Assembly (NCBI GenBank): GCA_964400575.1
Contig: CAYNVA010000244.1
Span: forward strand, 1 to 32,664
Direction: 5' to 3'
Origin: an uncultured Thermodesulfobacteriota bacterium
Lineage (GTDB): Bacteria; Desulfobacterota; WTBG01; CAIYCZ01; CAIRTM01
Length of the DNA: 32,664 nucleotides
The position numbers and the translations under genes were made by a program. The notes under the pieces were generated by a model. That model did not search any database and was not told where the DNA came from. It was given only the letters and a program-made list of their open reading frames with translations. Positions 1-32,664 of this stretch are shown piece after piece (the first letter of the stretch is position 1; the number at the start of each line of letters is the position of its first letter).

Positions 1-39
1 GTTGCCTGCTGCAGGCAGCCACTCGCCGTTGATATACAT
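1..39 (-). CDS. 5' end of a CDS running off the left edge (first 13 codons only); the N-terminus looks aldehyde-dehydrogenase-like but the product cannot be assigned
   Basis: The minus strand reads AAGGAGAG-cat-ATG TAT ATC AAC GGC GAG TGG..., giving MYINGEWLPAAGN. A strong SD sits 3 nt upstream of the ATG at 39..37. The INGEW start is common in NAD-dependent aldehyde dehydrogenases, but 13 aa is too few to be sure. Confidence 0.35.
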   Translation of the reverse strand, partial: MYINGEWLPAAGN

Positions 40-54
40 ATGCTCTCCTTCCGT

Positions 55-708
55 TTACGGTTGCCCATCCTGTTTCTGCCATGCCTGCTCAAGCACGGGC
101 TTGATTATTTTGGTGATTTCTCTGTATGCGTCGGGCATGAAGTGAAGCCCGTCGCTGATATAGAGCTCGTGGCGGGGCTGGCCCCGGACGTTGAAAAAAA
201 CAGGGTTTATGTCAATGAATCCGACCTTGTTTTCCGTGCGGCAATATGACTGCACAAGACTGTTGACAGTGTCTATTTCGTAACATTTTTCAAGCTTTTG
301 CGGCGCCTTATTAATGGAAATAAACAATACTGGTGTTTCTGGCAGTACATCATGCACCCGCCTGCAAAACTGTGTGAAACGCAGAGCAATGGCTTCTGCC
401 AGACTGCCGAATTCAAGATCATTGCTGCCGCAGTAGCAGGCGATGATCGCGGGTTTGCAGGGCAGGATGATCTTGTCCATATAGTGAAGCAGTTCCCAGG
501 TGCGAGCGCCGCCGAAGGCACGGTTCACAACCGGCATTGGGCTCATATCGCGCGCAAGGGTTGTCCAGAAACGAAATATGCTGCTGCCCGTAAAAACAAT
601 CGCGCCCGGCGGGGGCGGAGATGCTTTATCATGCTTCAGCAGTTCCTTTATTTCTTTTTGAAACCAGATTTCCTGTTCCGGCCTGGCGCGCTGCTTCATA
701 CCGAACAT
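55..708 (-). CDS. SGNH/GDSL-family hydrolase (lipase/esterase-like)
   Basis: 217-aa ORF with the four SGNH blocks in order: FTGSSI (block I Ser), AFGGAR (block II Gly), CGSNDL (block III Asn) and SDGLHF (block V Asp/His). The start could instead be the Met at codon 4. Confidence 0.8.
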   Translation of the reverse strand: MFGMKQRARPEQEIWFQKEIKELLKHDKASPPPPGAIVFTGSSIFRFWTTLARDMSPMPVVNRAFGGARTWELLHYMDKIILPCKPAIIACYCGSNDLEFGSLAEAIALRFTQFCRRVHDVLPETPVLFISINKAPQKLEKCYEIDTVNSLVQSYCRTENKVGFIDINPVFFNVRGQPRHELYISDGLHFMPDAYREITKIIKPVLEQAWQKQDGQP

Positions 709-750
709 GCTCCACGGATGTAAAATTGTTCATCGTTGATTTTTCATGGT

Positions 751-932
751 TTTTCGTTAACAACCAACGATTAACAATCAACGATTAACAATCAACGATT
801 AACAATCAACGATCAACAATCAACGATCAACAACCAACGATCAACAACCAACGATCAACAATCAACGATTAACAATCAACGATTAACAATCAACGATCAA
901 CAATCAACGATTAACAATCAACGATTAACGAA
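751..932. repeat. Tandem array of 12 units of a 14-bp repeat CAACGAT(T/C)AACAA(T/C), itself two CAACGAT/YAACAAY heptamers, plus a degenerate flanking unit
   Basis: Units read directly from the sequence at 765-778, 779-792 ... 919-932. Five units (807-862 and 891-904) carry GATC where the others have GATT. The 14-bp period is not a multiple of 3 and TAA stops are present, so the array is non-coding. It lies 45-225 bp upstream of the hydrolase start at 708. Confidence 0.95.
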
Positions 933-1005
933 CAGCCGGGCTTTCATGACAGGTCTATGGTATTGCAATGGGTAGGCAAACGTGAAGTTCGTGCAGACGG
1001 TCTGT

Positions 1006-1215
1006 TCACCTGTTTGACGGCGGACGGGGGTCTTTGCCCGCCTGTTTGTTCAGGAATATATCCAGTGATGAAAGCCCCAGTTTCCACTGTTTGTTTTTCT
1101 GTGCGGTCCGTTGCCATGGTGCATGCCGCCAGTATTTTTTCAGCCGCAGGTAGAGATATATCGAATCAGCTATAAGGAAAATAATAACAAGCACGATAGC
1201 GGCAATTTTCCACAT
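1006..1215 (-). CDS. Hypothetical small membrane protein (69 aa, one N-terminal TM helix)
   Basis: The ORF has a hydrophobic N-terminus (KIAAIVLVIIFLIADSIYLYL) followed by a basic stretch. The SD is weak and an equally long plus-strand ORF overlaps it, so coding status is uncertain. Confidence 0.3.
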   Translation of the reverse strand: MWKIAAIVLVIIFLIADSIYLYLRLKKYWRHAPWQRTAQKNKQWKLGLSSLDIFLNKQAGKDPRPPSNR

Positions 1216-1299
1216 AATTCATAAGGCCTTTTAGTAGTGCAGGGTCGTCTCCGCGTGACTATCGGCAATCAGAGCTTGTAAGGGTGTTGATCTGCCGGC

Positions 1300-1551
1300 C
1301 TAGCGAATACCCCGCTTTCGAAGCTCCCGTTCTTTAAGCCCGGCCTCGTATCCTCGTTGACGCGCCTTTTTTTCCTCGTCTGAGCGGAACATGTTGAGCG
1401 TATTTAAAACAGATTCGCTCTCGTGGGCGCGGATTTCCTCGTCTGAGCGGAACATGTTGATTACGTCAAAATCTAAAATTTTCTCGTTTTCATCTTTTGC
1501 TTGAAGCCCGAGTTCAAATCCTTTCTTGTATTCTTCGTTTATACTGCTCAT
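1300..1551 (-). CDS. Hypothetical small charged protein (83 aa) with an internal duplication (NMFRSDEE twice)
   Basis: Good SD (caAGGAGatgcc-ATG). The DNA has a 24-nt exact direct repeat, cctcgtctgagcggaacatgttga, at 1374-1397 and 1437-1460. I recognise no family. Confidence 0.6.
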   Translation of the reverse strand: MSSINEEYKKGFELGLQAKDENEKILDFDVINMFRSDEEIRAHESESVLNTLNMFRSDEEKKARQRGYEAGLKERELRKRGIR

Positions 1552-1796
1552 GGCATCTCCTTGTTAAAGGGTTATGAGAGGTTATTGCTGAAAATTTTAT
1601 ATCTCAAAGAATAGATTCACAAAAAGATTGGATCACCCGTTTATAAGTGCTGATCTATGCTTTTCTATATATAAATGTATCTATTAAAATTAAAAAATCA
1701 ACACATTTGTTATGCATATAAATGAACAACTGAATGCCGGTTCTCGTGCCTGCCGTTTTACTGCATGAGGCAACAAATGCCGGGAGGCATTTTCAC

Positions 1797-1823
1797 TTGC
1801 CATTTTTACACAGCAGGTATAAT
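1797..1823 (+). promoter_or_regulatory. Candidate sigma-70 promoter for tatA
   Basis: TTGCCA (1797-1802) and a perfect TATAAT (1818-1823), about 38 nt upstream of the tatA ATG. The 15-nt spacer is shorter than optimal. Confidence 0.35.
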
Positions 1824-1861
1824 CTGAAAAGAAATTAAAACATAAACAAAAAGGAGCTCTC

Positions 1862-2047
1862 ATGTTTGGCATCGGCATGACAGAAATGATTATTGTTCTC
1901 GTGATCGTGCTCATCGTTTTTGGCGCTGGCAAGCTTCCCGATATAGGCAAGGGACTCGGGCAGGGCATCAAGAACTTCAAGAAGGCCGTGGGAGGCCAGG
2001 ACGATGAGGACGCATCGACAAAAAAAGAGATCGACGACAAAAAATAA
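1862..2047 (+). CDS. tatA: Twin-arginine translocase subunit TatA/E
   Basis: 61 aa with the hallmark N-terminus [42 protein letters not shown] (TM helix, then FG..KLP, then an amphipathic helix). SD is aAAGGAGctctc-ATG. Confidence 0.95.
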
Positions 2048-2074
2048 GTCTGGTGCTGAATCCGGAGACAAAAC

Positions 2075-2110
2075 GCGGTGCCTCGCTAGAGGGCGCCGCT
2101 TTGTTTTTTT
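2075..2110 (+). terminator. Rho-independent terminator after tatA
   Basis: GC-rich imperfect hairpin gcggtgcctc/gagggcgccgc followed by tttgttttttt, 28 nt after the tatA stop. Confidence 0.7.
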
Positions 2111-2320
2111 AGCCGGCTTTGCTTGATGATCCTGTAAAATGTCGCAGCGCGTGTCATAGCGGTGAGCCCTTCGGCACAGCTCAGGATAAACTGCGCGACA
2201 TGGCAATCTTTGCTGTAGAGACAATTCATGAATGGTCTCTACCAACACTTGCAGAAACTGCTTTCCGCCGCGGCGGATTCGCAATGACAGTTTATTGAAA
2301 TTTTTACGAGACTAGCTTGC

Positions 2321-3520
2321 TTACGTTGTATAGTCGGCGTTGATTTTTACATAATCATAGCTGAGATCGCAGGTGGTAACTTCGCAGCATTGTTTGCCCG
2401 CCTTCAGATCAACGGCAATCTCTATGCAATCCTTTGCCATAATTGCTTTCAGCCGCGCGATGTTTTTCTGAACTCCCAGGCCATTCCGAACGCTTTGCAC
2501 CCCGTTGAAAAAGAGATCGACTTTTGCCATGTCAAACTGCGCGCCCGATCTGCCCAGGGCGGCCATGATGCGGCCCCAGTTGTAGTCCTGTCCGAAGAAG
2601 GCCGTTTTCACCAGCGGCGAATTGGCAACCGTCATGGCCGCCAACTTTGCCTGCGCTGCGGTTTTTGCATTTTTGATGTTTATCAGCAGCAATTTGGTTG
2701 CCCCCTCGCCGTCTTTTACAATGAGGCGGGCAAGCCGTTTCATGACTTCATAAAGAAGTTTAGAGAATACTTTGTAACTATTCGATTTCACATTTTTTAT
2801 TTTTTGACCTGACTTACCGCTTGCAAGCACCAGCACCGTATCGTTGGTGCTCATGTCGCCGTCAACGGATATGCGGTTAAAGGTAAGCTCAACATTTTCC
2901 CGCACCAGTGCAGCCAGCAGTTTCCAGTGGATGTCGGCATCGGTGACGATATAGGAAAGCATGGTGGCCATGTCGGGCATGATCATGCCGGCGCCCTTGG
3001 CAACGCCGCATACTCTGACCGGCTGGCCGTCGACCGTGTCCTGGAGGGCGACGATTTTCGGGAATGTATCGGTCGTCATAATGGCGTCGGTAAAATCGGA
3101 AATACCACCCGGAGATGCATGCTGAACAAGGGCGGGCACGGCTGCAACAATTTTTCCCACCGGCAGGGGCACGCCGATAACACCGGTTGACGACGGCACT
3201 ACAAGGCACGGCCTTATGCGCAGTTCGCGAGCAAGGGCAGAGCTTGCTGCTTCGCCGTCCCTGACTCCCTGCGCCCCGGTGCAGGCGTTGGCATTGCCGC
3301 TGTTGACCAGCACTGCCTGGGCTATGCCCGATTTCAGGCGCTTCTGACCGATGAGCACCGGCGCGGCCTTGACGATGTTTCTCGTGAATGCCGCCGCGGC
3401 CGTGCACGGCCCGTCGGCAAGGATGAGGCCGATGTCCTTTTTGCCGTTCTTTTTAAGTCCGCCGGCAACTCCTGAAAATCGGAATCCGGAGACGCCTTTT
3501 TTGAATGAGAATGTTTTCAT
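2321..3520 (-). CDS. argJ: Bifunctional ornithine acetyltransferase / N-acetylglutamate synthase ArgJ
   Basis: 399 aa with ArgJ signatures: TTDTFPK, GMIMPDMATMLSYIVTDA (autoproteolytic ATML site), SVDGDMSTNDTV and the C-terminal SYDYVKINADYTT. Confidence 0.93.
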   Translation of the reverse strand: MKTFSFKKGVSGFRFSGVAGGLKKNGKKDIGLILADGPCTAAAAFTRNIVKAAPVLIGQKRLKSGIAQAVLVNSGNANACTGAQGVRDGEAASSALARELRIRPCLVVPSSTGVIGVPLPVGKIVAAVPALVQHASPGGISDFTDAIMTTDTFPKIVALQDTVDGQPVRVCGVAKGAGMIMPDMATMLSYIVTDADIHWKLLAALVRENVELTFNRISVDGDMSTNDTVLVLASGKSGQKIKNVKSNSYKVFSKLLYEVMKRLARLIVKDGEGATKLLLINIKNAKTAAQAKLAAMTVANSPLVKTAFFGQDYNWGRIMAALGRSGAQFDMAKVDLFFNGVQSVRNGLGVQKNIARLKAIMAKDCIEIAVDLKAGKQCCEVTTCDLSYDYVKINADYTT

Positions 3521-3754
3521 GAGTATAGCATCCGAAATGCGCGCTGTTTAGGGCCTATCCCATTAGGTGCCTGGCATCGCTTTTTCAGGCACCGTTCTTA
3601 CTGGTAGAGGCCGGTTTTGGCGGATCTTTTTTTGTTCGCACGGCCTGAAATGCGGTCAGCCAAACTCCTCATGAGCCAGGCCCTTAATGGTAAAGGGCTG
3701 ACCAGCTTTGCCTGCCCGTCTTCTATTGGTACAACAGCTGATCAGCAGGCCTTG

Positions 3755-6688
<2,934 letters not shown>

Positions 6689-6735
6689 GCTTCTGCTCCT
6701 CTAGTAGCAACCGCAGCGCATCTGCGGACTGTATT

Positions 6736-7398
6736 TTATGTTGTCGAGAGGACTTCATTGACAAGCCGCTCAATTTTTCCGGCATGTTTCACGCCTGGAG
6801 TTTTTTCTACACCGCTGCTGGCATCAATCCCTGCGGGGTGTACCTGCAAAATTCCCCGCGCAACATTTTCAGGGGTAATGCCGCCGGCAAGGAATACCGG
6901 CAGCGGACTTGCCGCAACAATACGGGCAGCCAGATTCCAGTCGCAGGTTTTACCGGTACCGCCTTTCAGGCCATCCACCATCGTATCGAGAATAATGACA
7001 TCGATACCTGCGCGTTTAAGCGCTGCAAGACGGCTTGTCAGCTCAGCGACCGGAAAATCCTGCTGAGCCTGCCCGGGTATCCTGACGGGGAGCCAGAGGC
7101 TGCATGCTGTTTGCCTTTTGACCAGTGTAATGTCATCTGGCGTCAGATCACTGATGAGCTGGAGGCCATATGGGCGCACCTGTGAGGCGATCTCCACGAT
7201 TTCGCTGGCTGGCTTGTCCAGCAGGAGTATTACCGGAATCCGTGATTGCCTGGTAATGTCTGCTGCAGCCGCATGCCCGATACTGCGCGGTGAGTCTTCT
7301 ATTGCGCACACAAGACCAATGAAATCAGCGCCGCAGCGTTCAGCCAGAGCAGCGTCGCTGACGCTTGTGATACCGCAGATTTTGATCCTGGACTGCAT
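6736..7398 (-). CDS. trpF: Phosphoribosylanthranilate isomerase
   Basis: 220 aa with IKICGIT..D..A.....GADFIGLV....SPR at the N-terminus, GGTGKTCDW and FLAGGITPENV. No other trp genes are adjacent. Confidence 0.85.
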   Translation of the reverse strand: MQSRIKICGITSVSDAALAERCGADFIGLVCAIEDSPRSIGHAAAADITRQSRIPVILLLDKPASEIVEIASQVRPYGLQLISDLTPDDITLVKRQTACSLWLPVRIPGQAQQDFPVAELTSRLAALKRAGIDVIILDTMVDGLKGGTGKTCDWNLAARIVAASPLPVFLAGGITPENVARGILQVHPAGIDASSGVEKTPGVKHAGKIERLVNEVLSTT

Positions 7399-7475
7399 GG
7401 TGTTATACTGGAAAAATAATAATCAAGAAGTATAGAATGCCGGCAGATGCAGTGTCAATACCAAAGATACCACAA

Positions 7476-7510
7476 CGCCCCGTGATGTCATTGAGGATCA
7501 CCACGGGGCG
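7476..7510 (-). terminator. Strong GC stem-loop downstream of the lipoprotein/response-regulator pair (possible bidirectional terminator)
   Basis: cgccccgtg...cacggggcg forms a 9-bp GC-rich stem that is extendable. It is flanked by cttattttc on the plus strand and by ttgtggtatctttgg on the minus strand, 37 nt past the regulator stop. Confidence 0.5.
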
Positions 7511-7546
7511 CTTATTTTCGGTTGCGCACTTTGCGAATCTGTTGCG

Positions 7547-7921
7547 TCACATGAATTTTGCCACATTAGCAAGCAGTGTTTTTTCGTCGAATGGTTTGAT
7601 CATGTATTCATCGGCACCCTGCTTCATACCCCAGAATTTGTCGCTTTCCTGACTTTTGCTCGAAATAATGATTATTTTTATATCCTGTGTTTCGGGTGAG
7701 TTTTTAAGCTGGCGGCAGACCTGAAAGCCGTTTTTTTTAGGCATGATGACATCCAGAAGCATTACTCGCGGATGCTGACTGCATGCTTTTTCAATCGCTT
7801 CATCACCGTCTACTGCTGTGATAACCGTATAGCCTTTGGCTTTGAGCGGAGCAGTAAGCAGCTGGAGTTCCGTAGGACTGTCGTCGACGACCAGTATTAT
7901 GTTGGCTGCTTGTGTGGCCAT
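7547..7921 (-). CDS. Single-domain response regulator (CheY-like receiver only)
   Basis: 124 aa with ILVVDDS (acidic pocket), MLLDVIMP (phospho-acceptor Asp), IIIISSK and GADEYMIKPF (conserved Lys). There is no output domain. Confidence 0.92.
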   Translation of the reverse strand: MATQAANIILVVDDSPTELQLLTAPLKAKGYTVITAVDGDEAIEKACSQHPRVMLLDVIMPKKNGFQVCRQLKNSPETQDIKIIIISSKSQESDKFWGMKQGADEYMIKPFDEKTLLANVAKFM

Positions 7922-7926
7922 ACAAA

Positions 7927-8508
7927 TTAAATCTTTTTATTCAGAAAAGCCGTGACGTCCTGGAGCAATTTGTCCAGCGCCTGAGGTATATCCTTGCCGC
8001 GCCCCATGTGGCAGATTTTTACCAGTTCACGCTTTGATCCGGCTTCGACAATAATAAGCTCCAGTTCAACCGAGGGCACATCCTCATATGATGGAGATAA
8101 TCGTTTGATCAAGCCGGGCTTCCCCTGCATGCCTGTTATGGCTGCTGTCAGGACAACAGAGAGCCCTTCAACGGCGTTTTTCTTTCGGGCATCCAGCGCA
8201 GCAGTCAGTGATGTTTCGATGCGTGTCTGTGCCCAGGGATATTCAATTCTGCTGTAGTTTAAAATAGGGTGCAGGGTGACTGCACGGCAATCATCGAGTC
8301 TGAAAGCTGCATCTATCCACGCCCATGAAACGATATCATCCTCTTTCATGCCGGTATAATCCAGTATCAATCGCTGCATGGTTGCATTGTCCGAGGTCAT
8401 AACGCTAGCAGCATCAGCACCCGAAGCCTTTTTTTTCTGAGGACTGCTGCTGCAGGCGGCCAGGCACAGGCATAGAATAATCGTACTCCAAACCCCTATT
8501 GTTTTCAT
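7927..8508 (-). CDS. Hypothetical lipoprotein
   Basis: 193 aa with a signal peptide ending in the lipobox LAAC|SSS. Its stop is 5 nt before the response-regulator ATG, which suggests translational coupling. I recognise no family. Confidence 0.75.
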   Translation of the reverse strand: MKTIGVWSTIILCLCLAACSSSPQKKKASGADAASVMTSDNATMQRLILDYTGMKEDDIVSWAWIDAAFRLDDCRAVTLHPILNYSRIEYPWAQTRIETSLTAALDARKKNAVEGLSVVLTAAITGMQGKPGLIKRLSPSYEDVPSVELELIIVEAGSKRELVKICHMGRGKDIPQALDKLLQDVTAFLNKKI

Positions 8509-8736
8509 TGCATCCCTGGTAATGAGAATGTATTGTTTAAAATCGGAAATTATCGTTGACTTTGTCAGGACAATAAAAAGTTATAAAACCATAACGGAAA
8601 AACATGGTAAGGTCAATACATAATCTGATAAATATACAAGCTTGAAACAGGTGTTTCCCCGGTTAAAAGGATTAATAAATGCACTTATTGCCCAGAGCAC
8701 GTGCTGTATGAGTTGTGTTTTAGGCGTTTTATTTTG

Positions 8737-8766
8737 TTGGTGCAAAAAATAAAATTCTATTATAAA
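8737..8766 (+). promoter_or_regulatory. Candidate sigma-70 promoter for the TPR/GTPase operon
   Basis: TTGGTG (8737-8742), a 17/18-nt spacer, then TTATAA/TATAAA (8760-8766), about 45 nt upstream of the ATG at 8809 in an AT-rich 300-bp divergent intergenic region. Confidence 0.3.
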
Positions 8767-8808
8767 ATTTAACTATAAGCTTGCAGACCGCAAGATCGGC
8801 CTGCGGTA

Positions 8809-9903
8809 ATGAAGCAGGTTCAAAATAAGCTGTTACCTCCAGACTGGCAAGCGATAGCTATGATGCAGTTTTTTAAAAAGCAGACGACACAGGATAAATT
8901 CAAGGATTCACTGGACAAACTGCAGAAGCTCCAAGTGCAGAATCCGGCCGATCTGCGTGTGCGTGTCAAAATTGCCGAACTGTATTTGGAATACGGCAGG
9001 AAAGAGGAAGCCATCGGTGAATATCTTGCTGCAGCAAACGCATATCAGACCAAGCGTCTTTTCCAGATAGCTGTCGCAATTTATAACCACGCCATTTCTA
9101 TAGACCCTGATCAGGTCGATATCTATACGGAGCTTGCCAATCTTCACTTGAGAAACGGTTTTATCGGCGATGGCGTTGCCGTGCTTGAAAAACTCGCCAA
9201 TCATTTTTGTGATAAAAGCATGAACTATGAGGCGGTTCAGGTGCTCAATAAAATTCATGAAATTGATCCCAGCAATGAATTTTTTAAAATGAAGATTGCA
9301 AAATTTTATCATGACAAGGATTGGCAGATTGCAGAACCGAAAAACGGAGATACAGTCGAAGCGCAGATCAAAGTTCCTCAGGGCGATTTCGACCTTCAAT
9401 CCGCCCTTGCCAGCGATGCTGATGTATATGTAGCCATTCCCCCTCAGGGCACCCAGGAGGAAGAGGCGGGCGGCGGTATGACCTTTGATGATGTGTTCAG
9501 CCAGTTGAAGGTCATGATTGCCAATACCGATGACATGAACAGCCCCCAGTTTCATTTTAATTTTGGTCTGGCCTATATCCGGTGCAGAGAATTTGAAGAA
9601 GCAATCACTGAGTTCACGGCAGCGCTGGACGGGGTTGACAATAAAGCAGAATGCTATATAAAACTTTCTGAGTGCCATATGGCTCTCGAGCATTTTGACA
9701 TTGCAAATGACTTGATCGGCAGGGCTTTAAAACTATTGAACCTTACCGAAAAAGACAGGCTCAGTCTGATTTATCAGTCGGGGCTTGTGTATAAGGAAAA
9801 AGGAGATTCGCAAAAGGCTTTAAAGGTTTTCCAGAAGGTGTACGATGCCGACCGCAATTTCAGATCGGTTGACATTGAAATTAAAAATCTTTTAAGATCG
9901 TGA
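8809..9903 (+). CDS. Soluble tetratricopeptide-repeat (TPR) protein, first gene of the GTPase operon
   Basis: 364 aa. TPR-like helical repeats (e.g. AELYLEYGRKEEAIGEYLAAANAY, LANLHLRNGFIGDGVAVLEKL, GLAYIRCREFEEAITEFTAAL, GLVYKEKGDSQKALKVFQKVY) are separated by an acidic linker containing GGGMTFDDVF. No obvious SD. Confidence 0.8.
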   Translation: MKQVQNKLLPPDWQAIAMMQFFKKQTTQDKFKDSLDKLQKLQVQNPADLRVRVKIAELYLEYGRKEEAIGEYLAAANAYQTKRLFQIAVAIYNHAISIDPDQVDIYTELANLHLRNGFIGDGVAVLEKLANHFCDKSMNYEAVQVLNKIHEIDPSNEFFKMKIAKFYHDKDWQIAEPKNGDTVEAQIKVPQGDFDLQSALASDADVYVAIPPQGTQEEEAGGGMTFDDVFSQLKVMIANTDDMNSPQFHFNFGLAYIRCREFEEAITEFTAALDGVDNKAECYIKLSECHMALEHFDIANDLIGRALKLLNLTEKDRLSLIYQSGLVYKEKGDSQKALKVFQKVYDADRNFRSVDIEIKNLLRS

Positions 9904-9912
9904 GGTTGAGCC

Positions 9913-11394
9913 ATGGCCGTCTTTAATGCAGCAAAACGTGAGATTGATTTAAAGATAGTTTATTATGGTCCGGCGATGTGCGGCAAGACAACCAATGTTC
10001 AGTGCATTCATAAAATGCTGGCCCCACAGCAGCGCGGCGAACTGATGTCCCTGGCCACCAAGGATGACCGGACGCTTTTTTTCGATTTTCTTCCGATAGA
10101 GCTGGGCGATGTAAGAGGTTTTAAGACGCGCTTCCATATATATACAGTGCCGGGGCAGGTGTATTACGGCCTGACACGCCGCGCCGTGCTCACCGGTGCA
10201 GACGGCGTCGTGTTTGTTGTTGATTCCCAGACAAATAAACTGCAGGACAATATCGAAAGCCTAAAGGATTTGACTGAAAACCTCAAATTTTATAAAAAGG
10301 AGATTAAATCCTTTCCCTTTGTGCTTCAATATAATAAACGTGATCTGCCACATGTGGAGCCTTTCGCTGAGCTCAATGCCATGCTCAATACGTTTGACGT
10401 GCCTGCGTTTGAATCAAGTGCCTTAACGGGCATGGGCGTTGTGGAAACGCTCACTGCCATATGCAAAATGGTTCTTAAGCAGATGGACAGCGGTACGGCA
10501 AAGAAAAAACCCAGCCAGCCTTCGGCGTCCGGGCAGCCAGTCCCAAAGACTGCTGCACCATCAGGGGTTGCGGCTGTTGATGCGGGGCTCCAAATTTTCA
10601 GTAAACAGGCAACCCCTCCATCGTTTGCCGGGAAGCCTGAACCCGTGCAGCCTACTCAGATCCCACCGGCGCCGGCTCCACCTGCGCCGGCTGCCATGCC
10701 AGCACAAAAGCCGTCTCCTCGGTTGCGCCCTACGGAACCTGCGCCGTTGTCGTTTGATGAACCAATGCCTCCAGCAGCTCAGACATTCCAAAGAAACGCT
10801 GAGCCACAGTTTGAGGGCATTGGTGCAGAATCCCCACCCGCGTTTGAGAATGGCTCATCTGATATGAGTGCCGATATAGGGCTGACTTTTGATGATAATG
10901 AGGAAGTGGCTCTTGATGAGACTGCAGTGCCGGAGCCTGAACTTTCTTTTGATGCAGAGGAGGAAGTATCTCTTGATGAGGAGGCAATGCCGGAGCCTGA
11001 ACTTTCTTTTGATGATGATGCATCAGACCTTGTCATGGAAGAGCCCGCCTTTGAGATGGAGGAGCCTGAATTATCCTTTGAAGATGATGACTCCGGGCTT
11101 GCTGCGGAGACCGCATCGGATGCAGCTGAGCAGACAGCCTTCACTGACGACTCTTCAGCCTTTACCCTGGAAGAGCCGTCTCTACAGTTTGAAGAGCCTC
11201 AGGGTGGTGAGGATTTTTCTGAAATGCCTGTCCTGACACCATCGGTTGCAGGTTTTTCCATTGTAGCATGCGGAGAACCACGGAAAATTTCCGACACCTC
11301 GATCAGTCTGCCGATAACACTCAGGCTGAATAAAGATGATACCGAGTGCCCGATTACGATTACTATCAGCCTTGATGATATGCCGTTCAGATAA
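9913..11394 (+). CDS. MglA-family Ras-like small GTPase (residues 1 to about 190) fused to a roughly 300-aa Pro-rich/acidic-repeat tail and a short C-terminal domain
   Basis: The N-terminus matches MglA nearly motif for motif: REIDLKIVYYGPAMCGKTT (P-loop), DDRTLFFDFLP (switch 1 with the intrinsic Arg), FKTRFHIYTVPGQVYY (switch 2 Gln), ADGVVFVVDSQ, LQYNKRDLP (NKxD) and ESSALTGMGV (G5). The tail is PAPAPPAPA-type linker, then repeated EPELSFD motifs. SD GAGG lies 6 nt upstream. Confidence 0.9.
   Translation: MAVFNAAKREIDLKIVYYGPAMCGKTTNVQCIHKMLAPQQRGELMSLATKDDRTLFFDFLPIELGDVRGFKTRFHIYTVPGQVYYGLTRRAVLTGADGVVFVVDSQTNKLQDNIESLKDLTENLKFYKKEIKSFPFVLQYNKRDLPHVEPFAELNAMLNTFDVPAFESSALTGMGVVETLTAICKMVLKQMDSGTAKKKPSQPSASGQPVPKTAAPSGVAAVDAGLQIFSKQATPPSFAGKPEPVQPTQIPPAPAPPAPAAMPAQKPSPRLRPTEPAPLSFDEPMPPAAQTFQRNAEPQFEGIGAESPPAFENGSSDMSADIGLTFDDNEEVALDETAVPEPELSFDAEEEVSLDEEAMPEPELSFDDDASDLVMEEPAFEMEEPELSFEDDDSGLAAETASDAAEQTAFTDDSSAFTLEEPSLQFEEPQGGEDFSEMPVLTPSVAGFSIVACGEPRKISDTSISLPITLRLNKDDTECPITITISLDDMPFR
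10900..11019 (+). repeat. Two tandem 60-bp in-frame repeats inside the GTPase tail
   Basis: A 27-nt core, tgccggagcctgaactttcttttgatg, is identical at 10928-10954 and 10988-11014. The flanking gaggaagt(gg/at)ctcttgatgag occurs at 10900-10920 and 10960-10980. It encodes EEV.LDE....PEPELSFD twice. Confidence 0.9.
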
Positions 11395-11418
11395 ATTCGA
11401 GCCACACGAGGCAGCTCT

Positions 11419-13326
11419 ATGTCATGTACCCACGTGCACAACATGATTCCTGCACGCATTTTACGTCTGGCGATTGCTTCGCTGATGGTCGTTCTGTTTT
11501 GTTCGGAGCCTCAGGCCGGAGTCTATGATACCGGCATTGCACTTCCACGGTCAGCCCAGGCAAAAGACCTGGAAGCTTTTCTTGCAACGGTTCATCAGAA
11601 AACTCTGGACCACGGCATACGGAATTTTGTGCCGTATTCTTCAATGCTTGTCAAGCAAGCTCAAGAAGCAGTTCAGCGACGTGAGTATGACGCGGCGCAG
11701 GTGCTCGTGAAGTATGCTTGCGCATTATCTCCAGATAGCCCTTATGTTTACACCGCACAAGCCCTCACGCGATGGCATGCAAACAAAGCAGATTTGCTTG
11801 CGGCTGCTCAAAATTTCGCCACTGCTTTTGTGAAATCTTTGTCGCCTTTGAATATTGACTATTTAAGTATGGCGGTATTTGAAAATGCCGGTGCTGTTGC
11901 AGGGAGCATTCTGCTCACATTTTGCACTATCGCCCTGCTGCTGCTGCTTGCACACCTTTCACTTTTTTATCACGATCTGCAGCACGCGGCTCCTGCTTCC
12001 ATGACAAATGTTTCGGTGTGGGCCATGGTGATCACCGTCCTTGTCCTGCCTCTGATATGCAGGCTTTCCGTAATATGGTTCTGCGCATGGGCGGTCGTTC
12101 TTTTGTTTAATTATACAACCAAGCGTGAGCGTCAGGTGATACAAGGATTTTTTGTGCTTCTGGTTATTGCCGTACCACTGCTGGCGGCAGCTATGGGGTT
12201 CGCAAAATGCATAAGTCAGGATGAAACAATCAAGCTTTTGTGGAAGGCTAATTACGGTTATTGTGATGTTCGCGATGCCGACATGCTGGAGAAAAAACTC
12301 GAGCGTCTGGCTGCCGATGATGATGTGCTGCTGAGTCTCGGGCTGCTCTATAAAAAAGAAGGCAGCTTCGGCAGTTCCCATACATATTACGAAAAGGTGC
12401 TGCGAGTAAACCCCGGAAACTATAAGGCCGCAATCAACCTGGGTAATGTTTGTTTTGCAGAACACAACTGGGATGCGGCGGTGAAACACTATAATCAGGC
12501 CGCAGCCATCTCCCCTTATAAAACTGCGGCAGCTCATTTCAACCTGTCCCGGGTCTATCAGTTGAAATTCATGTTCGGCGAATCAGAGCAGGCTCTCAAT
12601 ATTGCCAAGAAGCTTGACCTTGCCCGTGTCAGTTCGTATCTGCAAGAGATATCCGATCATTACAATCGCGTTACCATTGATGAAACCGTTGCGGTTTCGC
12701 GACTGTGGATGCGCGGGCTCAATCTTTTTATGGACAATCCTGCATATACGCAGGACGCCTGGCGCAGTATGGTTGGCGGCTTTGCCTTTCCGTATGGTCC
12801 TTTGGGGTTTATGATTTTGGCAGTGGCTGCCGTGTTCATTGCCGCCAGAGACAGTATACGTATAGCGGTGCGTTGTAAACTGTGCGGCAAGGCCATGTGC
12901 CGTCGCTGCCAGCGTTCCGCCGCTGCCGATCTTGTCTGCGCTCAGTGTCACAGCCTGCTGCGCATGCAGAGTACTGTAGGGTACGGCGTCAGGGAAGACA
13001 AAATGAACCGCATCAAGAGCTATATCAAGCGGAAAAGAATCACTGCTGCAGTTTTAGGATATGCACTTCCCGGAGCGGGGCATTTCTGTGCCGGCCAGAC
13101 GGTAATGGGCACAGCGGGCATGCTTGTTTTTTTCATGCTGCTGCTCAAGGTTGTGACGCCGATTTTTTTTGAAGGCCCATGGGATTTTTTGTTTGGCCCA
13201 CGAATTTTTGAATGTGCTGTGTATGCCGCATTGCTCCTTCTGTACTGGGGCATCATGGCTTTGTATGTGCCCAGAATTCAGACTCGATCCAGTGAAGAAA
13301 ATCTGCTTTTGAGAATCGTTTCATAG
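11419..13326 (+). CDS. Polytopic membrane protein with TPR repeats and a Cys-rich zinc-ribbon-like loop
   Basis: 635 aa: signal/anchor, a helical N-domain, about 4 TM helices (e.g. GSILLTFCTIALLLLLAHL, VWAMVITVLVLPLICRL), a TPR block (LGLLYKKEGSFGSSHTYYEKVLRVNP, NLGNVCFAEHNWDAAVKHYNQAAAISP), one TM, then CKLCGKAMCRRCQ....LVCAQCH, then about 3 more TMs including a LPGAGHF motif. SD GAGG precedes 11419; an alternative ATG is at 11443. Confidence 0.8.
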   Translation: MSCTHVHNMIPARILRLAIASLMVVLFCSEPQAGVYDTGIALPRSAQAKDLEAFLATVHQKTLDHGIRNFVPYSSMLVKQAQEAVQRREYDAAQVLVKYACALSPDSPYVYTAQALTRWHANKADLLAAAQNFATAFVKSLSPLNIDYLSMAVFENAGAVAGSILLTFCTIALLLLLAHLSLFYHDLQHAAPASMTNVSVWAMVITVLVLPLICRLSVIWFCAWAVVLLFNYTTKRERQVIQGFFVLLVIAVPLLAAAMGFAKCISQDETIKLLWKANYGYCDVRDADMLEKKLERLAADDDVLLSLGLLYKKEGSFGSSHTYYEKVLRVNPGNYKAAINLGNVCFAEHNWDAAVKHYNQAAAISPYKTAAAHFNLSRVYQLKFMFGESEQALNIAKKLDLARVSSYLQEISDHYNRVTIDETVAVSRLWMRGLNLFMDNPAYTQDAWRSMVGGFAFPYGPLGFMILAVAAVFIAARDSIRIAVRCKLCGKAMCRRCQRSAAADLVCAQCHSLLRMQSTVGYGVREDKMNRIKSYIKRKRITAAVLGYALPGAGHFCAGQTVMGTAGMLVFFMLLLKVVTPIFFEGPWDFLFGPRIFECAVYAALLLLYWGIMALYVPRIQTRSSEENLLLRIVS

Positions 13327-13335
13327 CGAGAGAGC

Positions 13336-14406
13336 ATGTCATCATTGCAGGGTTCCATAAAAGATTTCGGCGCGGCTGATATTCTGCAGCTTTTATCCCA
13401 GCAGCAGAAGTCGGGAGTGCTGCTCTTAGAGCACGACAGGGAGACGGCCGAGATTTATTTTTCAAACGGTCATCTTGTTGATGTTAAGTCCCCTAAAGAT
13501 ACGGATCGTCTGGGAGCGATGCTTGTCAAAAGCACACTTGTCACGGCTGAGCAGTTCGGACAGGCTTGTGAAAAGCAGAAAAATACGCTTGAGCCTATTT
13601 GCAGTATTCTGCTTGCCCAGGGCATACTCAGCAGGGAGAATTTCGAGCGCATCCTCCTCACCAATACCTATGAGGTCTTCTATGAGATTCTGCAGTGGCA
13701 TTCGGGAACATACCGTTTTGTTGCGCAGACTGTTACACGGGAGTCAAGCCTCGTGCAGCTGCCGGGCCTTGAATCCATCCTGCTTGACGTTCTGCGCATG
13801 ATTGACGAATGGCCTGAGATCAAATCTGTTATAGGCACTTTTGATATGCTGTTTGAAAATAATTATGCGGCTCTGCCTGATCTTGATTCAGATGAGGAGC
13901 GCGTGTGCGCTCTGGTTGATGGGGATCGCAGCGTGCAGGACATTATTGACGCCAGTCTTCTGGGCAGATTTTATGCCTGTAAGACACTTGTGCGGCTGCT
14001 TGAGCGTGGTTCGATCAGGCTGTTGTCCAAACGGGCTGAAACGAAGGTCGATAATAAAAACATGCTTGCCCGCGCAGCAATCAGTATAGCCTCATGTTGC
14101 AGCCTTGCCGGCGTTGTCGCCCTGATATTCTTCCTGCCCGGCAGTTTTCCGGAGAGCACCGTTCCTGTCCTTCGTCTGTTGCGCTGTGAGCGCACAGCGC
14201 TGCAGCAGGCTTTTGTCCGTGATGAAGCTGCTAAGCTTGAAAAAGCCCTGGAAATATGCCGACTTATAACTGGAACGTATCCCGAAACCCTGCGCGAGCT
14301 TGCCGACCATAGGATTCTGTCAAAGCAGGATATAGCCGGTATCGAAAGGGATGCTATCGTGTACATTAAAGCGCTGGGCGCCTACGATATACATATAGGT
14401 CCGTAA
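13336..14406 (+). CDS. DUF4388 / PATAN-domain protein with a C-terminal membrane anchor
   Basis: 356 aa. The N-terminus LQGSIKDFGAADILQLLSQQQKSGVLLLE....EIYFSNGHLVDV is the characteristic DUF4388 signature, a domain known to co-occur with MglA-type GTPases. A TM helix AISIASCCSLAGVVALIFFL lies near residue 250. Confidence 0.8.
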   Translation: MSSLQGSIKDFGAADILQLLSQQQKSGVLLLEHDRETAEIYFSNGHLVDVKSPKDTDRLGAMLVKSTLVTAEQFGQACEKQKNTLEPICSILLAQGILSRENFERILLTNTYEVFYEILQWHSGTYRFVAQTVTRESSLVQLPGLESILLDVLRMIDEWPEIKSVIGTFDMLFENNYAALPDLDSDEERVCALVDGDRSVQDIIDASLLGRFYACKTLVRLLERGSIRLLSKRAETKVDNKNMLARAAISIASCCSLAGVVALIFFLPGSFPESTVPVLRLLRCERTALQQAFVRDEAAKLEKALEICRLITGTYPETLRELADHRILSKQDIAGIERDAIVYIKALGAYDIHIGP

Positions 14407-14427
14407 CCAATCAGCACCTTGTTTTTC

Positions 14428-14486
14428 TTGATTGTTGTTCGTTGATTGTTGGTTGTTAACGAAAAACTATAAACGATCAACGAAAA
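14428..14486. repeat. Copy of the dispersed heptamer-repeat element (inverted arms around a GGTTGTTAACGAAAAAC core)
   Basis: The sequence is attgttgttcgttgattgttGGTTGTTAACGAAAAACtataaacgatcaacgaa. The core is identical to the reverse complement of 751-767. The arms cgttgattgtt and aaacgatcaacg can pair. It sits between convergent gene ends (stops at 14406 and 14528). Confidence 0.85.
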
Positions 14487-14527
14487 GCTATGCCCGAAAC
14501 ATATTCTCGCCCGTCTGTATGCTCACA

Positions 14528-15445
14528 CTAGATGCCCTTTAAAAAACGTTCAGCATCAAGGGCTGCCATGCAGCCCATGCCGGCTGCCGTTATGGCCTGT
14601 TTGTACACAGGGTCCGCTACATCACCTGCGGCAAAAACGCCGGGGATATTGGTGGCAGACCCCTTGCTCACAGCAATGAATCCCTGGGTGTCAAGCTCTA
14701 TCTGATTTTGCAAATACGATGTATTGGGTACATGCCCGAGAGCCAGAAAGATGCCATCACAGGAATGGGCTGTCACCAGGTTTGTTTTGACATTGCGCAG
14801 CATGGCGCCGGTGACCGTGTTGCGTGCTATATCCAGGATGTCATCAATGACAGTATCCCAGATAAAACGTATGTTTGGGGTTGCCAGCGCCTTTTGCTGC
14901 ATGGCCAGTGAAGCCCGCAACTCTGCTCTTCGATGAACCACGGTAACAGTTGCTGCAAGAGTGCTTAAAAAAATCGCTTCTTCCAATGCCGTATCACCGC
15001 CGCCCACAACCAGAATATCTTTTTTTCTAAAAAAAAATCCATCACAGGTTGCGCACACGGAAAGCCCGCGCCCCATGAGCTTTTTTTCAACATCAATGCC
15101 GAGCATTCTGGGGGATGCTCCCGTGGCGATGATAGCGCAGGCGGTTTCTATTTTCTGAGCCTCAACGACGATTTCAAACGGGGTTTTATGAAAATCGACA
15201 GTGGTAACAGTACCGCTTTTAAACTGAACATTAAATTTTTCAGCCTGTTTGCGCATATCTGCCATCAGCTGTGGTCCATCTATGCCGTCAGGAGAGCCCG
15301 GCCAGTTTTCAATGACGGTTGTTGTCGTCAGCTGTCCGCCCGGCTCCATGCCTTCGATGACAAGCGGTGAAAGGCCGCCCCTGGCAGCATAGATTGCTGC
15401 AGTAAGACCAGCCGGGCCAGATCCTATGATTGTCAGTTGCTGCAT
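14528..15445 (-). CDS. trxB: Thioredoxin-disulfide reductase
   Basis: 305 aa with IIGSGPAGLTAAIYAARGGL (FAD site), redox-active CATCDG, VVGGGDTALEEAIFL (NADPH site), VHRR and GVFAAGDV. SD GGAGG. Confidence 0.96.
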   Translation of the reverse strand: MQQLTIIGSGPAGLTAAIYAARGGLSPLVIEGMEPGGQLTTTTVIENWPGSPDGIDGPQLMADMRKQAEKFNVQFKSGTVTTVDFHKTPFEIVVEAQKIETACAIIATGASPRMLGIDVEKKLMGRGLSVCATCDGFFFRKKDILVVGGGDTALEEAIFLSTLAATVTVVHRRAELRASLAMQQKALATPNIRFIWDTVIDDILDIARNTVTGAMLRNVKTNLVTAHSCDGIFLALGHVPNTSYLQNQIELDTQGFIAVSKGSATNIPGVFAAGDVADPVYKQAITAAGMGCMAALDAERFLKGI

Positions 15446-15548
15446 GCGTTTAGCCTCCGTTTCGGTGTTTGAATGTATCGGTCAATCAACTATGTCTGAA
15501 AATTGGAAGACACCATACCATGAGTAAAGAATCAATACACGGGTAAAA

Positions 15549-15636
15549 TTGTTGATTGTTAGTCGTTGTTTGTTGTTCGTTGATTATTGGTTGTTAAAGA
15601 AAAACTACGAACGACCAACGACCAACGATCAACGAA
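15549..15636. repeat. Copy of the dispersed heptamer-repeat element (longer arms)
   Basis: The sequence is attgttgattgttagtcgttgtttgttgttcgttgattattGGTTGTTAAAGAAAAACtacgaacgaccaacgaccaacgatcaacgaag. It has the same architecture and orientation as 14428-14486. It lies between the trxB start and the HAD gene stop and overlaps that stop codon. Confidence 0.85.
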
Positions 15637-16237
15637 GAAATCCGTTTTTCAGCAGCGTCTGTTCAAGCCAGTCGACAGAGGAGAACACAAATCCCTGCAT
15701 ATTGAGCAGCCGGGCTGCTGCAACATTGTCCGGAATATCATCGATATAGAAACACATTTCCGGCATGGAACCGGCTTTCACAAGGGCTTCTTTGTATATG
15801 TTCAGGTCAGGCTTGCAGCAGTGGAGCTCATAGGAAAGGATGAATGCATCAAAAGCATCGAGTACTTTAAAATGCTGTCTGCACCAGGTGTAATGCCACG
15901 GGTTTGTGTTGGACAGGCACAGAAGCCGGTAGTGCTGCCCCAGCCGGTAAATAAGAGGCTCTATGCCTTTTATGAGCGTGAAAATATTGGACCACAAGCA
16001 GGCAAACAGATCGATGTCAATGTTCAGGCCAAGTGCTGAGCGTGCAGTGTCAAAAAATTCTTCCGGAGAAAGCGCTCCGCTGTCGAACTTTTTTTCAAGA
16101 CCTGAAAATAGTTTTTTATGAATTTCATCCGGCTGCAAAGTGCAATACTGTGAAACTTGCCGGCAGAAAATCATATGATCAAAGTCGACGATTACTTTGC
16201 CGAGATCGAAAATGATGGTGTGTGCCACGCTGGTCAT
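15629..16237 (-). CDS. HAD-superfamily phosphatase, YihX-like (DLG variant of motif I)
   Basis: 202 aa. The N-terminal IIFDLGKVIVDFD resembles E. coli YihX (FDLGNVIVDID). Also LSNTN (motif II region) and FYIDDIPDNV (motif IV). Confidence 0.8.
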   Translation of the reverse strand: MTSVAHTIIFDLGKVIVDFDHMIFCRQVSQYCTLQPDEIHKKLFSGLEKKFDSGALSPEEFFDTARSALGLNIDIDLFACLWSNIFTLIKGIEPLIYRLGQHYRLLCLSNTNPWHYTWCRQHFKVLDAFDAFILSYELHCCKPDLNIYKEALVKAGSMPEMCFYIDDIPDNVAAARLLNMQGFVFSSVDWLEQTLLKNGFLR

Positions 16238-16374
16238 GCAGTGGTCCGTTAGCAGGTGGTTTTTTTACTTTGAGAACAGTTTAAAAATGTCTGTTGAGAA
16301 GGCTGGGGAAAGTATACAAGGTAAAAAGGATTTGTCCATTGTAAATCGATTGCGAGGCCGACGGGAGCAAAATT

Positions 16375-16451
16375 TGGTGGCGGTGCAGGGACTTGAACCC
16401 CGGACACTGCGGATATGAGCCGCATGCTCTAACCAGCTGAGCTACACCGCC
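16375..16451 (-). tRNA. tRNA with CAT anticodon (elongator Met, or Ile2 if lysidine-modified), CCA encoded
   Basis: The reverse complement GGCGGTGTAGCTCAGCTGGTTAGAGCATGCGGCTCATATCCGCAGTGTCCGGGGTTCAAGTCCCTGCACCGCCACCA folds as a cloverleaf: 7-bp acceptor, GCTC/GAGC D-stem, TGCGG/CCGCA anticodon stem, CTCATAT loop, TTCAAGT T-loop. A G1:C72 pair and C29 argue against an initiator. Confidence 0.93.
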
Positions 16452-16467
16452 ACATTGAATTTTTTAA

Positions 16468-16496
16468 ATGCTAGCATGTTAAGATTTTGAAATCAA
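16468..16496 (-). promoter_or_regulatory. Candidate promoter for the tRNA
   Basis: The minus strand reads TTGATT (16496-16491), 17 nt, then TAGCAT (16473-16468), ending 16 nt before the mature tRNA 5' end. Confidence 0.3.
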
Positions 16497-16635
16497 GTTC
16501 AAAAGTTTTCAAGCTGCGCTGCAGGTCGTCTTGGAGTGAATTTATAAAACTGTTTACAAAATAAGGCAACATAGTATATTGACATTGTTAGCTGGTCAGT
16601 ATATCCGGCGCTCACCGCGAAAGGCAAAATTGCGT

Positions 16636-18036
16636 ATGCCAAAACGACTTTTTCGCCGCAAGTTTTCGCATCTGATCCTTGAAGATTTAGACATGGAGGC
16701 GCACCGGCTTCATCGGTCGCTTAATGCCTTCGACCTGACCGTGCTTGGCGTTGGCGCCATCATCGGCGTTGGCATCTTTGTGCTTACCGGAACAGCGGCA
16801 GCAAAATATGCCGGCCCCGGCATTATGCTTTCGCTTGTTATTTCGGGCTGTGCGTGTTTCTTTACAGCCCTGTGTTACGCGGAGTTTGCATCGCTTATGC
16901 CGGTTGCAGGCAGCGCCTACAATTATGCTTATGCTACTCTTGGTGAGATGATCGCATGGATCATCGGCTGGGATCTCATACTGGAATACATTGTAGCCTG
17001 CATAGCCATCTCCATTGGTTGGTCAGGTTATTTTGTAAATATTATGGGAAGCATGGGCTTACAGGTGCCTGCATGGTGCGCAAGCGCTCCAGGCACTGTG
17101 CCTGAGGCGATCATAAATCTGCCCGCTATACTTGTGGTGCTTTTCCTGACTGCGTTGCTTATACTGGGCATCAAGGAGAGCGTACGTTTTACGACCCTTC
17201 TGGTTTTCATTAAGGTACTCACGGTGCTTGTTTTTGTGTCAGTGGGCATGTTCAACGTTACGACCGCAAACTGGCAGCCCTTTTTGCCCTTCGGCTTTTA
17301 TGGAGTCATGACGGGTGCGGCTATTATCTTTTTTGCCTACATAGGTTTTGACGCACTATCAACAGTCGCCGAGGAGACCAAGGACCCGCAGCGCAACCTG
17401 CCTATCGGCATCCTCGTGTCGCTCTTAATCTGTACAGTGCTCTATATTCTTGTGGCGGGGATTCTCACGGGCATGGTTCCCTACAAGGAATTGAATCATC
17501 CTGCACCCGTTGCCCATGCGTTGAACTTGGTGGGATTTAAATGGGGCTCGGCGCTGGTTTCGGCTGGTGCACTTGCAGGCATTACCAGCGTGCTTCTGGT
17601 CATGCTTATAGGGCAGCCGCGCATCTTCTTTGCCATGTCGCGCGATGGTCTGCTCTGGCCCTGGATTGCCAAGGTGCATCCGCGGTTCCGGACGCCCTAT
17701 GTTGCCCAGATTTTGACCGGCACGGTAGTGGCACTTTTTGCCGGGTTTCTTGATATCGGCACCGCAGCGGAACTTTGCAATATCGGGACTTTGTTTGCCT
17801 TTTGTATCGTCTGCGGCGGTGTTGTGGTGCTTCGTCAGACTCATCCGGAGATGAAGCGCAGTTTTCGCTGCCCGCTCGTGCCGTTGATCCCGCTTCTTGG
17901 CATCTGTTTCTGTTCAGGCCTCATGCTGTCTTTGCCACGGCTTACCTGGATACGGTTTGCCGTATGGCTCATTGCAGGCCTTGCTGTCTATTTTTTCTAC
18001 GGCATTCGCCATAGCCGTATGGCGCTCACGCGGTAA
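16636..18036 (+). CDS. APC-superfamily amino acid permease (cationic amino acid transporter-like)
   Basis: About 12 TM helices with FDLTVLGVGAIIGVGIFVLTG, AGPGIMLSLVISG, YAEFASLMPVAGSAYNYAY, FAYIGFDALSTVAEETKDPQRNLP. I prefer the ATG at 16636 over the TTG at 16579 in the ORF track. Confidence 0.9.
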   Translation: MPKRLFRRKFSHLILEDLDMEAHRLHRSLNAFDLTVLGVGAIIGVGIFVLTGTAAAKYAGPGIMLSLVISGCACFFTALCYAEFASLMPVAGSAYNYAYATLGEMIAWIIGWDLILEYIVACIAISIGWSGYFVNIMGSMGLQVPAWCASAPGTVPEAIINLPAILVVLFLTALLILGIKESVRFTTLLVFIKVLTVLVFVSVGMFNVTTANWQPFLPFGFYGVMTGAAIIFFAYIGFDALSTVAEETKDPQRNLPIGILVSLLICTVLYILVAGILTGMVPYKELNHPAPVAHALNLVGFKWGSALVSAGALAGITSVLLVMLIGQPRIFFAMSRDGLLWPWIAKVHPRFRTPYVAQILTGTVVALFAGFLDIGTAAELCNIGTLFAFCIVCGGVVVLRQTHPEMKRSFRCPLVPLIPLLGICFCSGLMLSLPRLTWIRFAVWLIAGLAVYFFYGIRHSRMALTR

Positions 18037-18106
18037 GTGTTTCAGCATATTAGACGATTCCGGCGAACCTGTTTTTAAGGGAGATCTTCAAAGCACTTTT
18101 AACTCC

Positions 18107-18163
18107 GCTGCTGACTGTGCAGGCTTATGCCTGCCTGCAGCCAGCAGCACGCGGTTTCTTTTC
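18107..18163 (+). terminator. Rho-independent terminator after the permease
   Basis: Long imperfect hairpin gctgctgactgtgcagg...cctgcagccagcagc, followed after 6 nt by tttcttttc. Confidence 0.55.
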
Positions 18164-18246
18164 AGTTGATTGTGAGCGTCGCGTTTTATGAGACGCCTTT
18201 TGTGCTTGCCTAACCCGGGTATTTACACTATACTTCTCTAATTTAA

Positions 18247-18275
18247 TTGATATACTTTCATCGTTTTTCTATATA
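18247..18275 (+). promoter_or_regulatory. Candidate sigma-70 promoter placed to give a leaderless or near-leaderless kdsB mRNA
   Basis: TTGATA (18247-18252), an exactly 17-nt spacer, then TATATA (18270-18275). The kdsB ATG starts 7 nt downstream (18283) and has no SD. Confidence 0.35.
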
Positions 18276-18282
18276 GATAGCC

Positions 18283-19023
18283 ATGCAGATTGCAGCTGTT
18301 ATACCAGCGCGTTACGCTTCTAAGCGGTTTCCAGGCAAACCACTTGCCAGTATTTGCGGCAAACCCATGATTCAGCGGGTGTATGAAAATGCCCGGCAAT
18401 GCACGCTGCTGAATCGCGTGGTGGTGGCAACCGACAGCGATGAGATAGCACGAGTGGTACGAGAGTTTGGCGGCGAGATATGCATGACTTCGGCCAGGCA
18501 TGAAACCGGCACCGACCGTATTGCGGAAGCTGCACAACAGCTTGATGCCGATTTCATCGTTAATATACAGGGTGATGAACCTTTGCTGCAGCCGCAGGCT
18601 ATCGAGCTGGCGGTGCGCCCATTGTTGATCAATGAACGTATCTCCATGGGGACTTTAAAAGTACGAATCAAATCCGATCAGGATATGGAAAATCCCAATA
18701 TTGTCAAGGTCGTGACAGATACCCGCGGGTGCGCGCTTTATTTTTCTCGCTGCGCCATACCGTTTTTTCGCAACAGGCCCACAGACAATGTCATGTATCG
18801 TCATATCGGACTGTATGTGTATCGCAGGGATTTTCTTCTTCAATTGACCCTGTTGCCGCAATCTCCGCTTGAGAAGACTGAAAGCCTGGAGCAGCTGCGG
18901 GCTCTTGAATATGGCTTTACCATACATGTTGCCGAGACTGACTATGAACCCATCGGGGTTGACGTGCCGGAGGACATCGTAAGGGTAGAGCATGCATTGC
19001 GCCAGCTGGGGACGGCTGCATGA
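18283..19023 (+). CDS. kdsB: 3-deoxy-manno-octulosonate cytidylyltransferase (CMP-Kdo synthetase)
   Basis: 246 aa with VIPARYASKRFPGKPL, GKPMIQRVYE, VVVATD, HETGTDRIAE and VNIQGDEPLL. Confidence 0.95.
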   Translation: MQIAAVIPARYASKRFPGKPLASICGKPMIQRVYENARQCTLLNRVVVATDSDEIARVVREFGGEICMTSARHETGTDRIAEAAQQLDADFIVNIQGDEPLLQPQAIELAVRPLLINERISMGTLKVRIKSDQDMENPNIVKVVTDTRGCALYFSRCAIPFFRNRPTDNVMYRHIGLYVYRRDFLLQLTLLPQSPLEKTESLEQLRALEYGFTIHVAETDYEPIGVDVPEDIVRVEHALRQLGTAA

Positions 19024-19063
19024 TACGGAGTATGGATATGAGCAGTTTTTGTAAGGACGTGCA

Positions 19064-19888
19064 ATGACTACAAGGGAAATTCAGGCAGGCACTGTCAGCA
19101 TGGGCGGGGGGCATCCTCTGGTACTCATTGCCGGCCCGTGCGTCATTGAAGGTGAGCGCGAGACACGTGCAGCTGCCGCACGACTCAGGGAAATTACACG
19201 TGCCTCGGGCATACCCTTTATTTTCAAAGCCTCCTACGATAAAGCCAACCGCACTTCGCTCTGTTCCTATCGCGGTCCTGGTCTGAAGGCTGGTTTGGAT
19301 ATTCTGAAGGCTATAAAAAATGAATTCAGCCTGCCGGTGCTTTCCGATGTTCACCGGTTCGAGGAAATAGGCCCCGCAGCTGAAGTTCTTGATGTTCTTC
19401 AGGTTCCGGCGCTTTTATGCCGTCAGACCGACTTTATTATTGAGGTGGCCCGCGCGGGTAAAACAGTCAATATTAAAAAGGGGCAGTTTCTGGCACCATA
19501 TGATATAATGCCTGTACTTGACAAGGCGGCATCAACTGGTAACCAGAACATTATGGTAACTGAACGGGGATCATGCTTCGGCTATAATAATCTTGTGGTC
19601 GACATGCGAGGCCTGGCTATTATGCGCACTATGGGTTATCCTGTAGTTTTTGATGCCACGCATAGTGTTCAGTTGCCCGGCGGGCAGGGGACTGCTTCAG
19701 GCGGAGACCGGCAGTTTGTTGCGCCACTGGCCCGTGCGGCGGTTGCAGCAGGCGTAGACGCACTGTTTCTGGAAGTGCATGAGAATCCCGATATCGCACT
19801 CTGTGACGGGCCAAACTCCGTTTTGATGACTGATCTGCCAGAGCTGCTCAGGCAGATTTTGAATATCGATAAAGCAGGGAAGAGGTAA
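19064..19888 (+). CDS. kdsA: 2-dehydro-3-deoxyphosphooctonate aldolase (Kdo-8-P synthase)
   Basis: 274 aa with IAGPCVIE, FKASYDKANRTS, LQVPALLCRQTD, NIKKGQF, VTERG and VFDATHSVQLPGG. Confidence 0.95.
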   Translation: MTTREIQAGTVSMGGGHPLVLIAGPCVIEGERETRAAAARLREITRASGIPFIFKASYDKANRTSLCSYRGPGLKAGLDILKAIKNEFSLPVLSDVHRFEEIGPAAEVLDVLQVPALLCRQTDFIIEVARAGKTVNIKKGQFLAPYDIMPVLDKAASTGNQNIMVTERGSCFGYNNLVVDMRGLAIMRTMGYPVVFDATHSVQLPGGQGTASGGDRQFVAPLARAAVAAGVDALFLEVHENPDIALCDGPNSVLMTDLPELLRQILNIDKAGKR

Positions 19889-19891
19889 CCG

Positions 19892-20854
19892 GTGCTGGAT
19901 CGGGCAAAGAAAGTATTTGCAATAGAAGCCGAGTCGATACTGAAACTGCAGGACAGGCTTGATGAAAATTTCGTCAAAGCTGTCAATATGCTGCTTGCCT
20001 GCAATGGCAAGGTGATTGTAATGGGTATCGGAAAATCGGGCATCATCGGCCGGAAAATAGCCTCTACGCTTGCCTGCTCGGGAACGCCCGCTTTTTTTCT
20101 TCATCCTGCCGAGGGTATTCATGGAGATATCGGCATGATGGCCCAGGATGATGTTGTGATTGCCATATCCAACAGCGGTGAGACTGATGAAGTGCTCAAG
20201 GTGCTGCCCGTGGTGAAGCGCATGGGGCTTCCCCTTATTGTGCTTACGGGCAATAGCGAATCAGTACTTGCACGAAACGGCGACATCGTTCTGGATATCG
20301 GGGTAAAGGAGGAAGCCTGCATTTTAAACCTCGTGCCCACTGCGTCAACTGCCGCGGCCATGGCTATGGGCGATGCGCTTGCCATTTCAGTGCTTGAGCG
20401 CCGCGGATTCAAGGAAGAAGATTTTGCCATGCTGCATCCGGGCGGTGCGCTCGGAAAGAAGCTGCTTTTGCGTGTTGAAGACCTTATGCATGTCAAGGAC
20501 GCTGTTCCGATGGTGTCGCAGGACGATTCGATGAAAATTGCGCTTCTTGAGATGACCTCAAAACGGCTTGGCATAACAGGCGTGTGCGACAGAGATGAGA
20601 ATTTTGTTGGCGTCATAACTGATGGTGATTTGCGCCGGGCACTTGAAAAACGCAGCGATATTCTTTCAAGGAATGCACAGGATGTGATGACCCTGAATCC
20701 TAAAACCATTACAAAAACAGCCCTGGCAGCCTCTGCGCTTCGGGTGATGGAGCGGCATTCGATAACGTCGCTTTTTGTGCTTTCCGAGTCAGCGCCGAAA
20801 AAGGTTGAAGGTCTTATACACCTTCATGATATACTGAAGGCCGGTGTTGTGTGA
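19892..20854 (+). CDS. kdsD: Arabinose-5-phosphate isomerase (SIS domain plus tandem CBS), GTG start
   Basis: 320 aa with GKVIVMGIGKSGIIGRKIASTLACSGTPAFFLHPAEGIHGDIGM, ISNSGETDE and LHPGGALGKKLL, then two CBS-like repeats. Confidence 0.93.
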   Translation: MLDRAKKVFAIEAESILKLQDRLDENFVKAVNMLLACNGKVIVMGIGKSGIIGRKIASTLACSGTPAFFLHPAEGIHGDIGMMAQDDVVIAISNSGETDEVLKVLPVVKRMGLPLIVLTGNSESVLARNGDIVLDIGVKEEACILNLVPTASTAAAMAMGDALAISVLERRGFKEEDFAMLHPGGALGKKLLLRVEDLMHVKDAVPMVSQDDSMKIALLEMTSKRLGITGVCDRDENFVGVITDGDLRRALEKRSDILSRNAQDVMTLNPKTITKTALAASALRVMERHSITSLFVLSESAPKKVEGLIHLHDILKAGVV

Positions 20855-20873
20855 ACCCGTGGGCCATGTACCG

Positions 20874-21392
20874 ATGGATATTACGCAAAAGGCACAGAAC
20901 ATAAAGCTGCTCATACTTGATGTCGACGGCGTCATGACCGATGGCAAGGTCGTCTATACTGACAGTGGCGAAGAGTTGAAGTTTTTCGACAGCCGAGATG
21001 GCCACGGCATCAAGATGCTCATGCGCACCGGTATAGGCGTTGCTATAATTACCGGGAGGATTTCAAAGGCTGTGGAGCACAGGGCAGCAAATCTGGGTAT
21101 TGCCATGGTCTATCAAAATGCGTTGAACAAGATCGAAGCGTACGAGGAAATCGCGGCCTCAAAAAGCCTTGCCGATCAGGATATCTGTGCCGTCGGCGAT
21201 GATTTGCCCGATATCCCTCTTTTGCGTCGTGCAGGGCTTGCGGTAGCCGTTCCGGATGCTGTAGAGGAGGTGCTGGCGTCGGCGCATTATACTACCCGGC
21301 ATGCCGGTGGAGATGGCGCTGTTCGTGAAATATGTGATCTGATCATGAAAGCCCAGCGCACATGGCAGACTGTAACATCTCGTTATTACTGA
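20874..21392 (+). CDS. kdsC: Kdo-8-phosphate phosphatase (HAD-IIIA, YrbI family)
   Basis: IKLLILDVDGVMTDGKVVYTDSGEELKFFDSRDGHGIKML, ITGR and VGDDLPDIPLL. I prefer the ATG at 20874; the ORF-track start at 20844 overlaps kdsD. Confidence 0.9.
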   Translation: MDITQKAQNIKLLILDVDGVMTDGKVVYTDSGEELKFFDSRDGHGIKMLMRTGIGVAIITGRISKAVEHRAANLGIAMVYQNALNKIEAYEEIAASKSLADQDICAVGDDLPDIPLLRRAGLAVAVPDAVEEVLASAHYTTRHAGGDGAVREICDLIMKAQRTWQTVTSRYY

Positions 21393-21457
21393 TGTTTATT
21401 CATTGACTCTAAACGGTCAGGGCCGCATCATGCCGTACAATATGTTGTGGGACTAAC

Positions 21458-22027
21458 ATGGAAACCATTAAAAGAATACGCCTGATACTTTTGTTTGTTG
21501 CCGCAGTAGCGGTTTCAGTCGTCGTCGGTATGGCTATCGGAAATAAGAAACAGCAAATCGTTATTAAAACCGACATCCCTCAGGCAGTAAAGAACGGTCC
21601 GAGTGTCGAGATGAAAAATGTTGCATACTCAACCACAAATAATGATAATTTTAAAGAGTGGGATTTGGATGCTGAATCCGCCCAGTACTTACAAGGCGAA
21701 AAGCGTGTTATTCTTGGAAATCTTTTAGTCAGCGTCTACCGTCCCAACGGGAAGGTGTACAAAATACGAGGCCAGCATGGTGAATTTAACACGGAATCTC
21801 GAGATATAAAGATGCGCGGCGCTATATGGGGCGTCATGCCCGACAATACAACTATCCAGACCGAGTCAGTTGATTATGATCATGCTAAACGACTTATAAC
21901 GACGCAGGACAAGATTTTTATCGGGCGCAACAGCAAGTTTGCCTTGGAAGGAAAAGGCATGATAATAGATCTGGCAAAGGAAAAAATGACAATTTTGAGC
22001 AATGTAAAAGCGCTGGGGAGCAAATGA
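21458..22027 (+). CDS. lptC: LPS export system protein LptC
   Basis: 189 aa with an N-terminal TM anchor and a beta-rich periplasmic domain. It occupies the canonical position between kdsC and lptA, and its stop overlaps the next start (ATGA). Confidence 0.8.
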   Translation: METIKRIRLILLFVAAVAVSVVVGMAIGNKKQQIVIKTDIPQAVKNGPSVEMKNVAYSTTNNDNFKEWDLDAESAQYLQGEKRVILGNLLVSVYRPNGKVYKIRGQHGEFNTESRDIKMRGAIWGVMPDNTTIQTESVDYDHAKRLITTQDKIFIGRNSKFALEGKGMIIDLAKEKMTILSNVKALGSK

Positions 22028-23271
22028 AAAAAAATATCTTTTTTAGCATTGTACTGGTTGCACTGCTCGTGCCTTTTGCGGCGCGTGCGGAGCAGGATAT
22101 AGCGGTGAGCGCAGCTGTGCTGCCGTTTGAATCTTTCAGCGGGGAGCAGAAAACATCGCTCGGGCGCGATGTTGCAGTGAGGCTCCTGCAGCAGCTTTCC
22201 GCAAACCCGCTGATTGTGACCCCGGAAATTCAGGCTATGAAAGCAGTCTTTGCAAAGGATGATTCTGCGACACCCAGCGAGGATAGGCTCCGGGAGGTGG
22301 CCAAGCAGCTGAATGTAAATTTTTTGCTGTTTGGAAGCGTCACAACAGTGAAGGATGCAGTCAGCATTGATGCCAAGGTGTTTTATAATTTCCCCGGGGA
22401 CAACTACTTTAAGACCTATGCCGAAGGGCCTGAGCTGGAGAAGGCGGTCGATGAGCTTGCCCGCAAAATCGAGCAGGAACTGCTTGACAAGGCATCACTG
22501 ATCCCCGCAGCACAGAGACCCGCAGTAAAGATAAAAAAGAAAGTTGTTTCTCCGGCTGGCGAGCCGGGTGCGGCAGAATATGAGAAGGCGGTCAACCGCG
22601 AACTGGCTGATGAGCAAGAGCTGGAGGATGCTGAAGTAAGGCATGTGGATGCTGCAAAATCTCAACTGGTTGACGATTTGGCAGAAGACAATGATTCAAA
22701 GCACTCTGTATCCAAAATGAATAAAAAGCCCACTGAGGAGCCAGAAGACCTTGATCAGCCAGCAGGGAAGTCACCGGCACTGAAGGATCGAAAGAAACAA
22801 GAAGACAGCGATAGAAAAAAAGATAGCCTGCCATTAAAGCTTGATCAGCCGGTGAATATCAGTTCAGATGCCCTGGAATACAGCAACAAGGACAACAGCG
22901 CCATTTTTCGGGGGAATGTGGTTGCACGGCAGGGCGATATGGTCATGTTTGCCGATCAGATGGAAGCCACATATGCCGGCAAGTCCGGGGAGAAGAATGA
23001 AAAGGGCGGTATCAAGGAATTGACCGCTACCGGCAATGTGAAAATTATACAGGGAGAACGAATCGCCACAGGGCAAAAAATCGTTTTCTACGGCGATGAA
23101 CAGAAAATCGTTGCAACAGGCAATCCACGCGTGTGGCAGGGCGACAACGTCATAGTTGGCAGTAAAATAACGGTCTATCTGAAGCAGGACCGGAGCATTG
23201 TCGAGGGCACCAATCAGGACCGGGTCAGTGCCACCATTTATCCCAAGGAAAAAAAAGGAAAAAAGAAGTAA
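22024..23271 (+). CDS. lptA: LptA/OstA-domain periplasmic protein with a roughly 270-aa N-terminal extension
   Basis: 415 aa. There is a signal peptide, and residues about 276-400 (nt 22849-23223) form the OstA/LptA beta-jellyroll (SDALEYSNKDNSAIFRGNVVARQGDMVMFADQME...ATGNVKIIQGERIATGQKIVFY...ATGNPRVWQGDNVIVGSKITVYL). Residues about 25-160 form an extra globular domain (VLPFESFSGE...FLLFGSVT), followed by a K/E/D-rich linker. Confidence 0.8.
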   Translation: MKKNIFFSIVLVALLVPFAARAEQDIAVSAAVLPFESFSGEQKTSLGRDVAVRLLQQLSANPLIVTPEIQAMKAVFAKDDSATPSEDRLREVAKQLNVNFLLFGSVTTVKDAVSIDAKVFYNFPGDNYFKTYAEGPELEKAVDELARKIEQELLDKASLIPAAQRPAVKIKKKVVSPAGEPGAAEYEKAVNRELADEQELEDAEVRHVDAAKSQLVDDLAEDNDSKHSVSKMNKKPTEEPEDLDQPAGKSPALKDRKKQEDSDRKKDSLPLKLDQPVNISSDALEYSNKDNSAIFRGNVVARQGDMVMFADQMEATYAGKSGEKNEKGGIKELTATGNVKIIQGERIATGQKIVFYGDEQKIVATGNPRVWQGDNVIVGSKITVYLKQDRSIVEGTNQDRVSATIYPKEKKGKKK

Positions 23272-23301
23272 AAAATTCTATACTGTACTGTAGTGCACGG
23301 G

Positions 23302-23318
23302 ACTGAAACTGTTTCAGT
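23302..23318. promoter_or_regulatory. Perfect 8+1+8 palindrome ACTGAAAC-T-GTTTCAGT upstream of lptB (candidate operator)
   Basis: Read directly from the sequence. It lies 28 nt upstream of the lptB ATG in the 74-nt lptA-lptB gap. A 1-nt loop makes an RNA hairpin unlikely, so a dimeric DNA-binding site is more plausible. Confidence 0.25.
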
Positions 23319-23345
23319 ATGCAGATTTTGACATGAAGGGTTTTG

Positions 23346-24068
23346 ATGAGTCAGCTCAGATCACATGGTCTTGTAAAAATATTCGGTAAAAAAAAGGCTG
23401 TTGACACTATCTCCATCGAGGTAAACAAGGGCGAGGTTGTGGGACTTCTGGGTCCCAACGGCGCTGGTAAAACAACAACTTTTTATATGCTTGTAGGAAT
23501 ATATAAGCCTGATGCAGGCAGGGTTTATTTTAACGCAGACGATATAACCGACTATCCGATGTATCTGCGGGCGCGCAAAGGCATTACCTATCTGCCCCAG
23601 GAAACTTCAATTTTCCGCAAGCTCACTGTTGAAGAAAACATTATGGCCGTCCTTGAAACTCTGCCCATAACGCGCGAGGAAATGCAGGAGCGTCTTGAGG
23701 AGAATTTGAGGGAACTCGGCATAGCCCACATTGCCAAGCGAAAAGCCTATCTGCTTTCCGGCGGTGAGAGACGCCGCGTTGAAATTACCCGGGCTCTTGT
23801 GACCTCGCCACAGTTCATTCTTTTCGATGAGCCGTTTACCGGCGTCGATCCGATAGCTGTTCAGGATATTCAAAATATTATACTGCGCCTGAGCGCTAAA
23901 GGTATCGGTGTGCTCATATCCGACCATAATGTGCGCGAAACCCTTAATATCTGCAAACGAGCCTATATTATATATGAAGGACGCGTTCTGGAAGAGGGCG
24001 AACCCGAGAAGATTGTTCAAAGCAGCAGCGCCCGGGCCATTTATCTGGGCGAAAAATTCAGCATGTGA
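23346..24068 (+). CDS. lptB: LPS export ABC transporter ATP-binding protein LptB
   Basis: GLLGPNGAGKTTTFYM (Walker A), YLPQE (Q-loop), LSGGERRRVEITRAL (signature), ILFDEPFTGVDP (Walker B) and SDHNVRETL (H-loop). Confidence 0.95.
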   Translation: MSQLRSHGLVKIFGKKKAVDTISIEVNKGEVVGLLGPNGAGKTTTFYMLVGIYKPDAGRVYFNADDITDYPMYLRARKGITYLPQETSIFRKLTVEENIMAVLETLPITREEMQERLEENLRELGIAHIAKRKAYLLSGGERRRVEITRALVTSPQFILFDEPFTGVDPIAVQDIQNIILRLSAKGIGVLISDHNVRETLNICKRAYIIYEGRVLEEGEPEKIVQSSSARAIYLGEKFSM

Positions 24069-24080
24069 TGGTTGTCTGGC

Positions 24081-25496
24081 ATGGAACTCAAGCAACAGCT
24101 CAAACTGACACAGCAGCTGATCATGACACCCCAGCTCCAGCAGGCGATCAAGCTTCTGCAGCTTTCCCGGCTTGAGCTTTCCGATTTGATTGCCCAGGAG
24201 ATTAATGAAAATCCCGTGCTTGATGAAACGCTGGCGCAGGAGCCTGAGACAAAAGACGACGGCGGAGACCAGATTGATGAGAAAGCACCAATTGAAGACC
24301 AGAAGACCGAGCCGTCTGATGATTTTGACTGGCGTGATTATGTTGACCGCTCGATTGCTCCCTCCGGCAGCGGCTATTTTGATGGAGGGGATCAAGAGGA
24401 CTATGCCCCTGCTATTACCAGGAAAACCTCATTTGCTGACCACCTGCTCTGGCAGCTGCATTTGCATGACCTCTGCGATCAGGAAATGGAGATTGGAGAG
24501 TACATCATCGGCAACCTCGACAAAGACGGGTATCTTCTTTTGGCGCCGGACGAGGTTGCCGCAGATCTCGGGGCTGACAAACAGCTGGTCGAGCAGGTGC
24601 GCCGTAAAATTATCAGATTTGATCCTGTAGGAGTGGCGTCACGCGACCTGGCGGAGTGTCTCATTGCTCAAGCGGAACTGCTGCCATGTAACAGCGAGCT
24701 TATACAACAGATACTGCTGCACTGCATGAAGGAGCTTGAAAGAAAGAAGTATCAGGTCATTGCGAGGGATTTAAAAATACCGCTCAAGGATATACAGGAA
24801 GCCTGTGAAATTATTGCCAATATGGAGCCGCGTCCGGGGCGGGCATTTAACGACAATGAAACGCAGTACGTCACTCCTGATATTTACGTCTACAAGTCCG
24901 GTGATGATTATGTCGTGATGCTCAACGAAGATGGTCAGCCAAAGCTCCGGATTAATTCATTTTACAAGAATATTCTTTCCGACAACAAGGTCAGTTCTGA
25001 AAAAACAAAGGAGTACATTCAGGATAAACTGCGTTCGGCGGTCTGGCTTATAAAAAGCGTGTATCATCGTCAGTCCACAATTATGAATGTCATGAAAAGC
25101 ATTATCAAGTTCCAGCGTGATTTTTTCGATCATGGAACAGGCCGTCTAAAGCCGCTCGTGCTGCGCGACGTTGCTGAAGATGTGGGGATGCACGAATCCA
25201 ATGTCAGCCGCATCACGACCAATAAATATGTGCTGACTCCGCACGGCATTTTTTTGCTGAAATATTTTTTCAACAGCGGCCTTCCTTCCGACGACGGGGA
25301 TTCGATCGCGTCGGAAAGCGTGAAGAACATGATTAAAGACCTTGTCCAGCAGGAGGATACGCTTAAGCCTTGCAGCGATCAGGAGATTGTGAGAATGTTA
25401 AAGGCCAAGGGCGTCAATATAGCCCGTCGGACGGTAACGAAGTATCGTGAGATGTTGGGGGTTCTTTCCTCGTCAAAGAGGAAAAAACATATTTAA
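24081..25496 (+). CDS. rpoN: RNA polymerase sigma-54 factor
   Basis: Region I is MELKQQLKLTQQLIMTPQLQQAIKLLQLS, followed by an acidic region II. The C-terminus has the HTH (VAEDVGMHESNVSRITTNKY) and the RpoN box ARRTVTKYRE. I prefer the ATG at 24081. Confidence 0.96.
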   Translation: MELKQQLKLTQQLIMTPQLQQAIKLLQLSRLELSDLIAQEINENPVLDETLAQEPETKDDGGDQIDEKAPIEDQKTEPSDDFDWRDYVDRSIAPSGSGYFDGGDQEDYAPAITRKTSFADHLLWQLHLHDLCDQEMEIGEYIIGNLDKDGYLLLAPDEVAADLGADKQLVEQVRRKIIRFDPVGVASRDLAECLIAQAELLPCNSELIQQILLHCMKELERKKYQVIARDLKIPLKDIQEACEIIANMEPRPGRAFNDNETQYVTPDIYVYKSGDDYVVMLNEDGQPKLRINSFYKNILSDNKVSSEKTKEYIQDKLRSAVWLIKSVYHRQSTIMNVMKSIIKFQRDFFDHGTGRLKPLVLRDVAEDVGMHESNVSRITTNKYVLTPHGIFLLKYFFNSGLPSDDGDSIASESVKNMIKDLVQQEDTLKPCSDQEIVRMLKAKGVNIARRTVTKYREMLGVLSSSKRKKHI

Positions 25497-25518
25497 CAAC
25501 CTTGAGAAAGGAGCCGCT

Positions 25519-26052
25519 ATGGAGATGACAGTAACTTTTCGTCACCTTGAGCCCAGCGATGCGTTGAAGGATTATGCTATGGATAAGGTCTCTCGGATTG
25601 AAAAGTATCTGAGCAATATAACAGAAGTGCATATCATTCTTTCCCATGAAAAGCGCGCCAACACCGCTGAAGTGATTGTGCATGCGAACAGGGCAAAAAT
25701 TACTGCAAAAGATACGCATGAAGACAATATGTACGCCTCCATTGATCTTGTGGCAGATAAGATAGAGCGCCAGGTTAAAAAGCATAAAGATAAGATTACC
25801 AGCCATAAAGAACATAAAAAAGCGCTCCATAATATTTTTTCTGCTGAGCAGCTAACAGCATCACGGGAGCAGAGCATTGTAAAGTCTGAAAGTGTTTCTA
25901 TCCGGGCCATGAGCGTTGACAGCGCTTTGGTGCAGATAGGCCAGAACGATGATGAGTTTTTTGTTTTTAAAAATATCGATACGAATAATGTTAATGTGCT
26001 GTATAAGCGTCGGAATGGTGATTTTGGGCTTATCGAGCCTGAAAATGCATAA
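25519..26052 (+). CDS. hpf: Ribosome hibernation promoting factor, long form
   Basis: MEMTVTFRHLEPSDALKDYAMDKVSRIEKY with a C-terminal dimerisation domain (FVFKNIDTNNVNVLYKRRNGDFGLIEP). SD AAAGGAG lies 5 nt upstream. It is in the canonical position after rpoN. Confidence 0.92.
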   Translation: MEMTVTFRHLEPSDALKDYAMDKVSRIEKYLSNITEVHIILSHEKRANTAEVIVHANRAKITAKDTHEDNMYASIDLVADKIERQVKKHKDKITSHKEHKKALHNIFSAEQLTASREQSIVKSESVSIRAMSVDSALVQIGQNDDEFFVFKNIDTNNVNVLYKRRNGDFGLIEPENA

Positions 26053-26084
26053 GAGCTGTTTCATGTACTGACAAGGATTAAGGT

Positions 26085-26552
26085 ATGAAAATAAGCGAAC
26101 TTCTTAATGAAAATTTGATAATTGCCGATTTGAAGGCGGGCGCCAAGCAGCAGGCCCTTGAAGAGATGGTTGCATGCCTGACAGCCAACAGGCATGGCAT
26201 AGATGCAAAAGATTTGTTCAATGTGCTTATTGAGCGTGAAAAGCTCGGCAGCACCGGCATCGGCAACGGGATTGCCATTCCACATGGCAAGCTTGACGGC
26301 CTTGACAATATCTGCCTGGTGTTTGCCCGCAGCACTGCTGGTATTGAGTTTGATTCACTTGACGGCAAGCCCGTGCACCTTATTTTTTTGCTTGTTGCGC
26401 CATCGAACTCTGCGGGTGTACATCTGAAGGCTCTTGCGCGTCTTTCCCGGCTTTTAAAGGAGAAAAATTTTCGTGACGATTTGCTCGGGGCGGCTGACGC
26501 TGCAGCGATGTATACGATAGTCGTTGTGGAAGATGAAAAAATAACTGCATGA
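26085..26552 (+). CDS. ptsN: Nitrogen-regulatory PTS protein EIIA-Ntr
   Basis: 155 aa with REKLGSTGIGNGIAIPHGK (phosphorylatable His), GIEFDSLDGKPVHLIFLLVAP and HLKALARLSRLL. Confidence 0.93.
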   Translation: MKISELLNENLIIADLKAGAKQQALEEMVACLTANRHGIDAKDLFNVLIEREKLGSTGIGNGIAIPHGKLDGLDNICLVFARSTAGIEFDSLDGKPVHLIFLLVAPSNSAGVHLKALARLSRLLKEKNFRDDLLGAADAAAMYTIVVVEDEKITA

Positions 26553-26589
26553 ACGCACGGTGTTTGCGCAATTAACAACGGTTTTCTGC

Positions 26590-26617
26590 CACCCCGCCAT
26601 CTGCCTCTGGCGGGGTG
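26590..26617 (+). other. GC-rich stem-loop between ptsN and rapZ
   Basis: caccccgcc-atctgcctct-ggcggggtg forms a 9-bp stem. It is followed by ccttccttcc rather than a U-tract, so it is not a canonical terminator. It could be a processing, stability or partial attenuation element. Confidence 0.4.
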
Positions 26618-26636
26618 CCTTCCTTCCAAAAGAGCT

Positions 26637-27503
26637 ATGGCAAAAAAGATAGATATCATAATATTGAGCGGGCTCTCCGGCTCCGGCAAAAGCACGGCCC
26701 TGCATACGCTGGAAGACCTCGGGTTTTTTTGTATTGATAATTTGCCGATTTTGCTTCTGCCCATGTTTATAGATCTCTGCCAGAGTTCAACTTTTGATAT
26801 TTCCCGGGTTGCTCTTGTGATGGATATACGCGAGCGCAATTTTTTGAAGGACTTTCAGCCGACACTTGAAAATATTCGTAAGGCGCAATATGCCCCGTTA
26901 CTTATTTTTCTGGAGTGTGCCGATGCCGTTCTTGTGCAGCGCTTCAGCGAGACGCGCCGGCAGCACCCACTGAGCGAAGGGGGCAGGGTTCTTGATGGAA
27001 TCAGCCGGGAACGCTCCATGCTCAAGGAGATAAAATCGATGGCTGACCGCATCATCGATACATCGGAATGGAATGTTCATGAGCTGAAAATGACTATTGA
27101 AAAATATTTCAACGGCATATCAAAGCGCGATATGTCCTTAGCATTTCTGTCCTTTGGATTTAAATACGGCCTACCGCATGAGGCAGATATCGTTATCGAT
27201 GTTCGCTTTATGCAGAATCCCTATTTTGTTCCGGAGCTTAAAAACCTTACGGGCAATGATGATCCTGTAGCGCAGTATGTTCTCAGCAGGCAGGATGCCC
27301 GAGAGTTTGTGGACCGGTTTCAGGCTTTCCTGACTTTTCAGCTGCCGCTGTTTGAGCGTGAAGGCAAATCGTATTTAACAGTCGCCATCGGGTGTACGGG
27401 AGGCAAACACCGTTCAGTTGCTGTTGCAAATATTTTTAAGGATTTTTTTTTACTGCACCGTCCCAATGTTTGCGCTCAGCACCGGGATATTGATAAAGAA
27501 TAA
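26637..27503 (+). CDS. rapZ: RNase adapter / nucleotide-binding protein RapZ (YhbJ)
   Basis: 288 aa with IIILSGLSGSGKSTALHTLEDLGFFCIDNLP (P-loop), DVRFMQNPYF and IGCTGGKHRSV. Confidence 0.95.
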   Translation: MAKKIDIIILSGLSGSGKSTALHTLEDLGFFCIDNLPILLLPMFIDLCQSSTFDISRVALVMDIRERNFLKDFQPTLENIRKAQYAPLLIFLECADAVLVQRFSETRRQHPLSEGGRVLDGISRERSMLKEIKSMADRIIDTSEWNVHELKMTIEKYFNGISKRDMSLAFLSFGFKYGLPHEADIVIDVRFMQNPYFVPELKNLTGNDDPVAQYVLSRQDAREFVDRFQAFLTFQLPLFEREGKSYLTVAIGCTGGKHRSVAVANIFKDFFLLHRPNVCAQHRDIDKE

Positions 27504-27556
27504 TTATCGCTCTCATGCCTGCGGCATCCGAGCAGATTGAAAGGAGTCCATCACTG

Positions 27557-27976
27557 ATGATTGGAATTGTTCTTGTCGGACACTGCAGATTTGCAGATGA
27601 ATTATGCCGGATAGTGAAAAATATTGTCGGCGACATTGATAATATGTGTCCTGTTAATTTTGAACCTGAAGAAGCGCCTGACGACTCAATGAAAAAAGTT
27701 GCAGCCGCCATTTTGAGGGTAGACAAGGGAAAAGGTGTACTGGTGCTGACCGACATGTTTGGCGGCACGCCCTCGAATATGAGCCTATCGTTTCTTGAAG
27801 AAGGCAAAGTGGAGGTCCTTACCGGAGTCAATCTGCCTATGCTCATACGCCTGATTACGCTGCGAAGCAATGGCGGAAAACTTTCAGAACTGGCATCTGA
27901 ATTGAAGGCGTACGGTCAAAAAAATATATGTATAGCAAGTGAATTGCTGCAGCAGCAAAAGCAGTCCGGGCAGTAG
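27557..27976 (+). CDS. PTS EIIA component, mannose/fructose/sorbose family
   Basis: MIGIVLVGHCRFADEL (N-terminal active-site His), VLVLTDMFGGTPSN and LTGVNLPML. SD AAGGAG lies 10 nt upstream of the ATG at 27557. Confidence 0.88.
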   Translation: MIGIVLVGHCRFADELCRIVKNIVGDIDNMCPVNFEPEEAPDDSMKKVAAAILRVDKGKGVLVLTDMFGGTPSNMSLSFLEEGKVEVLTGVNLPMLIRLITLRSNGGKLSELASELKAYGQKNICIASELLQQQKQSGQ

Positions 27977-28000
27977 CCCCCGCAATTCTGTTAGATCGCT

Positions 28001-28465
28001 ATGAGCCGCATTACGATCATACCCATGTGCGAGAAGCATCTTGATGCTGTTGCTGCAATCGAGATGGAACTTTTTTCAGACCCGTGGTCAAGGGCACTTT
28101 TTTTTCAGGATATTCAGACCGATTTCGGGCAGTGCTATGTTGCTTTGAGGGATGCAGTGGTTGTCGGGTATGTGAATGCCTGGGTTCTCTGCGACGAATG
28201 CACTATACATCGTTTAGCCTGCCGCAAAAAAAATCAACGCTGCGGCATCGGTGCTCAGCTTCTTTATTTTTTGATGCGCGAGGCAGTGCGTCGCGGGGCG
28301 AAGTTTTTTTTTCTCGAAGTCCGCGCATCCAATACGGCAGCGCAACGGTTTTATGAAAAAGCTGGTTTTGTCAAAACCGGACTTCGCAAGGCTTATTATA
28401 CCGATTCACTTGAACATGCAGTGCTTATGAGTATGACTGCAGGTAACCAACAGCAGGCTGAGTGA
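28001..28465 (+). CDS. rimI: Ribosomal-protein-alanine N-acetyltransferase (GNAT)
   Basis: 154 aa with IEMELFSDPWS, IHRLACRKKNQRCGIGAQLL (acetyl-CoA loop Q/RxxGxG), LEVRASNTAAQRFYEKAGF and RKAYY. Confidence 0.85.
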   Translation: MSRITIIPMCEKHLDAVAAIEMELFSDPWSRALFFQDIQTDFGQCYVALRDAVVVGYVNAWVLCDECTIHRLACRKKNQRCGIGAQLLYFLMREAVRRGAKFFFLEVRASNTAAQRFYEKAGFVKTGLRKAYYTDSLEHAVLMSMTAGNQQQAE

Positions 28466-28466
28466 A

Positions 28467-29270
28467 ATGATGCATAATGCTGCGACCCACATTGCCGAGC
28501 TCGTTTCAAAGCGCGAGGTCATACCCGGCACGTTTTATTGCTCGCTGAAGGCCCCCATGCTTGCGTCGCAATCCCGTCCCGGCCAGTTTATCATGATACA
28601 GGTCCAGAGTGGCACCGACCCGCTTCTGCGGCGGCCGATAAGCCTGTGCGGCGCCGGAAACGGTTCGGTTGAAATACTTTTTCAGGTCAAGGGCAGAGGC
28701 ACCGAGATCATGGCTGCCTGGGAGCCGGGGCGCGCAGTCAATGTGCTCGGCCCTTTCGGCAATGGGTTCATGATTCCAATTGATAGTAAAACAGCAGTGC
28801 TTGTTGCCGGTGGCATCGGCGCAGCGCCGCTCCTTTTTCTTGTTAAAGAGCTGTCATCTCAATTTCCAAACACTAAACTTGATTTTTTCTTTGGCTCAAA
28901 GACTGGTGTTGAGTCTGCCATAGCAAATAGTGTAGCGAATCAAATACAGGAATTCATACATGTAACAGAGGATGGTTCGACTGAGTTGAAGGGCTTCGTT
29001 ACAGATGCTTTTGAAGCTGCTTTCAAAAAAGGGGATATCTGTACAGACCGAGCATCTATATACAGTTGCGGTCCTTCTCCCCTGTTGAAAAAGGTTGCGC
29101 GGATTGCTGCAGAATATGCCATCCCCTGCCAGGTATCTCTTGAGGCACATATGGCCTGCGGCGTTGGCGCCTGCCTTGGCTGCGTGGTAGAGACACAAGA
29201 CGGCTTTAAGCGGGTCTGTGCCGATGGCCCGGTTTTTGACAGCAGCGTACTGGACTGGAATCATGACTGA
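28467..29270 (+). CDS. pyrK: Dihydroorotate dehydrogenase (class 1B) electron-transfer subunit
   Basis: 267 aa with RRPISL (FAD), GPFGNGF, VAGGIGAAPL and the [2Fe-2S] motif MACGVGACLGCVV....VCADGPVF. Confidence 0.92.
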   Translation: MMHNAATHIAELVSKREVIPGTFYCSLKAPMLASQSRPGQFIMIQVQSGTDPLLRRPISLCGAGNGSVEILFQVKGRGTEIMAAWEPGRAVNVLGPFGNGFMIPIDSKTAVLVAGGIGAAPLLFLVKELSSQFPNTKLDFFFGSKTGVESAIANSVANQIQEFIHVTEDGSTELKGFVTDAFEAAFKKGDICTDRASIYSCGPSPLLKKVARIAAEYAIPCQVSLEAHMACGVGACLGCVVETQDGFKRVCADGPVFDSSVLDWNHD

Positions 29271-30186
29271 TACAGCGATAGATCTCAGCATCACCATAGC
29301 CGGCATCAGGATGAAGAATCCTCTGATGGTCGCCTCCGGCACATTTGGTTATGGTGAGGCATATGCAGCCTTTATTGATAATAATATTTTGGGCGCTATT
29401 GTCACGAAGGGCATAGCGCTCACGCCGTCAAGGGGCAACCCGCCGCCTCGCGTGGTTGAAACACCTTCGGGCATGCTTAATGCCATCGGGTTGCAGAATG
29501 TTGGCCTTGAAGTTTTTATCGAAGAGAAAATGCCCTATCTCCGGCAGTTTGCTACGCCGCTGATAGTCAATTTTTATGGTTCCACCATCGATGATTATGT
29601 CCAGCTTGCCGGCCGCCTCAGCGAAGTTCAGGGTATTGCAGGGCTGGAGGCCAATATTTCATGTCCCAATATCAAGCAGGGTGGCATCAGCTTTGGCACT
29701 GATGCGGACATGGCCGGACGAGTAACCGAAGCAATACGCAGGGTGACGCAGTTGCCTCTTATCGTAAAGCTGACGCCTAATGTTACCGATATCGGGTCCA
29801 TTGCAAGACGTGTTCAGGACGCAGGGGCTGATGCCCTGTCGCTAACCAATACATTCACCGGCATGGTGGTTGATATCGATACCTGTAAACCTGCTCTTGC
29901 CAATGGCACGGGCGGGCTTTCCGGGCCGGCTATAAGACCGCTGGCGCTTCGCATGGTGTGGGAAACACTTAAAAGGGTTTCAATTCCCGTTATAGGCATT
30001 GGCGGCATCATGACGGCTCAGGATGCATTGCAGTTTCTGATTGTCGGCGCGCAGGCCTTTCAGATCGGCACAGCGCTTTTTGTGAATCCTCAAGCCCCCT
30101 ATGAGATTTTGGAAGGGATTAAAGGCTATTTGCAGAAGAAAAATGTATCATCACTTTCAGAACTCATTGGATGCATCACTGCATGA
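29263..30186 (+). CDS. pyrD: Dihydroorotate dehydrogenase (class 1B) catalytic subunit
   Basis: MKNPLMVASGTFGYG, VTKG, NAIGLQN, EANISCPN, IVKLTPNVTD, LTNT, GGLSGPAIRP and IGIGGI. The start overlaps the pyrK stop. Confidence 0.93.
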   Translation: MTDTAIDLSITIAGIRMKNPLMVASGTFGYGEAYAAFIDNNILGAIVTKGIALTPSRGNPPPRVVETPSGMLNAIGLQNVGLEVFIEEKMPYLRQFATPLIVNFYGSTIDDYVQLAGRLSEVQGIAGLEANISCPNIKQGGISFGTDADMAGRVTEAIRRVTQLPLIVKLTPNVTDIGSIARRVQDAGADALSLTNTFTGMVVDIDTCKPALANGTGGLSGPAIRPLALRMVWETLKRVSIPVIGIGGIMTAQDALQFLIVGAQAFQIGTALFVNPQAPYEILEGIKGYLQKKNVSSLSELIGCITA

Positions 30187-31247
30187 TACAGCGCAAAAAG
30201 ACTCGTCAAATCAAGGTCGGCTCTGTTGCTGTCGGGGGGTGCGCGCCGGTGAGCGTGCAGTCCATGACAAATACCGATACCCGCAATGCTAAAGCCACTG
30301 TCGCTCAGATCAGAAGGCTCGTTCGGGCAGGCTGCGAGGTCATACGTGTTGCCGTGCCTGATGAAACAGCTGTTGCGGCTTTGCCCTCGATTGTCAAAGG
30401 GTCTGCAATTCCCGTGATAGCAGATATACATTTCAATTATCGTCTGGCACTGGGGGCCATGGATGCGGGCGTCCATGGCATACGGATAAACCCCGGCACT
30501 ATTGGCAGCAGGCCGCGTCTTGCCGAAGTTGTCAAACAAGCAAAGGCCAGCAATCTGTCCATTCGTGTAGGGGTCAATGCAGGATCGCTTGAGAAAGATA
30601 TTTTGAAGAAATACGGCCATCCTGTTGCAGAGGCGCTTGTGGAAAGCGCTCTTAATAATGTCCGGATCCTCGAGGATATGGATTTCGACCAGATAAAGAT
30701 TTCTCTAAAATCCTCTGATGTTCTGACCACGGTGCTCGCCTACCGTCTGCTGTCAAAGAAGACACGCTATCCCCTGCATATCGGCGTTACGGAAGCGGGC
30801 ACGCTTTTTTCCGGCACAATAAAATCAGCCATCGGTCTTGGCATTCTGCTTGCCGAGGGTATTGGCGATACACTGCGCGTGTCCCTTTCTGCTGATCCTG
30901 TTGAAGAAGTGCATGCAGCCTTTGAGATGCTCAAATGCCTTGGTATCCGGCGTCGTGGGCCTGAACTCATTTCTTGCCCAACCTGCGGCAGGCGTCAGAT
31001 TGATGTCATCTCTCTGGCAAAAAAGATTGAAAAAAAACTGGCTGATTTCCCTCATCCCATCAAAATTGCCATCATGGGTTGCGAGGTGAACGGGCCGGGC
31101 GAGGCAAAAGAGGCAGATATCGGCATTGCCGGCAGCCGTACCATCGGGGTAATTTTCAGGAAGGGCAAAATCGTAAAAAAATGCGCCAAGGAACACCTTA
31201 TGGATGAGTTTTTTAAAGAGATAGATGCTTTTTCTGAAAGCATTTGA
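30183..31247 (+). CDS. ispG: 4-hydroxy-3-methylbut-2-en-1-yl diphosphate synthase (MEP pathway)
   Basis: RKKTRQIKVGSVAVGGCAPVSVQSMTNTDT, IRVAVPD, PVIADIHF, IRINPGT, SCPTCGR and IAIMGCEVNGPGEA. The ATG at 30183 overlaps the pyrD stop (ATGA). Confidence 0.94.
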   Translation: MIQRKKTRQIKVGSVAVGGCAPVSVQSMTNTDTRNAKATVAQIRRLVRAGCEVIRVAVPDETAVAALPSIVKGSAIPVIADIHFNYRLALGAMDAGVHGIRINPGTIGSRPRLAEVVKQAKASNLSIRVGVNAGSLEKDILKKYGHPVAEALVESALNNVRILEDMDFDQIKISLKSSDVLTTVLAYRLLSKKTRYPLHIGVTEAGTLFSGTIKSAIGLGILLAEGIGDTLRVSLSADPVEEVHAAFEMLKCLGIRRRGPELISCPTCGRRQIDVISLAKKIEKKLADFPHPIKIAIMGCEVNGPGEAKEADIGIAGSRTIGVIFRKGKIVKKCAKEHLMDEFFKEIDAFSESI

Positions 31248-31272
31248 GCTGAAACAGTCAAGGAGAAGACAG

Positions 31273-32664
31273 ATGCGGTATTCCCAGATATTGATTCCGA
31301 CACTTCGAGAAGATCCTGCAGAGGCCGAAGTTGCCAGTCATCGCCTGATGATGCGGGCGGGCATGATCCGCAAACTAGCCGCTGGAATTTATGCAACATT
31401 GCCCCTGGGGCAGCGTGTCATGCAGAAGACTGCTCAGATAGTTCGCGAGGAGATGAATCGGGCCGGCGCGCAGGAGGTTTTTCTGCCTTTTATCCAGCCC
31501 GCGGAACTCTGGGCTGAAAGCGGCAGGTGGGATGTGTATGGCAAGGAAATGCTGCGCTTCAAGGATCGCAGCGACCGCCAGTTTTGCCTCGGGCCCACGC
31601 ATGAAGAGGTCATTACAGACATTGTACGCACGACTGTCAACTCATACCGGCAGCTGCCTATTAATCTCTATCAGATCCATATCAAGTTTCGCGATGAGAT
31701 ACGACCGCGATTCGGGATGATGCGCGCCCGCGAGTTCATCATGAAGGATGCCTACAGTTTCGATATCGACGAGCAGGGTGCAGAAGAAAGCTATAGAAAA
31801 ATGCACGACGCCTACTGCCGTATTTTTAACCGCCTTGGGCTTACATTCAGGGCAGTGGAGGCTGATACGGGCCCTATCGGCGGCAATTTCTCCCATGAAT
31901 TTATGGTGCTTGCCGACACGGGCGAGGATATTATCGTTACCTGCACTGCCTGCGATTATGCCGCCAATACGGAAAAGGCAGAGATTGCACAGCCTGCCCT
32001 AAAGCGGGTTGATGCCGCTGATTTCAAGGAACTTAAGCGGGTTGAAACACCCAATATGCGCACCATCGAAGAGGTCGCCGGTTTCCTGAAAGTTGCGCCC
32101 AAAGACTTGATTAAGACACTGGTTTTTAGCAGCTCCCAGGGCCCTGTAGTCGCCTTAGTGCGGGGCGATCATGATATTAATGAGGTGAAACTGCGCAATT
32201 ATCTTACGTGCGACTCGCTTGAGCTTGCAGAGGATGATGTAATTGAAAAAATTACCGGTGCGCCGCGCGGGTTTGCCGGTCCGACGGGTATGAAGAATGT
32301 GCGCATGGTGGCCGATTTTGGGCTTCAGGGCTGCCGCAACATGGTGACCGGCGGCAATGAGCCAGATGTGCATGCCGTTAATGTGAATTTTGATCGAGAT
32401 TTCTCGATTGATGAATTCGTCGATATTCGAACGGCTCAGGCCGGCGACAGGTGCCCCCGCTGCGGCAAGGCGCTTGCTACCACGCGCGGCATCGAGGTCG
32501 GGCATATTTTCAAGCTGGGCACCAAATACAGCAAGGCAATGAGCTGCAGCTATCTTGACCAGCAGGGCAGGGCGCAGCCGATGATCATGGGCTGCTATGG
32601 TATTGGTGTGGGGCGCACTGTTGCCGCAGCAATAGAACAGTCGCATGATGAAAACGGCATTATC
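31273..32664 (+). CDS. proS: Prolyl-tRNA synthetase, 5' part (464 codons, runs off the right edge); absent from the supplied ORF track
   Basis: My own translation from the ATG at 31273 (SD AAGGAGAAG): MRYSQILIPTLREDPAEAEVASHRLMMRAGMIRKLAAGIYATLPLG..., FCLGPTHEEVITD, QIHIKFRDEIRPRFGMMRAREFIMKDAYSF (class II motif 2) and FSHEFMVL. The frame is open to the last base. Confidence 0.93.
   Translation, partial: MRYSQILIPTLREDPAEAEVASHRLMMRAGMIRKLAAGIYATLPLGQRVMQKTAQIVREEMNRAGAQEVFLPFIQPAELWAESGRWDVYGKEMLRFKDRSDRQFCLGPTHEEVITDIVRTTVNSYRQLPINLYQIHIKFRDEIRPRFGMMRAREFIMKDAYSFDIDEQGAEESYRKMHDAYCRIFNRLGLTFRAVEADTGPIGGNFSHEFMVLADTGEDIIVTCTACDYAANTEKAEIAQPALKRVDAADFKELKRVETPNMRTIEEVAGFLKVAPKDLIKTLVFSSSQGPVVALVRGDHDINEVKLRNYLTCDSLELAEDDVIEKITGAPRGFAGPTGMKNVRMVADFGLQGCRNMVTGGNEPDVHAVNVNFDRDFSIDEFVDIRTAQAGDRCPRCGKALATTRGIEVGHIFKLGTKYSKAMSCSYLDQQGRAQPMIMGCYGIGVGRTVAAAIEQSHDENGII

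Follow-up and report, generated by a model that had tools for sequence, protein, structure and literature searches.

The window analysed here, 32,664 nucleotides of DNA from an uncultured Thermodesulfobacteriota bacterium (contig CAYNVA010000244.1), raises the question of what an MglA-type GTPase does when its gene sits in a tight block with genes for a TPR protein and two membrane proteins.

Results

Layout of the locus

ORF coordinates bore out the preliminary description of four same-strand genes at nt 8809-14406 with intergenic gaps of 9, 24 and 9 nt, encoding a TPR protein (TPR1), the GTPase, a polytopic membrane protein (MEM) and a PATAN protein (Table 1). Two starts are uncertain: NCBI begins TPR1 at M18, giving 347 aa in agreement with the orthologue alignment, and the JGI gene caller starts MEM at nt 11443, giving 627 aa and a GTPase-MEM gap of 48 nt. 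Domain searches likewise confirmed the gene contents claimed, namely TPRs, an MglA GTPase, an approximately eight-TM protein with TPRs and a Cys-rich motif, and DUF4388/PATAN with a TM segment. A large group of uncultured bacteria shares the four genes as a conserved operon, and the MAGs carrying it are labelled Deltaproteobacteria or Proteobacteria.

The divergently encoded stand-alone receiver noted earlier is real but lies outside the conserved unit, pairing with a lipoprotein gene and occurring only in close relatives (L001, L008, L010 and L014). The lipoprotein, for which Pfam and NCBIfam give no match, is kept upstream of the block at ~30% identity in L004, L005, L012, L013, L018 and L020 and is missing in L006, L015 and L019, where the flanks differ; it is possibly an accessory periplasmic partner, or just local synteny. 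Neither the window nor the sampled flanks contain pilus or secretion genes, the sole related neighbour being a PilZ gene directly upstream of the block in L019.

Table 1. Features of the four-gene block and its divergent neighbours
Feature	Position (nt)	Strand	Residues	Details
Receiver, stand-alone	7547..7921	-		Response_reg 91.5 bits; second gene of divergent pair
Lipoprotein	7927..8508	-		divergent; lipobox LAAC; without known family
TPR1 gene	8809..9903	+		364-aa ORF; probable true start nt 8860
TPR1 N-terminal TPRs			~32-168
TPR1 acidic linker				invariant F-D-L motif (194-200)
TPR1 C-terminal TPRs			~240-351
GTPase gene	9913-11394	+		493 aa
MglA group-1 G domain	9913..10494	+	1-194
Disordered tail	10495..11256	+		Pro-rich stretch, then acidic E-P-E-L-S-F-D-D-type repeats
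C-terminal beta domain	11257..11394	+		~45 aa; IVACGxPxKISDTSIxLPI...ITISLDD
MEM gene	11419..13326	+		635 aa; alternative start 11443
MEM N-terminal part (predicted)				signal/anchor 10-30; periplasmic helical repeat 36-155; TM 159-183
MEM middle (predicted)				cytoplasmic YHDLxH loop; TM 197-215, 216-232; cytoplasmic TKRER; TM 241-263
MEM periplasmic TPRs (predicted)			268-453	followed by TM 458-480
MEM Cys6 zinc-ribbon loop	12874-12948		486-510	predicted cytoplasmic
MEM C-terminal part (predicted)				PGAGH; TM 560-582, 596-618
PATAN protein gene	13336..14406	+		356 aa; DUF4388
PATAN/DUF4388 domain			5-159
MshEN-like alpha-clip	13507-13665		58-110
PATAN protein TM	14068-14145		245-270
GspG-like ectodomain	14179-14403		282-356

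The GTPase belongs with group-1 MglA proteins by sequence

A phmmer search of the PDB with the G domain returned the solved MglA of M. xanthus (E 1e-65) and that of T. thermophilus (9e-60), gapless over residues 2-194, whereas the best non-MglA match reached only 5e-5, so no other family scores better there. All four MglA hallmarks reported for the first ~190 residues can be read directly, namely the GPAMCGKTT P-loop, the Arg in DDRTLFFDF, TVPGQ and NKRD. The TVPGQ/Arg signature was defined for group 1 in PMC4316618, and by these sequence comparisons the GTPase is classified as a group-1 member.

Beyond the G domain the protein continues into a Pro-rich, acidic tail of ~300 aa and a terminal CGxPxK domain, neither of which was part of the preliminary description. 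The tail contains a 60-bp tandem repeat (10886-11015; TRF period 60, 2.2 copies), with far longer arrays in L009 and L010, and the tails of the top 40 homologues comprise 7-16% Pro and 13-26% Asp+Glu. Eight [LIVMF][STA][FL][DE] motifs fall in the window tail and a ninth match in the C-terminal domain, against a median of one in relatives. An alignment of 36 homologues shows no variation at the Cys-Gly or the Pro of the C-terminal domain, 97 of the 120 best matches contain CGxPxK, and AF2 predicted a four-stranded beta meander (pLDDT >90). Pfam gave no match to it and Foldseek nothing below E 0.2, suggesting a family-specific domain without recognisable relatives, for which any role is a guess.

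No MglB gene in the neighbourhood

None of the window ORFs scanned matched Roadblock/LC7, searches with an approximate M. xanthus MglB sequence by tblastn and phmmer found nothing, and ~100 related loci are all free of Roadblock genes over 7-8 kb on either side. The label "MglB-less" given to this GTPase thus stands for the window and these neighbourhoods and is not established genome-wide. In published tables, a single MglA-MglB pair accompanied by extra long orphan MglA paralogues is frequent among deltaproteobacteria, which makes an MglB elsewhere in the genome quite possible. It is a serious possibility, if not quite a probable one, that the GTPase is an ordinary extra paralogue served by a canonical MglB off-switch and a RomR/RomX-like on-switch encoded elsewhere, the block supplying only effectors and a membrane address and "MglB-less" being an artefact of the 32-kb view. 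Both catalytic residues repositioned by MglB, the Arg and the Gln, are preserved, 84 of 488 published MglA-family sequences are uncoupled from MglB, and long orphan group-1 proteins are on record in Geobacter (281-305 aa), Myxococcus (298 and 372 aa) and Anaeromyxobacter (335-356 aa). SofG, the one characterised long orphan, is however not stimulated by MglB (PMC4316618), and the ~100 loci lacking a nearby Roadblock gene also speak against such a paralogue.

TPR1 resembles the N-terminal part of SgmX

TPR1 has no Pfam domain other than TPR, and in the orthologue alignment F194, D195 and L196 of its linker are invariant. The best match of all seven divergent orthologues searched was the N-terminal part (positions 20-156) of the NCBIfam SgmX model (best E 5e-27). 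The window protein scores 64.7 bits, far under the family cutoff of 1800, the similarity being TPR to TPR. [quoted passage not shown] The SgmX-like repeats were not part of the preliminary description.

MEM and the PATAN protein as a putative membrane platform

MEM contains eight hydrophobic segments, N-terminal signal/anchor included, TPRs at residues ~290-400 by domain search and a CxxC-x4-CxxC-x9-CxQC motif. Its topology, predicted by hydropathy and the positive-inside rule (15 K+R in loop 485-556), is self-consistent, and alignment identified residues invariant across relatives; among the best 150 representative clusters, ~100 are full-length relatives. With the AF2 model (pLDDT 81.6, pTM 0.77) Foldseek found matches for the TPR part alone; the membrane core has no recognisable relatives, and any role for it is a guess. 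Since these TPRs are predicted to lie in the periplasm, they probably do not serve the GTPase as a cytoplasmic scaffold. Of the proposal that the partners of the GTPase are scaffolds or anchors, membrane association is upheld, and a scaffold role of the MEM TPRs is probably not.

The PATAN protein matches Pfam DUF4388 at 102 bits (cutoff 25). Within this domain lies an alpha-clip that fits the 24+5+24 MshEN motif, as defined in PMC5013675, at 9/11 and 10/11 positions, with two deviating positions in the first motif and no Gly in the second xLG. The ectodomain beyond the TM segment shows a weak but consistent resemblance to the pseudopilin GspG: the top seven PDB matches of its profile were all GspG (E 0.003-0.03), five of seven members matched Pfam T2SSG, and no prepilin cleavage motif was found in the protein. 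Neither the alpha-clip nor the ectodomain had been noticed earlier.

The alpha-clip raises the alternative, which we consider unlikely, that the locus is mainly a c-di-GMP-responsive envelope device. In it the alpha-clip would bind c-di-GMP, MEM and PATAN would control some process in the periplasm or outer membrane, for instance polysaccharide export or envelope tethering, the GTPase would be a modulator specific to the lineage, and type IV filaments would play no part. All 96 orthologues retain the 24+5+24 motif, but in relaxed form it is never perfect in both halves (0/96), and the key Arg is absent in about two thirds. NCBIfam c-di-GMP_motif matches seven of seven orthologues (best E 8.5e-13), yet the window protein reaches 31.9 bits against a curated cutoff of 38; NfrB-type glycosyltransferase models match three of seven, yet glycosyltransferase or export genes are not conserved beside the block. 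Also consistent with such a device are the PilZ gene in L019, the large predicted periplasmic TPR arrays, the conserved lipoprotein adjoining the block, and the occurrence of the MEM+PATAN pair without a neighbouring GTPase in 15 high-GC loci. The GTPase-free pair, not recorded in the preliminary description, indicates that MEM and PATAN are the evolutionary core, and that the platform function is not strictly GTPase-dependent.

Conservation of the block

The order TPR1, GTPase, MEM, PATAN is the same in every relative sampled, nine GTDB MAG loci among them. The PATAN gene adjoins MEM in every one of ~100 loci, the GTPase gene lies directly upstream of MEM in 51, and TPR1 is also present in 42 of these 51; in one large clade, the pair has gained TPR1 and the MglA GTPase as two upstream genes. 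Identity to relatives falls to 26-35% for the partners and is 62-74% for the G domain. A gene-neighbourhood check for accidental adjacency found the block co-conserved, its order constant between differing flanks. That the four genes, without being functionally linked, are adjacent merely through synteny inherited with a housekeeping neighbourhood (SecA-TrpF ... TrxB) is highly improbable and effectively refuted: many loci do share an ArgJ-SecA-TrpF flank, but the same four genes sit between SMC/SPOR/LarA ... deoxyhypusine synthase in L006 and between EPSP synthase/PilZ ... AAA/GT2 in L019, the gaps are just 9-48 nt, and MEM and PATAN are apart in none of the ~100 loci.

Discussion

The general kind of module described here is already known; the four-gene block itself is unnamed in the literature found. 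As the preliminary description had it, no characterised system matches its composition, none with the same composition being found in a literature search, Pfam, NCBIfam or PADLOC. One of its closest likenesses is to the M. xanthus MglA-SgmX(-FrzS-SopA) type IVa pilus pathway, in that a group-1 MglA stands beside an SgmX-like TPR protein. SgmX, however, has 1065 aa and 14 TPRs against 347-364 aa for TPR1, the GTPase here carries a 300-aa tail and a further domain, the surroundings of the block contain neither MglB, RomR or FrzS nor pilus genes, and the two dedicated co-transcribed membrane proteins have no M. xanthus counterpart. Orphan long MglA paralogues (SofG and myxobacterial proteins of 335-379 aa) likewise have extended group-1 G domains and no adjacent MglB, and in some myxobacteria a PATAN gene is one gene away (Wuichet & Sogaard-Andersen 2015). 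In contrast to the block with its two membrane proteins, SofG acts together with the bactofilin BacP and has no known membrane partners; for the 372-aa paralogue, the arrow symbols of the published table point to convergent genes, unlike the same-strand arrangement here. The literature search found no mention of MXAN_2692-2695. The neighbourhood linkage of PATAN with MglA/MglB is already published, as are the long orphan paralogues, so the MglA-PATAN part of our observation is not new.

The cyanobacterial type IV pilus regulators PixG, PixE and PatA share the PATAN domain with its alpha-clip insertion, a relative of the N1/MshEN domain found in PilB/GspE. PATAN domains are known to bind PilB/PilC, and their alpha-clip is similar to N1 of GspE/PilB (bioRxiv 10.1101/2021.06.11.447907). 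Unlike these regulators, the PATAN protein here has no receiver; a TM helix joins its PATAN domain to the GspG-like ectodomain, and its gene always follows that of MEM. In the Agl-Glt gliding machinery of M. xanthus, the membrane protein GltJ reads MglA-GTP through a zinc finger in its cytosolic region (PMC11135422), and a partner domain binds a proline-rich sequence; this is an analogy by description only. GltJ, which has ZnR, GYF and TonB-like parts, is bitopic, whereas MEM is polytopic with predicted periplasmic TPRs. According to the part of PMC4316618 that summarises Milner 2014, Bdellovibrio MglA has no adjacent MglB and works via a TPR partner. The likeness to the Bdellovibrio MglA/Bd2492/RomR system, with TPR1 set beside Bd2492 by description only, is limited: the MglA there is plain, 197 aa long and not genetically linked to the TPR protein, whereas here the GTPase has 493 aa and TPR1 adjoins it.

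Sequence comparison backs a membrane-associated GTPase switch module, as first proposed, as the most economical reading. As a whole, the best explanation, which we hold tentatively and place a little short of probable, is an inner-membrane MEM/PATAN platform switched by a TPR1-linked MglA GTPase. The GTPase would act as a nucleotide switch whose GTP form engages TPR1, as MglA-GTP engages SgmX, while its flexible tail and C-terminal domain would hold it at the cytoplasmic face of the platform, docked on the zinc-ribbon loop of MEM or on the PATAN domain. Hydrolysis of GTP would need either an MglB from another locus or an unrecognised GAP among the partners, and c-di-GMP may be a second input via the alpha-clip. 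The GTPase would thereby decide where or when an envelope-spanning process attached to the MEM/PATAN platform runs, and because of the PATAN, alpha-clip, GspG-like and SgmX-like parts that process would most likely be a type IV filament-like machine, either a pilus or a secretion system.

Results

The block and its surroundings

The four genes are separated by gaps of only 9, 24 and 9 nt, and profile searches bore out the domain calls that the preliminary description had made for all of them: TPR repeats alone in gene 1 (the soluble protein TPR1), weak Arf/Ras/Gtr1 matches in gene 2 (the GTPase), TPRs at residues ~300-395 of gene 3 (the polytopic membrane protein MEM), and DUF4388/PATAN in gene 4 (the PATAN protein; 102.3 bits, cutoff 25). 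In NCBI annotation, near-identical proteins bear no more specific names than "hypothetical protein" and "DUF4388 domain-containing protein". Two starts are uncertain, since the JGI gene caller places that of MEM at 11443 and NCBI begins TPR1 at Met18, the latter giving 347 aa in agreement with the orthologue alignment.

Upstream of the block lie the housekeeping genes ArgJ, SecA and TrpF, and downstream TrxB, a HAD hydrolase, tRNA-Met, an amino-acid permease, KdsB/KdsA, LptC/A/B, RpoN, HPF, PtsN and RapZ. An Rfam scan of the window returned this tRNA-Met alone, with no riboswitch or other RNA element, and a reading of that kind was dropped. The promoter and terminator scan gave no signal above background and no convincing internal terminator. 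None of the PADLOC defence-system models matched a component, a single generic TPR match (E 0.0015) being the only return, and an anti-phage role was rejected on this result. Elsewhere in the window, a ~1.6 kb stretch of lower GC (0.44) runs from the GDSL lipase gene to argJ (~709-2320) and holds only short or overlapping ORFs without family matches. An LptA-like protein of 415 aa (22024-23271) has its LptA/LptD_N domain confined to residues 278-389, its first ~270 residues matching no family.

Coordinates of the genes and sequence features, and related loci carrying the membrane pair only
Feature	Position or loci	Strand	Description
Gene 1 (TPR1)	8809-9903	+	ORF
Gene 2 (GTPase)	9913-11394	+	ORF, 493 aa
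Gene 3 (MEM)	11419-13326	+	ORF
Gene 4 (PATAN protein)	13336-14406	+	ORF
Lipoprotein	7927-8508	-	Divergent from the block; no family match
F-D-L motif FFDLxxAL	9388-9408		TPR1 residues 194-200, acidic linker
Tandem repeat in GTPase tail	10886-11015		60 bp, 2.2 copies; encodes acidic E-P-E-L-S-F-D-D repeats
GTPase-less loci	L067, L073, L075, L078, L080, L081, L083, L085, L087, L089-L092, L098, L099		MEM + PATAN pair only

Conservation of the block

Relatives were sampled from three independent starts, namely GTPase homologues, the membrane protein and the PATAN protein. Starting from the GTPase, we found the order TPR > GTPase > TPR-membrane > PatA_N in every contig inspected, and it was unchanged both in locus L006, which has SMC/SPOR/LarA as one flank and deoxyhypusine synthase as the other, and in locus L019, flanked by EPSP synthase/PilZ and AAA/glycosyltransferase. 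The membrane-protein start yielded nine MAG loci in the 185,579 species genomes scanned, all labelled uncultured delta proteobacterium or Deltaproteobacteria bacterium save one "Chloroflexia", probably mis-binned, with identical gene order wherever sequence is available. The PATAN-based start gave 181 relatives in a metagenome scan, 80 of which were retained and scored with local HMMs built from our own alignments. PATAN was immediately preceded by MEM in every locus, and the GTPase lay upstream of MEM in 51, with TPR1 also visible in 42 of these 51 within the available sequence; in 15 loci whose available upstream sequence measured 2.2 kb or more the GTPase was absent, and the remaining loci were too short to score for it. 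The comparison of neighbourhoods proposed in the preliminary description thus came out in favour of co-conservation, the four genes being kept in order between differing flanks, and adjacency through chance or mere synteny is excluded. Identities of the partner proteins drop as low as 26-35%, against 62-74% for the G domain.

The 15 GTPase-less loci have ~71% GC where measured, come largely from soil-type samples and encode a longer MEM (~700-740 aa). In the two that were Pfam-scanned (L091 and L078), MazG lies upstream of the pair and a 7TM-HD protein downstream, PhoH following PATAN immediately in L091. Since MEM and PATAN occur without the GTPase in these loci, the membrane pair is the core of the module, and the GTPase with its TPR adaptor is an addition common to one large clade.

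In L019 the block is immediately preceded by a PilZ-domain gene (5404-5730) and immediately followed by an AAA+ ATPase gene (11674-13182); an AAA+ ATPase gene is also found close downstream in L017 (11847-12809). These genes may represent lineage-specific extensions of the module. The divergent lipoprotein is recognizable at ~30% identity in loci with the SecA-TrpF flank and is not kept elsewhere; it could be either a periplasmic partner or mere local synteny. The receiver beyond it was ruled out as a module member because close relatives alone have it.

The GTPase is an extended MglA of group 1

Residues 2-194 of the GTPase aligned without gaps to the solved MglA structures of M. xanthus (E 1e-65) and T. 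thermophilus (E 9e-60), the best non-MglA GTPase match reaching only 5e-5, which indicates that its nearest solved relatives are MglA proteins and not Ras, Arf or Rab. The MglA group-1 signature comprises an Arg in G2 and Thr-Val-Pro ahead of Gly-Gln in G3 (PMC4316618). In the GTPase, KDDRTLFFDF of G2, with the intrinsic arginine finger, matches ETDRTLFFDF of M. xanthus MglA residue for residue, and YTVPGQ of G3 aligns with the MglA TVPGQ, Thr-Val-Pro replacing DxxG and the catalytic Gln being present. The P-loop GPAMCGKTT (GxxxxGK[ST]) and the G4 motif NKRD (NKxD) were both found. The MglA hallmarks noticed earlier were therefore confirmed by the group-1 motifs and the alignment to solved structures, and on sequence grounds the GTPase is a member of MglA family group 1.

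It departs from the single-domain layout of ~190-240 aa expected of that group, its 493 aa being made up of the G domain, a disordered tail of ~260 aa and a C-terminal domain of ~45 aa. The tail begins with a Pro-rich stretch and then becomes strongly acidic; Pro makes up 7-16% and Asp+Glu 13-26% of the tails of the top 40 homologues. In the clade of the window it carries E-P-E-L-S-F-D-D-type repeats, derived partly from the 60-bp tandem repeat, and the much longer arrays of L009 and L010 indicate that repeat copy number shifts fast among close relatives. The acidic ELSFDD repeats were rejected as a family-wide feature, as the window tail has 8 such motifs and its relatives a median of 1; composition is conserved in the tail and the motif is not. 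GTPases of one divergent clade (L006:8001-9443 and L015:6304-7785) have an extra CPRC...CPIC zinc-ribbon insertion in the tail, which is missing in the GTPase of the window.

The C-terminal ~45 residues constitute a domain that is conserved throughout the 36 aligned homologues, with invariant Cys-Gly and Pro, and its CGxPxK motif was present in 97 of the 120 best database matches. AF2 modelled it as a four-stranded beta meander (pLDDT >90). The domain was unmatched in Pfam, and Foldseek of the model against the PDB gave no match below E 0.2. It represents a family outside Pfam and NCBIfam.

MglB

No Roadblock/LC7 (Robl_LC7) domain was detected in the ORFs scanned across the window or in the precomputed Pfam tables for neighbours at related loci, and phmmer with an M. 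xanthus MglB query found no MglB-like gene in 100 loci. The mglB within four genes that would be expected of MglA group 1 is thus lacking at the GTPase locus and at the related loci searched. Table S2 of Wuichet & Sogaard-Andersen contains long paralogues of group 1 that lack an MglB, from Geobacter, Anaeromyxobacter, Myxococcus, Corallococcus, Stigmatella and Sorangium, several of them with a PATAN gene one gene off, and the same genomes also carry a canonical MglA-MglB pair. Lack of MglB is therefore normal for extra MglA paralogues, and the label "MglB-less" given in the preliminary description holds locally, for the window and the related loci, but is not claimable for this genome from 32 kb, an MglB encoded elsewhere being a rival reading.

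TPR1 resembles SgmX

TPR1 consists of two TPR blocks with an acidic linker between them, in which the F-D-L motif is invariant. The SgmX model (positions 20-156) was the best NCBIfam family for 7/7 divergent TPR1 orthologues (best E 5e-27), with a clear lead over the TPR families that tend to match promiscuously. TPR1 itself scored 64.7 bits against SgmX (NF052243), matching only model positions 20-156 and lying far under the cutoff of 1800, and falls short of the full-length ~1065-aa, 14-TPR architecture, indicating resemblance and not membership. In SgmX, the eight N-terminal TPRs activate type IVa pilus formation and the C-terminal TPRs bind MglA-GTP (PMC11580455). The F-D-L motif of TPR1 is similar to the L-S-F-D-D repeats in the tail of the GTPase, and the two may bind one partner surface.

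MEM is an unnamed membrane protein family

MEM has eight hydrophobic segments, for which the positive-inside rule gave a fully self-consistent predicted topology. The prediction places the N-terminus, the YHDLxH loop, the TKRER loop, a 72-residue loop (CxxC-x4-CxxC-x9-CxQC, 15 Lys+Arg) and the C-terminus in the cytoplasm, and the two long stretches of helical repeats (residues 36-155; TPRs, residues 268-453) in the periplasm. Foldseek with the AF2 model (pLDDT 81.6, pTM 0.77) retrieved TPR proteins alone, the membrane core being without a relative, and a profile search of the MEM alignment against a word-indexed database was dominated by generic TPR proteins and gave no new named relatives. 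Among the 150 best matches of an exhaustive HMM search in 1.84 billion representatives, ~100 were full-length relatives (600-830 aa); MEM is therefore a sizeable family, of at least ~100 clusters at 50% identity, that lies outside Pfam and NCBIfam and is unnamed in any library. Its invariant cytoplasmic His-Asp (YHDLRH) and TxRER loops (residues 185-186 and 233-238) look like a conserved functional site, and were found in no known family. GltJ is a membrane protein in which a cytosolic zinc-finger-bearing region reads MglA-GTP (PMC11135422), a parallel to MEM by analogy only.

The PATAN protein joins three parts

The PF14332 match spreads model positions 1-121 over residues 5-159, indicating an insertion (the alpha-clip), which coincides with an MshEN-like segment at 58-110 that keeps the MshEN 24+5+24 layout. 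The MshEN motif is a tandem 24-residue RLGxx(L/V/I)(L/V/I)xxG(L/V/I)(L/V/I)xxxxLxxxLxxQ with a 5-residue spacer (PMC5013675). Against a relaxed form of it, the protein of the window scored 9/11 and 10/11, with Cys replacing the Gly of the second xLG, and none of 96 orthologues was perfect in both halves. The NCBIfam MshE-related c-di-GMP motif was matched in 7/7 orthologues tested (best E 8.5e-13), the window protein reaching 31.9 bits, under the cutoff of 38. These data bear on a rival reading in which the block would be mainly a c-di-GMP-driven envelope device: the retained layout and the orthologue matches speak for it, the sub-cutoff score and the imperfect halves against.

A single TM helix (245-270) is followed by ~85 residues predicted outside the membrane. 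When a profile of this ectodomain was searched against the PDB, the top 7 matches were all T2SS GspG pseudopilins (E 0.0027-0.033) over ~30 residues, ALExYRLxxGxYP, and Pfam T2SSG (PF08334) was matched by 5/7 ectodomain members (best E 0.0031), the window's own member being unmatched. The similarity to GspG thus appears weak but consistent across orthologues. No prepilin leader with a G/FTLxE cleavage-methylation site is present at residues 240-275, where the TM helix comes after a 240-aa cytoplasmic domain. The protein joins PATAN, MshEN-like and pseudopilin-like parts in one chain.

Discussion

The four-gene block is real, conserved and uncharacterised, and belongs to a known general type, in which an MglA-type switch is combined with partners of the PATAN and TPR kinds. 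Makarova et al. 2006, and later Wuichet & Sogaard-Andersen, had already noted that PATAN genes are linked with MglA/MglB genes, so that the association itself is not new. The earlier statement that the composition of the block matches no characterised system stood in the literature searched and in the Pfam, NCBIfam and PADLOC libraries. For the 372-aa myxobacterial paralogue, which may belong to the same kind of block, MXAN_2692-2695 went unmentioned in the literature searched, and SgnC likewise gave no usable paper.

We propose that the GTPase would be a nucleotide switch held at a dedicated membrane platform. In its GTP form it would bind the SgmX-like adaptor TPR1, and its flexible acidic tail and C-terminal beta domain would anchor it on the cytoplasmic side, either at the zinc-ribbon loop of MEM or at the PATAN domain, with the platform extending into the periplasm through the TPR arrays and the pseudopilin-like domain. 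Such a switch would control the place or the timing of an envelope-spanning activity. Four independent hints, each weak alone, point to a type IV filament-like machine as that process: Synechocystis PATAN domains bind PilB and PilC, and the alpha-clip has a relative in the N1 domain of PilB/GspE (bioRxiv 10.1101/2021.06.11.447907), to which are added the GspG-like ectodomain and the SgmX-like adaptor. No pilus gene was found linked to the block, and some other envelope or positioning function is a further rival.

The filament-like reading can be taken further, to a version that we consider improbable, in which MEM and the PATAN-TM-GspG-like protein would form an unrecognised inner-membrane platform of a pseudopilin-based envelope structure, licensed by an extended MglA without a Roadblock GAP. 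An operon partner or the C-terminal domain in cis would then act as GAP/GEF, c-di-GMP would provide a second input via the alpha-clip, and the extended MglA would contribute an acidic, polar-targeting-like tail of its own as well as a novel beta domain for partner binding.

Among bacterial polarity switches the MglA-type GTPases are the best understood, and nearly all that is known of them comes from the Myxococcus and Thermus MglA-MglB pair. With the switch, an SgmX-like adaptor and two membrane proteins in one transcription unit, these proteins are predicted to be direct physical partners, and the block offers a compact, widely conserved test case for how orphan, extended MglA paralogues are regulated and for what they control.
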